Shown here: positions 1-64,000 of the stretch, in pieces
How positions within the stretch are numbered: position 1 is the first letter of the stretch
Layout of the letters: each line of letters starts with the position of its first letter
DNA from: an uncultured Bacilli bacterium
GTDB taxonomy: Bacteria; Bacillota_I; Bacilli_A; RF39; UBA660
Direction: 5' to 3'
Assembly (NCBI GenBank): GCA_947632355.1
Contig: CANROY010000002.1
Span: 2,673 to 66,672, forward strand
DNA: 64,000 nt
Translations under genes and position numbers: made by a program
The notes under the pieces: model-generated
Seen by the model: the letters and a program-made list of their open reading frames with translations, nothing else
What the model was told of the DNA's origin: nothing
The model's database searches: none

Positions 1-35
1 TAAAAACAAGTACCACATTAGGAAAATATAGAACG

Positions 36-638
36 GTGAATACGTATTCCTATACAGGAACAAAAGAGATTACGTTCTCAACGGTGACGGATTTACAAGT
101 GGTTGCAAAAAATCAAAGTGGAAACTTTGGGGTTATTAAAATTAATTTAACAGAAGTAAAAGGACATATTGGTTTCAACTATAGTGAAATGGAAAAATTA
201 AGAGACTACTATGTAGCCAAAGATGCCAATGGTTATTTACTGATTTCTAAAAGTAACGGTGCAAGTGTAACAAGTGCCATTCCCTATAAAATAAGAAATT
301 ATACGAATAGTTATGTAAAAGTCATCAATAACGGAAGTTATTATGTATATGATTACAAAGGAAAACAAATCAATCGTACTGGATTCAAATATATAGAGCT
401 TTATGATAAATATTTTGCAGGTGTTGATAATAACAATAAATTAGGAATTTTTACCTATGATAGACCGGAAAGTAATATTTTAAGTGGTGGAGAATTGATT
501 GCTCTAGAGTTAACGAATTATTATGGAAATGGAACCCTTGCCTTTAAAGTAAGTGAACCAAATGTACTTATTGGACACGCAAATAATACCTATACAGCGG
601 ATTCCAGTCAAATAGTCTTACCAAAAGAAGAGGATTAA
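36..638 (+). CDS. hypothetical beta-repeat (WG/YxYD-like) protein; reading frame stays open to the window start, so the 5' end may lie upstream
   Basis: GTG at 36 with a weak RBS and no in-frame stop back to position 3; repeated YYVYDYKG/LGIFTY beta-strand-like motifs similar to the neighbouring ORF. Confidence 0.45.
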   Translation: MNTYSYTGTKEITFSTVTDLQVVAKNQSGNFGVIKINLTEVKGHIGFNYSEMEKLRDYYVAKDANGYLLISKSNGASVTSAIPYKIRNYTNSYVKVINNGSYYVYDYKGKQINRTGFKYIELYDKYFAGVDNNNKLGIFTYDRPESNILSGGELIALELTNYYGNGTLAFKVSEPNVLIGHANNTYTADSSQIVLPKEED

Positions 639-640
639 GT

Positions 641-1585
641 ATGCAAGAGAGAAAAATAACACTGATTACGATTATTATTCTACTATGTATCTTTTTACCT
701 CTAACGGCTTTTGCAACTACGATGCATTTTATAGAGAATAAAGAAAATATAGAAAATAAAGAACATCAATTCTATTTTGATGGGAAATTATACTTTTATA
801 ACAATGAGGATTTACTTGGAACTTATGTTTGTCAAAATACCGATTATTGTGACTACGCTGTTTCTAGAAATACAAATACCTATGATTTAATAGAACCAAA
901 ATCGAATGGTCAAAAATATACCTTACTTCATAATCGCTATGCCATTTTAATGGATACTACAACCATGCAACTGTTAAATGCTCCTGTTCTTCTATACGAT
1001 GTGTTAGAAAATCAAGTCATAGGAACTTATAAAGAATTCAAAAACTATGGTGTTGGGATTGAAAATGACTATTATATTGCTTCGAATGAAGATGGTTTAT
1101 GGGGAGTTCTTAAAATTACAGACCAAATAGAGGAAGTTATTCCTTTTACTTATGATTATATTGGACTTAGCAATATACAAAATAAAGATGGTCAAATCAA
1201 AAGTGACTACTTTGCTGTTTTAAAAAACAATTCTTGGTCCATTCTTGATAGCCAAGGAAACAAAGTTAGTGATACGGTTACGGATTCTTTAGTCGATTAC
1301 AACGAAACCTATATGATTACTAAGAGTGGTAGTGAAATGAATTTACTTACTTTTGATGGTCGTAATCGTTTATTTGGCTCTTATCAATATTTACATTTTT
1401 GTGGACCTTATATAGCAATTATAGATGCTACTAATGATTTTTATGTTTATGCTATCGATCAAAATAAAGAAGTATCCAATCGTCATAGGATTTCTAGTCC
1501 GGAAAATATATCTTATAAAGTAGAAAAAGAATATATTCATATTTTTGATGGAGAAGAATTAATAGAAAATATTGCAATTTCTTAA
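641..1585 (+). CDS. secreted or membrane-anchored WG-repeat protein
   Basis: N-terminal hydrophobic segment ITLITIIILLCIFLPLTAFA; internal repeats with a DGLWGVLK-type WG motif; plausible long ORF following the previous gene. Confidence 0.55.
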   Translation: MQERKITLITIIILLCIFLPLTAFATTMHFIENKENIENKEHQFYFDGKLYFYNNEDLLGTYVCQNTDYCDYAVSRNTNTYDLIEPKSNGQKYTLLHNRYAILMDTTTMQLLNAPVLLYDVLENQVIGTYKEFKNYGVGIENDYYIASNEDGLWGVLKITDQIEEVIPFTYDYIGLSNIQNKDGQIKSDYFAVLKNNSWSILDSQGNKVSDTVTDSLVDYNETYMITKSGSEMNLLTFDGRNRLFGSYQYLHFCGPYIAIIDATNDFYVYAIDQNKEVSNRHRISSPENISYKVEKEYIHIFDGEELIENIAIS

Positions 1586-1599
1586 AAAAAAGGGTAGAA

Positions 1600-1835
1600 T
1601 AAAGAAAAAACAAAGAAACTGAGGAGTACATAACTGGTATTTTAAAGAGAGTTTATGGGTGGTGTAAATAAACAAAGAAAGTTATGGAAGGTAGCAGTGG
1701 AGTTGAAATTCTGAAACTAAACTTAAGAATTTCCGTCATCTTAACGTTATAAGAAAATGAAGGGTATACAAAATTTGTATAAAATAAGGTGGTACCGCGG
1801 GAAATCTCGTCCTTACATAAAGGAGGAGATTTTTT
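1600..1835 (+). promoter_or_regulatory. T-box leader (tRNA-responsive riboswitch) preceding the HD-domain gene and valS
   Basis: Conserved T-box sequence AAGGTGGTACCGCGGG at 1787-1802; AGAGAG GA-motif about 1648; terminator helix ATCTCGTCC/GGAGGAGAT (1804-1830) plus T-run ending directly at ATG 1836. Confidence 0.7.
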
Positions 1836-2591
1836 ATGCTAAATTATGAATTTGTTTTAAAAAAGTTTAATGATTATGTAGAGCAGTTTGATGTGAAAAA
1901 TACACCAATTGCTATGAAACGATCACATAGTATTCATACTGCAGATTTAGCAGGAAAGTTAGCCAAGCGAATGGAATTGGAAGAAGAAAAAATAGAATTT
2001 TGTAAAATTCTTGGTTTACTACATGATATCGGGCGTTTTTCTCAATACGAACAAAAAAAGTCGTTTAGTGATTTAAAAACTAAATTTGATCATGCAAAAT
2101 ATGGCGTAGACTATTTATTTAAAGAAAATCATATTAAAGAGTATGGTATACCTCAAAAGTATTATACTTTAATAGAAAAGGCTATAGAAAACCATAACAA
2201 ATTAAAAATTGATAAGAACTTAACTGAAGAAGAACAGTTTTATGCTCAATTTATTCGTGATGTTGACAAAATTGATATTTTTAGACAAGAAGCAACCTCT
2301 TACGAATGGAAATATACAGAACCGGCAACTAAGAAAGTTTTCCATACATTTTTTAAACATCAGTTAATTGAAGATAAAGAGATTGCAAGTTCAAGTGATG
2401 CAATTTTATTACAACTGGCTTTTGTTTATGATATCAATTTTATAGAGTCAATAGAATTATTAAAAGATACCGATAATTTAGACTTATTCTTAAGTGTAGT
2501 AGAAGTCGATAAAAATTTAGAAGAAGAATTTGAAAGTATTAAAAAAGAATTAGGAATGTTTATAGAAGAAAGGATGAAAGAGTTATGTTAG
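1836..2591 (+). CDS. HD-domain phosphohydrolase
   Basis: HD motif LLHDIGRF; 251 aa; stop overlaps the valS start codon, suggesting translational coupling. Confidence 0.7.
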   Translation: MLNYEFVLKKFNDYVEQFDVKNTPIAMKRSHSIHTADLAGKLAKRMELEEEKIEFCKILGLLHDIGRFSQYEQKKSFSDLKTKFDHAKYGVDYLFKENHIKEYGIPQKYYTLIEKAIENHNKLKIDKNLTEEEQFYAQFIRDVDKIDIFRQEATSYEWKYTEPATKKVFHTFFKHQLIEDKEIASSSDAILLQLAFVYDINFIESIELLKDTDNLDLFLSVVEVDKNLEEEFESIKKELGMFIEERMKELC

Positions 2592-5116
2592 AGAAAAAAT
2601 ACGATCATAAAATAGTAGAAGAAAATAAATATGACTATTGGAAAAGTCATGGGTATTTCAATAGTGGAAACAAACTAAAAACACCCTATACAATTGTTAT
2701 ACCTCCTCCAAATGTTACGGGAAAACTTCATTTAGGACACGCTTGGGATACAACATTACAAGATATTTTGATACGTTATAAAAGAATGCAAGGTTTTGAT
2801 TGTTTATGGCTTCCGGGTATGGACCACGCAGGGATAGCAACACAAGCCAAAGTAGATAAAAAATTAAAAGATATGGGGATTAACCCTAGAGAAATGAAAA
2901 GAGAGGATTGGCTTCAAAAAGCATGGGAATGGAAAGAAGAGTATGCAGCAAGTATCCACGAGCAATGGGCAAGACTTGGGTTATCTCTTGATTACAACAA
3001 GGAACGTTTTACTCTAGATGATGGGTTATCAGCATCCGTTCGAAAAGTATTCGTGGATTTATATAACAAAGGTTTAATTTATCGTGGAGAACGTATTATT
3101 AACTGGGATCCACTTGCCAAAACGGCTTTATCCAAAGAAGAAGTTGTTATGAAAGAGGATAAGGGAGCTTTCTATCACTTAAAATACTTTATTGAAGGAA
3201 GTGATTCGGAATACTTACGTGTTGCAACCACAAGACCGGAAACTTTATTTGGAGATACAGCCGTTGCGGTAAATCCTAGAGATGAACGTTACAAAAAGTA
3301 TATTGGTAAAAATGTAGTTCTTCCAATTGTCAATCGTTTGATTCCCATTATTGGAGATATTCATGCAGATCCGGAATTTGGTACAGGTGTTGTTAAAATT
3401 ACACCAGCCCATGACCCAAATGACTTTGAAGTAGGACTTCGTCATAACTTAGAAAAAATTATTGTCATCAATCCGGATGGAACCATGAACGAGAATGCGG
3501 GTGCCTATAACGGAATGGATCGTTTCGATTGTCGTGAAGCACTTATAAAAGATTTACAAGAACAAGATTTACTCATTGAAATTGAACCTATTACCCATAG
3601 TGTTGGACACTCTGAAAGAACCGATGTCGTTATAGAACCTTATCTTTCCAAACAATGGTTTGTTAAAATGCGTCCGCTTGCAGATAGAGTTTTAGAAAAT
3701 CAAAAGAATAAGGAAACAAAAGTCCATTTTGTTCCATCAAGATATGAAAAGATTATGAACCATTGGATGGAAATTACGTACGATTGGTGTATCTCAAGAC
3801 AATTATGGTGGGGGCATCAAATACCGGCTTGGTATAAGGGAGATGAAATCTACGTTGGAATGGAAGCACCTAAAGAAGAAGGTTGGGTACAAGATCCGGA
3901 TGTTTTAGATACTTGGTTTAGTAGTGCTCTATGGCCATTTAGTACGCTTGGTTGGCCAGAAATGACCGAAGACTTCATGCGTTACTATCCAACGGATTGT
4001 TTGGTAACGGGCTATGACATCATTCCATTTTGGGTAAATCGTATGACCTTCCAAGGTTTAGAATTTACAGGACAAAGACCATTTAAAGATTGCTTAATTC
4101 ACGGACTTATTCGTGATAAATTAGGTCGTAAATTCTCTAAATCGTTAGGAAATGGCGTTGACCCTATGGATATGTGTGAAATCTATGGCGCCGATACCCT
4201 AAGATTTTATCTTTCAACGACAGCAAGTAATGGAACGGATATCCGTTTTGATGAAGATAAAATGAAATCCACTTGGAACTTTATCAATAAATTATGGAAT
4301 GCCTCTCGTTTTGTCCTTATGAATATTGAGGATTTAACGGAAGAAAACTATACGTTAGAAAACTTAAAAAAGGAAGACAAATGGATTTTATCAAAACTCA
4401 ATAAAACGATTAAAGAAGTTACCAAGTTTATGGATAAATATGAATTTAATAACGCTGGTGCTTCTATCTATGACTTTATATGGAATACGTTCTGTGATAA
4501 ATACATTGAAGTTTCAAAATTTAGTTTAAATGATGCTACAACGAAATCTGTATTACTAGAAGTATTATCCTCTATTTTAAAAATGCTTCATCCATTTATG
4601 CCTTATGTAACAGATGAAATCTATAATTTACTTCCAATTAAAGAAGAAAATATTATGATTAGTACGTATCCAGTTTATAAAAAAGAATGGGTTTACAAAA
4701 CAGAGGAAGAAGAAATAGAAGATACTTTCTTATTTATTAAAAACTATCGTAATACCAAAGCCGAAAATACTATTACGAATGATTTTAAGATTCAATTTAT
4801 GAATAAGGAAGATTATTCCTTGATTATAAAAATGTTAAAGTTAGAAGGACACATCATAGAAGAAAGAATAGATCTTCCTACCTATGTTGTAAAAGCCAAC
4901 AAGTTTGAAGCGACCATTTATTTTGAAAAAGTTCTAACGGAAGAAGAACAAGAAAATATAAAAAAAGAAATAGAAAAATTACAAGCGAGTATTGAACGAA
5001 GAAAAAAACTTTTAGCCAATGAAAACTATGTAGCAAAGGCTCCAAAAGAATTGGTAGAAGAAGAAAGACAAAAATTAAAACTAGAGGAAGAACGTTTAGA
5101 AACACTTCAAAAATAA
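2585..5116 (+). CDS. valS: valyl-tRNA synthetase
   Basis: Class I aaRS HIGH-region PPNVTGKLHLGHAW and KMSKS-variant KFSKSLGN; 843 aa with a C-terminal coiled coil typical of ValRS. Confidence 0.95.
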   Translation: MLEKKYDHKIVEENKYDYWKSHGYFNSGNKLKTPYTIVIPPPNVTGKLHLGHAWDTTLQDILIRYKRMQGFDCLWLPGMDHAGIATQAKVDKKLKDMGINPREMKREDWLQKAWEWKEEYAASIHEQWARLGLSLDYNKERFTLDDGLSASVRKVFVDLYNKGLIYRGERIINWDPLAKTALSKEEVVMKEDKGAFYHLKYFIEGSDSEYLRVATTRPETLFGDTAVAVNPRDERYKKYIGKNVVLPIVNRLIPIIGDIHADPEFGTGVVKITPAHDPNDFEVGLRHNLEKIIVINPDGTMNENAGAYNGMDRFDCREALIKDLQEQDLLIEIEPITHSVGHSERTDVVIEPYLSKQWFVKMRPLADRVLENQKNKETKVHFVPSRYEKIMNHWMEITYDWCISRQLWWGHQIPAWYKGDEIYVGMEAPKEEGWVQDPDVLDTWFSSALWPFSTLGWPEMTEDFMRYYPTDCLVTGYDIIPFWVNRMTFQGLEFTGQRPFKDCLIHGLIRDKLGRKFSKSLGNGVDPMDMCEIYGADTLRFYLSTTASNGTDIRFDEDKMKSTWNFINKLWNASRFVLMNIEDLTEENYTLENLKKEDKWILSKLNKTIKEVTKFMDKYEFNNAGASIYDFIWNTFCDKYIEVSKFSLNDATTKSVLLEVLSSILKMLHPFMPYVTDEIYNLLPIKEENIMISTYPVYKKEWVYKTEEEEIEDTFLFIKNYRNTKAENTITNDFKIQFMNKEDYSLIIKMLKLEGHIIEERIDLPTYVVKANKFEATIYFEKVLTEEEQENIKKEIEKLQASIERRKKLLANENYVAKAPKELVEEERQKLKLEEERLETLQK

Positions 5117-5130
5117 AGAAGTGTTTTTTT
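5101..5130 (+). terminator. intrinsic terminator after valS
   Basis: Hairpin ACACTTC-(loop containing the valS stop)-GAAGTGT followed by TTTTTTT. Confidence 0.6.
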
Positions 5131-5170
5131 GTGTGGCTTGTGTTATAATAGAACATATGGAGGGTTTTAT

Positions 5171-6145
5171 ATGAAATATCAAGAAATAAAACAAATCTCA
5201 TTCATTTTAAAGAAAATAAAAAAATATCAACTATCAAATTTATTTGAAAATACATCTTCTTTAATAAAATGGATTAAGGGTTTAAATCAAACCCAAATCA
5301 ATAATTTTTTAAATGTTGATTTAGATAAAATAAAGACACCTAAATGGATATTAATTAATTTAGATTTGTTAAATGACAATTATTTTTTGCAAGATATAGA
5401 ACTCATATCGAATGCTGAGCCGGATATTGCAGCACATTTGTTTCGCGCTGCTAAAAATATAGATCCATTAAGAGAAAAATATGATAATAATCATAGTGAA
5501 ATTATGAACTTGATTGCAAACGCCTCATCCAAAACAAGAGCAAAATTCTTGACTCAAGCTGCAATGGAAACAGGATATGAATCCGATATGGAATTAATTG
5601 CCAACGCAAAATCAGATGCAATTGCGGAGATATTATGTAAGCTTACTAGATGTTTTTGTGGACTCAAATGTAATAGTACTGATGTATTTGCATTAAGTAA
5701 CAAATATCGTAGTGAATTAGCAAACTTAATTGCCAATGCTAAATCCGATGGGATTGCCCGGGACTTGTATTATCTTGGCATAGATGTAGATTTAATAACA
5801 AGTGAATATCAGCATGAAGCAATGAATTTTATTGCTAATGCTAAATCCGACTATATTGCACATTGTCTGCACGTTATTGCTAAACTTTACCATAGATTCG
5901 GAAGTGAATATTGTAAAGCCTATATGGAAATCGTTGCTAATGCGAAATCCGATGAAGAAGCAAAAAAATTTACAGACTATATCTTCATGTGTTTGAGGAT
6001 GAATTCTAGTTTAAACGCAATACATAGAGATGTCGATTCAAGTTTAAAGCAATCCATTCTTCTTTCCCTTAGAAAATTAGAAGAAATAGAAAATATTGAA
6101 GAGGAAGCAAAATCAGAAGAAATGGAACGAATTTTAACAAATTAG
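5171..6145 (+). CDS. tandem-repeat protein of unknown function (IANAKSD repeat)
   Basis: About six repeats of roughly 36 aa, each starting I/VANAKSD (IANAKSDAIAEIL, IANAKSDGIARDL, IANAKSDYIAHCL, VANAKSDEEAKKF), also visible as DNA repeats; start set at the ATG preceded by GGAGGG (alternative in-frame ATG at 5129). Confidence 0.55.
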   Translation: MKYQEIKQISFILKKIKKYQLSNLFENTSSLIKWIKGLNQTQINNFLNVDLDKIKTPKWILINLDLLNDNYFLQDIELISNAEPDIAAHLFRAAKNIDPLREKYDNNHSEIMNLIANASSKTRAKFLTQAAMETGYESDMELIANAKSDAIAEILCKLTRCFCGLKCNSTDVFALSNKYRSELANLIANAKSDGIARDLYYLGIDVDLITSEYQHEAMNFIANAKSDYIAHCLHVIAKLYHRFGSEYCKAYMEIVANAKSDEEAKKFTDYIFMCLRMNSSLNAIHRDVDSSLKQSILLSLRKLEEIENIEEEAKSEEMERILTN

Positions 6146-6232
6146 CCTTTAGGGCTTTTTTCTTTTTGCTAAATTTGACATTTGAAGAAAAAAGTGGTAA
6201 TCTAAACACTGTTAAAAAAAGGGGGATTTGTT

Positions 6233-7390
6233 ATGGAAACCATTGACAAATTTAAATTACTTATCATTGATTTTATAAATTATTTAGAATATGGATTAAA
6301 AAATAAAGTTGTTTTTGACGTGACTTTAAAAAAGGAAATACCTACTCAAGAAATAGAGTATCAATTAAATATTTTAAATAAGTTGCTTGATTTTCTTTCT
6401 TTATCTAATCAAGAGGTGAAAGAAAAACAACAAATTTTTATTGATTATCCTTTAATTTCTAGTTTTCTAGAAGATAAGAAATTTAGTAATCAAGAAAAAA
6501 TTGAGATTTTTTTCTATTTTATAGAGAAAAATAATATTTCATTTCAAGAGTGTGAAATGGGGAATCCTGTTTTGATTGATGTGACAAAATTAAGACAACT
6601 TTATTCTCCAAATAGTAATCCAGAAGCTTTTGATAAATTAATACAAAAAATAGATTTAAATAAAATTATAATTAGTAAAGACTCTCAGCTTTCCAAACAA
6701 GAAATTCAAATTAAAAAATACATAATGCAAATATTTGATGACTCTTTAGCTAAAGACAAAATTAGTATTCAAATGCATACTTCTTTAGATAAACATTATT
6801 TCAAAAAGAAAGATACGTATACAGAAAAAGATTTGCAATATATTCGTGTGGCTTTAAAATATTTAGGAATTTCTGATAAGGATAGAACGATTATATTAAA
6901 TAGTTTAAAGAAAAATTTAAAGAAACGTACAGAAGTAGTGGTAGAGGAAAAAAGAAGAAAAGAAGAAACATTTGATTATCAAGATGCTTTTCTTAAAGTA
7001 AGTGAAGTAGTAGATTTAAAAAATATGTTTCCGAAAAAAAGTTTAACTTTAGAGGAAAGAATCTATTATTTGGCTTTATTAACAAAAATGAATGTATCAA
7101 AAGAAGAACGCTATTTATTTTTAAGAAATTGTGAAATGTATGCCAATATGAATCCGATTGCTATGTATATAACGGAATATGAAAAATTAAAGTATTATGA
7201 AGAAAAGGTTGGATTACAACAAGAACTTGCTTATTTAGAAGAATTAGCCCAAGAAGCAATGCTATCTAACAATGAAGATTATGCTGTTTGGAAGGAAAGC
7301 ATGCAAGCCGAATTAAAAAAAATCTATGCTTGGATACCCAAAAACTTTGCTTATGAAGTGGAAGAAGCTAGTAAACTTATCTTAAAGTAG
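6233..7390 (+). CDS. hypothetical protein
   Basis: 385-aa ORF with RBS GGGGGAT; no recognisable motif. Confidence 0.5.
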   Translation: METIDKFKLLIIDFINYLEYGLKNKVVFDVTLKKEIPTQEIEYQLNILNKLLDFLSLSNQEVKEKQQIFIDYPLISSFLEDKKFSNQEKIEIFFYFIEKNNISFQECEMGNPVLIDVTKLRQLYSPNSNPEAFDKLIQKIDLNKIIISKDSQLSKQEIQIKKYIMQIFDDSLAKDKISIQMHTSLDKHYFKKKDTYTEKDLQYIRVALKYLGISDKDRTIILNSLKKNLKKRTEVVVEEKRRKEETFDYQDAFLKVSEVVDLKNMFPKKSLTLEERIYYLALLTKMNVSKEERYLFLRNCEMYANMNPIAMYITEYEKLKYYEEKVGLQQELAYLEELAQEAMLSNNEDYAVWKESMQAELKKIYAWIPKNFAYEVEEASKLILK

Positions 7391-7427
7391 TAGTTTCTTC
7401 TTTTAATTTACAAAAAATTTAAAAAAA

Positions 7428-7470
7428 TTAGCACTCATATATTGACAAGTGCTAAACATATGATTATAAT
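7428..7470 (+). promoter_or_regulatory. CIRCE operator 1 (HrcA binding site) overlapping the sigma-A promoter of the hrcA operon
   Basis: TTAGCACTC-N10-AAGTGCTAA (7428-7455) fits the CIRCE consensus TTAGCACTC-N9-GAGTGCTAA; -35 TTGACA 7442-7447, 17-nt spacer, -10 TATAAT 7465-7470. Confidence 0.8.
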
Positions 7471-7475
7471 GATAA

Positions 7476-7502
7476 TTAGCAATTGAATATTGCTAGTGCT
7501 AA
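7476..7502 (+). promoter_or_regulatory. CIRCE operator 2 (degenerate second copy)
   Basis: TTAGCAATT-N9-TAGTGCTAA, placed between the -10 element and the hrcA RBS. Confidence 0.6.
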
Positions 7503-7517
7503 AAAGAAGGTGATAAA

Positions 7518-8540
7518 GTGGACGAAAGACAAAAGGAACTGTTAAAAGCCATTGTAGAGTCGTACATTAAAACCGTAAAACCGATTGGTTCGAAATCTTT
7601 ATGCAAAAAGTTTAATTGTTCAAGTGCAACCATTCGTAATGAGATGGCTGTCTTAGAAAATTTAGGGTATATTGAAAAGAACCATATTTCATCAGGAAGA
7701 ATTCCTAGTGAAGTGGGCTATAAGTATTATGTAGAACATTTAATGAAACCAAAAGAATTAACAGGTGAAGATGTTTTAAAACTCCAAACGATATTTAAAA
7801 ATAATGAGTTAGAACTAAGTGATACGATTAATAAAACCGTGGAAATTATTAGTGAACTTACTCATTACACAAGTATTGTTTTAGGAAAAAGTAGTGATGA
7901 GAATACATTAAAACAAGTAAGTATAATTCCTATAAGTGATCATAAAATTGTCGCTGTTGTTTGTACCGATAAAGGAATTGTAGAAAATAAACAATTTTTA
8001 CTTGATAATGAAGCCGAAATTAATGAAATTGTGAAAACTTGTGATATTATCAATAAAATGTTAGTAGGAACACCTATTAATGATGTAGCACGAAGATTAG
8101 AATTTGAAATCAAACCGATTATAAGTCGACAAATTAAGCAGTATGAAGCTGTGTATACTATATTTGCAGATGCTTTTAATGATTTTCTAAATAAACGTGG
8201 CAATGTACATTTTGGTGGTAAAACTATGATATTTGATGAACCAGAATACAACGATGCCAATGAAATTAAGCGTTTGGCAAGTAAGTTTGAAGATCAAGAT
8301 TTCATTCGAAAAATTGAAGAAGAAGATAATAATGGGGATATTAAAATCTATATTGGTGAAGAAACTGAATTTGATCCAAATGTTACCATTATTAAAAGTA
8401 CTTATAAATTAAATGGGGAAGAAGGAACTATTGCCATTGTTGGACCAAAACGAATGGAATATGATCGTGTCGTTGGGCTTTTAAGTTATTTACAGAAAGC
8501 CTTAAATGATTTAGAAAATGAGGGGGATCGTTATGAATAA
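7518..8540 (+). CDS. hrcA: heat-inducible transcription repressor HrcA
   Basis: GTG start with RBS AAGAAGGTGA; N-terminal winged-HTH; sits upstream of grpE-dnaK behind the CIRCE operators. Confidence 0.9.
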   Translation: MDERQKELLKAIVESYIKTVKPIGSKSLCKKFNCSSATIRNEMAVLENLGYIEKNHISSGRIPSEVGYKYYVEHLMKPKELTGEDVLKLQTIFKNNELELSDTINKTVEIISELTHYTSIVLGKSSDENTLKQVSIIPISDHKIVAVVCTDKGIVENKQFLLDNEAEINEIVKTCDIINKMLVGTPINDVARRLEFEIKPIISRQIKQYEAVYTIFADAFNDFLNKRGNVHFGGKTMIFDEPEYNDANEIKRLASKFEDQDFIRKIEEEDNNGDIKIYIGEETEFDPNVTIIKSTYKLNGEEGTIAIVGPKRMEYDRVVGLLSYLQKALNDLENEGDRYE

Positions 8541-8931
8541 ATTAGGGGGTTGCTATGAACTGGAATTAAATCGTTTGTTTTCAAAACAGGCCGAGAAAAA
8601 TGTTCTTGTTTATAGCCATAGAAACAACAATCAATGGAATTTATGGCAAAGTGATTCTGGGTTGGTATTAGGTTTTATTATCAGAAGAGGAATGGCTATT
8701 CCTTATCTAACCGGTATCAAAAAAGAATCTTTAGAAAAGTTCTATTGTCAAAATCCTGCTCTGGTTGATGAGTGGGTCAAAAAAGATATCAAGTACTACT
8801 TTGAAGTCTTAAGAGAACTTTTGGAAGAACAAAAATTACAACCGACCGAAGAATATCAGCGAAGCCGTAAAAAAAAGAAAAATACCCAAATTGAAGGGCA
8901 AATGTCCTTAAAAGATTTTGGGATTATATAA
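8533..8931 (+). CDS. small hypothetical protein between hrcA and grpE, overlapping the last 8 nt of hrcA
   Basis: ATG 8533 preceded by GAGGGGGA; 132 aa with a basic C-terminal tail; not a usual member of dnaK operons. Confidence 0.45.
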   Translation: MNKLGGCYELELNRLFSKQAEKNVLVYSHRNNNQWNLWQSDSGLVLGFIIRRGMAIPYLTGIKKESLEKFYCQNPALVDEWVKKDIKYYFEVLRELLEEQKLQPTEEYQRSRKKKKNTQIEGQMSLKDFGII

Positions 8932-8945
8932 AAGGAGATGCAAAA

Positions 8946-9476
8946 ATGGAACAAGAAGAAGTAAAAAAAGATGAACAACAAGAAAAGTTGCAGCAAGAAA
9001 AACCAAAGAAAAATAAGCCAAATAAAGAGATTGAAAAATTAAAAAATGAGAATTTGGCCCTCAATGAAAAAATCTTACGTATTAGTGCAGATGTTCAAAA
9101 TATGAAAAAAAGGTTAGAAGATGAAATTTCTAGACTGCAAAAATATGAAGGTTTAGAACTCGCAAGAGAATTACTTCCAACCATTGATAATTTTGAAAGA
9201 GCGATTCAATTAGATGATACAAATCTAAATGATGAACTATCAAAATTCTTAAGTGGTTTCAAAATGATTTATGCAAATCTAGTAAATTTACTAAATCAAA
9301 AAGAAATCAAAGAAATTGATTGTTTAGGAAAAGAATTTGACCCTACTTTTATGGATGCAGTTTTAACATCTAAAGAGGAAGGTATTCCTAAAAATCAAGT
9401 CATAGAAGTCCTTCAAAAAGGCTATATGTATAAAGATAAATTACTAAGACCTGCCATGGTCAAGGTAAGTGAATAA
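8946..9476 (+). CDS. grpE: nucleotide exchange factor GrpE
   Basis: 176 aa; N-terminal coiled coil and conserved C-terminal beta domain; directly upstream of dnaK. Confidence 0.9.
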   Translation: MEQEEVKKDEQQEKLQQEKPKKNKPNKEIEKLKNENLALNEKILRISADVQNMKKRLEDEISRLQKYEGLELARELLPTIDNFERAIQLDDTNLNDELSKFLSGFKMIYANLVNLLNQKEIKEIDCLGKEFDPTFMDAVLTSKEEGIPKNQVIEVLQKGYMYKDKLLRPAMVKVSE

Positions 9477-9498
9477 GAAAAGGAAAGGTGAATAAATT

Positions 9499-11325
9499 AT
9501 GGCAAAAATTATAGGTATCGATTTAGGTACAACAAATTCATGTGTAGCATACTTAGAGGGAGGTAAACCGGTTGTTATTGCAAATAGCGAAGGAAATCGT
9601 ACAACTCCAAGTGTTGTTGCCTTTAAAGAAGATGGAGAAGAACTTGTAGGAGATAACGCGAAACGTCAAGCCGTTACCAATAAAAATACGGTTTCTTCTA
9701 TCAAAAGAAAAATGGGTACTGATGAAAAAGTAGAGATTAATGGTAAAAAATATACTCCACAAGAAATCAGTGCAAAAATATTAATGAAACTTAAAAAAGA
9801 CGCAGAAAGTTTCTTAGGAGATAAAGTTACAAAGGCTGTTATTACAGTTCCTGCTTACTTTAATGATGCGCAACGTCAAGCAACGAAAGATGCTGGTAAA
9901 ATTGCAGGACTTGAAGTAGAAAGAATTGTCAATGAACCTACTGCTGCTGCTTTAGCTTATGGTCTTGATAAACAAGATAAATTACAAACCATTTTAGTTT
10001 ATGACTTAGGTGGAGGTACATTTGATGTATCTATTCTAGAACTCGGTGATGGAATCTTCGAAGTTAAAGCAACCAGTGGTAATAACCATTTAGGTGGAGA
10101 TGACTTCGATAATCGTATTATCGATTACTTAGTAGAAGAATTTAAGAAAAGTGATGGCATTGACTTATCAAAAGATAAAATGGCAATGCAAAGATTAAAA
10201 GATGCTGCTGAAAAAGCCAAAAAAGACTTATCTGGTATGACTTCTACCCAAATTAGTTTACCATTTATTTCTCAAAAAGAAGATGGACCAGTGCATTTAG
10301 AAATCAATTTAACCAAAGCAAAATTCGAAGACTTATGTCGTGACTTATTTGATTCAACTCTAGAACCTGTTCGTAATGCTTTAAAAGATGCGAAGTTATC
10401 GAAAAATGATATTAATCAAGTTATTTTAGTTGGTGGTTCTACTCGTATTCCATACATTCAAGAATTAGTAAAAAAAGAACTTGGTCAAGAACCTCATAAA
10501 GGTGTAAATCCTGATGAAGTTGTTGCTATGGGTGCTGCTATTCAAGGTGGTGTATTAACAGGAGAAGTTGAAGATATCGTACTACTTGATGTTACACCAT
10601 TATCTTTAGGTATTGAAACATTAGGTGGTGTATGTACTGTCCTAATTCCAAGAAATACAACTATTCCAACAAGTAAATCACAAGTGTTCTCAACCGCTGC
10701 AGATAACCAACCGGCTGTTGATATTCACGTACTACAAGGTGAAAGACCAATGGCTGCGGATAATAAAACTCTAGGAAACTTCCAACTTACCAATATTCCA
10801 CCAGCACCAAGAGGAATTCCACAAATTGAAGTTAAATTCGATATTGATGCGAATGGTATCGTTAATGTTACAGCAAAAGATTTAGGAACCAATAAAGAAC
10901 AATCCATTACGATTCAATCTTCAACGAGTCTAACGGAAGAAGAAATTGATAAGATGGTAAAAGAAGCCGAGGCCAATAAAGAAGCCGATGAAAAGCGAAA
11001 AGAAGAAGCAGATGTCAGAAACAACGCAGACTCTATGATTTTCGCTACTGAAAAAGCCATCAGTGATTTAGGAGACAAAGTAGACGAAAAAGACAAGAGT
11101 GATGCCGAAGACAAAATGAAAGAGCTAAAAGAAGCTTTAGAAAAAGATGATATTGAAGACATCAAAAAGAAAACCGATGCTTTAAATGAAGTGGCTATGA
11201 AACTTGCTACCAAAGTTTATGAAGAAGCCGCAAAAGAGAATCAAAATAAACAAGAAGAAGTAAAACCAGAAGAAAAAGACGATAAAAAAGACGACGTTGA
11301 AGAAGCAAACTACGAAGAAAAATAA
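9499..11325 (+). CDS. dnaK: molecular chaperone DnaK (Hsp70)
   Basis: Hsp70 signatures [34 protein letters not shown]; 608 aa. Confidence 0.97.
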
Positions 11326-11326
11326 A

Positions 11327-11358
11327 GAAAAGTTCTAGGAAAATAGAACTTTCCTTTT
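11327..11358 (+). terminator. putative intrinsic terminator or attenuator after dnaK
   Basis: Hairpin AAAGTTCTA-GGAAAA-TAGAACTTT followed by a short T-run (CCTTTTGG). Confidence 0.45.
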
Positions 11359-11384
11359 GGTTCATATAGAAGGAGAAAAAAACT

Positions 11385-13178
11385 ATGCCAAAAAAACGTA
11401 AAGATTACTCTGATGAGATGAAATGGAATGTAAAAGATTTATTTGCAATAGAAGAAGATTTTGAAAACGAATTCAAAGCCTTAGAGCAAGAATTACCTAA
11501 GTATAAAAAATACCAAGGTCATATCTTAGAGAATGCTAACAATTTGTATGAGGTATTAACACTCGATATGGACGTTAGCAAGCGTTTAGAAAGACTTTAT
11601 ATTTATGGACATATTCAAAATGACCAAGATACTACGGATACACATTATCAAACCCTTTATGGTCGTGTAGCAAAATTAAATGAAAAATATGTTTCTGCTG
11701 TGTCTTTTATTACGCCAGAAATCTTAAAACAAGAGTATTCTCTTATTGAAAAATATATAGAAGAAAATCCCAAATTAAAAGAGTATGAAAGATTGTTAAA
11801 AGAAATTTTCAAATTGAAAGAGCATACTTTAGGAGACAAAGAAGAACAAATTCTATCCGATTTATCTGCAAGTTTTAGTACACCGGATGATGTGTATTCT
11901 GTCCTATCCGATGCGGATTTAAAATTTGGATTTATTAAAGATGAAAATGGAAAAAAAGAAGAATTAACTGAAAAAAGTTATCGTAAATTTATTGAATCTC
12001 CAAATCGTTCTGTTCGAAAACGTGCTTTTCAACAATTATATAAAACGTATGGTGATTTTAAAAATACCTATGCTTCCTTATTAATGAGTGAAGTAAAAAA
12101 TAATAATAAAATTGCAAGTGTACGTGGGTATGAAAGTGCCTTAAACGCTTCTTTATATAGAAGAGATATTCCCGAAGAAATTTATACGAATTTAATTACA
12201 ACGGTGAAAAAAAATATAGCGCCTTTATCTAAGTTTTGGAAATTAAAAAAACAAGCCCTACATTTAAATTCTTTCCATATTTATGATACGTTTGCTCCGA
12301 TTACCAAAGAAGTACAAAAAAAGTATACGATAGAAGATGCAAAAGATTTATTATTAAAAAGTTTATCCGTTCTAGGACCTACTTATATTGAAGATTTAAA
12401 AAAATCTTTTGAAGAGGGATGGATTGATTTTCCACCAAATGATGGAAAAAGAAATGGAGCGTATTGTACTGCCTGCTATAGTGTGCACCCTTATGTTTTA
12501 TTAAGCTTTGATGGCTCTTTAAATAATGTTTCTACTCTTGCTCATGAACTTGGGCATGCTATGCACTATTATTACGCTTGTAAAAATCAAAAGTATCAAG
12601 ACTATGCTTATTCTATCTTTGTTGCTGAAGTTGCAAGTCAAGTCAATCAAATTTTATTAAGTAAATATTTAATTGCAAATACAACGGATAAAGAGATGAA
12701 AAAGTATTTAATTGATGATTTAATTCAAGATTTTAAAGCAACCATTTATCGTCAAACGATGTTTGCGGAATTTGAACGCACCATTCATGAAAAAGACCAA
12801 GAAGGAACTGTTTTAACACATGAAGAATTAAGTACTCTTTATTATCAGTTAAATAAAGAATATTTTGGTAAAAATATTGTCATTGATGATGTGATTCGTT
12901 ATGAATGGGCGAGAATTCCTCATTTCTATATGAATTTTTATGTTTATCAATATGCAACTGCTTATGCAGCAGCGATAAAAATTGCTATGGATATTTTAAA
13001 TCAAAAAGAAAATGCCGTTACGAATTATTTAGAATTTTTAAAACTAGGATGTACAAAAACTCCAATTGAATCCTTAAAAGTAGCAGGAGTTGATATGTCC
13101 AAACCACAAACTTTGAATGAGGCATTTACTTATTTTGATGATTTAATTCAAGAATTAACAAAACTATATCAAGATTAG
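11385..13178 (+). CDS. pepF: oligoendopeptidase F (M3B family)
   Basis: Zinc motif HELGHAMH; 597 aa; unusually placed between dnaK and dnaJ. Confidence 0.85.
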
Positions 13179-13188
13179 AGGTGAATGT

Positions 13189-14322
13189 ATGAATAAAAAA
13201 GATTATTATGAGGTTTTAGGGGTTTCTAAAACGGCAAGTGATGAAGAGATTAAAAGAGCCTTTCGTCGTCTTGCAAAACAATACCACCCTGATGTCAATA
13301 AAGAACCGGATGCCGAAGCAAAATTCAAAGAGATAGGAGAAGCCTATGCCATTTTATCTGACCCAGAAAAACGTCGTCAATATGACCAATTTGGTCATGC
13401 AGCTTTTGAAAATGGTGGAGCAGGATTTAGTGGCTTTGATATCAATGATATTGATTTAAGTGAAATCTTTGAAGACTTATTTGGTTCTTCTTTCGGTTCC
13501 GGATTTGGTTCGAATTTTGGATTTAATTTCGGCGGTCGAAATCGAGGAAATGCACCAACTAAAGGAAAAGACCGTTTGGTTACGTTAAACTTAACATTCG
13601 AAGAAGCTGTATTTGGTTGTAAAAAAAGTATTCATCTTGATTTGAATGAGACTTGTCAAAAATGTGGTGGTAAAGGTGGTTCCAATGAAAAGAAATGTTC
13701 CAAATGTAATGGACGTGGAACCATTGTTATGGAACAAAAGTCTATGTTTGGTATTTTTCAAACTCAAACCACTTGTCCGGATTGTGGAGGATCTGGCACG
13801 ACATTTGAAAATGTTTGTAATGAGTGCCATGGAACTGGTTTTATAAAACAAAATAAAGAAATTGTTGTCAGTGTCCCTGAAGGTGTTGATACAGGATACC
13901 AACTACGTATTAGTGGTAAAGGAGAAGCCGGAAGAAATGGTGGACCAAATGGAGATATTTATATCGAATTCAATGTCAAAAAACACGATTTCTTTGAAAG
14001 ACACGATGAAGATATTTATTTAGAAGTTCCTTTAACCATTTCAGAAGCTGCTCTTGGTTGTAAAAAAGAAATACCAACGCTTGAAAATAATGTTATTCTT
14101 GAAATAAAAGCTGGGGCATCAACTGGAGATAAATTAAAATTAAAAGGGAAGGGAATTAAAGTACCAAACTCTTTACGTAAAGGAGATTTGTTTGTCATAC
14201 TAAATGTTGTTACACCAACCAAATTAAATCGTAAACAAAAGAAATTATTAGAAGAACTTGCAGAAACCGAATTAGATGATGAAGCTGTATTTAAAAATTT
14301 CAAAAAGTACTTAAAAAAATAA
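13189..14322 (+). CDS. dnaJ: co-chaperone DnaJ
   Basis: J-domain with HPD (KQYHPDVN), G/F-rich linker, four CxxCxGxG zinc-finger repeats ([32 protein letters not shown]). Confidence 0.95.
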
Positions 14323-14406
14323 GTGCTTTTTTATTTTCCTAATCATGAAAACAAGAAGGTTTCATAGACATTGTAGATGTTTTTTGATAGAATAAAATAG
14401 AGGTGT

Positions 14407-15051
14407 ATGCATATGCGATACAATGTAGTAAAAGGGGCTAGAGAAATTTTAGCAGATAGTTCCTATGTTATACAAAATCCTGAAAAATATAAAAATAATT
14501 GGTCTAGTGTTTTTGGAAACAATAATCCTATTTGTTTAGAACTTGGTATGGGAAGAGGAATCTTTATAATCGAAATGGCAAAAATGTACCCCAATAAAAA
14601 TTTTATTGGTTTAGAATTAGATCCTTCTCAAACCGCAACAGCTATTAAAAACATTGGAACCAAAAAACTGAATAATTTAAAAATTATTTGTAGTGATGCA
14701 AATAACATCGTAGAGTATTTTGGTAAAGAAATTGATACCATTTATTTAACGTTTTCAGAACCATGGCCGAAAAAGCAAGATGAAAAGAAGCGATTTACCT
14801 CTCTAAACTACTTAAAACTCTATGATCGTATTTTTAGAAAAAATAAGCACATTATATTAAAAACAGATAATAAAATACTTTTTGCAAGTTCTCTTGAAAA
14901 TTTAAGTGAGTTTTGGTATACTTTTGATAAGGTAAGTTTAGACTTACATCATGATGAGCGAAATATACCCAATATTATGACCGATTTTGAAGTACAATAT
15001 TATAAAGAGCATCGACCTATTTACTATGTTGATGCTAAATATAAAGATTAG
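14407..15051 (+). CDS. trmB: tRNA (guanine46-N7)-methyltransferase
   Basis: SAM-binding ELGMGRG and the TrmB FSEPWPKK motif; alternative start ATG 14413. Confidence 0.8.
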   Translation: MHMRYNVVKGAREILADSSYVIQNPEKYKNNWSSVFGNNNPICLELGMGRGIFIIEMAKMYPNKNFIGLELDPSQTATAIKNIGTKKLNNLKIICSDANNIVEYFGKEIDTIYLTFSEPWPKKQDEKKRFTSLNYLKLYDRIFRKNKHIILKTDNKILFASSLENLSEFWYTFDKVSLDLHHDERNIPNIMTDFEVQYYKEHRPIYYVDAKYKD

Positions 15052-15054
15052 GAT

Positions 15055-15633
15055 GTGGAAAATATGAATTATGAAAATCGTGAAGAATTGAACGCATTTA
15101 TAGAATGCAATAAAAAATTAAATGCTAAGAAATATGAGATTATCAAAGGACAATATCGTTTAAAATCTAAAGAAGATTATGAAGAACTTAAAAATTCTAT
15201 TTTAACTTTAAATCAAGAATATACATCTTTTGAAAATGCAAATCCAAATCTCCATGCGAATCTTGGCAAACATGATAGTAAACTATTTGGTAGTACTATG
15301 GCTTCTATTTTTGAAAACTTAGATGTTATATATAATGGTAGATGGGAAGAAGCTGATTTTGATAAAATTAAAAAGGCAATTCGTACGATTACAGTTTATC
15401 AAGAATTGGAATATCAATTAAGCATTATGCACCATTCTTCCTATGAAAAAGAAGAAGACGCTCCTATACATTTAGATGCCAATGGTAATATGGTTGCTAT
15501 TTCTGATCAAATAAAACATCAATTTGATTTTATAGTAGAGCAACAAAAGAAATTACAACCAAAATATGAAGAAGCACATGAATTTCTATTTGAAACAAGA
15601 ATAGAAGAGAATACAAGTACCAAAACCATGTAA
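15055..15633 (+). CDS. hypothetical protein
   Basis: 192-aa ORF; followed by a terminator. Confidence 0.5.
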   Translation: MENMNYENREELNAFIECNKKLNAKKYEIIKGQYRLKSKEDYEELKNSILTLNQEYTSFENANPNLHANLGKHDSKLFGSTMASIFENLDVIYNGRWEEADFDKIKKAIRTITVYQELEYQLSIMHHSSYEKEEDAPIHLDANGNMVAISDQIKHQFDFIVEQQKKLQPKYEEAHEFLFETRIEENTSTKTM

Positions 15634-15655
15634 ACTAGAAAAATCTAGTTTTTTC
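15633..15655 (+). terminator. intrinsic terminator
   Basis: AACTAGA-AAAA-TCTAGTT hairpin followed by TTTTTT. Confidence 0.6.
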
Positions 15656-15708
15656 TTTGCTTTTTTAAATTTTTGTGGTAAATTAGTAAAGCAAAAGAAG
15701 GTATATAT

Positions 15709-16485
15709 ATGGAAACAGATTATAAGCAAATACTTGAAAAAAACGATATGTTTGAAAAATTTGTAAATGCTGTTATCAAAAGAGAAGATTTATATTCCTA
15801 TATAAAATATATTGATTTTTATCATACAAGTTGGAATAATAATAATGAAATCTTTATGAGTTATAATCCAATTACAAAAACGATTAATATTAATTGTAGT
15901 CAGTATGAAAATATAAAGCAAGAACAAAGTGCATTACTTTCTAATTTCTACTTTATTTCTCACTTTTTACATGAACTTTATCACGTAAAAGAAAGAAAAA
16001 TAAGTGAGGAAGAAGATACTTTAAGGGCAAAATTATTAAGATTATGTTTTAAGAGAACAAAATATTTAGAAAAATTTAAACTGACAAATAATCCCGTAAT
16101 CAAAAAGAAAGATACATTTATTTCTAAATATTTAAATTCTATTTATAACCATTATTATCTTTTTGATTTAAGTGAAAGACTTGCTTTTCTTTATTCCTAT
16201 CAAATGGCTAGTGAACTAGCAAAATATATGGGTTTAAAAGAGTTTGAAAATTTTTGGAAATTAAAAGAATATGAATTTTATACGTTTTGGCGTACCCATA
16301 AAAGTCCAACCTTGTATTATTTAGAAAAGATATGTTCAAAACAAGAAATGAATCAAATAAAAGAAGAAATAGAAAGTGTACAAATTCCTTTTGAAGAACG
16401 TTTACAATTAGGGTTAGAATTAACACCAAAAGAATTTGAAAGTGTATTAGAAAAGAAGATTGCACTAACAAATTCTATACACTAA
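15709..16485 (+). CDS. hypothetical protein
   Basis: 258-aa ORF with RBS AAGAAGGT. Confidence 0.5.
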   Translation: METDYKQILEKNDMFEKFVNAVIKREDLYSYIKYIDFYHTSWNNNNEIFMSYNPITKTININCSQYENIKQEQSALLSNFYFISHFLHELYHVKERKISEEEDTLRAKLLRLCFKRTKYLEKFKLTNNPVIKKKDTFISKYLNSIYNHYYLFDLSERLAFLYSYQMASELAKYMGLKEFENFWKLKEYEFYTFWRTHKSPTLYYLEKICSKQEMNQIKEEIESVQIPFEERLQLGLELTPKEFESVLEKKIALTNSIH

Positions 16486-16534
16486 AACTTCTTTTTTTAA
16501 TGCGTTTATGGTAAACTATAACTAGCAAAGAGGG

Positions 16535-17815
16535 ATGCTTATGTTTATAGATGAAACCATTATTAAAGTAATTGCTGGTAAAGGTGGAGATGGCTGTACT
16601 TCTTTTCGTCGTGAAAAATATGTTCCTATGGGTGGACCGGATGGTGGAAATGGTGGAAAAGGTGGAGACATCATTTTAGAAGTCGATAAGGGTCTTAAAA
16701 CATTAGTAGATTTACGTTATAAAAAAGTGATTAAAGCTGATAAAGGAATTAATGGAAGTGGGTCAAATCGCCATGGAGCAAATGCAAGTGATATCATTTT
16801 AAAAGTACCTGAAGGAACAACGATTTATGATGCGGATACTAATTTAGTTCTTGCAGATTTAACGAAAGATAAAGAAACGTTTGTTGTTGCTAAAGGAGGC
16901 CGTGGAGGACGTGGAAATAAAGCATTTGCGACCCATAACGAACCTGCTCCTAAATTTAGTGAACTTGGGGCTCCTGGGGAAGAAAGAGTAATTAAATGTG
17001 AATTAAAAGTTATGGCAGATGTTGGATTAATTGGTATGCCAAGTGTTGGAAAAAGTACCATTCTGAGTCTAATTAGTTCTGCAAAACCTAAAATTGCGAG
17101 TTATCATTTTACTACGTTAAATCCTAATCTAGGAGTCGTTAATTTAAAAGATGGTCGTAAATTTGTGATGGCTGATTTACCCGGTTTAATTGAAGGAGCA
17201 AGCAAAGGTGTTGGTTTAGGGCATCAATTCTTACGTCATGCTATGCGTACGAAAGTCCTTGCTCACGTTATTGATATGGGTTCTTTTGAAGGAAGAGATC
17301 CTATAGAAGACTATGAAGCCATTCGCCATGAAATAGAAGCTTATAGCGAAAAATTAAAAAGAAAAAAAGAAGTTGTGATTGCGAATAAAATGGATTTAGA
17401 AGGGGCAGAAGAAAACTTAAAAAAATTCAAAAAAAAATATCCGGATATTCCAGTCTTCAAAGTAAGTGCAATTAACAATATTGGTTTAGAAGATTGTTTA
17501 GAAAAAATTGCGGATTTGTTAGATACAATTACCGAAGAAGATTTATTTGATGAAAAAGAATACGAAAGTTATATTGTCTATAAATTTCAAAATGAAAAAC
17601 CTTATACCATTCGTAATGATAATGGCGTTTGGGTAATTGAAGGAAAAGAAATCGAAGATTTATTTCGTATGACCCGTTTTACCGAGGATGAAGCTGTTTT
17701 ACGTTTTGCTCGTAAGTTAAAAGGAATGGGCGTTGAAGACGAACTAGAACGAATGGGTGCAAAACGTGGTGATGAAGTGCAAATTCTAGATTATATCTTT
17801 GAATTTAAAGAGTAA
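16535..17815 (+). CDS. obg: GTPase Obg/CgtA
   Basis: Glycine-rich Obg fold (GGDGCTSFRREK...GGPDGGNGGKGG); G-motifs GMPSVGKST, DLPG, NKMD; C-terminal TGS-like domain. Confidence 0.95.
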   Translation: MLMFIDETIIKVIAGKGGDGCTSFRREKYVPMGGPDGGNGGKGGDIILEVDKGLKTLVDLRYKKVIKADKGINGSGSNRHGANASDIILKVPEGTTIYDADTNLVLADLTKDKETFVVAKGGRGGRGNKAFATHNEPAPKFSELGAPGEERVIKCELKVMADVGLIGMPSVGKSTILSLISSAKPKIASYHFTTLNPNLGVVNLKDGRKFVMADLPGLIEGASKGVGLGHQFLRHAMRTKVLAHVIDMGSFEGRDPIEDYEAIRHEIEAYSEKLKRKKEVVIANKMDLEGAEENLKKFKKKYPDIPVFKVSAINNIGLEDCLEKIADLLDTITEEDLFDEKEYESYIVYKFQNEKPYTIRNDNGVWVIEGKEIEDLFRMTRFTEDEAVLRFARKLKGMGVEDELERMGAKRGDEVQILDYIFEFKE

Positions 17816-17832
17816 AAAACGAGGTATGGCTT

Positions 17833-18747
17833 ATGGATTCTGATTTAAAAATGATTAAGAAAAAGTATGGAGAAGAAATGGCTCACTTTTGTCGTGAGGA
17901 ATTTCCAACCATTTTAGAACAAGAGGGTGTTTTAGCTAATTTGTTATTAAAATGGTTTGAACCTTCTAAATTTTTATATAAAGATTTGCAACAAGAGGAT
18001 TTGGAAATGGCTTTTAAAGATTTTATTTACAAGCAATTTGATCAAAAACGAGAAGAAAAAACCAATTCGAATATAAAAACACCACAAGAATTACTAAGCG
18101 AAGCTGGTTATGACTTATATGAATGTAAAAGTGAAGAGGATATTCAAAGTTTTAAAAAATACTATGCTCCAAGGGAAGAACTTTGTACATTTAGAAAAAA
18201 CGAAAATCGTTTAAAAAAATGTCATGTTTTCTTTGCGGTAAAGAAAAATGTAGATACAATTAAACGAGAAGATTTTAAAAAACCACAAAGACAGGACTTA
18301 TATGGAACAAGTGTTATTAGTATTCAATTCGATCGTAATCCCTATCATATTTTATCCATTAAGAATCGATATAATCATACAGTTGATTATTGTGATTCTA
18401 CTTTTTCCAATAATTTAGATAATATTATAGAAGGCTTAACTGATAGTTTTGTCAAACATTATGGTTTAGAGCAAAGTTTTGTGAATCAATTTGAAATACC
18501 ATCATACGTACAAGATAGTAAAGGTAAATACTACAAATACAATTATGAAATCAATGCTGACTATTTTTGCCCAAATAATATTATTTTAAAACAACATGAA
18601 CCAATACGATTACCAAAAGAACGTTATATTTTAGCAGATTATTTTGTTATTGATATGAAGGAAAATACAATATCTAATTATGGATATGATAATGATAGTT
18701 TTCTAGAAATGTTTCAAGACAATCCTATCAAAAGAATTAATGTATAG
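17833..18747 (+). CDS. hypothetical protein
   Basis: 304-aa ORF, no recognised motif. Confidence 0.5.
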   Translation: MDSDLKMIKKKYGEEMAHFCREEFPTILEQEGVLANLLLKWFEPSKFLYKDLQQEDLEMAFKDFIYKQFDQKREEKTNSNIKTPQELLSEAGYDLYECKSEEDIQSFKKYYAPREELCTFRKNENRLKKCHVFFAVKKNVDTIKREDFKKPQRQDLYGTSVISIQFDRNPYHILSIKNRYNHTVDYCDSTFSNNLDNIIEGLTDSFVKHYGLEQSFVNQFEIPSYVQDSKGKYYKYNYEINADYFCPNNIILKQHEPIRLPKERYILADYFVIDMKENTISNYGYDNDSFLEMFQDNPIKRINV

Positions 18748-18783
18748 GCTAAAACGAATAGTAAAATAGTTAAATTAGAAACC

Positions 18784-19269
18784 ATGAAAGGTTTAGTAAC
18801 TTTAGAAATAGATAATGAAAATAGACTAATTGGTTTGGATAATCCTTATGTAGAAGAAATAGGAGATCATTTTTTAGAAGCTAATTATTCTTTAACTTAT
18901 CTTAATTTACCAAATGTTAAAAAAATAGGAAATAGTTTTTTATTTAGCGATACTAAATTATCAAAATTAAATTTACCAAATGTTAGATCAATAGGCCATT
19001 GTTTTATGTTTTATAATAATGTTTTAATCCATTTAAACTTAGATAATCTAGTGGAAATAGGTTCTTGGTTTTTGGCAAAAAATAATTCAGTAATAAATTT
19101 GAATTTAGAAAGTATAGAAATAATTGGAGACCTTTTTATGCCAAATAATCATAATTTAGTAAAAATTCGTATTCCAAATGATGAACGTGTTTATGAAATG
19201 CTTATTCAACAACACCCTAAATACAAAGGAAAAATAGAAATGGTGGAAAAGGAGGAAAGAACAAGATGA
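18784..19269 (+). CDS. leucine-rich-repeat (BspA-type LRR) protein
   Basis: Repeats of about 23 aa: LNLPNVKKIGNSFLF, LNLPNVRSIGHCFMF, LNLDNLVEIGSWFLA, LNLESIEIIGDLFMP. Confidence 0.6.
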   Translation: MKGLVTLEIDNENRLIGLDNPYVEEIGDHFLEANYSLTYLNLPNVKKIGNSFLFSDTKLSKLNLPNVRSIGHCFMFYNNVLIHLNLDNLVEIGSWFLAKNNSVINLNLESIEIIGDLFMPNNHNLVKIRIPNDERVYEMLIQQHPKYKGKIEMVEKEERTR

Positions 19270-19550
19270 TAAAATGTGTGATAGAAAAGGTAGAAGATTA
19301 CAACTATTCCATTCGTGATATCGAAAATGAAATGCATATTTTAAATATGGACTTTTATGGTCTTAAAAAGAAACCTAGTGTAGGAGATTGTTTATATATA
19401 AAAAAAGAACTTTTAAATGCACAAGTTCCTTTATATTTTGAAGTTATGCCCAGTTTAAATAAAGAAGCCTTCCTTCGATTAAACGAAAAAGAATTTCTTT
19501 TACTTATTATTGAAAATCAAGAATATTATTTAAGAAGAGTTTATGGTTGA
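19266..19550 (+). CDS. hypothetical small protein
   Basis: 94-aa ORF whose start overlaps the LRR gene stop. Confidence 0.4.
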   Translation: MIKCVIEKVEDYNYSIRDIENEMHILNMDFYGLKKKPSVGDCLYIKKELLNAQVPLYFEVMPSLNKEAFLRLNEKEFLLLIIENQEYYLRRVYG

Positions 19551-19879
19551 ATAAAATGAATTGTATCTCCAACATGTAAAGAAAAACTAGTATTTTTAGG
19601 TAATTCTAAAATACTTGTTTTTTTAATGCTATGGTTGATTTTAATGATTTTATTTTTAGAACAATTTCGTTCTATAAAAAGAATTGTATTTTCGCTATTT
19701 AAACCGATTATATCAATTTCTTCTTTCATAAAGAAGGTATGAACACTATTGCATTTTGGAAATAGAATACCAGAATGGATATTCGTTTTACCCATAAATC
19801 CCATCAAACGTTCCGAAAAGTTTGTGGCTATTTTGATATCAAACGAATTTTTTTCTAATTGTAGTTTCAAAAGTATCAC
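19541..19879 (-). CDS. DUF192/COG1430-family protein
   Basis: 112 aa with the RLMGFMG...GILF pattern typical of DUF192; convergent with the upstream + strand genes. Confidence 0.5.
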   Translation of the reverse strand: MILLKLQLEKNSFDIKIATNFSERLMGFMGKTNIHSGILFPKCNSVHTFFMKEEIDIIGLNSENTILFIERNCSKNKIIKINHSIKKTSILELPKNTSFSLHVGDTIHFIQP

Positions 19880-19973
19880 CTAATACATCATATCATAAAA
19901 CTGTCAAATTGGTTCTAAAAGAATAGCAATTTCTTTTTATTTCTTCTATAATAAAACTAGAATAGAGGTCGCT

Positions 19974-21068
19974 ATGAAAAAGAAATTGAAATTAGTTTTA
20001 TGTCTTTTACTATTCGTTCTTTTCGTCTTTTTACTATGGAACTCTTCAAAAATAAAGTTTAAAAAAGAGTTAGAATTATCTTTGAATCGAGAGAGTTATC
20101 AAAAAGATATTGTTTCTAAAGTATTAAATGGGAAACATTTAACAGAAAATGAACGCATTGATACTTCATCTTTAGGTGAAAAAGAAGTAATTGTTTCTTT
20201 TAAAACGTTTTATGGACTTACCAAAAAATATAAGGTAAAAGTAAACGTAGTTGATAAAGAAAGTCCAACAATTAAGTATCAAAATACGATTACAACAACG
20301 AAAGGAAAAGAAATTGATTTAACAAAAGGCGTTGAAGTACACGATAATTCAAATGAAGAAATTTCTGTTGCAGTCGAAGGAGAATATGACATTAATAAAG
20401 TGGGAGAATACACGTTATACTATATAGCAAAAGATTCGAGTGGCAATAGCACAAAAGAGGAATTTACCTTAAAAGTATTAAGTTCTTCTTCTAGTAATGA
20501 AACGTATTTTACAACTTCGAAAGGATTTCAAGGAGTTGTAAAGGATGGTGCAACCTATATTGATGGCACATTAATTGTAAATAAAAGTTATGGATTACCT
20601 TCAACATTCGGTAGTGGTCTTACAAACGAAACAACAACGGCATTTAAAAAATTACAATCTGCTGCTTTACTTGATGGCTTAAATATCTATATTGCAAGTG
20701 GTTGGAGGTCTTATCAAAAACAAGTGACGCTTTATAATAATTATGTAGCAAGAGATGGAAAAGAAGCAGCAGATACGTATTCTGCAAGGCCTGGATATTC
20801 TGAACACCAATCAGGGTTTACTTTTGATGTCAATGAAGTTAGTGATAAATTTATTGGAACACCGGAAGCCAATTGGTTAAGTGATAATTGTTATAAATAT
20901 GGGTTTATTTTAAGATATCCAAATGGAAAACAAGATATTACGGGATTTAAATATGAATCATGGCATTTCCGTTATGTTGGAGAGGAACTAGCAACCAAAC
21001 TTTATAACAACGGGGATTGGTTAACTTTAGAGGAATACTTTGGTATTGATAGTGTTTATAAGGATTAG
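19974..21068 (+). CDS. membrane-anchored D-Ala-D-Ala carboxypeptidase (VanY/M15 family) with N-terminal Ig-like repeats
   Basis: N-terminal TM segment; C-terminal M15 motifs SEHQSGFTFDV and ESWHFRY. Confidence 0.75.
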   Translation: MKKKLKLVLCLLLFVLFVFLLWNSSKIKFKKELELSLNRESYQKDIVSKVLNGKHLTENERIDTSSLGEKEVIVSFKTFYGLTKKYKVKVNVVDKESPTIKYQNTITTTKGKEIDLTKGVEVHDNSNEEISVAVEGEYDINKVGEYTLYYIAKDSSGNSTKEEFTLKVLSSSSSNETYFTTSKGFQGVVKDGATYIDGTLIVNKSYGLPSTFGSGLTNETTTAFKKLQSAALLDGLNIYIASGWRSYQKQVTLYNNYVARDGKEAADTYSARPGYSEHQSGFTFDVNEVSDKFIGTPEANWLSDNCYKYGFILRYPNGKQDITGFKYESWHFRYVGEELATKLYNNGDWLTLEEYFGIDSVYKD

Positions 21069-21178
21069 TGCTAGACTAATTCTTTTTATATTTTTATTGA
21101 AAATTAAATGAAAATCAGTATAATAGGATATACTGATTTACTTTGTAAAACTTAAAAAAACTAATGGGAAGTGTAAAG

Positions 21179-21898
21179 ATGAATAAAAAAGATAAGAATA
21201 TTGAATTAAAGATTTATGAATTACTAGGAATTAAAACGTTTAGAAAAGCAGCTTTTAAATTTTTTTATGTTCTATTTATACCATTTTCTTTGGATATGAC
21301 AAAAGAAGAACGCTATCGTTTAATTTATAAAACTCCTAATAATTATATTATGAAAAAGGGAAATGGTCTTCAAGATTTACAAGATTTTAAAAAGTGCTTA
21401 TTGTTTAATGTTGGAATCCATTCATTGGCTTTGTTCGTTTGTATACCATATTTTTTAGAAATTATTAAAGGTACTGTATCATTAATGGCAACAATTATTA
21501 GTCTTTTTTTGGCTATGATAAATATATATTGTATTATGTTACAAAGATACAATTATATTAGAATTAATAATGTTATTAAAAAATTTTTACCACGTGAAGA
21601 AGCAAAGAAAGATATATTAAAAGAAGAATTAAAAAAAGAGGATTCTTTGTTAGCTGCTCATACTTATTCGATAGTAAACAAACAAAATAAAGAAAAAAGT
21701 ATTTCCTTTCAAGAGTTTCTTGATACTGCTACTTATCATGAACTTATAAAATATCGCAATTATTTATCGAATCAATTGGCTATGGGACAACAAGATTTTT
21801 CTGAATTAGAAGAAAATAGTTTTCGTGTTCCTTTTTCTAAAAATAAATCTTTAAAATTAGAATTACTACCTAATAGAAATAATGAAAGTGCTAAATGA
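21179..21898 (+). CDS. integral membrane protein, possibly CrtO-like acyltransferase family
   Basis: N-terminal IYELLGIKTFRK motif followed by TM helices, resembling glycosyl-4,4'-diaponeurosporenoate acyltransferase-like proteins (low certainty); alternative start 21164. Confidence 0.4.
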   Translation: MNKKDKNIELKIYELLGIKTFRKAAFKFFYVLFIPFSLDMTKEERYRLIYKTPNNYIMKKGNGLQDLQDFKKCLLFNVGIHSLALFVCIPYFLEIIKGTVSLMATIISLFLAMINIYCIMLQRYNYIRINNVIKKFLPREEAKKDILKEELKKEDSLLAAHTYSIVNKQNKEKSISFQEFLDTATYHELIKYRNYLSNQLAMGQQDFSELEENSFRVPFSKNKSLKLELLPNRNNESAK

Positions 21899-22018
21899 TT
21901 AGCAATAACAAAAAAATTAAAAAAATATGCTATAATACGTATAGGTGATTCTCCATGGATATCGTTAAAAAGAATTATTAAATTTTGAAATAGAAGAAAA
22001 ATGAAAGAAGGTTTTTGT

Positions 22019-22294
22019 ATGATTGATCTTCATACGCATACTTTATATTCTGATGGAAGTTCTAGTGTAGAAGAACTTTTAACGAAAGCCGAAAAACTAC
22101 ATTTAAGTTTACTTTCCATAACGGATCATGATACGATACAAGCACATTTTGAATTACAAAATCCTATAATAAGAAATCTATTTCATGGTGAAATACTATC
22201 TGGAGTTGAATTAGCAACAACTTATAAAGAAGAATATTCAAAATTGTTTATAGATGATACGGATTCAATGAAAAGAGGAAGAGTTTTAAAATAA
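22019..22294 (+). pseudogene. truncated PHP-domain phosphoesterase (N-terminal about 90 aa only)
   Basis: Starts MIDLHTHTLYSDGS...ITDHDT (PHP motifs I-II), but the ORF stops after about 92 aa whereas PHP domains are about 250 aa; no continuation in any frame downstream. Confidence 0.5.
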
Positions 22295-22304
22295 CATAAA
22301 AGAT

Positions 22305-22333
22305 TTGACTTTACCTCTTTTTTCTTATATATT
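22305..22333 (+). promoter_or_regulatory. sigma-A-type promoter of the Tad/Flp locus
   Basis: -35 TTGACT 22305-22310, 17-nt spacer, -10 TATATT 22328-22333. Confidence 0.5.
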
Positions 22334-22355
22334 TATGGTAAGAGTAGGTGGTAAG

Positions 22356-22559
22356 ATGCTACGAAATAAACATGGTCAAACGTTAGTGGAATATGTATTA
22401 ATTGTTGCTTTAATTAGTGTCATTGCTGTTGCTTTAGTAAGTTATTTTGGGGGCTATTTAAAAGATGCAATTACAAAAACTTCTTGTCCGTTAGTGGACC
22501 AAGAGTATGTTGCAGGGTCAAAACCTGGAGAGGGCATATGCCAAGAAAAAGAAACGTAA
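22356..22559 (+). CDS. flp: Flp-family type IVb pilin
   Basis: ATG 22356 with RBS AGGTGG; Flp motif KHGQTLVEYVLIVALISVIAVA (G followed by a hydrophobic stretch with E and Y); atypical C-terminal extension with two Cys. Confidence 0.7.
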   Translation: MLRNKHGQTLVEYVLIVALISVIAVALVSYFGGYLKDAITKTSCPLVDQEYVAGSKPGEGICQEKET

Positions 22560-22619
22560 ATACTTTGCACTTACGTTTTTTTATGATATAATAATTTTTG
22601 ATAATAGAGGGGTAGTGAT

Positions 22620-22973
22620 GTGATGCTAAAAAAACGCGATGGGCAGGCTTTAGTTGAGTTTGTCATCCTTTTACCCATCTTTATTTTTATGATATTTGCC
22701 ATCATTGATTTTGGAAAAATATGGTCGGTTTCCAACAACTTAGAAAGTCGTATGGATGATGTGGTTACACTGTATAAAGAAAATAGTTCTTTAGAGATAA
22801 TCGAAAACGATTTAAATCTAAAAACAGATTCTATTACGCTAGAAATTCAAGAAGAAGAAAAAACAACCAATATTTTTTTAAAAAAGGAAGTAGATATTAT
22901 AACACCGGGATTAAATTTAATCCTAAAAAATCCTTATGAAGCGAAAGTAAAAAGAGTGATTTATAATGAATAA
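22620..22973 (+). CDS. tadE: TadE-like pseudopilin or pilus assembly protein
   Basis: N-terminal RDGQALVEFVILLPIFIFMIF (TadE-like motif). Confidence 0.65.
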   Translation: MMLKKRDGQALVEFVILLPIFIFMIFAIIDFGKIWSVSNNLESRMDDVVTLYKENSSLEIIENDLNLKTDSITLEIQEEEKTTNIFLKKEVDIITPGLNLILKNPYEAKVKRVIYNE

Positions 22974-23337
22974 CAAAGGTCAAACATTAATTCTATTTGT
23001 ACTTTTATTACCCCTGTTACTTCTATTAATGGCTTTCGTTATTGATACGGGAATGATTCTAAAAGAAAAAACAAAACTCGATAGTACATTAAGAACGGTT
23101 TTAAAAACAACGTATAAGGATAAAGAAGAAGAAAATTATGAAGAACGTTTAACAAAGTTACTAGAAGAAAATGAAATACCTTGTACCAATATGGAATTGG
23201 AACGGAAAGAAAATAAAATACGTTTACAAATTACGTATGAAAAAGAAAGTATTTTTGGAAAAATCATTGGTCTAAACACGTATAAAATAAAAAGTACAAT
23301 GAGTATCAATCAAGATGAAAGAATAGTAAAAGAATAG
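22966..23337 (+). CDS. TadE/TadF-like pseudopilin
   Basis: N-terminal KGQTLILFVLLLPLLLLLMAFVIDTG; start overlaps the previous stop. Confidence 0.55.
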   Translation: MNNKGQTLILFVLLLPLLLLLMAFVIDTGMILKEKTKLDSTLRTVLKTTYKDKEEENYEERLTKLLEENEIPCTNMELERKENKIRLQITYEKESIFGKIIGLNTYKIKSTMSINQDERIVKE

Positions 23338-23348
23338 AGGGATTTGTT

Positions 23349-24152
23349 ATGTCAAAGACAAAAGGAAAATCAATATGCATCTTTTCTTCTAAAGGTGGAG
23401 TTGGAAAAACCATTACCACCATTAATTTAGCAGGTATATTTGAACATTTAGAAAAGAAAGTCTTACTAATTGATTTAGATTTATCTAGTGGTGGTATTAG
23501 TATGGCTTTAAATCGTCCTTTTGAAAAAACAATCTTTAATTTTGTTGATGATGTCAATAACAATCGTTATGAAGAATTTAAAAATTATACAACCAAGTAT
23601 GATGATTTTATTGATATTTTACCTTGTCCTAAAGACCCTCGCCAATGTAATAAGATTGATTCTAAATATATTGATATTTTAATTGATAAAGCCGAATCCA
23701 ACTACGATGTCGTTTTAATTGATACGCATCATGTTTTAAGTGAAATCAATATTGTAACGCTTGATAAAGTAGATACGATTCTATTTGTTTTATCAAATGA
23801 TCCACTCGATTTAAAAAATATGAAATCCTTAATGAGTATTTTTAAAGATTCTGATATTACAAACTATAAGATACTTCTTAATAATAGTCGTGATCCTTAT
23901 AAAGATTATTTTTCTATCTTTGATATTAAAAGCATTATAAAAGCCAATATTGATTATACACTATCTTCTAATTTTTATATTAAAAATATGGATGATTATG
24001 TGATGAATGGTGAAATTATTACGTTACAAAATAAAATGGCTTCTACGTTTAATAAAGACTATGAAACGTTTATGACGATTGCCCTAGATTTATTAGAAAA
24101 AGATAAAGATAAAGTACAAAAGGAAGAGGGGGAAACAAATGAGCAAGACTAG
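23349..24152 (+). CDS. tadZ: TadZ/CpaE-like ParA/MinD-family ATPase (pilus assembly)
   Basis: Deviant Walker A SSKGGVGKTITTINLA; LLIDLDL; 267 aa. Confidence 0.75.
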   Translation: MSKTKGKSICIFSSKGGVGKTITTINLAGIFEHLEKKVLLIDLDLSSGGISMALNRPFEKTIFNFVDDVNNNRYEEFKNYTTKYDDFIDILPCPKDPRQCNKIDSKYIDILIDKAESNYDVVLIDTHHVLSEINIVTLDKVDTILFVLSNDPLDLKNMKSLMSIFKDSDITNYKILLNNSRDPYKDYFSIFDIKSIIKANIDYTLSSNFYIKNMDDYVMNGEIITLQNKMASTFNKDYETFMTIALDLLEKDKDKVQKEEGETNEQD

Positions 24153-25470
24153 TTTAATTGATGCTTTTAACATTGAAAGAAAAGCCCCAAAAATGGGAAG
24201 TATTTCGGATTATGAAATATTTCCAGATAAAAAGTTACTTGATGATTTAAGAACAACCATTGTTGAAAATTTAATCGATAAAGAAATTCCAGAAGATAAA
24301 GTATTAAATGAATTTATCAATGAAGAAATTGAAAATGCCATTGAAGGACATGACTTAACGAACTTAGAAAGAAGTCATTTGTTCAACTTAATTGATAATG
24401 AAATTAATGGCTATGGGCCTTTAACAGAAGTATTAGAAGATAAAAATATTACCGAGATTATGGTGAATAGTCCAAACGAAATCTATATTGAAATCGATGG
24501 ACGTCTAATAAAGGATGAAAGTATCTCATTCATTAATGATGAACACATTGTAAGAACGATTGAACGTTTAATCGAACCTCTTGGAAGAACGATTGATGCT
24601 GCAAATCCAATGGTGGATTCAAGATTACTAGATGGATCTCGTATTAATGCGGTGATACCTCCTTTATCGACAAAAGGACCTGTGATTACGATTCGTAAGT
24701 TTAAAGAAACGATGCAAAGTATAGAAGATTTAATTCGTATTGGTTCGTTAACACCGTATATGGCTCGTTTTTTAGAAGCCTCTGTTAAAAGTAAACTAAA
24801 CATTATTGTTTGCGGAGGTACTGGTAGTGGTAAAACAACCCTTTTGAATATTTTAAGTGGTTTTATTCGTCCAGAAGAACGTATTATTACGATTGAGGAT
24901 GCAGCAGAATTAAGGCTTCATCAAAAACACGTTATTTCTCTAGAAACAAGAGTTACAAATTACGATAAAGACGGAGAAATTACCATACGAGATTTAGTTA
25001 GAAATTCTCTTCGTATGCGACCTGACCGCATTATTGTAGGTGAAGTTCGTGGGAAAGAAGCCTTCGATATGCTACAAGCCATGAATACTGGACATGATGG
25101 GTCTTTAACTACGTTACATGCAAATGGCCCTATTGATGCTTTAAATCGTTTGGAAACCATGGTTTTAATGAGTGGTTTAGATATCCCTATTAAAGCTATT
25201 CGTGAATATATCACAAGTGCTATTGATATTGTTGTCAATATCGATCGAATGAATGACGGAAAAAGAAAAATAACATCCATTTGTGAAATTGAAGGTTTTG
25301 AAGAAGACCGTATTAAACTAAAAGAAATCTTTAGTTTTAAACAAATTGGACTTACCGAAAGTGGAGAAGTCGATGGAGAATTTATTCTTCATAACTTTAT
25401 ACCAAAAGTCTATAAGAAAATGACTTCTCGTGGTATTTACGATTTAGAGGATATTTTTAGTAAAAAATAA
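24139..25470 (+). CDS. tadA: TadA/CpaF secretion ATPase (T2SS/T4P E-type)
   Basis: Walker A GGTGSGKTT; Asp and His boxes (RIITIEDAAEL, TGHDGSLTTLHAN); 443 aa. Confidence 0.9.
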   Translation: MSKTSLIDAFNIERKAPKMGSISDYEIFPDKKLLDDLRTTIVENLIDKEIPEDKVLNEFINEEIENAIEGHDLTNLERSHLFNLIDNEINGYGPLTEVLEDKNITEIMVNSPNEIYIEIDGRLIKDESISFINDEHIVRTIERLIEPLGRTIDAANPMVDSRLLDGSRINAVIPPLSTKGPVITIRKFKETMQSIEDLIRIGSLTPYMARFLEASVKSKLNIIVCGGTGSGKTTLLNILSGFIRPEERIITIEDAAELRLHQKHVISLETRVTNYDKDGEITIRDLVRNSLRMRPDRIIVGEVRGKEAFDMLQAMNTGHDGSLTTLHANGPIDALNRLETMVLMSGLDIPIKAIREYITSAIDIVVNIDRMNDGKRKITSICEIEGFEEDRIKLKEIFSFKQIGLTESGEVDGEFILHNFIPKVYKKMTSRGIYDLEDIFSKK

Positions 25471-25490
25471 AAAAGAAAGGAAAGAAGTTT

Positions 25491-26498
25491 ATGAAAAGTA
25501 TGACCCTACCAATTCTATTACTTTTAGTAGCTGCACTAGTTGGTGCCATCCTTTTGGTTGTGCTTATTTATAATGCCTTACAAAACGCTCGTTTAGAAAA
25601 ACGTTTTGAAGATTTTAGTATGCATGCAAGTAATGATGAATTTCTTTCCTTTTTAGATACTATTATAGATGGAATTTCTATTTTTATTACGAAATTTAGT
25701 CATATTTTGATGAAATTTGGTTTTTTAAGGAAATATGCCAATCACTATTTAAAGTACATTAGTTATGAAGAAAAAGAAGATAAAGAACCAATGGAATATA
25801 TAGCAGTGAAGTTGTTTGTTGGTGCTATTTTTCTATTCTTAAGTTTAATAACGTCTTTTCTAAAAACAAAAACGCTTTCTCCCGTTTCTAGTCTTCTTAG
25901 TTTTCTAATTGGATTTTTCCTATACGATTTTGTGTTATGGATGCAATTTCAAAAGAAAAGAAGAAATATTGAAAATGATTTAGTAAAAGCGATTATGATT
26001 ATGAATAATAGTTTTAAATCCGGTAAGAATATTATGCAAGCCATTGTGACGGTCAAAAATGAACTAGATGGACCTATTTCTTTAGAATTTAAAAAAATCT
26101 ATATGGATATGACCTATGGGCTTAGTTTGGATGTTGTTTTTAATCGTTTTTATGAACGAGTAAAACTAGAAGATGCCAAATACATTGCTTCTTCCTTAAC
26201 TTTACTAGATAAAACAGGGGGAAATATTATTAAAGTGTTTGAAACAATCGAAAAATCTTTTTATAGCAAGAAAAGAATGCGTGATGAGTTAAAAAGTATG
26301 ACAGCAGCCAGTGTGTTTGTCTATCGTGTTTTAGTTGTGTTACCACTTCTATTTACAACGTTTATTTTTATCGTAAATCCCAACTATTTTGCACCGTTTT
26401 TTAACTCTTTTATCGGTTTAGTAGTCTTTAGTTTTATACTCATTCTATATTTTTGCTATATTGGCATTATTAGGAAGATATTAGAGGTGAAGATGTAA
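25491..26498 (+). CDS. tadB: TadB-like inner-membrane platform protein (T2SS-F domain)
   Basis: 335 aa, multi-TM with a central cytoplasmic T2SSF-like domain. Confidence 0.7.
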   Translation: MKSMTLPILLLLVAALVGAILLVVLIYNALQNARLEKRFEDFSMHASNDEFLSFLDTIIDGISIFITKFSHILMKFGFLRKYANHYLKYISYEEKEDKEPMEYIAVKLFVGAIFLFLSLITSFLKTKTLSPVSSLLSFLIGFFLYDFVLWMQFQKKRRNIENDLVKAIMIMNNSFKSGKNIMQAIVTVKNELDGPISLEFKKIYMDMTYGLSLDVVFNRFYERVKLEDAKYIASSLTLLDKTGGNIIKVFETIEKSFYSKKRMRDELKSMTAASVFVYRVLVVLPLLFTTFIFIVNPNYFAPFFNSFIGLVVFSFILILYFCYIGIIRKILEVKM

Positions 26499-27199
26499 TG
26501 AAAAAACATACAATTGCCCATCATATCTATCCTAAAAAAACGATAGAAAGAATTAACCAAAAAATAACGTATTTAGGACCATTTAATACGCTTGATACGT
26601 ATACGTTCCTACATTTTCGCTTGATTGTTTCTGTACTTATCTTTGTTCTTTTCTTAATCTTTAGTAAACACGGAGCCATTCTAGCACCAATCCTTGTTGT
26701 CGTTTTCTACTATGGAAGTGAAAAAATACTACTTGATGAACGCATTTTAAAACGTACAAAAAAACTAGAAGAAGAAGCCATATTCTTTTTTGAAATCTTA
26801 AGTCTTACTTTAGAAACAAATCCTTATTTAAAAGGAGCACTTGAATTGACAACAAAAAATATTGATAGTGAGTTATCGATAGAATTTCAAAAAACACTTT
26901 CTGATGTTTCGTTAGGAAAAAGTTTTTCGGAAAGTTTAGTTTTAATGAAAGAACGTATTCCAAGTGATGCCATTAATACGATTCTCTTAAACTTAACAGA
27001 ATCTAGTATTTTTGGAAACAATATCGTTGAGAGTTTAAAGAATCAACTTGAGTATTTACGTGATAAAAAACTTCTAGAAATTAAGGGAGAAATCGCCAAG
27101 TTACCGATGAAAATGAGTATTTTATCTGTACTATTCTTTATTCCAATTATGCTCCTGATCATTCTAGCACCTGTTTTACTTGATTTTTTCCTAAAATAA
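26498..27199 (+). CDS. tadC: TadC-like inner-membrane platform protein (T2SS-F domain)
   Basis: 233 aa, TM helices flanking a T2SSF-like helical domain; ATG overlaps the tadB stop. Confidence 0.65.
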   Translation: MKKHTIAHHIYPKKTIERINQKITYLGPFNTLDTYTFLHFRLIVSVLIFVLFLIFSKHGAILAPILVVVFYYGSEKILLDERILKRTKKLEEEAIFFFEILSLTLETNPYLKGALELTTKNIDSELSIEFQKTLSDVSLGKSFSESLVLMKERIPSDAINTILLNLTESSIFGNNIVESLKNQLEYLRDKKLLEIKGEIAKLPMKMSILSVLFFIPIMLLIILAPVLLDFFLK

Positions 27200-27219
27200 C
27201 ACTTGAATTAAAGCAAATT

Positions 27220-27242
27220 TACTAGTTTTACTAGTATTTTTT
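27220..27242 (+). terminator. intrinsic terminator after tadC
   Basis: Perfect 7-bp hairpin TACTAGT-TTT-ACTAGTA followed by TTTTTT. Confidence 0.6.
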
Positions 27243-27247
27243 CTTGT

Positions 27248-27277
27248 TTGACATTTATGTTAAGGGAGGGGTATAAT
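27248..27277 (+). promoter_or_regulatory. sigma-A-type promoter of the lipoprotein gene
   Basis: -35 TTGACA 27248-27253, 18-nt spacer, -10 TATAAT 27272-27277. Confidence 0.5.
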
Positions 27278-27302
27278 TGGGTTAGAAAAGAGGAAAAGAA
27301 GA

Positions 27303-28322
27303 ATGAAAAAGAAAATGCATCATTTATTATTAATGGGAATAATGGTATTGGGTTTAACTGGTTGTGGAAAAATAGAATTAAAAAATGATTGGGCCAAAAA
27401 ATATGAAGAATTTTTAAAAGCTGAAATTATTGACCAAGATATAGAAAAGGGCTTACATTCCTTTTTATACAAATATGAAAGCTATGCTATTTCTTTTATT
27501 CAATTAGATGATTTTAAGAACCCTGTTCTTATCATAAAAAACGAAAATAGATTAGAAAGTACGGAAAACGATTCTTGTGTCTATAATATGGCTTACTATT
27601 ATATAGATAACGATAATAAAGTAAATTCCCAAGCAACTTGTAGTGACAAAACCGAATTAAAACTATTGTATGATATAGAAGACAATACGTATAAATATGC
27701 CTTATATTATATAGATGAGGATTCAGAAGAACCTGTTTCTTTACTCTTTATAAGTGATAATAAAGAAAGTGAAGAAGATGTTGATTTAGAGAAATATAAT
27801 AATGAAGAATATAGTGAAAAATTTATAGAAATGGATTTACAATTAGAAGAACAATCTTTTAATAATAAAATAACAGAAAAAGAGTTATTAAAAACAGTAC
27901 AAAATTTAACAGAAACGAAACCAATGAATACCGTAACAGAAGAAAGTAAAACGGAAATTCAAAACAAGTTGGATGAAAAGAAAAAGGCTGAAGAAGAACA
28001 AAAACAAAAAGAGGAAGAAGAAAAACGAAATAAAGGAATTCAAGCTGGAAAGTATACATTAAAATATGGTCGATATAAAAATAGTTTTGTTGATATTACT
28101 TTAAATACAGATAATACTTGTAGTTTTAAAGATACTGATTATAAGATAGATACGACAAATTGTACGTTTGAAATAAAAAAATATTCTGGTATGGAATTTG
28201 GAGAATATGTCTCAGGTTATCATATTATTTTCCATCTAAAAGGACAAAGTGATAAGTATTTTTCCGTTGTTAAAAATAATAGTTTTGCTGATACGAGATC
28301 GGATGTAACGTATCAAGGATAG
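27303..28322 (+). CDS. lipoprotein with an acidic/K-rich coiled-coil linker, adjacent to the Tad locus
   Basis: Signal peptide plus lipobox MGIMVLGLTGCGK; 339 aa. Confidence 0.65.
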   Translation: MKKKMHHLLLMGIMVLGLTGCGKIELKNDWAKKYEEFLKAEIIDQDIEKGLHSFLYKYESYAISFIQLDDFKNPVLIIKNENRLESTENDSCVYNMAYYYIDNDNKVNSQATCSDKTELKLLYDIEDNTYKYALYYIDEDSEEPVSLLFISDNKESEEDVDLEKYNNEEYSEKFIEMDLQLEEQSFNNKITEKELLKTVQNLTETKPMNTVTEESKTEIQNKLDEKKKAEEEQKQKEEEEKRNKGIQAGKYTLKYGRYKNSFVDITLNTDNTCSFKDTDYKIDTTNCTFEIKKYSGMEFGEYVSGYHIIFHLKGQSDKYFSVVKNNSFADTRSDVTYQG

Positions 28323-28338
28323 TAAAAGTATCGTGGTA

Positions 28339-28373
28339 AGGATTGATTTTACATCAGTCCTTTTTGTTTTTTT
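28339..28373 (+). terminator. intrinsic terminator
   Basis: AGGATTGAT-loop-ATCAGTCCT hairpin followed by a long T-run. Confidence 0.55.
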
Positions 28374-28385
28374 CAACGATTTTAC

Positions 28386-28414
28386 TTGCATTTTTTAGTA
28401 ATTATGCCTATAAT
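28386..28414 (+). promoter_or_regulatory. sigma-A-type promoter of the sigma factor gene
   Basis: -35 TTGCAT 28386-28391, 17-nt spacer, -10 TATAAT 28409-28414; RBS GAGGGGA. Confidence 0.55.
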
Positions 28415-28437
28415 AAATCCTCGAGCGAGGGGATACT

Positions 28438-30570
28438 ATGTTAAGTGAGGAACAACTAAAATATAAAAATAAATATAAATTTGCAAATATACCTGATGCT
28501 TTATTTGTAACCCTTTTTAATAAAGCCAAAGAATCCGAAAATTTTCAAACAACATTACAACAATATATCTATAATTACTTACATGAAAATATGAATCTTG
28601 AGGTTATGCAAAATTATATTGATCATATGAATATCAATCCAAAATTAAACAGTCAAACCTTAATAGAAAAGATAAGTTCTTTTTTTGCGTTTTTAAGAAA
28701 ATTAGATTATACATTAACCGATGCAGAAGTACAAGGTTTATTAGAACTAGATATCTTTCAAAAAATTTTAGATAGCTTTGTTAAAAATACAAAAAATATA
28801 ACAGAAAAAAATCTAGAAAATATTCATCATAATGATCAAAATTTTAAGCGTATTTGTGATCTTTACGCGGAAGAAAATTCCTTATTTGAACCAAATGAAG
28901 AAGCCCTAAAAGAAATTGAAGAAGAGGAAGAAGACTTAAATAACGAATTTGAACAAATGGAAAAGGAATATGAGAATAGTAGTAGTTTAGATCCAGTTCA
29001 TTTATATATAAAAGATATTATCCAATATCCAGTCCTTACAGCGGAAGAAGAAATAGAGCTTAGTAAGCGTATAGAAGCCGGAGATGAAACGGCCAAAAAT
29101 ATTTTAGCAAAATCCAACTTACGTTTAGTGGTAAATGTTGCAAAACGTTATGTAGGAAGAGGCTTTTCATTCTTAGATTTAATTCAAGAAGGAAATCTTG
29201 GCCTTATGAAAGCCGTCGATAAATTTGATTATAAGATGGGATTTAAATTTAGTAGTTATGCTCCTTGGTGGATTCGTCAAACCATTACGCGTGCTTTAGC
29301 AAATCAAACAAGAACAATATATATTCCCGTTTATCTAGTGGAAAGAAGAAACAAAATTAATAGAGCATATAAAAAAATATGGACAGAATCTGGAAAAGAA
29401 CCAACAATAAAAGAATTGGCAGAGTATTTAAATATGTCTGAAAAGGAAGTACAATATTGTTTAGAGAATAGTCAAGATTTGATTTCATTAGAAACACCGA
29501 TTGGTGAAGATGAAGATTTTGTACTTTCCGATTATATTGCAGATGATAAATTTATAACTCCCGAAGAAAATGCTCAAAATAAGGATTTAAGAGCTATTTT
29601 TGAAAATATATTTTCAACTTTACCTGAAAGAGAAGTTTTAATTTTAAAATTACGTTTTGGGTGGGATGATGGAGAGACAAAAACATTAGAAGAAGTTAGT
29701 AAAAATTTCAATGTTACTCGTGAAAGAATACGCCAACTTGAAGCAAAAGTCTTACGTAAAATAGGGCAACCTAACTATAGATATTTATTTGAAGATTATT
29801 ATCATGAAACAAGTAAAGAAAATGATTTAATGGTTCAACAAATGATGAAACCAACAAGTACTTTTAATTCTTCGCTTGCAGCAAATACAATAAAAAATCG
29901 TTTATTTGAAGTTCAAAGAAGATACCCAAATATTTCTTTTGGTAAATGGATTGATTTAATAGAAAAACTTTCCTATCGCCAAAAAAGTGCACTTTATTTA
30001 TGCTATGGGTACCAATTAAATGAATATAATTTTAAAACCGTTGCTAAAAGTACGCCCAATTTTTATCAAATGCATAAAAGTGCATTAACAAATTTGATTC
30101 GTTTAGCAAATAATTATCAAAATTCTTTAAATAAAAATCAAGTAGTATTAAAGAAACAAGAATACCTTGTTCTTAAATTATATTATAGTACGGATAAAAA
30201 TCAAGATGTAGTGATAAAAAAACTTGCCCAAAAACTAAATATTTCGGAAAATGAAGTAGAAATAATAAGAAAAAGTGCTTTAAAGAAATTAAATAAAGAT
30301 TTATCCATTTGGTTTCAATGGGACTCTGACGTTCAAAGCTTATTAACAATTATGAATAAAGTAAAATTAAATTTAATACAAGCAAAACTTTATAAAGTTT
30401 TGCATTCTAAATATCAAGATAGTATTTCGGATGCTGCTTTAGTAAATTTAATTCAAGAAATAGTCGTTGATCCATCAATAACACTAGAAAAGTATTTAGA
30501 AACAGTTGAAAATCAAATCAGACAAACAAACCTAAATGTAGAGAAAAAAATACTTTTAAAAAATGAATAA
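28438..30570 (+). CDS. sigA: sigma-70 family (RpoD/SigA-like) RNA polymerase sigma factor with a long N-terminus and an unusual C-terminal extension of about 260 aa
   Basis: Region 1.2 DPVHLYIKDIIQYPVLTAEEEIELSKRIEAGDE; region 2 NLRLVVNVAKRY, LIQEGNLGLMKAVDKFD, YAPWWIRQTITRAL; region 4.2 VTRERIRQLEAKVLRKI; 710 aa in total. Confidence 0.85.
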   Translation: MLSEEQLKYKNKYKFANIPDALFVTLFNKAKESENFQTTLQQYIYNYLHENMNLEVMQNYIDHMNINPKLNSQTLIEKISSFFAFLRKLDYTLTDAEVQGLLELDIFQKILDSFVKNTKNITEKNLENIHHNDQNFKRICDLYAEENSLFEPNEEALKEIEEEEEDLNNEFEQMEKEYENSSSLDPVHLYIKDIIQYPVLTAEEEIELSKRIEAGDETAKNILAKSNLRLVVNVAKRYVGRGFSFLDLIQEGNLGLMKAVDKFDYKMGFKFSSYAPWWIRQTITRALANQTRTIYIPVYLVERRNKINRAYKKIWTESGKEPTIKELAEYLNMSEKEVQYCLENSQDLISLETPIGEDEDFVLSDYIADDKFITPEENAQNKDLRAIFENIFSTLPEREVLILKLRFGWDDGETKTLEEVSKNFNVTRERIRQLEAKVLRKIGQPNYRYLFEDYYHETSKENDLMVQQMMKPTSTFNSSLAANTIKNRLFEVQRRYPNISFGKWIDLIEKLSYRQKSALYLCYGYQLNEYNFKTVAKSTPNFYQMHKSALTNLIRLANNYQNSLNKNQVVLKKQEYLVLKLYYSTDKNQDVVIKKLAQKLNISENEVEIIRKSALKKLNKDLSIWFQWDSDVQSLLTIMNKVKLNLIQAKLYKVLHSKYQDSISDAALVNLIQEIVVDPSITLEKYLETVENQIRQTNLNVEKKILLKNE

Positions 30571-30597
30571 GGCTTACATTTTTGTAGGCTTTTTTTC
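30571..30597 (+). terminator. intrinsic terminator
   Basis: GGCTTACA-TTTT-TGTAGGCT hairpin (with G-U pairs) followed by TTTTTTT. Confidence 0.55.
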
Positions 30598-30643
30598 TTG
30601 TTTGTAGTACGCTTGTATGCTAAAATATTTTTAGGTGGTTAGA

Positions 30644-31192
30644 ATGTTTAGTTTTATAAAAGGAACAATTGCTGAAACAGAAAAAAACTATATTACAATT
30701 GAAAATAATGGAATAGGCTATCAAATTTTTGTTGCCAATCCTTTTAGTTATCAAATAGGAGAAGAAAAACAAGTATTTTTGTATACGTATATTAAAGAAG
30801 ATGAATTTTCTTTATATGGCTTTAATTCAATGGAAGAAAAAGAATTGTTTTTAAGACTGATTAGTGTAAAAGGAGTTGGCCCTAAACTAGCTTTACCTAT
30901 GTTCGCACTAGGTAGTGTCAAGGGTATTATTGATGCGATTGATCGTGAAAACATTTTATATTTAACCAAATTTCCTAAAGTAGGAGAAAAAGTAGCAAGA
31001 CAAATTATACTAGATTTAAAAGGAAAACTTGTGAAGGATGAAAGTACCTCTTCTGTTGGTTTTGAAGAAGTGGTAGAAGCCTTAGAAAGCCTAGGCTATA
31101 AAAGTGCAGATATTAAACGAGTTCTTCCGAAGATAACGAGTGAAAAAGTAGAAGACCAAATTAAAGAAGCTTTACAGTTATTATTAAAATAG
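30644..31192 (+). CDS. ruvA: Holliday junction DNA helicase RuvA
   Basis: N-terminal MFSFIKG (typical M..IKG), HhH motifs (KGVGPKLAL), C-terminal RuvB-binding domain; start after RBS GGTGG. Confidence 0.9.
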   Translation: MFSFIKGTIAETEKNYITIENNGIGYQIFVANPFSYQIGEEKQVFLYTYIKEDEFSLYGFNSMEEKELFLRLISVKGVGPKLALPMFALGSVKGIIDAIDRENILYLTKFPKVGEKVARQIILDLKGKLVKDESTSSVGFEEVVEALESLGYKSADIKRVLPKITSEKVEDQIKEALQLLLK

Positions 31193-31204
31193 AAAGGAGT
31201 ATTT

Positions 31205-32209
31205 ATGAAAGATAGAATTATTGATGCCGAAGAAAAAGAAGAAGATGTTTTTGAAAAAAATATACGTCCTCAAAGTTTAGACGAGTATGTGGGGCAAACA
31301 GAAATCAAAGAAAATTTACGTGTGTTTATTAAAGCCGCGTTAATGCGTGAAGAACCACTTGACCACGTTTTACTTTATGGCCCTCCGGGACTTGGGAAAA
31401 CAACTCTTGCTCATATTATAGCGAATGAACTTGGAAGCAACATAAAAACCGCAAGTGGTCCATCTATAGAAAAAACTGGAGATTTAGCAGCTGTTTTATC
31501 GACACTTGAACCGGGAGATGTTTTGTTTATCGATGAAATTCATCGTATGCCAAAATTTATTGAAGAAGTTTTGTATCCAGCCATGGAAGACTTTGAAATT
31601 GATTTGGTGATTGGCACAGAAGGGAAAAGTAAAAACATTAAAATTGATTTGCCACCCTTTACTTTGGTAGGGGCAACCACTCGTGCGGGAGATATATCCT
31701 CTCCTTTACGAGACCGTTTTGGAATTATTTCGAAGTTGGAGTATTATAAGTCAGATGAATTACAACGTATTATTAAAAGAACCAGTCGTGTTCTTGATAT
31801 GCCAATTGATGAGGATGCAGCGGAAGAATTAAGTAAGAGATGTAGAAAAACGCCTCGTATTGCGAATCGTTTATTTAAAAGAGTACGAGATTTTGCTTTA
31901 GTAGAAGGAGAAAGCCGTATTACAAAAGCCCAAACGATTCAATCGTTGGATCGTTTGAAAGTCGACCAATTTGGTTTGGATTCCATTGATATAGAATACT
32001 TAACTAGTTTAATTACTAAATTTAATGGTGGGCCAGTAGGAGTTGAGACAATTGCTACTTCTATTGGAGAAGAAGTCTCAACCATTGAAGATGTTGTAGA
32101 ACCATTTTTACTACAAGAAGGATTTATTAAAAGAACACCACGTGGACGTGTTGCTACTGATAAAGCCTATAATCATTTACAAATTAGCCATAATGAATCT
32201 TTGTTTTAA
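31205..32209 (+). CDS. ruvB: Holliday junction branch migration ATPase RuvB
   Basis: Walker [10 protein letters not shown], Walker [10 protein letters not shown]; 334 aa. Confidence 0.95.
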
Positions 32210-32231
32210 ATTTAGAAGTGGGGGATAAGAT

Positions 32232-32816
32232 ATGGAAAAAAAGAAATTAATAATTGTGGAAGGACCGCAAGGAACAGGAAAAACAACTTTAACCAATTAC
32301 TTACGTGAAAATATTTCATCTTCTAATTTGTATCGTTTGTCTGGTCAAAGTGATAAAACAAAAACCGGTAAAGAGTATAGTATAAAAATGTATAATGCTT
32401 TAATAGAGTATTTAAAAGTAATGCAAACTATTCCTATGAATATGATTTTTGATAGAACTTTCTTTACCGAAGAAGTCTATGCTCGTTTAGGATATAAAGA
32501 ATATTCTTTTACAGATGTTTATGAGTCTTTAACTCAACAATTACAAAATTTAGATTATGAAATCTATTTTATTGTTTTATATTTAAAAAATATTGAATTA
32601 TATCGAAAAAGATTAGAAAGAGAATCCCATCATAATTATCAAGCCTTTAGTATTGAAAATAGTGCCAATCAACAAAAAATTTATTTTGATTTGTGTAAGG
32701 AATTAGAAAATACATCAATTCATGTTTTAAAATTAGCAATGGATAACTTTGAAGAAGCCTATCAAAGTATTCAAGACTTATTTTCTATTGGTGTATCTAG
32801 ATGTAAAAAAAAGTAA
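32232..32816 (+). CDS. P-loop nucleoside/nucleotide kinase-like protein (dNK/Tmk-like fold)
   Basis: N-terminal IVEGPQGTGKTT P-loop; 194 aa; inserted between ruvB and queA. Confidence 0.5.
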   Translation: MEKKKLIIVEGPQGTGKTTLTNYLRENISSSNLYRLSGQSDKTKTGKEYSIKMYNALIEYLKVMQTIPMNMIFDRTFFTEEVYARLGYKEYSFTDVYESLTQQLQNLDYEIYFIVLYLKNIELYRKRLERESHHNYQAFSIENSANQQKIYFDLCKELENTSIHVLKLAMDNFEEAYQSIQDLFSIGVSRCKKK

Positions 32817-32830
32817 AAGGAGATTAGAAA

Positions 32831-33619
32831 ATGATTGCAGAAATACTTGCTCCTAATGGTAGTAAAATTAATTGTCCTTATTATGAAATAGAAGAAAAAT
32901 GTCAAGAAATTTGTAAAGAGTATTGTTCTATAAGTGAAAAAAATTTGGAAGAATTTGAAAATTTCAGTAAAGACTATACGTATTTTTCTCCCTATTTTGA
33001 TTTTGTTTTTGGTTATTTAGGGTATCAATTATTTAATATTAGTCTAAGACCAAATTTTTTATTAATGGGTAATTTAGAAAATAGATGTTATGAACTAAAA
33101 AAATATTCTAAAGGTTTAGAGGATTATATTCCCTATAATTTTGGAAAAGATGTTATGACGTTTGTAAGTGATCAAGATTTAAGTATCAAACCGTTTGCAA
33201 TAGATAAAGATTTTAAACCTTGCTTTATTACAAAAGATTTAAAACAAATCGTACCAAAATGTGGAGGTCATAGAGAACTTGCACGAACGATTTTAAATTT
33301 AGGTCTAATTCAAGATAGAGATTTATGTCAAAAAATACTGCCTGTTGATCAAGAAAATACAGATATGGCAGAAATTTTAATGCACTACTATCCATTATTA
33401 CGATTTGATTATGATGAAAAAAGCAAAGAAACTACGATTGTTTATGATCATCGCTTATTATCAAGCGAACAATCTGAACTTATTAAAACAATGCAAAATG
33501 AAAATCGTTTTTCCCTTTTTCTTTTTGACTACTATCCAAAATATGAGGGAGAAGTACTAGATTGGTCTTATAAATTTGTAAAGAAAGAAGATGAATTAAA
33601 TGAGTACCGAAGAATTTGA
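32831..33619 (+). CDS. hypothetical Cys-rich protein
   Basis: N-terminal [18 protein letters not shown] cluster; 262 aa. Confidence 0.45.
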
Positions 33620-34625
33620 TTATGAACTACCTGAAGAGTTAATTGCTCAAACGCCTTTAAAGAATCGTTCTTCTTCACGCCTTATGGTGATGGATAAAAC
33701 AACCGGAGAAATTGAACACAAACATTTTACAGATATTCTAGAAGAATTAAATAAAGATGATATAGTCGTTTTAAATAATACCAAAGTGATTCCTGCTCGT
33801 TTAATCGGTTTAAAAATCGATACCCATGCAACAATAGAACTTCTTCTTTTAAAAGAGTTAGGGCAAGATTCTTGGGAATGTTTATCTCGTCCTTTTAAAC
33901 GTTTACATGTAGGAACAAAAATCTCTTTTGGTAACGATTTATTACAAGCAGAAGTGATAGAAAAAAAGGAAAATGGAATGGTCGTCGTCCAATTTTCTTA
34001 TCAAGGAATTTTCTTAGAAATTTTAGATAAACTTGGAGAAATGCCACTTCCTCCTTATATTCATCAAAAGTTAGAAGAAAAGGACCGTTATCAAACGGTT
34101 TATGCAAAAACAGTTGGTAGTGCAGCTGCACCAACAGCGGGTCTTCATTTTACCAAAGAATTACTTGAAGCAATGAAAGAAAAAGAAATTACGATTGTTG
34201 AAGTTACGTTGCACGTTGGATTAGGAACGTTTCGACCTGTTGAGGTAAGCGATGTAACAAAACATATTATGCATAGTGAATACTATGAAATGAGTAAAGA
34301 AACGGCGGAAGTTTTAAATAAAGCCAAAAAGGAACATAGAAGAATTATTGCTGTTGGAACAACTTCAACAAGAACCTTAGAAACGATTATGAGTAAATTT
34401 GGGACATTTAAAGAATGTAGTGGAACTACCGATATCTTTATCTATCCCGGATATGAATTTAAAGCCATCGATGGATTAATTACGAATTTTCATCTACCAA
34501 AAAGTACACTTATTATGCTTGTCAGTGCTTTTTCAAAAAAAGAATATATTTTAAACGCTTATAAAGAGGCAGTAAAAGAAAAATATCGCTTTTTCTCTTT
34601 TGGGGATGCAATGTTTATCAAGTAG
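33600..34625 (+). CDS. queA: S-adenosylmethionine:tRNA ribosyltransferase-isomerase
   Basis: Characteristic N-terminus [15 protein letters not shown]; 341 aa; adjacent to tgt. Confidence 0.9.
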
Positions 34626-34653
34626 TGTTATAATAAATCTCAAGGTGATTTAA

Positions 34654-35001
34654 ATGAGAAAAAAATTTGTTACGTTAAGTGAAACAGAAAGAAAATATAC
34701 AGAACTTCGTTGGGATCCTAAAAATTGCATTGTAGTTCCAAGTTATAAAGGAGATGGAACAGCTCTTATTGTTGAAACTATTCATGGGGATGAAGGAAAT
34801 ATTTTAGCTTATTTTCGCTATATGGCAGATGCAAGTGGTAAAGCCATTAGTGAAGTTACTAATTCCTTATATCCAAAAAAACCAAATAGTGCAGAATATT
34901 TTAATCAATTAGGTTCAGTAGGGTATAAAAAGGTTTTATTAGAACATTTAAAAACAAACTTAGAAATTCAAAAAGAAGAAATTGCTGAAATGGTTCGTTA
35001 A
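34654..35001 (+). CDS. hypothetical protein inserted between queA and tgt
   Basis: 115-aa ORF with RBS; no motif recognised. Confidence 0.45.
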   Translation: MRKKFVTLSETERKYTELRWDPKNCIVVPSYKGDGTALIVETIHGDEGNILAYFRYMADASGKAISEVTNSLYPKKPNSAEYFNQLGSVGYKKVLLEHLKTNLEIQKEEIAEMVR

Positions 35002-35008
35002 TCAATAA

Positions 35009-36458
<1,450 letters not shown>

Positions 36459-36542
36459 GGCTAAACAGATGTAGGGATAAACTTGCAAAAAGTAGGAATC
36501 TATGATAGAGTAAGTTCCATATAAAAAGGGGGGTTGAAATGA

Positions 36543-37460
36543 ATGAACCTAAAAGAATATATTTTATCTTTTTTAAAAATTAAAGATTGGGATATGTTAC
36601 AAAAAATTTATTATGTTTATCTTTATATGTGTAAAACTTTCTCTTATGATTTTCGTTATGAATTATCATCTAAGGAAGAACAACAAAAGTATTATGATAA
36701 AGAATTTGATGCTACAAATATTAATGAGTTTGAAATTACTTGTAATTCGTGGTGTAAAATTGCAAAATCTATTTATGATGATTTAGATCCTTCAATAAAA
36801 TGTAGTATAAGTTATGATGTTTTACCACATGTATTCTTAATAGTAGAGTACTGGGACTATAAAATAAAATTGGACCCAATGAAATATGGATATGATATTA
36901 CAAGAGTAAAAATTGGTTGTAATACGCATGGCTTTTTTGATTTAAATCAAAATACCAATTTAATGCCTCATTTAAAAAGAATTATTTCTTTTGAAAAAAA
37001 CTCTACAAGCATTAATAAAGTCATAACTGCAACTTGTGGTGATTTAAAAGGAAAAGACATGTATAGAAATGTTCCCTATCAAATTGATACATTTGATAAT
37101 GAACCCTTTAAACTGAAAATGGATTTAATCAATTTTATTATCAATAATGCCAATGAAATAAAAAGATTTGATGATACAGATCGCCTTTTTGACTATTTAA
37201 GTATAAAATTTATGACGGAATGGGAAAGATACAAAATACATAAACATCCTTTTTGGCAAATTGAACAAGGAAATTGGAAAATTGTTGATTTAATTTTATT
37301 AGAACTAGAAAATGAAAAATCAATTTGTTATAAAATGTGTAACAAAGATGGAAAATTTATAATTACTCCAATAGAATATAGAGAAATGGATTATTATTTA
37401 GATCATTACGATAGTAAAGTTCAAGGTGTTTATAGAGAATTAACGAAAAATTATCGATAA
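36543..37460 (+). CDS. hypothetical protein
   Basis: 305-aa ORF with RBS GGGGGTTGA. Confidence 0.5.
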   Translation: MNLKEYILSFLKIKDWDMLQKIYYVYLYMCKTFSYDFRYELSSKEEQQKYYDKEFDATNINEFEITCNSWCKIAKSIYDDLDPSIKCSISYDVLPHVFLIVEYWDYKIKLDPMKYGYDITRVKIGCNTHGFFDLNQNTNLMPHLKRIISFEKNSTSINKVITATCGDLKGKDMYRNVPYQIDTFDNEPFKLKMDLINFIINNANEIKRFDDTDRLFDYLSIKFMTEWERYKIHKHPFWQIEQGNWKIVDLILLELENEKSICYKMCNKDGKFIITPIEYREMDYYLDHYDSKVQGVYRELTKNYR

Positions 37461-37490
37461 TTGTTAGCAAAAAAAATAAAGTCATGTGCT

Positions 37491-37862
37491 TTATTCTTTT
37501 TTTGTATTAATTCCTATAGTAGCACCAATGACACTCGAAAATAGAAGGGCCATATAGTAAAGAATTCTTACTATTTTAAAGCTACTTTGATAGAAGAGAA
37601 GGTTTAATAGAATTAAAACAAGTAAAAGTAAAAGTCCAATCTTTAATCCGGCGATAAAACCTTTACTTGTACAACGTTTGCCGGAAGAAAAACCAAAGAA
37701 GAAGAAAACCAAAACCATATAAAGAATTGCAAACACATTAGTTACTTTGGTTGGAAGTAGAAAATAATAAAGAAGACTTAAAAGCAAACTACCCCCTAGT
37801 AAAAATCCTAAAAATTTAAGTAAAGAAATCCCATATTCTTTTACATATTTCATTTCAATCAC
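37491..37862 (-). CDS. small integral membrane protein
   Basis: 123 aa with three to four predicted TM helices. Confidence 0.5.
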   Translation of the reverse strand: MIEMKYVKEYGISLLKFLGFLLGGSLLLSLLYYFLLPTKVTNVFAILYMVLVFFFFGFSSGKRCTSKGFIAGLKIGLLLLLVLILLNLLFYQSSFKIVRILYYMALLFSSVIGATIGINTKKE

Positions 37863-37922
37863 CTACTAATGTATATGAAAGTGTTTAAAAACTTATGAAA
37901 TCGGACATACTAGAAAGTAGAG

Positions 37923-38576
37923 GTGATCAATATGGAACTTTTAACAATTGTGTTTCGTACAACTTTCTTTTATTTCTTTATCGTGTTAGCGTATCGAATT
38001 ATGGGAAAAAGAGAGATTGGCCAATTAGGAATTATTGATTTAATCGTGTCTATCTTAATTGCAGAATTAGTGGCGATTAGTATTGAAAATATTGAAGATA
38101 CCATCTTTTTTACCATTATTCCTATCGCCTTATTAGTTCTTTTAGAATTAGGGCTTGCTTTTATTAGTATTAAATCAAGAACGTTTCGAACACTTTTTGG
38201 TGGAAAACCTTCTTTGATTATTTCAAATGGCAATGTCAATTACAAAGAAATGGTAAGACAACGCTATAGTATGGATGATCTACTTTTAAGTATGAGACAA
38301 AACGGGATTAAAAGCATTGATGAAATAGAATATGCTTTTCTAGAACCAAATGGAAAACTCTCTATTTTTAAATACAATGTTTTAAAAACCAAAAGCAATT
38401 ATCCAATGCCCATTATTGTGGATGGTAGTTTGCAAGAAAAAGCCTTACAATATATTAAAAAAGATAAAAAATGGTTAGAAAAAGTATTAGAACAAAAAGG
38501 ATTAAAAATCGAAGATGTCTTTTATGCTTTTAAAAAGAAAAATAAAATTTTCTTAATTAAAAAAGATAATTTATAA
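37923..38576 (+). CDS. DUF421 (YetF-like) membrane protein
   Basis: YRIMGKREIGQLGIIDLIVSILIAELVA matches the DUF421 N-terminal motif; 217 aa. Confidence 0.6.
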   Translation: MINMELLTIVFRTTFFYFFIVLAYRIMGKREIGQLGIIDLIVSILIAELVAISIENIEDTIFFTIIPIALLVLLELGLAFISIKSRTFRTLFGGKPSLIISNGNVNYKEMVRQRYSMDDLLLSMRQNGIKSIDEIEYAFLEPNGKLSIFKYNVLKTKSNYPMPIIVDGSLQEKALQYIKKDKKWLEKVLEQKGLKIEDVFYAFKKKNKIFLIKKDNL

Positions 38577-38669
38577 TTTTTTTGTAAAAAAGTGTCAAAA
38601 TTTATATCCAACTTTCACTTTCTACTTGAAAATTTGTTACACTATACATAGTGGAAATGGAAGTGTCTT

Positions 38670-39314
38670 ATGTTAGAAGAAATACCAAAAAGTTTATATG
38701 AATTTATGAAAATGTTAGAAGCTTATCAAAATAATATGCAGAAATTGGAACAAGCAAAAAATTTAGTAACCAAAAAGGAATTTTTAGAAAAGCAACAACA
38801 AATTGCGGAGATTATAAAAAAGATTCTTTTTCTTGCAAATATTCAAATTACAAATCCATTACATTTTTTACAATTTTTAAAAACTTATTTTTACTTTGAA
38901 GGAAGTATGCGTATTTTTTCTAATAAAGAAATTAAAGAATACTATGAAATCATTCAAAAATTTATAACATTTGAACAAAAAGAAGAAATAGAAAAAAGAG
39001 ACTACTACGAACATGTGGCTTGTAATCCGTTATTTAAACAAATTTTAGGAACATTAGAGCCGAATGAAAAAATTGAACTAGAAACTCACTTAGAACAAGA
39101 ACTTGAACTTACAAAACCCTATCCAGATATTTATACCTTCACTCGTATTGTAAATGATTGGCAAAGAAAATTGGATACTTTAAAAGAAAATGGTAACATT
39201 AATGAAATAGAATATCAAAAATATGTTTTAGAAATCAATTATGTTGCTGACTACTTTAGTAGTATCATTATGGGACATCAACAAACACTAGAGAGGAAAA
39301 AAGTTAAGAATTAA
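38670..39314 (+). CDS. hypothetical protein
   Basis: 214-aa ORF. Confidence 0.45.
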   Translation: MLEEIPKSLYEFMKMLEAYQNNMQKLEQAKNLVTKKEFLEKQQQIAEIIKKILFLANIQITNPLHFLQFLKTYFYFEGSMRIFSNKEIKEYYEIIQKFITFEQKEEIEKRDYYEHVACNPLFKQILGTLEPNEKIELETHLEQELELTKPYPDIYTFTRIVNDWQRKLDTLKENGNINEIEYQKYVLEINYVADYFSSIIMGHQQTLERKKVKN

Positions 39315-40596
39315 AAACTTTTTTTATTTTGACAAAATTGGTACCTACGACAAATAAAATATTGACAATTTCAGATAGGATTAAACCATATATTCCAATA
39401 CGGAAGAAGGAAAAAACTACTAAAACAATTGTTTTAAGAAGAACACCAAACAAAGTTATTTTCATAGTATATTTGGATAAACCTAATCCTTGCAACGTAC
39501 TAATAATTGGACTTTCTAAATAGAATAAGACAAAAAAGGGGGCTAAAATGCTAATATAGGAACTACCACTTGTCGTATGGTATAAAATCCATAACAGTTT
39601 TTCTTTGAAAATGAGAATAAAGAAACTAAAGAAAAGTCCTAAAAGAAAAGAAATACCTAAGGCTTGATAAAATCTTCGTTTGACCATCAATTTATTTTTT
39701 TGTTCTTGAAATTTACTGATTTCTGGTACTAAAGCACTGGATAAGGCTGCTACAAAAAAACTAGGCATGGTAAGTAGAGCAATCGAATACGCATTATAAG
39801 CCCCATATTCCATTAGAATATAGTCACTAGAATACCCTACAAACAATAAAATATTGGTAAGAAGAATGGGTTCAAAGAAAAAGCCAATATTTCCTATAAA
39901 ACGAGAAGAAACGGTAGGAAGACTTACATCTAAAACGCTTTTCATTGTTTCTTTATTGGGTTTTAAATCGTTTTTGGTAATGACCACATTTTTAGGAAGA
40001 AAACAGAGATAAACAAAAATAGAAGTAAGTTCTGATGCAATATTAAATAAAATTAACACACATACTCCTAATAATATGCTTTTTTTAACAAAGTAAGGTA
40101 AAAAAAGAAGAATAAGGAAAATACGAATGATTTGTTCTAACGTATTTGCAAGTGTTAAAGGAAACATTTTTTGTTTACCAAAGAAGTAGCCTTTTAAAAT
40201 ACTCGAAATACTTACGAATGGTAAAGTTACCGTACAAGCAAGTAATAAAAGATAAACGCTTTTGTTTTTTAATAGATGTATTGCAATAAACTTACTACTT
40301 AGAAACATAGCAACCAAAAGAATAATATTTACAAAAAGAATAATCAGTACCGAAGTAGAAAGAATTTTTACACTACGTACCTTTTCTTCTGCTACTAATT
40401 TGGAAATGGCAAGGGGTAGAGCAAGGGTAGCAATTGTAATTAAAAGCGAATACGTTGGCATCACCAAAGAGTATAAACTAACCCCTTGTTCTAGAATCAT
40501 TCTCGTATATAAAATTTTAATAATAAAACCTAAAAAACGGGTAATAAAACCCCCTAAAATTAAAATAAGTGTCGATGATAAAAATTTGTTTTTCAT
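39304..40596 (-). CDS. MOP-superfamily flippase (Wzx/SpoVB/MurJ-like polysaccharide or lipid II transporter)
   Basis: 430 aa with about 12-14 TM helices; convergent with the flanking + strand genes. Confidence 0.6.
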   Translation of the reverse strand: MKNKFLSSTLILILGGFITRFLGFIIKILYTRMILEQGVSLYSLVMPTYSLLITIATLALPLAISKLVAEEKVRSVKILSTSVLIILFVNIILLVAMFLSSKFIAIHLLKNKSVYLLLLACTVTLPFVSISSILKGYFFGKQKMFPLTLANTLEQIIRIFLILLFLPYFVKKSILLGVCVLILFNIASELTSIFVYLCFLPKNVVITKNDLKPNKETMKSVLDVSLPTVSSRFIGNIGFFFEPILLTNILLFVGYSSDYILMEYGAYNAYSIALLTMPSFFVAALSSALVPEISKFQEQKNKLMVKRRFYQALGISFLLGLFFSFFILIFKEKLLWILYHTTSGSSYISILAPFFVLFYLESPIISTLQGLGLSKYTMKITLFGVLLKTIVLVVFSFFRIGIYGLILSEIVNILFVVGTNFVKIKKVFNS

Positions 40597-40661
40597 GATA
40601 TGCCCCTTTAAAAATACTATAAAATGCTTTATAATAAATATATGATTTAGGAGGCAAGTTT

Positions 40662-40964
40662 ATGGTAGCAGACAACTTTAAAAGTCTTAAAGACTTGTAT
40701 CAACGTATATATCCAGCCCTTAAATCAAAAACAAAAGAATTAAAGGGAAAAGGATATACATTTCTAACGGAACAAGATTTATGGGAATACTTAATTAAAA
40801 CCAAATGGCACGATGAAGATAATTTAACCCTATACGACCTTGTAAACGATATACTTTATATAGAAGAAAAAGACTTATTACGTTTTTTATCTCCGGTAAA
40901 TAGGGAAGAGGAACCAATACTTGAAGAGGAGACGTTCAATAATAGTGAGGACACGATTTTATGA
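40662..40964 (+). CDS. small protein, possibly a ComN-like post-transcriptional regulator
   Basis: 100 aa upstream of and translationally coupled to relA (the ATG of relA overlaps its stop); family assignment is tentative. Confidence 0.4.
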   Translation: MVADNFKSLKDLYQRIYPALKSKTKELKGKGYTFLTEQDLWEYLIKTKWHDEDNLTLYDLVNDILYIEEKDLLRFLSPVNREEEPILEEETFNNSEDTIL

Positions 40965-43111
40965 AAACAGAAGAAGTGAAATTTGAAGATTTAATAGAAA
41001 AACTAAAAAATAATTTTTCAGAAAGTGATTTAAGAGACATCAAGAAAGCCTATGACTTTGCCTATGAAAAACATAAAGGAATGGTTCGTTTAACCAAGGA
41101 ACCTTATATTACGCATCCTTTAAATGTGGCTCTTATTTTAAGTGATTTAAACGTTGATAAAGTCACGATTATGGGGGCTTTACTACACGAAGTAATCAAT
41201 AACGCTGAAACAACGGAAGAAGAAATTGAAAAAGCTTTTGGAACAGAAATCTTATCGATTGTAAAAAGTGTAAGTACGATTAATCGTTTGGAATTACCAG
41301 ATGATAAAGAATCGAGTGCTATCTATTTAAGAAAAGTACTTGTTGGTCTTGCAGAAGATGTACGTGTTTTATTTATTAAACTTGCCGACCGATTACACAA
41401 TATGCGTACCATTTGGGCAGTCAATCCAGAAAAGCAAAAGAAAAAAGCGAGTGAAACCGTAAACGTTTTAATTCCGATCGCCCATCGTTTAGGTATTTAT
41501 TCGATTAAAAGTGAACTAGAAGATTTATGTTTAAAGTATTTAAAACCTGAAGTTTATGAAGATATTTTAAAACAATTGGATGCAACAATACCAGAACTAG
41601 AAGAAGTCTTAGAAGCGATGCAAGATAGTATTTCCACCATCTTAATGGAAAATGGTATTAAGTTTCAAATTAAAAGTCGTGTAAAAAGTGTCTATAGTAT
41701 TTATAAAAAGTTGAGTAAGGGCAAAAAATGGAATGAAATCTATGACATTTTAGCTTTACGTGTTATTGTGGAAAAAGAAAGTGATTGCTACTTAACGATT
41801 GGTTTAATCCATTCGAAATTCCATCCACTACCAAAACGTTTTAAAGACTATATTGCGATGCCAAAAGAAAATATGTACCAAAGTTTACATACTGGTGTCT
41901 TTGGTATTGATGGCAAAATATTTGAAATCCAAGTAAGAACACACGAAATGGATGAAATCGCCGAAAAAGGAATTGCTTCTCACTGGTCTTATAAAGAGCA
42001 AGGTACAAGAAAGATTCAAAATATGATGGAACAAAAACTAGAAATCTTTCGTAATATGATTGATTCTTATAAAGAAACGACGAGTGATATCGACTTTGCT
42101 GCTAATGTTAATGCTGATATTTTAGGTGATTTGATTTATGTGTTTACGCCACGTGGAGATGTTGTAGAACTACCAAAAGGTTCAACACCAGTTGATTTTG
42201 CTTATCGTATTCACTCTAAAGTGGGAGATACTACTGTTGGGGCTATCGTTAATGATGAAATCGTTCCATTATCTTATGAACTACAAGATAACGATGTTAT
42301 AAAAATTAATACGAATAAAAATTCAACACCAAGTAAAGAATGGTTAGATTTTGTAAAAACTACTGCAGCCAAGAGTAAAATTAAGTCTTACTTTAGTAAA
42401 CAAGACCGTACCGATTATATAGAAAATGGTAAAAATATTTTAGAAAGAGAATTAAGAAAACAAAAACTTAGTTTTAGTGATGTCTTTAGTGAAGAAAAAC
42501 TTTCTAAGATTTTAAAAGACTTAAAAATGCAAGAAATGGAAGATATCTATTTAGCCATTGGGTCTTTCCGCTACACGGCTGGCTATATTATTAAACTTTC
42601 TACGGAAGAAAAACATAACGTTACAGATGCTTTAATTGAAAAAGTAAGTAATAAAAATAGAACATTCCCTAAAAACAACAATAAAAATGACATTGTGGTT
42701 GGAGAATATAGCGACATTTTAGTAACCCTTGCCAAGTGTTGTAAACCGGTAAAAGGGGATAATATCATTGGTTATATTACTAAAGGTGAAGGGATTACCG
42801 TTCATCGTGCAGATTGTCCAAATATCCTAGAAAAAGAAGAACGTACCATTTCTGTTTCTTGGAGCGATAATAACGAAAATGAATACTTTACAGATATTTA
42901 TATTGAAACTTTGAATGACAAAAACTATGTAAGTGAACTTATTAATAAGGCATCTACTAAGAATATTAATGTTGTTTCATTAACAACGAATGATACAAAT
43001 GATAACACCATGTATAATTTAACCATTAAAGTAAAGAATGCGACCGAATTAAATGATTTTTTAGATAGTTTGTATACGTTATCTTTTGTTAAGAAAGCAG
43101 GTAAGAAATAA
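40961..43111 (+). CDS. relA: bifunctional (p)ppGpp synthetase/hydrolase
   Basis: HD hydrolase domain (HPLNVAL...HD), synthetase domain (RVKSVYSIYKK, DILALRVIV), TGS and ACT domains; 716 aa. Confidence 0.95.
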   Translation: MKTEEVKFEDLIEKLKNNFSESDLRDIKKAYDFAYEKHKGMVRLTKEPYITHPLNVALILSDLNVDKVTIMGALLHEVINNAETTEEEIEKAFGTEILSIVKSVSTINRLELPDDKESSAIYLRKVLVGLAEDVRVLFIKLADRLHNMRTIWAVNPEKQKKKASETVNVLIPIAHRLGIYSIKSELEDLCLKYLKPEVYEDILKQLDATIPELEEVLEAMQDSISTILMENGIKFQIKSRVKSVYSIYKKLSKGKKWNEIYDILALRVIVEKESDCYLTIGLIHSKFHPLPKRFKDYIAMPKENMYQSLHTGVFGIDGKIFEIQVRTHEMDEIAEKGIASHWSYKEQGTRKIQNMMEQKLEIFRNMIDSYKETTSDIDFAANVNADILGDLIYVFTPRGDVVELPKGSTPVDFAYRIHSKVGDTTVGAIVNDEIVPLSYELQDNDVIKINTNKNSTPSKEWLDFVKTTAAKSKIKSYFSKQDRTDYIENGKNILERELRKQKLSFSDVFSEEKLSKILKDLKMQEMEDIYLAIGSFRYTAGYIIKLSTEEKHNVTDALIEKVSNKNRTFPKNNNKNDIVVGEYSDILVTLAKCCKPVKGDNIIGYITKGEGITVHRADCPNILEKEERTISVSWSDNNENEYFTDIYIETLNDKNYVSELINKASTKNINVVSLTTNDTNDNTMYNLTIKVKNATELNDFLDSLYTLSFVKKAGKK

Positions 43112-43551
43112 TGCGTGTTTTAATACAAAGAAGTAAGGAAAGTCGTGTTTGTGTTCAAGATGAAGTTATCTCTTCTATTTCGAGTGGTCTTGTAGTATTT
43201 GTAGGATTTACGGAAGGCGATACTTTTGAAGATATTACTTATATGGTAAAAAAAATATTAAATTTGCGTATCTTTGATGATGAAAAAGGTATTATGAATA
43301 AAAGTATTTTAGAAGTAGGAGGAGAAATTCTATCCATCAGTCAATTTACGTTATATGCGGATACCAAAAAAGGAAATCGTCCTTCCTATATAAGAGCGAT
43401 GAATGGGGCAAGTGCCATAAAATTGTATGATGCTTTTAACGAAGAATTAAGCAAATATATTGGTATACAAACCGGTATTTTTGGTGCGGATATGCAAGTG
43501 AATATTTTAAATGATGGACCGATTACGATTTGGTTGGATTCAAAAGAATAA
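43111..43551 (+). CDS. dtd: D-aminoacyl-tRNA deacylase
   Basis: SQFTLYAD motif and C-terminal NDGPITIWLD; 146 aa; ATG overlaps the relA stop. Confidence 0.9.
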   Translation: MRVLIQRSKESRVCVQDEVISSISSGLVVFVGFTEGDTFEDITYMVKKILNLRIFDDEKGIMNKSILEVGGEILSISQFTLYADTKKGNRPSYIRAMNGASAIKLYDAFNEELSKYIGIQTGIFGADMQVNILNDGPITIWLDSKE

Positions 43552-43573
43552 AAATTGTTAAAAGGAGTATAGA

Positions 43574-44284
43574 ATGAAAAATATCGTGTATTCTTGGAGA
43601 AAAGAAGCCTATTTAAACATTTCCAAAACAATAGAAATAATCGATAAATTTTCTATAAAGCATATTTATCAATTATTTCATGATGATTATTTTTTAAATC
43701 CAGATGATGCGTTTTTAAAGAAAATGCAAGAATTAGGTATCACTGTTTATCATTTATGTGGGGAAAGAATATGGGGTGCAGAAGAACACGCTGTTGGACT
43801 CATCCAAGAAATAAATAAAATTTTAACCTATAATCAAAAGAATACAATACCAATTCAAGGAATTGTTTTTGATGTAGAAACTTACGCCGGTAATAGAGAA
43901 AACTTTGATTTTCAAAAATATCTTCAAAATATGATAACGGCTTATCATTATGCTCATAAAAATAATCTATACGTTGTTGTTGCTATTCCCATATGGTTTG
44001 ATAAAATTAATATTTCATATTTAGAAAGTTTAATCAAGAATGCATGTGATGAAATCTCTCTTATGAACTATACAAATAATAAAACTTTAGAACATATGGA
44101 AAATGAAATAAAATTTGCCCAAAAATATCATAAAAATATCAATACCATTTATCAAGTAGAGTTTGATCGAGAAAATACCTTTTCTTCTTTTGAAGAAATA
44201 GACAAAGATTTTAATAAACTATATGAATTTTACAAATACGATAAATTAAAAAAAGCCTATCATCATTTAGCAGATATGTGTTGA
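43574..44284 (+). CDS. hypothetical protein
   Basis: 236-aa ORF. Confidence 0.45.
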   Translation: MKNIVYSWRKEAYLNISKTIEIIDKFSIKHIYQLFHDDYFLNPDDAFLKKMQELGITVYHLCGERIWGAEEHAVGLIQEINKILTYNQKNTIPIQGIVFDVETYAGNRENFDFQKYLQNMITAYHYAHKNNLYVVVAIPIWFDKINISYLESLIKNACDEISLMNYTNNKTLEHMENEIKFAQKYHKNINTIYQVEFDRENTFSSFEEIDKDFNKLYEFYKYDKLKKAYHHLADMC

Positions 44285-44399
44285 ATAGTTTTCACTTTTT
44301 TCTATGATGATAAGTTTTGTCAAAGAGGAAAAGTTATGATACAATTTTCTTAATAAAGGAATAGGTTTTTCAATTTAAAAAGGTTGGGGGAAAAGGAAG

Positions 44400-45245
44400 A
44401 TGGAAAATAAAAAATACTATAGTCATAAACATTTAGAACTTATAAAGAAATATCAAGAAGAAGGCAGGTATGAAAAAGCCTTACAAGAGGCTGAACTTTA
44501 TTTAAAAAATTATCCTGATGAACCATTGGGGCTACTTTATTATACAAATTTATTAATCAAATTAAATTTGTTAGAAGAAGCTGAAAAAATTTTAGAGTAT
44601 ATTCCAAAAACACAAAAATTTACGATTTTAGATAAAGAAAACTATTATGGTACTATGATAAGACTCTTAGGTGCACAAAAAAGATATCAAGAGGCTTATG
44701 ACTTATTTATCGAACAAGATGTAGAAAATTTTCAAAAACAATCAACAAAAGTAGGAGACAAAATTTTCTTGTGTCGAAAGTTGGGACTTCCTATTGATAA
44801 ATCGAAGTGTGGTAAATCTTACTATTTACATCAACTTTATGATTATAGCGAAGAAAATTTTTTCAAACATGTCAAAAAACATTTTTATGTTTCCAGCAAA
44901 GATACTGCCAAGTTTTACAAAGATTTTCCTTTTCAAGAAATCTATCCCATTATAAAAGAATTACTTCCAACTGAGCATTTTGTATTACATACGCTTAACA
45001 ATCGATATGCATTATTTCGTTATGATAATTGTGGTTATTGTGATGAAGGCCCAACCAATTATTTTTGCGTTGTCTTTATTGAAGATACAAATTCTATTAT
45101 TACTATGTATCCACAAATGCCGGAAGAATACATTGGTTATACCGATTTAAATTACTTAAAAGAAGAACAAGAAGAACCTACTTTAAAACAAGTGAAACGT
45201 TTAAGTCAAATTGAAAAATTTAATCAAAAGTATAAGATGAATTAA
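44400..45245 (+). CDS. hypothetical protein (TPR-like N-terminus)
   Basis: 281-aa ORF with RBS GGGGGAAAAGGAAG. Confidence 0.45.
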   Translation: MENKKYYSHKHLELIKKYQEEGRYEKALQEAELYLKNYPDEPLGLLYYTNLLIKLNLLEEAEKILEYIPKTQKFTILDKENYYGTMIRLLGAQKRYQEAYDLFIEQDVENFQKQSTKVGDKIFLCRKLGLPIDKSKCGKSYYLHQLYDYSEENFFKHVKKHFYVSSKDTAKFYKDFPFQEIYPIIKELLPTEHFVLHTLNNRYALFRYDNCGYCDEGPTNYFCVVFIEDTNSIITMYPQMPEEYIGYTDLNYLKEEQEEPTLKQVKRLSQIEKFNQKYKMN

Positions 45246-45300
45246 GATTAAATTAGATTATAATATGGATAATTTAACATTTTATAGGAGGAAAAAGAAT

Positions 45301-45744
45301 ATGATAAGAAAAGTACAATCGAATAAGATACATACTGAAAAAATTACAAATGAACCATTTGATGATATCATAGGTCATAGCAATGGTGAAAGAAAATATT
45401 TTACAGTTGAGAATAATGATATTATCTATAAAAGATTAAAAGCAGAAACTAATTTAATCCATTTACCTTATTTAGGCCCTTGTGTGGATTTTGGTGTAGG
45501 AGATGTTTGTATTGAAGAAAGTGTTCTAGATGATAAAGAAGTTTTTAAATTTTATGTAATTGATAGAGCAGACAAAGATTATTACCAAGAATTTGATAAT
45601 ATAAAAGACGCCATACAACGTTTAGTTGATTTCTATACTGAAGTAAAAGATACATCTGACCCTGAAAAAGTGAAAGCCATTTTTATGGAAACATTGAATT
45701 TAACCGAAAATCAAGAACTAAGTTTAACTAAAAAAAGTAATTAA
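45301..45744 (+). CDS. hypothetical protein
   Basis: ATG 45301 preceded by TAGGAGGAAAAAG; 147 aa. Confidence 0.45.
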   Translation: MIRKVQSNKIHTEKITNEPFDDIIGHSNGERKYFTVENNDIIYKRLKAETNLIHLPYLGPCVDFGVGDVCIEESVLDDKEVFKFYVIDRADKDYYQEFDNIKDAIQRLVDFYTEVKDTSDPEKVKAIFMETLNLTENQELSLTKKSN

Positions 45745-45787
45745 AATCAGAATATAAGATGTATCAAATAGAGATTAAAATTCTTTT

Positions 45788-45810
45788 AGAAGAATTTCTT
45801 CTCTGTTTTT
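45788..45810 (+). terminator. intrinsic terminator (first of two tandem hairpins)
   Basis: AGAAG-AATTT-CTTCT hairpin followed by CTGTTTTTT. Confidence 0.45.
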
Positions 45811-45825
45811 TGATGCAAATTTTAA

Positions 45826-45851
45826 GTGCTAAACGATATAGCACCTTTTTT
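45826..45851 (+). terminator. intrinsic terminator (second hairpin)
   Basis: GTGCTA-AACGATA-TAGCAC hairpin followed by CTTTTTT. Confidence 0.5.
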
Positions 45852-45887
45852 GTACTTTTGTGCTATAATACTAGTAGGTGAAGATAC

Positions 45888-47249
45888 ATGGATTTAAAAA
45901 CTGATTCGAGAAAAGTACAACCTGGAGATACGTTTATTGCTATACGTAATGTGGCAAGAGATGGTCACGACTATATTTTAAATGCAATTGAAAACGGAGC
46001 AACAAAAATTATTTGCGAGGAAGGCTCATACCCCGTAGAAACAGAAATTGTCAAAGACACAAGAGACTATTTAAATGAATACTTATATCAAAATGTTTAT
46101 CCTAAAATTAGTGATATGAATTTGATTGGTGTAACAGGAACCAATGGCAAAACAACGACTTGCTTTTTAGTGTACCAAATGCTTCAAAAACTAGGAAAAA
46201 CTCCTGCCTATATTGGAACAATTGGTTTCTATTACAAAGATACAAAAAAAGTACTTAATAATACCACTCCTGACGTTGATTTATTATATGAAATGCTTCT
46301 AGAAGCCAAAGAGGCCGGCTGTGATAGTGTTGTGATGGAAGTAAGTAGTCATGCTCTAGATAAAAATAGAGTGTATGGTTTAGCTTTTGACGAAGTTGCA
46401 TTTACCAATTTAACCCAAGATCATTTAGATTATCATATCACGATGGAAAATTACTGTAATGCCAAAAAACAATTATTTTTAAAAACGAGAAAAGAAAAAA
46501 TTGCTATTCTAAATGGAGATGACGCATATTCTAAAGAATTTATACTTCCCGAAAATCATACGATCTTAATTGGAACTGATACTACATTTGATGTTGTGAT
46601 TCAAGATTTAGAGTTTAGTCATACCAAAACAAATATCAAATTTTCTTATCAAGGAAAAACGTATGAAACATCCATTAAAATGGTCGGAAGATACAACGTT
46701 TATAATTACTTAACCGCTGTATTCTTAGTGCACAAAATGGGATTTTCTTTAGAAAGTATTTTAAGTTTAAGTGAGAACTTAGAAACTCCAAGTGGTAGAA
46801 TGGAAAAACTTGAGTATGGTTCTAATAGTATCTTTATTGATTATGCCCATACGCCAGATGCTGTAGAAAATGTCTTAAAAAGCGCTTTAGAATACAAAAA
46901 AGGAAGAATTATTACGATTATTGGTTGTGGAGGAGACCGAGATCGTACCAAAAGACCGATTATGGGACATATTGCAGAAGAAAATTCGGATTTTGTGATT
47001 TTTACCAATGATAATCCAAGAACCGAAGATGAAAAACAAATTATGGAAGATATTTTAAGTGGTGTTCAAAAAGATAATCACGAAGTACTTTATAATCGCA
47101 AAGAAGCCATAGAAAAAGGAATTTCGATGTTACAAGAAAATGACCTTTTAATGATTTTGGGAAAAGGACACGAAGATTATCAAATTATTGGAACAGAAAA
47201 ACAACATTTCAGCGACAAAGAAGTTGTTTTAGAATATATTAAAGATTAG
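45888..47249 (+). CDS. murE: UDP-N-acetylmuramoyl-L-alanyl-D-glutamate--2,6-diaminopimelate (or L-lysine) ligase
   Basis: Mur ligase P-loop GVTGTNGKTTT, DNPRTE motif; extended -10 TGCTATAAT at 45861-45869; very short N-terminus before the DSRKV motif. Confidence 0.9.
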   Translation: MDLKTDSRKVQPGDTFIAIRNVARDGHDYILNAIENGATKIICEEGSYPVETEIVKDTRDYLNEYLYQNVYPKISDMNLIGVTGTNGKTTTCFLVYQMLQKLGKTPAYIGTIGFYYKDTKKVLNNTTPDVDLLYEMLLEAKEAGCDSVVMEVSSHALDKNRVYGLAFDEVAFTNLTQDHLDYHITMENYCNAKKQLFLKTRKEKIAILNGDDAYSKEFILPENHTILIGTDTTFDVVIQDLEFSHTKTNIKFSYQGKTYETSIKMVGRYNVYNYLTAVFLVHKMGFSLESILSLSENLETPSGRMEKLEYGSNSIFIDYAHTPDAVENVLKSALEYKKGRIITIIGCGGDRDRTKRPIMGHIAEENSDFVIFTNDNPRTEDEKQIMEDILSGVQKDNHEVLYNRKEAIEKGISMLQENDLLMILGKGHEDYQIIGTEKQHFSDKEVVLEYIKD

Positions 47250-47265
47250 AAGGAAGGCACTATAA

Positions 47266-47475
47266 ATGGAAAATAAAGAAGAAATGTTTTTAGATATGAT
47301 TTTACCAAATTTTAAAGAAGGAACCGTAACACAAGAGAACATTACGAAAACCTTTTTTGATTTAGAAGAAAGCAAGAAAACTTCTTGTTTATTAGAAGAT
47401 GGTCCTAAAACTTGGGAAACAAGTATTTCAAATGATGAAGAAGAAAACTATACATTAAGTAAAAAAGTAAAGTAA
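47266..47475 (+). CDS. small acidic hypothetical protein
   Basis: 69-aa ORF with RBS GAAGGAAGG; adjacent to the AAA ATPase gene. Confidence 0.4.
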   Translation: MENKEEMFLDMILPNFKEGTVTQENITKTFFDLEESKKTSCLLEDGPKTWETSISNDEEENYTLSKKVK

Positions 47476-47494
47476 TGCAAAAAGGAAGAATGAT

Positions 47495-48247
47495 ATGAAT
47501 TTTGATAGTGATTTAATTGTAAAAAAAATTTCTTTAAAAAGAGAAGAAGTACAAGATTTTAACAAATATCCATTTAATATTGAACTAGTGAAAAATTTTA
47601 AAGAATTAAATTTTAAATCACAAGTCACTTTTTTTATCGGAGAAAATGGAGTAGGAAAATCTACATTCATTGAAGCGCTAGCAGTTGCTTTAGGTCTACC
47701 TAATGAAGGAGGAACCCAAAACTTCCTTTATAGTACAAAAAATACAACTTCTAATTTAGCAGATTATTTAAAAGTAGAAACGTTTCGTAAAGCCAAAACA
47801 AAATTTTTCTTACGTGCCGAAAGTTTTTATAATTTTTCAACGGAAGTCCAAAGACTGGTAGAAGAAGATGGTTATGGGGCTTTGTATAGGTCTTATGGAG
47901 GTAATTTGCATCATTGTTCGCACGGAGAATCTTTTATTCAGTTAGTAAAAAATCGTTTTACTGACCATGGTTTCTATATTTTAGATGAACCAGAAGCCGC
48001 TTTGTCTCCACAAGGGCAATTTACTTTGCTATGTTTAATTGATGAACTTGTAAAAGCAGGAAGCCAATTTATCATTGCTACGCATTCTCCTATACTGATT
48101 AGTTACCGAAATGGGATTATTCTGGATTTAAACAATAATTTTAAAGAAACAAACTATCAAGATACCGAAATCTACAACTTATATAAAATGTATTTAAATA
48201 ATTATGAGAGTATGCAACATAAATTATTCGATGATGAAATAGAATAA
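47495..48247 (+). CDS. AAA/ABC-type ATPase (AAA_21/COG3910-like, SMC-like head)
   Basis: Walker A GENGVGKST, Walker B YILDEPEAALS, H-loop ATHSP; 250 aa. Confidence 0.7.
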   Translation: MNFDSDLIVKKISLKREEVQDFNKYPFNIELVKNFKELNFKSQVTFFIGENGVGKSTFIEALAVALGLPNEGGTQNFLYSTKNTTSNLADYLKVETFRKAKTKFFLRAESFYNFSTEVQRLVEEDGYGALYRSYGGNLHHCSHGESFIQLVKNRFTDHGFYILDEPEAALSPQGQFTLLCLIDELVKAGSQFIIATHSPILISYRNGIILDLNNNFKETNYQDTEIYNLYKMYLNNYESMQHKLFDDEIE

Positions 48248-48283
48248 GTTATAGATTCGTATAAATTTAGACAAAATATTTAG

Positions 48284-48312
48284 TTGACTTACCACTCAAT
48301 TCGTAATAAAAT
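48284..48312 (+). promoter_or_regulatory. sigma-A-type promoter of the hisS T-box leader
   Basis: -35 TTGACT 48284-48289, 17-nt spacer, -10 TAAAAT 48307-48312. Confidence 0.5.
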
Positions 48313-48319
48313 AAGACTA

Positions 48320-48535
48320 TATTAAATTTCTACGTTAAAGAAAAAGTAAAAAAATTAATTCTTTAAAAGAGAGGGCTAGAAAGCTGAAAATGCCTAAAGA
48401 ACATTTTTTGAAAAGACACCTTTAGTAGTGCGTAGAACGCGAGTGATTCGTGATAAATAAATGAAGAGTACCTAGTAAAGTAAGGTGGCACCGCGGGAAA
48501 GTCTCGTCCTTACGATACTCGGTTTTTTTATGTTT
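48320..48535 (+). promoter_or_regulatory. T-box leader upstream of hisS-aspS
   Basis: AGAGAG GA-motif about 48370; T-box AAGGTGGCACCGCGGG at 48483-48498; 3' segment almost identical to the valS leader (GGGAAAGTCTCGTCCTTAC), followed by TTTTTTT. Confidence 0.7.
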
Positions 48536-48549
48536 AGGAGGAAAAAAAT

Positions 48550-49803
48550 ATGATAACAAAACCAAAAGGAACTTATGATGTACTCGATAAGGAGGCATTA
48601 AAACTACAAAAGATTAATCGTTTAATTGAGTATACTTGTGAATTTTATAACTACGATTATATTCGTACACCTATTTTTGAATCGCGTGAGTTATTTCATA
48701 GAACGGTTGGGGAAACAACGGATATCGTAACAAAAGAAACCTATGATTTTAAAGATCGAAGTGATAGAGAACTAACTCTTCGACCTGAGGGAACGGCAGG
48801 AGTCGTTCGTTCTTTCATTGAAAATAAGATGTATGGCTCTAATATGCCTAGAAAACTTTACTATAATGGAACAATGTATCGTTATGAAAGACCAGGAAAT
48901 GGTAGAAACCGAGAATTTACGCAATTTGGGGTAGAAGTGTTAGGAAGTAATGACCCTGCTATGGATGCAGAAGTTATTTCAATGCCCTATCACATGTTTT
49001 TAGAATTAGGGTTTAAAGACTTAAATGTTAAAATCAATAATCTAGGTTCTAAAGAAGATAGAGAAAAGTATAAAGTTGCGTTAAAGGAATACTTAAAACC
49101 CCATTTAAACGATTTATGTGAAGATTGTAAGAAAAGATATGAAACCAATCCTTTGCGTATTTTAGATTGTAAAGTGGATGGTGATTCCGAGATTTTAAAA
49201 AATGTTCCAAGTATTTTAGATTATCAAAGTGAAGAGTCTACGAGTCGTTTTAAAAAAGTACTAGAATATTTAAATTTCTTAGATGTCGATTATGAAGTCG
49301 ATGAACATTTAGTACGTGGGCTAGACTATTATGACTATACCGTTTTTGAAATTGTCAGTAGTGAAGAAGTACTAGGAGGAGCAAGTACCATTGCCGCAGG
49401 AGGAAGATATAACGATTTAGTAGAAACTTTAGGTGGGCCTTCTACACCTTGTATTGGATTTGCTTGTGGACTTGAACGTGTTATGCTTGCCATGGATGCC
49501 TTTGAAGAAACCAAAAAACGCCCAATCGATTGCTATATTCTATACGTAAATGAAGAAGAAAAAATAAAAGCCCTTATGCTTGCTCAAGATTTACGTTTAA
49601 GTGGGGTTGCTGTTGATTATGATACAACCGGAAGAAGTTTAAAAAGTCAATTTAAAGAAGCCGACCGAAATGGTGCTGAACTCTTAATTTTACTCAATAG
49701 CGAAGACTTACAGAAAGGTTTAATTACCGTAAAAGATAATGTAACCAAAGAAGAAGAAAAAGTCGATGAAAATGAAATCATTGATTACATCGTTTCAAGA
49801 TAA
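48550..49803 (+). CDS. hisS: histidyl-tRNA synthetase
   Basis: Class II motifs (YRYERPGNGRNREFTQFGVE; GGRYD); 417 aa. Confidence 0.95.
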   Translation: MITKPKGTYDVLDKEALKLQKINRLIEYTCEFYNYDYIRTPIFESRELFHRTVGETTDIVTKETYDFKDRSDRELTLRPEGTAGVVRSFIENKMYGSNMPRKLYYNGTMYRYERPGNGRNREFTQFGVEVLGSNDPAMDAEVISMPYHMFLELGFKDLNVKINNLGSKEDREKYKVALKEYLKPHLNDLCEDCKKRYETNPLRILDCKVDGDSEILKNVPSILDYQSEESTSRFKKVLEYLNFLDVDYEVDEHLVRGLDYYDYTVFEIVSSEEVLGGASTIAAGGRYNDLVETLGGPSTPCIGFACGLERVMLAMDAFEETKKRPIDCYILYVNEEEKIKALMLAQDLRLSGVAVDYDTTGRSLKSQFKEADRNGAELLILLNSEDLQKGLITVKDNVTKEEEKVDENEIIDYIVSR

Positions 49804-49830
49804 ATAATAAAAAAGAAAGGATAGATAAAA

Positions 49831-51597
49831 ATGAAACAATTTAATAATGGAGAATTTAGATTAAAAGATGTTGATAAAGAATATACCGTTTATGGATGGG
49901 TCAATAAAAGACGTGATATGGGAGGAGTCATATTCGTTGATTTAAGAGATCGCTCAGGTTTTTTACAAGTTGTATTTAATAAAAGTTATTTAAAAGATGA
50001 TTTTGCTTTAGCAGAAAGTCTTAAAAACGAATACTGTATTAAAGTAACCGGTAAGTTAATTGCAAGAACGCCGGATATGGTTAATCCAAAAATTCCTACT
50101 GGAGAAGTAGAACTAATGGTTGAAAATTTAGAAATTTTAAGTGAAGCAGAGCCTGTTCCATTTAATATATATGAAGATAAAGAAATAAACGAAAACGTAG
50201 GTTTAAAATATCGTTACCTAGATCTTCGAAGAGAAAAACTACAAAAAACGATTAAAATGCGTCATCAAATCACCTCTTCTGTAAGGGAATACTTAAATAG
50301 CAAAGAGTTTTTAGAAATTGAAACCCCAATTCTATGTAAATCAACTCCTGAAGGAGCAAGAGATTATATTGTACCTTCTCGTGTCAATAAGGGTACGTTT
50401 TATGCTTTACCACAAAGCCCTCAAATTTTTAAACAACTCTTAATGGTTGGTGGATTTGAAAAATACTATCAAATTGCCAAATGTTTCCGTGATGAAGACT
50501 TAAGAGCGGACCGCCAACCAGAATTTACGCAAATTGACTTAGAAATGAGTTTTGCAAGCCAAGAAGATATAATGGCTTTAGTAGAAGGTATGATTAAATA
50601 TGTGGTCAAAAAAGTAAAAGATATTGATTTACCAGATTTTCCAAAAATGCCTTATAAAGAAGCCATGGACCGTTTTGGTTCTGATAAACCCGATACGAGA
50701 TTTTCGATGGAACTATTAGATTTAACGGAAATTTTAAGAAATACCAATATGAATGTATTTCGTAATGTTATTGAACAAGGTGGTATCGTTAAATGTTTAA
50801 TCGTTAAGAATAACGGTGATAAATATTCAAGAAGTGATGTGGAGCACTTAACGGATTTTGTTAAAATCTATGGTGCTAAAGGACTTGCTTGGTTAAAATA
50901 CGATGATGATAAATTTAATGGAGTTATTGCTAAGAACTTAGAGGATGAAAAACTTGAAGCTATCCGTAAAACTTATAATGTCGAAAATAACGATTTAATC
51001 CTAATTGTTGCGGATAAGAAAAAGATTGTCTATGATTCTTTGGGTGCCTTACGTTTGAAAATTGCAAATGAATTAAACTTAATTGATAAAGAAAAAATGA
51101 ACTTCTTATGGGTTGTTGATTTTCCAATGTTTGAATATTCAGAAACGGAAGGAAGATATAAAGCGATGCATCACCCCTTTACCATGCCAAGTGATTTAGA
51201 AATGCTTAAAACCGATAAAGAAAACGTACTAAGCATTGCGTATGACATTGTCTTAAATGGTTATGAATTAGGTGGAGGTTCAGTTCGTATTCATAATCCA
51301 AAAGTGCAAAAAGTGGTCTTTGATGCCCTAGAACTAACCGAAGAAGATATTAAAAATAAATTTGGATTCTTTATGGATGCCTTCAAGTTTGGAGCACCTC
51401 CTCATGCAGGGTTAGCCATTGGTCTTGAACGTTTCACCATGCTTTTAAGTGGCACCGATAATATAAAAGATGTAATTGCATTTCCTAAAACCCAAAGTGC
51501 CAGCGATATTATGAGCGAAGCACCAAATAAAGTAAGTGAGGAACAACTAGAAGAACTAGGAATTTCGATAGTAGAAAGTAGTGAAGAAGATGCCTAA
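49831..51597 (+). CDS. aspS: aspartyl-tRNA synthetase
   Basis: OB-fold N-terminus, PQSPQIFKQLLMV, FRDEDLRADRQPEFTQID, GGGSVRIH; 588 aa. Confidence 0.95.
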   Translation: MKQFNNGEFRLKDVDKEYTVYGWVNKRRDMGGVIFVDLRDRSGFLQVVFNKSYLKDDFALAESLKNEYCIKVTGKLIARTPDMVNPKIPTGEVELMVENLEILSEAEPVPFNIYEDKEINENVGLKYRYLDLRREKLQKTIKMRHQITSSVREYLNSKEFLEIETPILCKSTPEGARDYIVPSRVNKGTFYALPQSPQIFKQLLMVGGFEKYYQIAKCFRDEDLRADRQPEFTQIDLEMSFASQEDIMALVEGMIKYVVKKVKDIDLPDFPKMPYKEAMDRFGSDKPDTRFSMELLDLTEILRNTNMNVFRNVIEQGGIVKCLIVKNNGDKYSRSDVEHLTDFVKIYGAKGLAWLKYDDDKFNGVIAKNLEDEKLEAIRKTYNVENNDLILIVADKKKIVYDSLGALRLKIANELNLIDKEKMNFLWVVDFPMFEYSETEGRYKAMHHPFTMPSDLEMLKTDKENVLSIAYDIVLNGYELGGGSVRIHNPKVQKVVFDALELTEEDIKNKFGFFMDAFKFGAPPHAGLAIGLERFTMLLSGTDNIKDVIAFPKTQSASDIMSEAPNKVSEEQLEELGISIVESSEEDA

Positions 51598-51895
51598 ATT
51601 TACCAAAGAATTAGTAGATGATTTAGCAAGAAAACTATTAATTGGTCTATCAGAAGAAGAAAACAAACACGTTTTAGATGAATTTGAAGTTATAGATGAA
51701 AATCTTGCGAAAGTGGATGCTTTCCCTAATATTAAAGAAATTGCCCCAATGACACACGCTCTAGATGACTTTACCTTTACTTTAAGAGAGGATGTAGCAA
51801 AACCTTCTGTACCTATAGAAGATGCCTTAAAAAATTGTGATGATATAGAAGGTAGAGAAGTAGAAGTACCAAAAGTAGTAGGAGGGGAGAATTAA
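51581..51895 (+). CDS. gatC: Asp/Glu-tRNA amidotransferase subunit C
   Basis: About 100 aa, overlaps the aspS end and precedes gatA; alternative start ATG 51590. Confidence 0.8.
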   Translation: MKKMPKFTKELVDDLARKLLIGLSEEENKHVLDEFEVIDENLAKVDAFPNIKEIAPMTHALDDFTFTLREDVAKPSVPIEDALKNCDDIEGREVEVPKVVGGEN

Positions 51896-53343
51896 TGGAT
51901 AAAACAATTGAAGAACTACACGAACTATTAAAAAGCGGGAAAGTAACGAGTCAAGAATTAATTCGTGAATCTTTACAAAAATCCCATGAAGTAGAAGAAA
52001 AGTATAATGCTTTTGTAACGATTTTAGATGATGCAAAAGAAACTCCTATTACCGATAACCTACTATCCGGTATTCCGTTTGGAATTAAAGATAATTATTC
52101 AACGAAAGATATTTTATCTACGGGTTCATCCAACACCTTAAAGGATTATGTTCCATTTTTTAATGCCACTGCCGTGCAAAAATTATTAGATGCTGGGGCA
52201 GTTCCTGTTAATAAAACCGCGATGGATGAATTTGGTATGGGTGGAACAGGAACCACATGTCATACCGGAGTTGTCAAAAATCCTTGGGACCCAACTCGTA
52301 TGACAGCAGGTTCTAGTGCAGGAAGTGCTTGTGCGGTTGCGGCAGGAGTATACCCTTATGCTCTTGGAAGTGATACAGGAGATTCTATAAGAAAACCTGC
52401 AGCTTACTGTGGAATTGTTGGATATAAACCAACGTATGGAATGATTTCTAGATATGGCTTATTTCCTTTTGCATCAAGCCTTGACCACTGCGGTGTTCTA
52501 TGTCGTAGTGTTAAAGATGCAGCCATTGTCGTAGATACCATGAAGGGTATTGATGAAAATGATATGACCTCTTGGGATTCAAAAGACATTCATTTATACG
52601 AAAGCCTTGATGGCAATGTCAAAGGAATGAAGTTATGCTATATCAAAGAATTATGTGACATTAAATACTATCCAAATGCGAATGAAGAATTAAAGAGTCA
52701 TTTAAAAAACTTTATGGAAAAAATAGAACTATGTAAGAGTTTAGGTATGACAGTAGAAGAAGTTTCGATTGACGAACAACTTCTAAACGCTCTACCTAGT
52801 GTATATGTCGTTATATCTTGTGCAGAAGCAACAAGTAATATGTCAAATCTAACGGGTATTATTTTTGGACCTCGTGGAAATGGTAAAAACTACGAAGAAA
52901 TGATGATGGACCATCGTACCAAAGGGTTCTCTCCATTAATCAAACGTCGTTTTATCATTGGTTCTTATATCTTACAAAAAGAAAATCAAGAACGTTACTT
53001 TAAAAATGCGGGAAGAGTTAGAAGAATGCTGGTCGATGCTTGGAAAAAGTTATATGAAACCTATGATGCTGTTATTTTACCGGTTAGTAGTGGACCTGCA
53101 AAACACCTAGATAGCGACAAAGATATGTTAACGAAAGATACGGCCGTTTTAGAAGAGCACTTACAAATTGGGAACTTTGGAGGATTTCCTTCCATTACCA
53201 TTCCCGATGGTTTTGTAAGTGGTTTACCCGTTGCTCTTAATATTACTGGAAACTGCTATAACGATAGTAAAGTCTTAAATATCGCATATGCATTAGAAAG
53301 TGCAATGGATTATAAAAATCAAATTGCAAAGGAGGTAAAATAA
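51895..53343 (+). CDS. gatA: Asp/Glu-tRNA amidotransferase subunit A
   Basis: Amidase signature GSSAGSACAVAAG with catalytic Ser and Lys context; 482 aa. Confidence 0.93.
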   Translation: MDKTIEELHELLKSGKVTSQELIRESLQKSHEVEEKYNAFVTILDDAKETPITDNLLSGIPFGIKDNYSTKDILSTGSSNTLKDYVPFFNATAVQKLLDAGAVPVNKTAMDEFGMGGTGTTCHTGVVKNPWDPTRMTAGSSAGSACAVAAGVYPYALGSDTGDSIRKPAAYCGIVGYKPTYGMISRYGLFPFASSLDHCGVLCRSVKDAAIVVDTMKGIDENDMTSWDSKDIHLYESLDGNVKGMKLCYIKELCDIKYYPNANEELKSHLKNFMEKIELCKSLGMTVEEVSIDEQLLNALPSVYVVISCAEATSNMSNLTGIIFGPRGNGKNYEEMMMDHRTKGFSPLIKRRFIIGSYILQKENQERYFKNAGRVRRMLVDAWKKLYETYDAVILPVSSGPAKHLDSDKDMLTKDTAVLEEHLQIGNFGGFPSITIPDGFVSGLPVALNITGNCYNDSKVLNIAYALESAMDYKNQIAKEVK

Positions 53344-54773
53344 TGGGAAAATATAAAGCTGTTATCGGTCTTGAAATGCACTGTGAGTTAAAAAGTAACT
53401 CGAAAGTATTTTCAAGTGCTAGAAATTCTTATAACGAAATACCAAATGACAATATTGCTCCCGTTGATATGGCCTTCCCAGGTACACTTCCTGTTGTCAA
53501 TAAAAAATGTGTTCACGATGCTTTAATGATGAGTATGGTTTTAAATTGTAAACAACCCGAATATATGTATTTTGACCGTAAAAACTATTACTATCCGGAT
53601 TTACCAAAAGGATACCAAATTACGCAAATGGAATCTCCTGTTGGAGTGGATGGTTCTATTGAAATTGAAGTAAATGGTACTAAAAAAACTGTAAAAATTC
53701 ACGATATCCATCTAGAAGAAGATGCAGCAAGTCTAGACCATTACTACGATACTTCTTGTATTGATTACAATCGTGCTGGAGTACCACTTCTAGAACTTGT
53801 TACAGAGCCATGTTTATCAAGTGCCGAAGAAGCAGTTGCTTTCCTAGAACATATGCGTAGTGCTTATAAATACTGTGGTGTTTCTGAAGCTGATACCAAA
53901 AAAGGACAAATCAGATGTGATGTCAATGTTTCTATTATGGATGAAGATGCAACAGAGTTTGGAACAAGAGTAGAGGTAAAAAACATTAATTCCTTTGGAA
54001 ATGTATTTGATGCCATCAATTACGAAATTAAACGTCAAAGCGAATTAAAGGATGCTGGAAGATACGAAGAAGTAGAACAAGAAACAAGACGTTTTGATGA
54101 AGAATCTGGTACCACTATTCGTATGCGTTCTAAGGTCGATGCCATTGACTACAAATATTTTGTTGATCCTAACTTACCAAAATTTAAAATTGATGAAGCT
54201 TGGTTAGAAGAAATACGAAAAGAAATTCCACTACTAGCTTTAGAAAGAAAAGAAAAGTATATTACGGAACTTGGTTTAAGTGATTATGATGCTTCTGTTA
54301 TCGTAAAAGAAAAAGAATACGCTGATTACTTTGAAGAATGTTTATCTTTAGGAATTGATGCCAAAACCTCTAGTAACTGGCTTACAACTCAAATTCTAGG
54401 GGAAATCAATCGTACCGAAGAAAATTTAAATAATTTTTATTTAACACCAACTTTATTAAAACAAATTACGGATGAAATCGAAAAAGGTACAATTTCTTCT
54501 AAACAAGCGAAAGAAATCTTCTATAAAGCCGTAGAAGAAAAGAAAGAACCAAAATCATATATTAGCAGTGATATGGCCCAAATTTCCGATAGAGGAGCAT
54601 TAGAAGAAATTATTACAAAAATTTTAGAAGAAAATCCTTCTCAAGTAGAAGCCTATAAAAATGGTAAAGATAATTTATTTGATTACTTTGTTGGTCAAGT
54701 GATGAAAAATACAAGAGGAAAAGCAAATCCAGTCATAACCAAAGAAATTTTAAAAGACAAGTTAGAACAATAA
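53343..54773 (+). CDS. gatB: Asp/Glu-tRNA amidotransferase subunit B
   Basis: GatB N-terminus GLEMHCEL...PGTLPVVN; 476 aa. Confidence 0.93.
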   Translation: MGKYKAVIGLEMHCELKSNSKVFSSARNSYNEIPNDNIAPVDMAFPGTLPVVNKKCVHDALMMSMVLNCKQPEYMYFDRKNYYYPDLPKGYQITQMESPVGVDGSIEIEVNGTKKTVKIHDIHLEEDAASLDHYYDTSCIDYNRAGVPLLELVTEPCLSSAEEAVAFLEHMRSAYKYCGVSEADTKKGQIRCDVNVSIMDEDATEFGTRVEVKNINSFGNVFDAINYEIKRQSELKDAGRYEEVEQETRRFDEESGTTIRMRSKVDAIDYKYFVDPNLPKFKIDEAWLEEIRKEIPLLALERKEKYITELGLSDYDASVIVKEKEYADYFEECLSLGIDAKTSSNWLTTQILGEINRTEENLNNFYLTPTLLKQITDEIEKGTISSKQAKEIFYKAVEEKKEPKSYISSDMAQISDRGALEEIITKILEENPSQVEAYKNGKDNLFDYFVGQVMKNTRGKANPVITKEILKDKLEQ

Positions 54774-54843
54774 AACTTGTTTTTTAAATGAAACCCGTAT
54801 ATAATAATTTTCAATAGAAAAGGAGAATTTGTATGAATACATT
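54743..54843 (+). repeat. direct repeat copy A (gatB 3' end, terminator, promoter, RBS and start of the lipoprotein gene)
   Basis: About 100 bp, roughly 90% identical to 55373-55472. Confidence 0.8.
54757..54786 (+). terminator. intrinsic terminator of the gatCAB operon (overlaps the gatB stop)
   Basis: ACAAGTT-(10-nt loop containing TAA)-AACTTGT followed by TTTTT. Confidence 0.6.
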
Positions 54844-55354
54844 TAAAAAGAGAGCCCTTTTACTTGGGATGCTAGCCAATTTAACAACAGTATCCCTAAC
54901 TGGATGTGCAGAAAAATTATATTGTTCTAATATGACAATTAAATATGAAGATGGAAAAGCAAATGAGGGAAATATTCTTTATAATAGTATTTATGGTAAT
55001 ATAAAAGTTCTTTTATTAGAATATAACGGAGTTATTAAACCTTACTTAATTGTTATAAAAAATTGTTATAATATTAATTATGATTTAGTATGTATAGAAT
55101 ATTATGATTTAAAAAGTCGTACCCTATTAATAACAATGAAAGAGGATGGTACTGTTACAAATGGAGGTTACTTTACTATTTTAGAAGAACATGAATTTAT
55201 GGACTATTTTATTGAAGTAGAAGAATTAAAACCAAAATATGATGTAACAGAACTTATCGATTATTATGATACAAATATTGAGCCTAAATTAACAGAATAT
55301 ATTGCTACTGAATATAGTGATTATACGAAAACGCTAACAGATAAATCAAAATAA
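54833..55354 (+). CDS. lipoprotein of unknown function (paralog 1)
   Basis: Lipobox LTGCAE; 173 aa; C-terminal two-thirds paralogous to the next ORF. Confidence 0.6.
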   Translation: MNTFKKRALLLGMLANLTTVSLTGCAEKLYCSNMTIKYEDGKANEGNILYNSIYGNIKVLLLEYNGVIKPYLIVIKNCYNINYDLVCIEYYDLKSRTLLITMKEDGTVTNGGYFTILEEHEFMDYFIEVEELKPKYDVTELIDYYDTNIEPKLTEYIATEYSDYTKTLTDKSK

Positions 55355-55366
55355 TGGTTTATCTTT
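55338..55366 (+). repeat. 28-nt hairpin repeat, copy 1 (terminator-like, overlaps the stop of the lipoprotein gene)
   Basis: AGATAAATCAAAATAATGGTTTATCTTT; stem AGATAAA/TTTATCT; identical copy at 57525-57552. Confidence 0.7.
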
Positions 55367-55372
55367 GCAATA

Positions 55373-55472
55373 AAAAAATTTTAAAAGGCAAGTTAGAACA
55401 ATAAAACTTGTTTTTTAAATAAAACTCGTATATAATAAATTTCAACCAAAAAAGGAGAGATTGTATGAATAC
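55373..55472 (+). repeat. direct repeat copy B (includes a pseudo-copy of the last codons of gatB plus the terminator, a -10 TATAAT, an RBS and ATGAATAC)
   Basis: AAAATTTTAAAAGGCAAGTTAGAACAATAAAACTTGTTTTTTAAAT... matches the end of gatB and its terminator. Confidence 0.8.
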
Positions 55473-55872
55473 ATGTAAAAACAATTTTAAAGATTTGAAT
55501 ATTGATTTTGAAAAAATTTATGAGAATATAAGAGTTATACTACTAGAAAATAACGGAGTTATTAAACCTTATTTAACTCTTGTACATGGATATTTTGATA
55601 AAAATCATCAAACAATCGTAGAATATTATGACTTAAAAAGTGGTACTCTATTACTAAAAAGAAATTTGTATAGTCCTGATTTAACAAAAGAACATTCTAC
55701 TATTTTAGAACAACATGAATTTATAGACTATCTTTTTGAAGTAAAAGAAGAAAAACTAGAGTATCGTGTATCAGAACTTATTGATTTTTATGATACGAAT
55801 GTAGAACCTAAATTAACAGAATACATTGCTTCTAAATACAGTGACTATAAAAAAGAATTAACAAATAAATAA
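55465..55872 (+). CDS. paralog 2 of the lipoprotein (no signal peptide)
   Basis: 135 aa; VIKPYL...EYYDLKS...ILEQHEFIDY...YDTNVEPKLTEYIA shared with the 54833 ORF. Confidence 0.55.
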   Translation: MNTCKNNFKDLNIDFEKIYENIRVILLENNGVIKPYLTLVHGYFDKNHQTIVEYYDLKSGTLLLKRNLYSPDLTKEHSTILEQHEFIDYLFEVKEEKLEYRVSELIDFYDTNVEPKLTEYIASKYSDYKKELTNK

Positions 55873-55895
55873 ATATAGAGAACAATTTTAACTTA

Positions 55896-55940
55896 AAAAC
55901 CTTGATTCTATAAAGTACAATAAAACTCAAGGTTTTTTAT
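55896..55940 (+). terminator. intrinsic terminator
   Basis: AAAACCTTGA...TCAAGGTTTT 10-bp stem followed by a T-run. Confidence 0.55.
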
Positions 55941-56005
55941 TTTGGATTTTGTTTACATATCAATAATTCTTATGATAAAATAATTTTAGAATAGGAAGTA
56001 ATAAT

Positions 56006-57313
56006 ATGAAAAAAAATATTTTAATTGGTTGTTTGGTTATCCTATGTTTTACTATTGGTATAATTAGTGGCTACTTTTTCTTAAAAAAAGAAGAAAATAC
56101 GAGTATTAAAAATACAGTAGAAAATAATAATCCTTCAATGAAAAGTGAATTCAATACATCTGTTGAAGAACAATATGCTGATATTTTAGATCAATATTTT
56201 AACTTTGATTATTTATATTTATACAATTATGAAAATATTGCACGATATCCAACTGCATATAAAGATGTTGTTTTATCACTTGATGTTGATGTTGTAAAAG
56301 TTATTGAAGAAGAAAATAATCATTATAAAATGCTTGTAAATATGGCTGATCATGACTATGAAGAACAAGAATTTGTTATTGAAGGTGACTATAAAAAAGC
56401 TCGTTATTTAGAAAATGATTTTATAAAAGTATATGGTGTATATAAAGGAAACGAAAAATATGTTATAGATGGCAAAGATAAAGTTTTGCCTAAAATTAAT
56501 GCTATAAAAGTAATTGTTAGTGATGCAACAGGAGAATTTAATGAATATGATGAGGAAGATATTAGAGAAATTGCTACTCATTTCTTTAATAGTTCTTATA
56601 CTTTAACAAAACCAAATTATGATTTTACTGGAACTTTGGGAATGTATTATGCTTCATTACCATTTCACTATTTAATTACACTTGATAATAATTCTAATGC
56701 TCGATTTAATAAATATCGTATTTATACAGGCTATGGAAGAATTGATGTTGCTACGGAAGAGGATAGTCCTTATTTACAAAGATATATTTCAAAAACAAGT
56801 GATGGTAACCATTTTATATTATCTACTTATACTACAAATAATGACTATTTGGAATTACAAGCCTATGATAAAGATTTTAAACAAATTTGGACCCGTACAT
56901 TTGAACAAGCAGGTAAATATATTTATGATAATAATGGTGGAAGAATCGTAATTGTTATAGATAATGATTTATATATCATTGATGAAAATACTGGGGAAAA
57001 TATTATAGATCCAATTATAGTGTCAAAATATAATACTATTAAATTATTAGCGAATGGGGATATTATTTTAGTTACACAATCTGCAAAAGACTTTATATTC
57101 TATATTACAAAAGATGGAAATATTAAATGGAAAAGTTCTTTATCAACCTATAATGGAGAAGCATCAAATACTGTGGATTCTATATATGCATTATTAGTTG
57201 CTAATGATACCATTTATGTTGGTTTTAAAACGAGCAAATATAATGCTAATGTTGTATTGTTTAATCAAAATGGTGAAGAAATAGTAAACACATTTGCTAA
57301 TCCAAATAATTGA
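56006..57313 (+). CDS. N-terminally membrane-anchored extracytoplasmic protein (beta-rich, possible propeller-like C-terminus)
   Basis: TM LIGCLVILCFTIGIISGYFF; 435 aa; RBS AGGAAG. Confidence 0.55.
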   Translation: MKKNILIGCLVILCFTIGIISGYFFLKKEENTSIKNTVENNNPSMKSEFNTSVEEQYADILDQYFNFDYLYLYNYENIARYPTAYKDVVLSLDVDVVKVIEEENNHYKMLVNMADHDYEEQEFVIEGDYKKARYLENDFIKVYGVYKGNEKYVIDGKDKVLPKINAIKVIVSDATGEFNEYDEEDIREIATHFFNSSYTLTKPNYDFTGTLGMYYASLPFHYLITLDNNSNARFNKYRIYTGYGRIDVATEEDSPYLQRYISKTSDGNHFILSTYTTNNDYLELQAYDKDFKQIWTRTFEQAGKYIYDNNGGRIVIVIDNDLYIIDENTGENIIDPIIVSKYNTIKLLANGDIILVTQSAKDFIFYITKDGNIKWKSSLSTYNGEASNTVDSIYALLVANDTIYVGFKTSKYNANVVLFNQNGEEIVNTFANPNN

Positions 57314-57524
57314 AATAAAGTTTAGAAGTAATCTTGTAATTTAGTAAGGAATATATTATAATAATAGTAATAAAAAAGGAGGATTTTATTATGAAAATAC
57401 TTGATTCTCAAAAATATTTTGAAATTGATAAAGGCTAAAATATACTTAAAGAGTTATTCTATTAGAAAGTTCAAGTTAGTCAATGCTGTTTAATATACTA
57501 TAGATAAACTTATAATTAGAAAAA

Positions 57525-57552
57525 AGATAAATCAAAATAATGGTTTATCTTT
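57525..57552 (+). repeat. 28-nt hairpin repeat, copy 2
   Basis: Exact copy of 55339-55366, directly upstream of the next CDS. Confidence 0.7.
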
Positions 57553-57578
57553 TTCTTTTATGGTATACTAGAGTAGTG

Positions 57579-58457
57579 ATGAATATGAATAAGATAAAAA
57601 GAATGTTTAAACAAATGATTGATTTTTTTAAAGGAATACGTATAAGTACTATTTATAAATTAGTTGGACTTGCTCTTTTATTTGCCATTCTATTTTGGGT
57701 TTATACGACTTGGAAAAGTAATCAAGCCCTTACCAAAAAAATGGAATCTGATACCTATATAAATGGTAAAGTAACCAATAAGGGAGAAGATTATATCATT
57801 GTGGAAGATGAAAATCAAAATGAATATAAAATACCAAGTACGGAAGATGTTCCTATTGGTAGTGATGTGAATGCTAAAGTAGAAGAAGTTATAGAACCTA
57901 CTGAAGAAGAAAAGAAGGAAGAAACTCCGAAAACCGTTACCAGTAGTGGTGTTACCGTTACAAACGAGAAAAAGGAAAATAAGAATGCCGATGCCGAAGT
58001 GATTGCTTATTTTAATGAAACAGAAAGTGATATGGAGAATCCTAGTTTAAAAGAAGAAGTAAAGGCTCGTTTTATTACGGTAGTTGATTTTCTATTCTAT
58101 GATGGAACCATAAAAGGGTATACCTTAAATGATTTATCTTCGAAAGCTAAATTACAAATTTTAAAAATAGCTTTAGCAATCGATTCCAAAATAGAAAATT
58201 ATATTCCGGGTTATAAAGAAACAATTACTTCAACAACGGGAAAGATTTATACCGGTTTAAAATCAAAAATTATTGAAAGTTATTTAAAGATTACGACGAA
58301 AATTTGTAATTATGATGCAGACACTTGCGACCAAGCCAAAAAAGATTTTCAAGATATGAAAAAATCATTTTCGATTACTTGGAATTTAATCAAAGACTTA
58401 GTTTCCAGTGGAGCAGAAAATTTAAAAGAATGGTATGAGATTTTTAGTGGAAAATAA
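57579..58457 (+). CDS. single-pass membrane protein with an acidic/K-rich linker and a C-terminal domain with a conserved Cys pair
   Basis: TM LVGLALLFAILFWVYTTW; start uncertain (in-frame ATGs at 57540, 57579, 57585). Confidence 0.5.
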   Translation: MNMNKIKRMFKQMIDFFKGIRISTIYKLVGLALLFAILFWVYTTWKSNQALTKKMESDTYINGKVTNKGEDYIIVEDENQNEYKIPSTEDVPIGSDVNAKVEEVIEPTEEEKKEETPKTVTSSGVTVTNEKKENKNADAEVIAYFNETESDMENPSLKEEVKARFITVVDFLFYDGTIKGYTLNDLSSKAKLQILKIALAIDSKIENYIPGYKETITSTTGKIYTGLKSKIIESYLKITTKICNYDADTCDQAKKDFQDMKKSFSITWNLIKDLVSSGAENLKEWYEIFSGK

Positions 58458-58504
58458 AATAAATTTATGGTATAGTTAAAGAGAATAATAAAGAGGTGCT
58501 AAAT

Positions 58505-60325
58505 ATGTTTGGAAAAATAAAATACATTGGTGAAAGTATTGCTACAGTAGAAAACGAGGGTGGAGATGCTGGAACAACCGATTTAATGAATATAAATGTT
58601 ATTTTTGAAGCTCCTGATCAAAGAATTTTAGGAGAAGTAACAGAATTTAATAAAGACGAAATAAAAATACGTTTTCTAGGGGAATATTTAAATGGTCATT
58701 ATGTCAATGGTGTTATTAGAAAACCTCTTTTATCAAGTAAAATTCGTATTATCAATAACGAAGAATTAATGGAACTTGTTGGTCGTGAAAGCGACAAATC
58801 TTTTGTTTTAGGAAATAGTGCTATTTATAAAAACTATAAGGTTTGTCCGAATATCAATGATTTATTATCCAATCATTTAGGAATATTTGGAAATACCGGT
58901 AGTGGTAAATCTTGTGGTGTTGCTAGAATCGTTCAAAATTTATTTTCCAATCCAAATATGCTTTCTTATAATGCCAATATCTTTGTATTTGATGCTTATG
59001 GTGAATATAAAAATGCGTTTGGAAGTATCAATAAAATTAATCCAAATTATAGTTATAAGTTTATTACCACAAATCCAATCGATAGTGATGACTTTTTATT
59101 ACAAATACCGGTTAATTTACTAAATTTAGATGATTTTGCACTACTTTTACAAGCCACCAATCATAGTCAATTACCAATTATTGAAAGAACCATAAGACTT
59201 GCAAAAATCTTTAGTCAAGATAGTGAAGAATCAAATAAATATAAGAATCATTTAATTGCCAAAGCCTTACTTGCCATTCTATTTAGTAACCAAACAACAG
59301 CTAGAAAGAAAAATGAAGTCTTCCAAATTATTGAAGTTTGTCATACTAATGAATTTAATTTTGATAGTACCATTAATGGTTTAGGGTATACAAGAACTTT
59401 CAGTGAATGCTTTGAAATCGATTCAAATGGTTATTTTGGTGAAAGTGTTTTAATTACCGAATATATTTTAAAACATATCGAAGATTCTTATGAAGAAATG
59501 GAAGAACCAAAGGAATACAACTATTCTCTTGCAGATTTTGCCAAGGCTCTAGAATTTACAATGATTAGTGAAGGTTTCCAAAACAATGCTAATTTATATG
59601 ATGATGCCGTTATCTTAAAAGTAAGATTAAATACAATCTTAAATACAAAAGTAGGAAAATATTTTTCCAACAATGGGTATATCTCTATTGATAAGTTTGT
59701 TAGTAGTTTGGTGGTTAAAAATAATCGTAAAGCCCAAATCATTAATATTAATCTAGAAGATGTCGATGATACGTATGCAAAAGTAATTGTTAAAATTATG
59801 GCTCGTTTATTCTTTGAATTTTCTAAAAACTTAAAACAAAGAGCAAGTATTCCTTTCCATATCTTCTTAGAAGAAGCACATCGTTATATTCAAAGGGATA
59901 ATGATAATTACTTACTTGGTTATAATATCTTTGAACGTATTGCTAAAGAAGGAAGAAAATATGGTGTTTTACTAGGGATTATTAGTCAAAGACCAGTTGA
60001 AATCTCTGATACGGTTATTTCTCAAGTTTCTAACTTCTTAATCTTCAAAATGACACACCCTAAAGATATTAAATACATTGAAGAAATGCTACCAAATATC
60101 TCTGCAGATGTTATTGAAAAGCAAAAAACATTACAACCAGGTAGTTGTGTTGGATTTGGTTCTGCCTTTAAAATACCAATGATTATGCGTCTTGAACTAC
60201 CGAATCCACTTCCATATAGTTCCAACTGTGATGTATCAAGTAGATGGAATGTAAAAGCCCAAGCAACAAGTCCAAGTACCCAAAGTACATCAAGTACTAT
60301 AAATGGAGAAGTAAGCAACGGATAA
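58505..60325 (+). CDS. HerA/FtsK-superfamily ATPase (DUF87-like) with an N-terminal HAS-barrel
   Basis: Walker A GIFGNTGSGKSCGV, Walker B HIFLEEAHRYI, C-terminal LGIISQRPVEISDTVISQVSNFLIFKM (HerA-type sensor region); S/T-rich tail; ATG 58505 after GAGG (alternative GTG 58496). Confidence 0.75.
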   Translation: MFGKIKYIGESIATVENEGGDAGTTDLMNINVIFEAPDQRILGEVTEFNKDEIKIRFLGEYLNGHYVNGVIRKPLLSSKIRIINNEELMELVGRESDKSFVLGNSAIYKNYKVCPNINDLLSNHLGIFGNTGSGKSCGVARIVQNLFSNPNMLSYNANIFVFDAYGEYKNAFGSINKINPNYSYKFITTNPIDSDDFLLQIPVNLLNLDDFALLLQATNHSQLPIIERTIRLAKIFSQDSEESNKYKNHLIAKALLAILFSNQTTARKKNEVFQIIEVCHTNEFNFDSTINGLGYTRTFSECFEIDSNGYFGESVLITEYILKHIEDSYEEMEEPKEYNYSLADFAKALEFTMISEGFQNNANLYDDAVILKVRLNTILNTKVGKYFSNNGYISIDKFVSSLVVKNNRKAQIININLEDVDDTYAKVIVKIMARLFFEFSKNLKQRASIPFHIFLEEAHRYIQRDNDNYLLGYNIFERIAKEGRKYGVLLGIISQRPVEISDTVISQVSNFLIFKMTHPKDIKYIEEMLPNISADVIEKQKTLQPGSCVGFGSAFKIPMIMRLELPNPLPYSSNCDVSSRWNVKAQATSPSTQSTSSTINGEVSNG

Positions 60326-60392
60326 GTTGCTTTTTCATTGACTTAAAATAGGATTATTTATATAATAATATTACTTAGAAAGGAAAAAAATT
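60322..60392 (+). repeat. upstream region, copy A, of the duplicated membrane-protein genes (contains a promoter)
   Basis: ATAAGTTGCTTTTTCATTGACTT...; -35 TTGACT 60338-60343, 17-nt spacer, -10 TATAAT 60361-60366; copy B at 61266-61309 lacks the -10 segment. Confidence 0.6.
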
Positions 60393-61226
60393 ATGGATAC
60401 TTTAAGGGAAAAGAAAATACAAAAATTGCAAGAAAAGATAAATAAATATGATACTATTTTAGCAAATAGAGAGTTGTTAGAAAAAGAAACAAATAAGGAT
60501 TATAAAAAGAAAAAAAGAAAAATGGTGATGCTTTCCGTATTTTATGCTGGATTTATAATTGCCTTGGAAAAATTTTTTGGTTTTGGATTTCCATTTGTTC
60601 AAGAACAAATAAAAGCGTATAAAAGCATTCAAACTACAATAGATGAAAATGGAAATAAAGTTTGTGAAAACATTGAATATAATTGTTTAGATTATGGTGA
60701 ATTAAGTTCTGTTGTGACATCACTAGGAAGTTATTTATATTATTATTCCAATTGGAACTTAACATCATCAGGTGAATATATCCGTTATATCGAAAAATAC
60801 AATCTAAAGGATATGAGTCTAGAAGAAGTATCAAATTTATTGATACAGCCTGAAAAAGATTTAAGTTATATAAAAGATAGTTTAGAAATAATTAAACAAA
60901 CAGAAGATTCTAAACAAGATATAAATGAATTACCACATTATGAGGCCGTATATAATGAACTAGATAAACAAGACTATATATTTGTTCGCGAATCAGAAGT
61001 ATTAAATAAATGTTCAACAGCACTATTTGGATTATTCTTTGTTGTAAGCAATGTTCTTCTTTTAGCAGCAGACCCTTATGACTTAAAAGGATATAAGAAA
61101 AATTTCAATCAAAAAGTAGAGAAAAAAGAAGAGGAATATAGAAAAAAAGCACAATTAGAATTAAGAAGAATTTTAGTCAAAAAAAGAAAAATTGGTAATA
61201 ATATAGAGGATGATGAAAATAAATAG
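60393..61226 (+). CDS. coiled-coil membrane protein (paralog A; two predicted TM segments)
   Basis: N-terminus MDTLREKKIQKLQEKINKYDTILANRELLEKE; TM MVMLSVFYAGFIIAL and a C-terminal TM; 277 aa. Confidence 0.55.
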   Translation: MDTLREKKIQKLQEKINKYDTILANRELLEKETNKDYKKKKRKMVMLSVFYAGFIIALEKFFGFGFPFVQEQIKAYKSIQTTIDENGNKVCENIEYNCLDYGELSSVVTSLGSYLYYYSNWNLTSSGEYIRYIEKYNLKDMSLEEVSNLLIQPEKDLSYIKDSLEIIKQTEDSKQDINELPHYEAVYNELDKQDYIFVRESEVLNKCSTALFGLFFVVSNVLLLAADPYDLKGYKKNFNQKVEKKEEEYRKKAQLELRRILVKKRKIGNNIEDDENK

Positions 61227-61265
61227 TTTATGATACTTTAAAAGAAAAGAAATTAGAAAAATTAT

Positions 61266-61309
61266 ATAAGTTGCTTTTTCATTTGACTTAAATAGAAAGG
61301 AAAAAATTT
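61266..61309 (+). repeat. upstream region, copy B (ATAAGTTGCTTTTTCATTTGACTT...), with about 30 bp including the -10 element deleted relative to copy A
   Basis: Direct comparison with 60322-60392. Confidence 0.6.
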
Positions 61310-62101
61310 ATGAATACTTTATATGAAAAGAAAATACAAAAATTGCAAGAAAAGATAAATAAATATGATACTATTTTAGCAAATAGAGAGTTGTTAGAAA
61401 AAGAAGCGAATAAAGATTATAAAAAAATAAAAAGAAAAATGGTAATTGCTACTACAGCACTTGTGGGTGGTTTTACAGCAGGGCCAAAATTGTTAGGTTT
61501 TGGTTTTCCAATTGTAAAAGATCAAGTCAAAAAATATCAAGATATAAAAACAACGATAGATCAAGATGGAAACGTAACAGAAGAAAAAATAGGATATATT
61601 TATAAAGAGGATATGGAACCTAATACTTTATATAATTACTCTGATTGGACTTCAACACTATCTGAAGAATCTATTCGTTATGTAGAAAAATACGATTTAG
61701 AAGATATCAATATAGATGAAATGCTTACTATTTTAAAGCAAGGGAACTTTGATTTTAATTCTATAGGAACTGAACTAGAAATTAGTAAACAAACAGCATC
61801 TTCAGAAGAAGAATTAATGGAATTACCTAAATATGAAGCCGTATATAACGAATTAGATATGCAAGACTTTATCTATGAATACGAAACGAATGCTAACAAT
61901 ATTGTAACAACTATAACAAGTTTACTTGGTTTTACTTATTTTGATGTGACTATCATAGGAATATGTGCATTATCATTAAATAATCATAAAAAATATTTTG
62001 AATCAAAAATATGTGAAAAAAAAGAAAAATGTAAAGACAAAAAAGAACAATATGTAAGGAAGTTGCAAAAATTAAATCAAAATATAAAAAATGAAAAATA
62101 A
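61310..62101 (+). CDS. coiled-coil membrane protein (paralog B)
   Basis: First roughly 45 codons nearly identical in DNA to paralog A (MNTLYEKKIQKLQEKINKYDTILANRELLEKE), then divergent; 263 aa. Confidence 0.55.
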   Translation: MNTLYEKKIQKLQEKINKYDTILANRELLEKEANKDYKKIKRKMVIATTALVGGFTAGPKLLGFGFPIVKDQVKKYQDIKTTIDQDGNVTEEKIGYIYKEDMEPNTLYNYSDWTSTLSEESIRYVEKYDLEDINIDEMLTILKQGNFDFNSIGTELEISKQTASSEEELMELPKYEAVYNELDMQDFIYEYETNANNIVTTITSLLGFTYFDVTIIGICALSLNNHKKYFESKICEKKEKCKDKKEQYVRKLQKLNQNIKNEK

Positions 62102-62149
62102 AATATAATAATTGATGATTAGAATTAAATTGCGAAATAGATAATTCTA

Positions 62150-62345
62150 TGATACAATGTAAGTACCTGAAGGAATAGTTTGTTTCACATAAAACCGACT
62201 ATTGGATATTATTGGGAATCTAATTGAGTGTGGTGTAGAAGACTAGCCCATTAAGTGTTGCTAGGATCCTAAAGCATTTCATGTGATGCCCACCTCGCGT
62301 GAGCGGGCTTTTATCCAAACAGACTTTCCTTTGGGTTTTTATATG
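62150..62345 (+). other. GC-rich, probably structured, non-coding element (candidate leader or small RNA) upstream of tcdA
   Basis: About 45-50% GC in a roughly 30% GC genome; complementary segments AGCCC...GGGCT around GCCCACCTCGCGTGAGCGGGC; followed by CCAAA...TTTGG plus a T-run and the tcdA RBS; no ORF. Confidence 0.35.
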
Positions 62346-62347
62346 AG

Positions 62348-63037
62348 GTGAAAACTATGTTTGAACGTACATTAAAAATAATAAATGAACACTTATTAGA
62401 AAAAATAAAAAAACAAAAGATATTACTTGTTGGAGTAGGGGGAGTTGGAGGGTTTGCTTTAGAAAGCCTTGTTCGTTTAGGATTTTCTTCTTTTACGATT
62501 CTTGATTCTGACCTTTTTGAAGAAAGCAATTTAAATCGACAAATTCTTTGTACAAAAGAAACAATAGGTCATTCTAAAGTAGAAGAAGCCAAGAAAAGAG
62601 CTTTAAGTATAAATCCAAATGCAAAAATAGAAATACAACCTATTTTTTTAAATCAAGACAATATAGAAGAACTATTTAAAACTTCTTATGATTATATTAT
62701 CGATGCTTGTGATACCGTAACAACAAAGTATTTACTTATTAAAAAAGCAATAGAGTCCAATACCAAAATTATTTCTTGTATGGGAACCGGAAATCGATTG
62801 AATCCTAGTAAAGTAACGATTACAACATTAAAGAAAACGTATAATGACCCTCTTGCTAAGGCTATGCGTGAAATTTTAAGAAAAAATGAAGTTTCTTTAA
62901 ATATACCTGTCGTATGGAGTAGTGAAAATCCTGTTAAAACAAAAGAAAAAGCACCAGGTTCTATTGTTTTAGTTCCTGCTGCTGCTGGATTACAAATTGC
63001 TTATTTTCTTTTTAAGGATTTAGAAGAAAATCTTTAG
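62348..63037 (+). CDS. tcdA: tRNA threonylcarbamoyladenosine dehydratase (ThiF/MoeB-family E1-like)
   Basis: Rossmann motif LLVGVGGVGGFALESL, DSDLFEESNLNRQ, DPLAKAMREILRK, all TcdA/CsdL-like; 229 aa. Confidence 0.8.
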   Translation: MKTMFERTLKIINEHLLEKIKKQKILLVGVGGVGGFALESLVRLGFSSFTILDSDLFEESNLNRQILCTKETIGHSKVEEAKKRALSINPNAKIEIQPIFLNQDNIEELFKTSYDYIIDACDTVTTKYLLIKKAIESNTKIISCMGTGNRLNPSKVTITTLKKTYNDPLAKAMREILRKNEVSLNIPVVWSSENPVKTKEKAPGSIVLVPAAAGLQIAYFLFKDLEENL

Positions 63038-64000
63038 TTTTACTTCTTTCATTGCCTCTAATAAAGTTTCTATTTTCGCATTTTCAAAGATAATAGCATA
63101 AAGAGCAAGTAGAATAGGGGCTTTTATTCTTTTTCTCTCTACTAATACTTTCATATTCTTTAATGTTTCGACACCTTCTAAGGTGTTTTTTTCTTTGAAT
63201 GTATCAATGTCTTTTTTACTTTTTTTCTTACCTAATAGTTCTCCAAATTGATAATTTCTACTTTCAGTTGATGTACAAGTTGCTACTATATCACCAAAAC
63301 CTGCAAGGCTATGTAACGTTTCCACATCTTCGCCATCACATTTATAAATCACCTTTGCTGCTTCGTTATAGATAACGGTTAAATAGTAGGCTAGTGTACT
63401 TTCTTTATACCCCATACCATTTATCATACCAGCACCTAAAGCATAGACATTTTTAATACTTCCTAAAAGTGCAACACTTGTTAAATCTCTTGTAAATACA
63501 ACTTTTACATTTTCAAGTTGGAAAGCATTCTTTATGGCACTACGTACTTTTTTACTTTTTGTTGCTACATTAAAAGCAATGGGTTCTAAATTACAAACAT
63601 CGACTGCAAAGGTAGGTCCACCAAGAATACCAATCGGATTTTTTAAAATTCCTTTTACAATTTGGTGTATCATTTTTGGTTTTTCTCCAACAATTCCTTT
63701 TGTTCCAATACAAATAGGAACCTCTTTTGCTACAATATCCTTTATATCGTTACAAACACTTTCTAAGTAGGCAATAGAAGTCATTAAAAGCACTAAATCA
63801 GCGTTTTTTAAAGCTTCTTCATAAGAAGTGGTTACTGTAACATTCTTAGGAAATTCCTTATCCTTAAAAAGTTTTTCAAACTTATTTGTTTTTTGGAAGT
63901 CTTCAACAATTTTTTTGTCTTCACTCCATAAAACAATACTATTTTTTGCATTTTGGGCTAGATTAAAAGCCACTGCTGTACTAAATACTCCTGTACCAAT
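63020..64000 (-). CDS. gpsA: NAD(P)H-dependent glycerol-3-phosphate dehydrogenase, N-terminus beyond the window end
   Basis: Motifs GPTFA, LAGFGDIVATCTS, and N-terminal Rossmann GTGVFSTAVA running off the window edge. Confidence 0.85.
   Translation of the reverse strand: MGTGVFSTAVAFNLAQNAKNSIVLWSEDKKIVEDFQKTNKFEKLFKDKEFPKNVTVTTSYEEALKNADLVLLMTSIAYLESVCNDIKDIVAKEVPICIGTKGIVGEKPKMIHQIVKGILKNPIGILGGPTFAVDVCNLEPIAFNVATKSKKVRSAIKNAFQLENVKVVFTRDLTSVALLGSIKNVYALGAGMINGMGYKESTLAYYLTVIYNEAAKVIYKCDGEDVETLHSLAGFGDIVATCTSTESRNYQFGELLGKKKSKKDIDTFKEKNTLEGVETLKNMKVLVERKRIKAPILLALYAIIFENAKIETLLEAMKEVKLKIFF

Follow-up and report, generated by a model that had tools for sequence, protein, structure and literature searches.

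A very probably native monoderm-type Tad pilus operon beside a truncated PHP-domain gene in an uncultured RF39-like gut bacterium

We analysed a 64-kb stretch of DNA (hereafter the window) from an uncultured RF39-like gut bacterium, which represents core chromosome and carries valS, hrcA-grpE-dnaK-dnaJ, obg, ruvAB, queA and tgt. Seven genes, flp, tadE1, tadE2, tadZ, tadA, tadB and tadC, were located on the plus strand at 22356-27199, and all of them (7/7) scored above the Pfam gathering score. The major pilin gene flp (22356..22559) is followed by two minor pilin genes: tadE1 (22623..22973; leader MLKKRDG|QALVEF), whose product exceeded the Pfam TadE cutoff (PF07811, 39.5 bits) and was kept in every relative whose locus covers that region, and the TadF/G-like tadE2 (22966..23337; MNNKG|QTLILF), which matched Tad (PF13400) at 27.9 bits, TadE at 25.4 bits and TadF at 22.8 bits and has a leader without Glu at +5. 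The product of the secretion ATPase gene tadA/cpaF (24139..25470; T2SSE, 211.9 bits) aligned with solved CpaF (PDB 8RKD/9E24) over residues 67-414 (E=3e-102) and reached 323 bits against NCBIfam TIGR03819, under the cutoff of 373. Two platform proteins, each with one T2SSF domain, are encoded by tadB (25491..26498; 36.8 bits; 5 predicted TM segments) and tadC (26498..27199; 47.0 bits). Of the membership features of the Tad/Flp (type IVc) group, a Flp pilin, TadE/TadF minor pilins, an ATPase of the CpaF/TadA clade and single-T2SSF TadB and TadC are present here. The HMM searches thus bore out an earlier sequence-only reading, which had placed flp, two TadE/F-like genes, TadZ, TadA/CpaF, TadB and TadC in this order.

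The gene at the tadZ position (23349..24152, plus strand) encodes a 267-aa ParA/MinD-family ATPase with a KGGVGKT P-loop (AAA_31, 62.9 bits; CbiA and ParA also matched). It is without the N-terminal receiver-like domain; the definition of TadZ/CpaE combines an N-terminal atypical receiver domain with a ParA-like ATPase. Its best PDB match was MinD (4e-13), and it scored 27 bits against NCBIfam CpaE_hom_Actino (cutoff 154), being nearer to MinD than to the curated CpaE/TadZ models. The name TadZ was given because the position of the gene in the operon is conserved.

Screening of hydrophobic ORFs for a GxGD motif revealed no A24 prepilin peptidase (TadV/CpaA) in the 64-kb window, whose multi-TM ORFs were DUF3792, DUF421 and one 12-TM ORF. 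No GxGD-type peptidase ORF was found in 62 related genome loci (+/-10 kb, 0.98 Mb total) or in 80 metagenome flp loci (142 related loci combined); the same screen detected TadV in the distant Tad loci L069, L072, L074, L075, L079 and L080. Likewise, there was no family match to the secretin RcpA/CpaC, to RcpC/CpaB or to TadD among the scanned proteins, and the locus holds no additional ORFs. These results agree with the earlier description of a complete Gram-positive-type Tad/Flp locus that has neither a secretin nor a linked prepilin peptidase. Missing secretin and outer-membrane parts are expected for a monoderm and fit the Gram-positive subtype. An unlinked tadV is usual among monoderm Tad systems, the Bifidobacterium breve locus being one example.

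The flp product is a 67-aa prepilin that scored 34.1 bits against Flp_Fap (cutoff 32.2). Its 7-aa leader (MLRNKHG|QTLVEY) is followed by a helix and then by a C-terminal hairpin region with two cysteines. The true start of flp is ATG 22356, with the RBS AGGTGG. The alternative starts TTG 22305 and ATG 22335 were rejected because of their positions within the -10 box or ahead of it. The class III signal contains the G/XXXXEY motif (HG|QTLVEY), in which G7, E12 and Y13 were invariant in 40 homologues; Q8, C44, Y51, G54, G58 and C62 were also invariant among homologues. Across the whole Flp family (448 clusters at 90% identity), the cleavage motif, Cys44 and Cys62 were invariant. The AF2 model (pLDDT 84.6) has a helix at residues 8-47 and strands at 49-52 and 61-64, the hairpin after the helix being modelled at pLDDT 80-89, and a fold search with this model gave no significant PDB match. 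Distant Flp proteins without cysteines stop directly after the helix. The tail with two cysteines, which had been called atypical, is real and defines a pilin subfamily; beyond the helix it is predicted to fold as a beta-hairpin. A putative Cys44-Cys62 disulfide would probably staple this hairpin to the end of the helix, although the bond would have to form in the extracellular pilin of a strict anaerobe.

Transcription signals were assigned along the same strand. The promoter scan placed TTGACT-17-TATATT at 22305..22333 (10/12 consensus matches), and the -35 TTGAC and the -10 box were kept across 25 aligned related loci, in agreement with the earlier claim that the operon has its own promoter; promoter-like matches were not enriched in this AT-rich window (64 found, 54.8 +/- 8.3 expected). 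A hairpin with a U-run overlaps the flp stop codon (22548..22582; -8.9 kcal/mol, z = -2.8), was also reported by the terminator scan, and is likely to act behind the pilin gene as a partial terminator or an attenuator. As for the terminator that had been proposed after tadC, only a 7-bp AT-rich hairpin (TACTAGT-TTT-ACTAGTA) followed by T6 can be read at 27220..27242 and possibly marks the operon end, but it is weak (z = -1.5) and the terminator scan made no call at 27220-27242. Directly beyond lies a lipoprotein unit (27248..28362, plus strand), which is separately promoted as had been stated, with a 12/12 consensus promoter at 27248-27277, a gene at 27303-28322 (lipobox LTGC) and a good terminator at 28338-28362. 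The lipoprotein had no Pfam, NCBIfam or PDB match and no homologue in any related locus; it is an unrelated orphan outside the Tad system. An Rfam search of 18000-31000 returned nothing above noise.

The operon was compared with its surroundings and with related genomes. Its order and flanks were alike in 62 related RF39-like loci, running from obg through DUF192 on the minus strand and flp to tadC to ruvA-ruvB. Identities of TadA and RuvB tracked each other from pair to pair (88/89, 86/90, 77/74, 76/78 and 76/77%). The GC content of the operon was 29.7%, compared to 29.5% for the window, GC3 was native too, and the dinucleotide signature ranked at the 64th percentile among window segments of equal size. 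No flanking direct or inverted repeats were detected beyond AT-rich noise, and all seven tad ORFs were intact here and in 4 further assemblies. These results indicate that the Tad operon is an ordinary resident of this chromosome and is vertically inherited.

The gap between DUF192 and flp is the variable part of the locus and holds different cargo in different relatives; in this window it contains a VanY peptidase gene, a membrane protein gene and a PHP fragment, all on the plus strand. The first (19974..21068) encodes a 364-aa membrane-anchored Ig-like and VanY D-Ala-D-Ala carboxypeptidase (VanY, 131 bits; Bact_surface_Ig-like, 30.9 bits); among genome loci it is common only to L001 at this site, and its 3' end is also found on L082. 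The second (21164..21898; GC 23.8%) encodes a membrane protein of 244 aa that has an acyltransferase domain of the CrtO-like kind (Pfam CrtO, 34.2 bits) and was absent from all relatives' loci and from the sister strain L082. The third, at approximately 21970..22232, comprises the upstream leader and the first ~75 codons of a PHP-domain gene and is 80-90% identical to the PHP genes of L081 and L082 over 21970-22234.

The ORF that had been read as a truncated PHP gene is a chimeric 97-aa ORF (22001..22294, plus strand), in which PHP residues 1-75 run in frame into the final 22 codons of another, small ORF. The source of this tail is intact upstream of flp in L003, where it encodes 59 aa (L003 positions 7972-8151). 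The PHP profile matched only at positions 1-75 of 164, the match to NCBIfam RNase RNM covered positions 2-72 of 275 (48.5 bits, cutoff 375), and the homologues P0002 and P0003 (88% and 74% identical) run on past residue 75 ('...TTYKGETIEVLGYGF'). The truncation is thus confirmed, with ~75 PHP-derived codons remaining. At the junction (~22226-22236), the alignment shifts from PHP genes to L003 flp-upstream DNA across a ATAAAGAAGAA microhomology, and the identical junction was present in 4 independent assemblies.

These data bear on the proposal, made in the sequence-only reading, that the Tad genes arrived by horizontal transfer and disrupted the PHP gene when they inserted. The PHP ORF ends ~60 bp before the flp promoter, and mobility of Tad loci is common in other lineages; the tad operon of Bulleidia, for instance, was judged by its authors to be horizontally acquired (PMC12786226). 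However, dozens of relatives without PHP at this site carry the operon in the same slot between obg/DUF192 and ruvAB, TadA divergence follows RuvB, and composition is native with no flanking repeats, so that both the composition check and the junction comparison in relatives, where the operon is syntenic and only the DUF192-flp gap varies, speak against insertion. Furthermore, tblastn found no PHP 3' half downstream of tadC or elsewhere in the window, and the split-gene or insertion model was therefore rejected; the DNA to the right of the break is native flp-upstream sequence common to L003. We consider horizontal acquisition extremely improbable. The PHP gene is instead a decaying passenger pseudogene cut by local deletion, not a scar of Tad arrival, and the Tad operon is the resident, because the gap is variable, PHP sequence is missing from it in L001 and L003, the right-hand side of the junction matches L003, and in the sister strain L082 (metagenome contig) another deletion has removed the 5' end of this PHP gene and spared the 3' end. 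A microhomology-mediated deletion inside the cargo-variable gap probably joined PHP codon ~75 to the tail of the small native ORF.

A DUF192 gene (PF02643; 19541..19879, minus strand; 112 aa, no signal peptide; 38.2 bits, cutoff 27) is the conserved left-hand neighbour of flp-tad and is transcribed divergently; where present, it lies directly downstream of obg. Its AF2 model (pLDDT 90) matched PDB 3PJY/3M7A at a TM score of 0.71-0.75 (E about 1e-6). Among flp-bearing genome loci, 21/26 had the gene ahead of flp in minus orientation, whereas it was present in 0/36 loci without flp. In the metagenome scan, 46/69 flp loci of this family were without tadE and 14/63 carried DUF192; most of these flp genes are solitary, with no tad genes and no DUF192 in their vicinity. 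DUF192 as an obligate flp partner was accordingly downgraded to a lead, given that only 14/63 metagenome flp loci carry it. DUF192 proteins also occur in Tad loci of Bulleidia, Helcococcus and one Dehalococcoidia relative.

The locus might also be a non-functional relic, as a linked A24 peptidase was found neither in the window nor in the 62 related loci, TadZ is shortened, and a PHP pseudogene adjoins the operon. Decay of this kind is hard to reconcile with seven intact ORFs in this and 4 further assemblies, strong conservation across 62 relatives, invariant functional residues in the pilin and a conserved promoter, and in monoderms a tadV gene outside the Tad locus is nothing unusual; we regard decay as very improbable. 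Taken as a whole, with the native operon, the pilus mechanism proposed below and the PHP passenger together, it is highly probable that this uncultured RF39-like gut bacterium has, at window positions 22305-27242, a monoderm-type Tad (type IVc) pilus operon that is intact and was inherited vertically.

In the proposed mechanism, a sigma-70-type promoter would drive flp, and the hairpin after flp would probably let pilin mRNA outnumber machinery mRNA. An A24 prepilin peptidase, whose gene would lie in another part of the genome, would cleave the 67-aa prepilin after Gly7 (G|QTLVEY), minor pilins TadE1 and TadE2 would prime the filament, and a TadB/TadC membrane platform with a hexameric CpaF/TadA ATPase would polymerise pilin into a thin filament that crosses the cell wall, with the ParA/MinD-type TadZ positioning the machine. 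Secretin and outer-membrane parts would not be needed, and the conserved C-terminal beta-hairpin, which ordinary single-helix Flp pilins do not have, would form the exposed filament surface. Judging from the family, the pilus would most likely serve adhesion, with host mucus, epithelium or partner microbes as targets.

Flp/Tad pili are linked to transformation in Micrococcus luteus, and the machine might instead be a DNA-uptake (competence) pilus that serves nucleotide scavenging in an auxotrophic reduced genome. RF39 genomes show strong reduction and many auxotrophies (PMC12306168), and one report ties Tad pili to DNA uptake in Liberibacter (PMC8513845). The operon also adjoins ruvAB, which is weak evidence; this adjacency is ordinary synteny. 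Against uptake, comEA, comEC and dprA were not seen among the scanned subset of window ORFs, and the pilin offers no DNA-binding hint, its tail being acidic to neutral. An uptake pilus is thus unlikely, and an adhesive pilus is the reading we prefer.

Among known systems, the Tad locus of Bifidobacterium breve UCC2003, reportedly described by O'Connell Motherway and colleagues in PNAS in 2011, is similar in that it belongs to a monoderm gut commensal and has the same seven-part set without outer-membrane parts. It consists of flp, tadE, tadF, tadZ, tadA, tadB and tadC, with no secretin and with the prepilin peptidase encoded away from the locus, and its machinery genes stand ahead of flp-tadE-tadF. 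In the present operon, flp comes first, TadZ is a 267-aa MinD-like protein, the pilin has a 7-aa leader and a two-cysteine hairpin, and the host is a low-GC RF39-like member of the Bacilli, whereas B. breve is an actinobacterium. Bulleidia extructa PP_925 resembles the present host in being a reduced-genome member of the Bacillota; its Tad system includes TadE/F minor pilins, and a DUF192 protein of 112 aa is encoded alongside its tad genes, but its operon has 13 genes, with tadV first, two pilA, TadG and a coiled-coil protein (PMC12786226), compared to 7 genes, no linked tadV, a divergent upstream DUF192 and vertical inheritance here. The Cpa/Tad system of Caulobacter crescentus (CpaF 8RKD, 8RJF, 9E24) shares the orthologous motor ATPase (E=3e-102), single-T2SSF TadB and TadC and a Flp-type pilin with the G/XXXXEY motif; it differs as a diderm system with the CpaC secretin, CpaB/RcpC, CpaD and a linked CpaA peptidase. 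In work on Caulobacter, Tad pilins are described as without a globular beta-sheet domain (PMC11067988). The TANB77 clade, whose abundance correlates with that of RF39, likewise comprises uncultured reduced-genome gut Firmicutes with a conserved Tad-type machine, but that machine has CpaB, two ParA-like proteins, a fused TadC-TadB and pilin-like proteins of 143-237 aa (PMC11680825), with no short Flp pilin of the RF39-like type. No account of Tad or type IV pili in RF39 turned up in a search of the literature.

We tentatively propose, as a possibility that may well not hold in full, that this pilin represents a previously undescribed Tad pilin subfamily confined to RF39-like gut Bacilli, in which a strictly conserved beta-hairpin, stapled by a disulfide (C-x17-18-C; Y51, G54 and G58 invariant), caps the usual single helix and would form the filament surface and the binding or immunogenic epitope of these abundant bacteria, and that the cytoplasmic DUF192 protein could have a role, so far overlooked, as an accessory or regulatory factor in the Tad pili of monoderms. 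An apparent gene-disrupting island is corrected here to a native operon beside a decaying passenger gene. RF39-like Bacilli are prevalent uncultured gut bacteria whose genomes are very small and whose auxotrophies are many, and the hairpin-capped Flp pilin, as a small and highly conserved surface protein, is a possible target for their enrichment, imaging and immunological study. The Tad operon is kept intact at a fixed chromosomal position throughout this lineage, which suggests a central role for surface attachment in their lifestyle, whether the surface is that of the host or of partner microbes.

Horizontal insertion of the Tad locus, proposed by the sequence-only reading as the event that cut the upstream PHP phosphoesterase-domain gene, was contradicted by synteny, co-variation of TadA with RuvB, native composition and the absence of flanking repeats; that the insertion story is wrong is the chief outcome of this analysis. 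A search with TadA retrieved 62 loci (56-88% identity) from uncultured gut MAGs labelled Bacilli, Tenericutes, Mollicutes or Erysipelotrichaceae, with Clostridium sp. CAG:710, Firmicutes bacterium CAG:822 and Candidatus Coprosoma among the sources. GTDB genus CAG-822, order RF39, is Ca. Coprosoma (PMC8035907), and RF39 is an uncultured order whose genomes are highly reduced, with many auxotrophies (PMC12306168). The gene order tadE1-tadE2-tadZ-tadA-tadB-tadC was kept across the 62 relatives, and the subclade of the window also kept the flanks (obg, DUF192 on the opposite strand, flp to tadC, ruvA-ruvB). TadA and RuvB identities to the window ran in parallel in the related loci (L001: 88/89%; L003: 86/90%; L007: 77/74%; L008: 76/78%; L011: 76/77%). 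The GC content of the Tad locus was 29.7% versus 29.5% for the window, its dinucleotide-signature distance lay at the 64th percentile of same-sized window segments, and no repeats flanking it were found. The window as a whole is core chromosomal DNA, with the genes valS, hrcA-grpE-dnaK-dnaJ, trmB, obg, ruvAB, queA and tgt.

The site of variation was the gap between DUF192 and flp, which spans ~100-350 bp in most relatives. What fills it differs: L001 carries a VanY gene, L008 encodes a 474-aa protein together with a family-2 glycosyltransferase, L011 encodes proteins of 751 aa and 331 aa, and the window has the VanY gene followed by a gene for a 244-aa membrane protein and then the PHP fragment. 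A separate insertion of ~3.4 kb was seen between flp and tadE1 in related locus L052 (4616-8190), where DUF192 still adjoins flp. Truncation of the PHP gene was borne out, with matches to profile positions 1-75 of 164 and to positions 2-72 of 275 of RNase RNM. The closest homologues, proteins P0002 (88% identity) and P0003 (74%), run on with TTYKGETIEVLGYGF at precisely the point, past ELATTYK, at which the window ORF departs from them. Window positions 21970-22234 showed 80-90% DNA identity to the PHP genes of two short metagenome contigs, whereas from ~22224 on the window instead showed 84% identity to the DNA upstream of flp in L003. A four-way alignment placed the switch at ~22226-22236, over ATAAAGAAGAA microhomology. 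In L003 the matching stretch closes an intact 59-aa ORF (7972-8151) that has an RBS of its own and lies between DUF192 and flp. Comparing the last 22 codons of this ORF with window 22232-22294 shows 6 synonymous and 4 conservative substitutions; among 160 loci, the ORF had no homologue beyond the window tail. The "97-aa PHP protein" of the window is therefore chimeric, with PHP(1-75) joined in frame to the tail of this small ORF. The same junction was found again in four independent assemblies and is thus no assembly artefact. In metagenome contig L082, a sister strain from the same study, the 3' end of the VanY gene is joined straight to PHP codon ~11 and more of the PHP 3' part is retained, frameshifted; the same PHP gene is therefore decaying there by another deletion. 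No PHP 3' remnant was present elsewhere within the 64-kb window. From these comparisons we conclude that the Tad operon is the resident and that the PHP gene, a passenger of the variable gap, was cut by local deletion.

The gene set assigned to the Tad operon held up in the ORF listing and HMM scans, with all seven genes on the + strand. These were flp (22356-22559; Flp_Fap 34.1 bits, cutoff 32.2), tadE1 (22623-22973; TadE 39.5 bits), tadE2 (22966-23337; matches to Tad, TadE and TadF), tadZ (23349-24152; an ATPase of ParA/MinD type), tadA (24139-25470; T2SSE 211.9 bits, solved CpaF structures at E=3e-102), and tadB (25491-26498) and tadC (26498-27199), each with a single T2SSF domain. TadZ is atypical, at 267 aa and MinD-like, without a receiver-like domain. 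Together the parts equal a minimal monoderm Tad machine: a pilin, two minor pilins, a ParA-like organiser, a CpaF motor and a TadB/TadC platform. TadB is ~500 aa long in many relatives, where an N-terminal extracellular Ig-like domain (related locus L015, 11326-12846; PF16403 25.6 bits, just under the cutoff of 27) and a TM segment precede the T2SSF domain. The window TadB (335 aa) is without this domain, and a similar Ig-like domain is fused to the VanY encoded 5' of flp in the window (19974-21068) and in L001.

The C-terminal extension of Flp, described as atypical from sequence alone, proved to be real and defines a subfamily in which C44 and C62 are invariant. Searching the Flp profile against 1.84 billion representatives gave 771 matches at E<=1e-3. 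The C-x17-18-C tail occurs in members down to ~E=1e-8, and past that point the matches were ordinary Flp pilins without cysteines, ending just past the helix. The family comprises 448 clusters at 90% identity, all of gut or metagenome origin, with G7, Q8, E12 and Y13 (the cleavage motif) and C44, Y51, G54, G58 and C62 invariant. The AF2 model (pLDDT 84.6) has a helix (8-47) and then a beta-hairpin made of strands 49-52 and 61-64; C44 falls at the end of the helix and C62 within the second strand, and we infer a C44-C62 disulfide; the model had no match among solved structures. Five distant two-cysteine proteins (P0307, P0308, P0317, P0327 and P0338) keep the hairpin tail and have no G/XXXXEY motif, raising the question of whether such members are processed at all.

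The flp start is most likely ATG 22356, with RBS AGGTGG and leader MLRNKHG/QTLVEY, giving 67 aa. Public gene calls give a 74-aa pilin beginning at ATG 22335; this codon lies directly 3' of the -10 box (TATATT, end 22333) and is therefore probably 5' of the transcript start. The promoter scan placed TTGACT-17-TATATT at 22305-22333 (+ strand). Promoter-like matches in the AT-rich window were not enriched (64 found versus 54.8 +/- 8.3 expected), and the alignment of the TTGAC -35 box and the -10 box across 25 related loci speaks more strongly for the promoter than its match to the consensus does. Over the flp stop codon lies a hairpin followed by a run of U (22548-22582, + strand; fold z = -2.8), which could plausibly serve as an attenuator for the pilin gene. 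The terminator proposed 3' of tadC amounted to a 7-bp AT hairpin with T6 at 27220-27242 (fold z = -1.5), where the terminator scan made no call.

Two genes downstream of tadC were of narrow distribution. The 339-aa lipoprotein gene (27303-28322, + strand; lipobox LTGC) has a good/strong terminator, and its separate promoter was confirmed as a perfect 12/12 match in the scan. The searches matched the protein to no family and to no solved structure, and none of the related loci encodes a homologue; it is limited to the window's own species and is a strain-specific orphan outside the Tad system. A 710-aa sigma-70 factor (28438-30570) between tadC and ruvA occurred only in the window, L001 and L003 (39-43% identity). 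Besides regions 1.2, 2, 3 and 4, it has an N-terminal stretch of ~185 residues and is extended by ~260 aa at its C-terminus, where further weak region-4-like and GerE-like HTH matches fall.

The 112-aa DUF192 protein (19541-19879, - strand) is cytoplasmic, with no signal peptide, has invariant Cys, Asn, His, Asp and Glu residues, and matches 3PJY and 3M7A in fold. Of the 26 genome loci that carry flp, 21 have this gene upstream of it in divergent orientation; among the 36 loci without flp, none has it. A Tad locus from Dehalococcoidia (L064, 9917-10390) likewise has a DUF192 gene, and Bulleidia extructa and Helcococcus ovis encode one within their tad operons (PMC12786226). This link was weakened by the Flp-profile metagenome scan, in which most flp genes of the family stand alone among housekeeping genes, with no tad or DUF192 near (tadE absent from 46/69 loci; DUF192 present in 14/63). 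Where a contig had an obg match, obg lay just upstream of DUF192. The DUF192-flp/Tad link is suggestive and not general. Stand-alone flp genes had no DUF192 beside them. In over half of the tad operons from RF39-like genomes, tadE1 is the first gene and flp is not found inside 10 kb; many such genomes carry a lone flp of this family among housekeeping genes, with ATP-synthase-like genes on one side and a PRPP-synthetase-like gene on the other, as identified by reading the L112 translations. Two arrangements therefore exist in the lineage, with flp on the operon or unlinked (L018, 8503; L112, 5998-6183; loci L098-L166).

We screened for a prepilin peptidase among hydrophobic ORFs with the catalytic GxGD motif. 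This screen detected TadV within distant Tad loci of Thermoactinomycetaceae (L069, L072) and Gram-negative bacteria (L074, L075, L079, L080), and found nothing in the window, the 62 RF39-like loci (0.98 Mb) or 80 metagenome flp loci. The reported lack of a peptidase at the locus was thereby borne out, and among the loci screened the peptidase is never linked to the Tad locus in the RF39-like lineage. Standard type IVc assembly would follow once an unlinked A24 peptidase had cleaved the pilin.

No description of Tad pili in RF39 was found in the literature searched. The system adds a further, straightforward example to the Gram-positive Tad type already known, and its pilin is a modest variant. 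The role of this pilus is most likely adhesion, with DNA uptake as a less favoured alternative.

Follow-up and report, generated by a model that had tools for sequence, protein, structure and literature searches.

A previously undescribed sigma factor family with sigma4-derived repeats in uncultured gut Bacilli and 'Tenericutes'

The 64-kb stretch of DNA analysed here (hereafter the window), which is very AT-rich (~29% GC), harbors a complete gene for an RpoD-like sigma factor at 28438..30570 on the forward (+) strand. The gene is a single uninterrupted frame of 710 codons plus stop, as established by an open reading frame check, and an identical 710-aa protein is recorded in NCBI. It lies between a Tad locus and ruvAB, as the original prediction stated, with one 339-aa lipoprotein-like gene intervening on the Tad side. 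The predicted lack of linkage to dnaG also holds within the 64-kb window, where neither dnaG nor a second sigma gene was found. Terminator-like structures flank the gene on both sides. The first, a hairpin with a 10-pair stem and a T-run read from the sequence (28338..28372, +), is located 3′ of the lipoprotein gene and separates the upstream unit from the sigma gene, while the second hairpin and T-run (30569..30602, +) overlap the stop codon and precede ruvA (30635). A putative sigmaA-type promoter at 28386..28414 (+), read directly from the sequence, combines TTGCAT (28386-28391), a 17-nt spacer, and a perfect TATAAT (28409-28414); the consensus scan did not list this candidate promoter, since its −35 hexamer has only a 3/6 match. 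A ribosome-binding site, GAGGGG (28427..28432, +), is read 5 nt upstream of the ATG. The gene thus has a promoter-like site of its own and terminator-like flanks; its neighbors are the tad genes, the lipoprotein gene, and ruvAB.

Residues 185-455 (28990..29802, +) make up a full sigma-70 core, in close agreement with the residues ~185-450 that had been assigned to regions 1.2-4.2. Pfam regions 1.2 (residues 185-217), 2 (223-293), 3 (302-378), and 4 (393-442) score 51.8, 74.4, 80.3, and 80.4 bits, respectively, all above their gathering scores, and identify the protein as a member of the sigma-70 family. The residues that read the −10 element (WWIRQTITR) and the −35 element (VTRERIRQLEAKVLRK) both match canonical RpoD in alignment. 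The first 150 residues (28438..28887, +) form a family-specific N-terminal domain that occupies the place of sigma region 1.1, is 30-35% identical to its counterparts in the protein P0135 and in two genes of locus L004, and matches its family profile with 238 bits. Region 1.1 itself (PF03979) gave no match to the protein in the Pfam scan; residues ~120-155 can be loosely aligned with that region in RpoDs. The N-terminal domain is joined to the core by an acidic linker with a net charge of −13 (residues 151-184; 28888..28989, +).

In alignments, canonical RpoDs stop at approximately position 455 of the query, which leaves an extension of 255 aa beyond region 4.2 and bears out the predicted length of ~260 aa. 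Following a linker without detectable homology (residues 456-489; 29803..29904, +), the extension consists of four elements: (i) a 67-aa repeat unit, RYPNISFGKWIDLIEKLSYRQKSALYLCYGYQLNEYN..., that is a degenerate derivative of sigma4 (residues 490-556; 29905..30105, +) and includes the stretch LSYRQKSALYLCYGYQLNEY...; (ii) a second region 4, designated r4′ (QEYLVLKLYY...ALKKLNK, residues 571-618; 30148..30291, +), with a helix-turn-helix (HTH)-like layout and an acidic "recognition" helix, ISENEVEIIRK; (iii) the motif SIWFQWDSD (residues 623-631; 30304..30330, +), of the type SIWxxW; and (iv) a half tail domain (residues 643-710; 30364..30567, +), which corresponds to the initial ~55 residues of a family tail of ~125 aa, after which the protein ends. 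When the extension is scanned alone, r4′ is recognized by Pfam as Sigma70_r4 with 32.8 bits (E 4.9e-8; gathering score, 24.1), and the query's own region 4 detects it with an E-value of 1e-5. r4′ is conserved in the orthologues of L045, L010, and L009, and the motif that follows it reads SIWYEWNND, KIWLDWNDD, or TCWYDWN in orthologues. The repeat unit matches the tandem repeats of other sigma proteins (E 1.6e-9 when 1.84 billion proteins were searched exhaustively) and the repeat profile (47.9 bits, E 3e-16), while the tail match attains 35-38% identity and a profile score of 61.6 bits (E 3e-18) over the first half only. Two of the two to three further region-4-like segments originally predicted are therefore real and beyond chance; a third was not found in the extension, the last 68 residues being the first half of the family tail. 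No relatives emerged from a genome scan that used extension peptides, and the tail domain has no meaningful match among PDB sequences. Ordinary RpoD cores dominate a word-index search with the full protein, the five best matches being internally duplicated chimeras; with the extension by itself or with the unit alignment, this type of search gave no matches, not even known family members, which probably reflects the limits of the index.

Several lines of comparison show that the unit is a degenerate copy of sigma4 in both origin and fold. Comparison of the unit with true sigma4 by hhalign gives a probability of 82% and an E-value of 1e-5, with a colinear match over 54 columns, and the only Pfam families matched by several units are Sigma70_r4 and r4_2. 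AF2 predicts a sigma4 fold with a pLDDT of 88.7 from an alignment that left out true sigma4 sequences. In a Foldseek search with this model, almost all of the top 50 matches listed are sigma domain 4 (TM 0.53-0.61, rmsd 2.7-3.0); the E-values for the 67-aa unit are each weak (at least 1.2), and the argument lies in the consistency of the matches. The unit profile yields marginal matches among PDB sequences, sigma factors being among them. A single-sequence model of residues 476-710 is poor (pLDDT 57.8), and the fold search that used it was uninformative. MAFFT places r4′ and the units in register. The units are distinguished by the loss of ~6 residues from the HTH region, by an N-terminal helix with the unit-specific sequence RYPxxS, and by a last helix rich in Tyr.

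The protein belongs to a newly proposed family, defined by a sigma-70 core followed by at least one sigma4-derived repeat unit and the family tail, both of which the query contains at the profile scores given above. A literature search found no published description of sigma factors with region-4 repeats or of RF39 sigma factors, and the family is previously undescribed. Beyond the query, it includes P0135, P0136, P0137, and genes in L004, L009, L010, L015, L037-L039, and L045; P0135 has the N-terminal domain and core in common with the query at 35% identity. When the extension was used for an exhaustive phmmer search, three long sigma proteins were retrieved, with 5-8 units in tandem. Across relatives, the number of units ranges from 0 to 12, and the unit is found attached to three types of sigma core (RpoD-like, group-3-like, and ECF-like). 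Stand-alone tail proteins also exist, such as a double-tail protein in L004, and two family genes carry in-frame stops. The single unit and half tail of the query could be what is left of a longer array in decay.

The site between tadC and ruvA is highly variable in its content. Across 50 syntenic loci in MAGs of gut Bacilli/'Tenericutes', this interval contains 0-5 family genes; among the 17 complete intervals, 8 contain 1-5 such genes and 9 contain none ('Candidatus Ventrenecus' MAGs are taken here to be of the order RF39). In L013, L032, and L033, tadC and ruvA are merely 58-104 bp apart and the family gene is absent from the site, even though L033 is no more distant from the window than gene-bearing relatives are (RuvA 85%, RuvB 88%). 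This distribution among relatives suggests that the sigma gene is dispensable. L004 (GCA_964430695.1) represents the other extreme with four to five tandem paralogues, none of which has a canonical region 4.2, so the primary sigma factor of L004 is presumably encoded elsewhere.

The sigma gene also evolves far faster than its neighbors. Its core is 50-68% identical between genomes in which RuvB is 88-94% identical, and comparison with the closest relatives gives 51-52% for the sigma core, 88-90% for RuvB, 82-84% for RuvA, and 64-66% for TadC, so that even a membrane protein is outpaced. To our knowledge, such divergence of the core is unheard of for a primary sigma factor. The cores of L037-L039 are just 34-41% identical to that of the query. 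The promoter-reading residues have remained constant while divergence elsewhere is fast and star-like. In paralogue pairs of L004, dN/dS is 0.32-0.37 for the units plus tail and 0.39-0.42 for the core, and the extension is thus under purifying selection.

The original prediction left two alternatives, a divergent housekeeping sigma factor or a specialised one, and the evidence favors the second on account of the presence/absence pattern with 0-5 copies, the evolution faster than that of RuvA, RuvB, and TadC, and the failure to reach the RpoD cut-offs. With regard to the latter, the best NCBIfam matches of the query are RpoD equivalogs, yet it falls under both curated thresholds, with 372 against 572 for PRK09210 and 314.8 against 354 for TIGR02393 (RpoD_Cterm); a control RpoD, P0031, attains 572.7 and 401.5, respectively. 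The promoter-like site of the gene and its terminator-like flanks likewise speak for an accessory character. The most plausible reading, at a probability of roughly 0.55, is that of an accessory sigma factor resembling the primary ones (group-2-like), whose appendage serves protein interaction or regulation. Such an accessory status would entail a second, canonical rpoD elsewhere in the query genome.

The foremost alternative, possible but distinctly less probable, is that the protein is the sole housekeeping SigA/RpoD of its lineage, which would have moved away from dnaG, gained N- and C-terminal appendages, and diverged rapidly through a reduced-genome lifestyle or surface selection. The full r1.2-r4.2 architecture and the RpoD equivalogs as best matches fit this proposal, as do the canonical −10/−35 reading residues in the query, L045, L008, L009, and L010. 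The orthologues of L045 and L010 pass the RpoD_Cterm threshold (369 and 382 versus 354), though not that of PRK09210, and are ~65% identical to a Clostridia RpoD, which fits a true primary sigma factor of a divergent lineage. At the tadC-ruvA site, the six closest genomes have one such sigma gene apiece, and the window contains no other. However, the gene is missing from the site in the equally close L033, L013, and L032, the core diverges where RuvB is conserved, and core dN/dS is ~0.4 in paralogue pairs. The four to five paralogues of L004 with non-canonical region 4.2, the distant cores of L037-L039, and the position of the query under both RpoD cut-offs also argue against a housekeeping role.

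The extra segments were originally suggested to be LuxR-type or additional DNA-binding HTH modules, an assignment that the analysis did not support. GerE/LuxR (PF00196) scores 17.0-18.4 bits against a cut-off of 23.5, and the same stretch scores higher as Sigma70_r4; the LuxR/GerE reading was rejected. A broader version of the idea, in which the modules read a second upstream element or AT-rich DNA and thereby extend promoter specificity, is improbable. It draws on the Pfam-significant region 4 and HTH layout of r4′, on the net charge of +6 carried by each of the query's unit and r4′, and on the ~29% GC genome, in which added specificity could help. The residues needed for such reading have nevertheless been lost: the base-contacting positions of sigma4, R-E-R-x-R-Q, are E-N-E-x-E-I in the query's r4′, which renders this second region 4 acidic or neutral there, and gaps or Tyr-Tyr in 70 units, which further bear the ~6-residue deletion in their HTH region. 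Across the family, the net charge of units spans −5 to +6 versus +2 to +8 for true sigma4, with the basic bias absent, and a range of 0-12 units between close relatives is hard to square with a fixed promoter architecture. The retention of the sigma4 scaffold together with the loss of the base-contacting residues implies that the extension is most likely a protein-interaction or regulatory appendage and not a promoter-reading one. The +6 charge of the query's unit and r4′ leaves room for non-specific nucleic-acid binding.

It is also conceivable, at a low probability, that the extension serves as an in-cis decoy array that absorbs phage anti-sigma factors (AsiA or gp67 type) or host regulators, in which case the locus would be the site of an arms race and the protein a resistant back-up for the primary sigma factor. 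In its favor, the units combine a sigma4 fold with the loss of DNA-reading residues, and their structural neighbors include sigma4 domains solved bound to phage G1 gp67 or to WhiB-type regulators, so that this surface is a known target. The locus has the hallmarks of conflict genes, namely presence/absence, 0-5 copies, 0-12 units, star-like divergence with fixed reading residues, and in-frame stops, and the cassette has been joined to three sigma classes. Absorption of sigma4-binding proteins would explain the fixed reading residues, the range in unit number, the three-class fusion, and the stand-alone tail proteins. Against it, any partner of the modules is so far putative, the query has a single unit, and dN/dS values of 0.3-0.4 reflect relaxed purifying, not positive, selection at the resolution tested. 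PADLOC and PHROGs recognize the sigma core alone and tblastn returned no match to the extension modules in 50,697 phage genomes; a defence-system or phage origin was rejected on these grounds.

That the extension is an artefact (a frameshift or assembly fusion of a downstream ORF) or the functionless tail of a decaying pseudogene is very improbable: the sequence does come from a MAG contig, the tail domain is a first half alone, in-frame stops occur in some family genes, and some database RpoDs (P0001-P0005) are evident chimeras, but here the frame is continuous with a terminator directly after its stop, the modules match the family profiles strongly, their counterparts in paralogues are under purifying selection, and the same fused layout recurs as single ORFs of 970-1365 aa in independent MAGs, the order being seen in L009, L010, L045, and P0135. 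Nor is the extension a uniform feature of the clade.

Returning to the accessory sigma factor reading, comparison with known systems reveals both similarities to and differences from several established groups. It resembles RpoD/SigA (group 1; PRK09210, TIGR02393) in the presence and order of regions 1.2, 2, 3, and 4, in a core that is 56-58% identical to Lachnospiraceae RpoD, and in canonical reading residues (−10, WWIRQxITR; −35, VTRERIRQxEAKxLRK). Linkage of dnaG and rpoD is usual in Firmicutes and Mollicutes. Unlike RpoD/SigA, the query scores under both curated cut-offs, has a 150-aa family domain in the place of region 1.1 and a 255-aa C-terminal extension, is not beside dnaG, and belongs to a family that is variably present and multi-copy in close relatives and outpaces RuvB severalfold in its rate of evolution. 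Group 2 sigma factors, which are primary-like and non-essential, include cyanobacterial SigB-E, Streptomyces HrdA/C/D, and mycobacterial SigB. The query shares with them an RpoD-like core, primary-type reading residues, and what seems to be the status of an extra, dispensable copy that varies between relatives. We know of no group 2 sigma factor with a C-terminal extension or sigma4 repeats, and the query differs in possessing both; its coexistence with a primary sigma factor is inferred.

The closest functional analogy is provided by ECF sigma factors with C-terminal regulatory extensions, such as ECF41, ECF42, and ECF56 (SnoaL-like or TPR extensions) and OrbS (PMC7730460, PMC9023288), in which an appendage after region 4 modulates the sigma factor in cis instead of a separate anti-sigma factor. 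In those proteins, however, the core comprises two domains, sigma2 and sigma4, and the extension is of the SnoaL, TPR, or Cys-rich kind; the query instead combines an RpoD-like core, which includes regions 1.2 and 3, with an extension of duplicated sigma4 domains and a novel tail. No Pfam extension domain in common with ECF41/42/56 was found in the query; with regions 1.2 and 3 present and no SnoaL/TPR-like domain, assignment to the ECF41/42/56 type was discarded. The model of the unit superposes with TM 0.44-0.58 and an rmsd of ~3 Å on sigma4 docking complexes: 4g6d (phage G1 gp67-sigmaA4), 6onu, 7kug, and 8cyf (WhiB-sigmaA4), 3t72 (PhoB-sigma4-flap tip), and 3vep (SigD4-RsdA). The units differ from the sigma4 of these complexes in being extra copies beyond the polymerase-bound sigma4 and in lacking DNA-reading residues. 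The anti-phage sigma factor MzaA of the MZA system (NF041931, PDLC02203) is likewise a long sigma-70 protein with non-sigma parts, but its match to the query (290 bits with the NCBIfam model, far below its cut-off of 800, and 186 bits with that of PADLOC) is limited to the shared sigma core (model ~360-720), and the extra part of MzaA is N-terminal and unrelated. No MZA partner genes lie beside the sigma gene, and identity with MzaA was also rejected.

A mechanism consistent with these features can be proposed. The core (residues 185-455) would bind the RNA polymerase core and read ordinary −35/−10 promoters, as expected from the canonical reading residues of regions 2.4 and 4.2. The extension probably arose as the sigma factor's own domain 4 was duplicated repeatedly, with r4′ representing a copy that is still region-4-like and the unit a degenerate copy with a short deletion in the HTH, followed by the truncated family tail. 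It could then dock partners that normally recognize sigma4 or, alternatively, fold back on the sigma factor or the polymerase to tune activity. On this account, promoter specificity would reside in the core and partner binding in the appendage.

Sigma factors rank among the most intensively studied bacterial proteins, and the primary-like ones are regarded as slow-evolving, their domain plan being fixed and terminating at region 4.2. The family described here departs from that plan in that (i) domain 4 has been multiplied into arrays of up to 12 copies that no longer read DNA, (ii) the cassette is carried by three sigma classes, and (iii) turnover is conflict-gene-like with the promoter-reading residues intact. 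If the protein is the only primary sigma factor of these organisms, its rate of change is in itself remarkable. If the extension is a decoy, spare grip surfaces would keep the functional domain 4 free, and the locus would represent a phage-resistant stand-in for the housekeeping sigma factor. Should the appendage regulate or protect the sigma factor, it would constitute a new form of in-cis control of transcription initiation and open a way into the study of gene regulation and of phage-host conflict in an abundant, uncultured group of gut bacteria.

The sigma gene (28438-30570, plus strand) is an uninterrupted frame of 710 codons with a GAGGGG ribosome-binding site. It is preceded by a putative promoter (TTGCAT, 17 nt, and a perfect TATAAT at 28409-28414) and flanked on both sides by terminator-like hairpins, the promoter and terminator calls being consensus matches. 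The encoded protein contains Sigma70 regions 1.2 (residues 185-217), 2 (223-293), 3 (302-378), and 4 (393-442), all far over the Pfam gathering scores, while Pfam detected no region 1.1 in residues 1-184. Ordinary RpoD proteins stop at approximately residue 455 of the alignment, leaving 255 further residues. Scanned alone, this extension yields a second Sigma70_r4 domain, designated r4′ (residues 571-618; 32.8 bits against a cut-off of 24.1, E 4.9e-8), also recovered by self-comparison with the protein's own region 4. Residues 505-526 match r4_2 in part. These matches bear out the original prediction of an RpoD-like sigma factor with an extra region-4-like segment past region 4.2. Of the two to three such segments proposed, r4′ and a 67-residue repeat unit (490-556) stand; a third does not, as the final 68 residues are not sigma4-like.

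An exhaustive phmmer search with the extension against 1.84 billion representative proteins returned three proteins (P0135, P0136, and P0137), each aligned in several stretches. All belong to the sigma-70 family (842-1285 aa), and each consists toward its C-terminus of a 60-75-aa unit repeated in tandem. An iterated profile counts eight units in P0135, seven in P0136, five in P0137, and one in the window's sigma (494-554, 47.9 bits). The latter shares its N-terminal domain and core with P0135 (35% identity across 440 residues). Sigma cores differ within the family, that of P0137 being group-3-like and that of P0136 ECF-like. A tail domain of ~125 aa closes every member except P0136; the window's sigma retains only its first ~55 residues (35-38% identity).

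P0135 (locus L001, 3568-7425; 1285 aa) comprises the N-terminal domain, eight units, and a full tail, and lies in a cell-division/cell-wall cluster (ftsW, murG, murB, divIB) with a transposase 2 kb upstream. P0136 (locus L002, 429-2957) joins an ECF-like sigma to seven very regular units in spore-former surroundings (YunB, YutD, and YutH-like neighbors); therefore, the unit cassette is also found outside the tad-ruvA clade. The five top-scoring RpoD database hits (P0001-P0005) owe their scores to an internally duplicated sigma core and are probably chimeric metagenome assemblies.

With the nearby upstream TadC-like protein as anchor, 50 syntenic loci were retrieved, and the module profiles were run on all. 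They are GTDB species representatives, every one a gut metagenome-assembled genome (uncultured Tenericutes, uncultured Bacilli, or ‘Candidatus Ventrenecus’), which we take to belong to the order RF39. The locus is hypervariable. The sigma gene is missing from L013, L032, and L033, where the gap is 58-104 bp and intergenic only, from L036, which has a single 314-aa ORF with no identity assigned, and from L014, L023, L029, L041, and L043, which carry pilin-like and other genes, including an EF-P-like ORF in L014. In these last five, more distant relatives, the interval carries genes whose products begin with prepilin-type sequences (MNKKGxTLVEVIISVGLI...) and one for a large membrane-anchored protein; the extra genes are apparently more pilus components. 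L008 has one sigma gene with zero units (595-aa stop-to-stop frame, 570 aa from the first Met), L009, L010, L045, and L039 have one long gene each (970-1451 aa, 1-9 units), and L038 has two (424 aa with one unit and 1407 aa with nine). L045, L010, and L009 conserve r4′ together with the SIWxxW(N/D) motif that comes after it. In L004 (= L055), 4-5 sigma genes stand in a tandem array alongside the gene of a double-tail protein, and the sigma gene of L015, with 12 units, is split by an in-frame stop. The in-frame TAA of L015 (5664-5666) separates the N-terminal domain from the core, and that of one L004 gene (11667-11669) lies past WWIR in region 2.4; the two genes may be pseudogenes or split genes, or the stops may be errors. 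In the window, the sigma gene follows a lipoprotein-like gene (27248-28322 region, 339 aa) preceded by a perfect TTGACA-18-TATAAT promoter match; it has no Pfam match and is absent from the interval of every retrieved relative.

The sigma diverges faster than its neighbors. Relative to its closest relatives (L008, L010, and L045), the window shows 88-90% identity in RuvB, 82-84% in RuvA, 64-66% in TadC, 51-52% in the sigma core, and 28-32% in the sigma N-terminal domain. Among L045, L008, L009, and L010, RuvB is 91-94% identical and the sigma cores only 60-68%; a Lachnospiraceae RpoD is 65-66% identical to these cores, equal to their mutual distance, and 56% identical to the window's sigma.

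Could this be the sole housekeeping sigma? Residues reading the −10 and −35 elements are canonical in the window's sigma, L045, L008, L009, and L010, and no second sigma gene occurs within the 64-kb window. Nor does dnaG, in agreement with the original statement that the gene is unlinked to it. The protein falls below the NCBI RpoD equivalog (372 vs 572) and RpoD_Cterm (314.8 vs 354) cut-offs; the L045 and L010 sigmas pass the RpoD_Cterm domain model and no other RpoD model. The reading residues are changed in the L004 genes, P0135, and locus L037. The L004 sigmas cannot be primary because none has a canonical region 4.2, nor can those of L037-L039, whose cores are only 34-41% identical to that of the window. 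With non-primary sigmas at some loci and none at several, the parsimonious reading is that the clade's primary sigma lies elsewhere and that the tadC-ruvA sigmas are accessory, primary-like paralogues (probability about 0.65-0.7, judged from sequence); a sole housekeeping role is unlikely.

The repeat unit is a degenerate sigma domain 4. Profile-profile comparison aligns 21 units with true sigma4 domains (probability 82%, E 1e-5, colinear across 54 columns), and no Pfam family other than Sigma70_r4 and r4_2 matches more than one unit. In a MAFFT alignment, r4′ copies and units are in register, the units having a gap of ~6 residues past a conserved Gly. The structural evidence is predicted: AlphaFold2, given an alignment of the 21 units only, yields a compact helical domain (pLDDT 88.7), and almost all of the top 50 Foldseek PDB neighbors listed are sigma domain 4 (TM 0.53-0.61, rmsd 2.7-3.0 Å, 22-25% identity). 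It is the agreement among the matches that carries this argument, since the domain is short and single E-values are weak (at least 1.2).

Scaffold positions of sigma4 are retained in units and r4′. At the −35-contact positions of region 4.2 (R-E-R-x-R-Q), 70 units are gapped or carry a conserved Tyr-Tyr, and r4′ copies are neutral or acidic (E-N-E-x-E-I in the window's sigma). Between L004 paralogues, units and tail have a dN/dS of 0.32-0.37 and the core one of 0.39-0.42, from two pairs with fairly high dS (0.43-0.82); thus, the extension is constrained as much as the core. It consists of sigma4 copies that have kept the fold, lost the DNA-reading residues, and remain under purifying selection. 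By its sequence, the core is fully equipped to bind core polymerase and to read ordinary promoters, and the extension would act as a protein-interaction or regulatory appendage. That sigma4-shaped units are decoys would fit the conflict-like dynamics of the locus but is improbable. Defense and phage libraries recognized nothing past the sigma core. The proposed role as additional DNA-binding modules is disfavored by the lost −35 contacts and by unit net charge (−5 to +6 vs +2 to +8 in true sigma4).

L004 also encodes a separate protein of two tail domains and no other part (14679-15662, 327 aa; the two in tandem), whose gene directly follows the sigma array and precedes ruvA. This protein may be a partner of the sigma tails, and its existence suggests that tails serve to bind partners of their own kind. 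The tail's second half (QYPNISxExIDxAIEE...YTGERSFEEEL; tails of the L004 genes, alignment A7) aligns with the start of the repeat unit, and the tail may itself be partly unit-derived.

Elsewhere in the window, a T-box leader (145.8 bits) precedes an HD-domain gene and a class I aminoacyl-tRNA synthetase gene (1604-1817, 1836-5116). An oligopeptidase F-like M3 peptidase gene (11385-13178) sits as an insertion between dnaK and dnaJ. A short ENA contig from the same organism (L006, 2858-4010) has this gene called as a 47-aa and a longer piece, pointing to a strain difference or to an error. A HerA-like ATPase (DUF87, 609 aa) and the three ORFs without Pfam matches that flank it (57540-62101 in all) may form a defense or mobile module. 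A 6S RNA gene (62161-62341; 49.6 bits, barely over the gathering score) has Pfam-less ORFs on one side and a ThiF-family gene on the other.

The window's sigma belongs to the sigma-70 family; membership in housekeeping RpoD, ECF sigmas with extensions, LuxR/GerE, or MzaA is not demonstrable. The closest functional analogy to its extension would be the C-terminal extension that acts in cis in some ECF sigmas, and the closest structural one, from the Foldseek neighbors of the unit, would be the role of sigma4 as a surface on which regulators and phage proteins dock. The limited literature collection searched contained no description of a sigma factor carrying arrays of region-4 repeats. The window's sigma, which has a single unit, one r4′, and half a tail, is a modest member, and the interest lies in the wider family.
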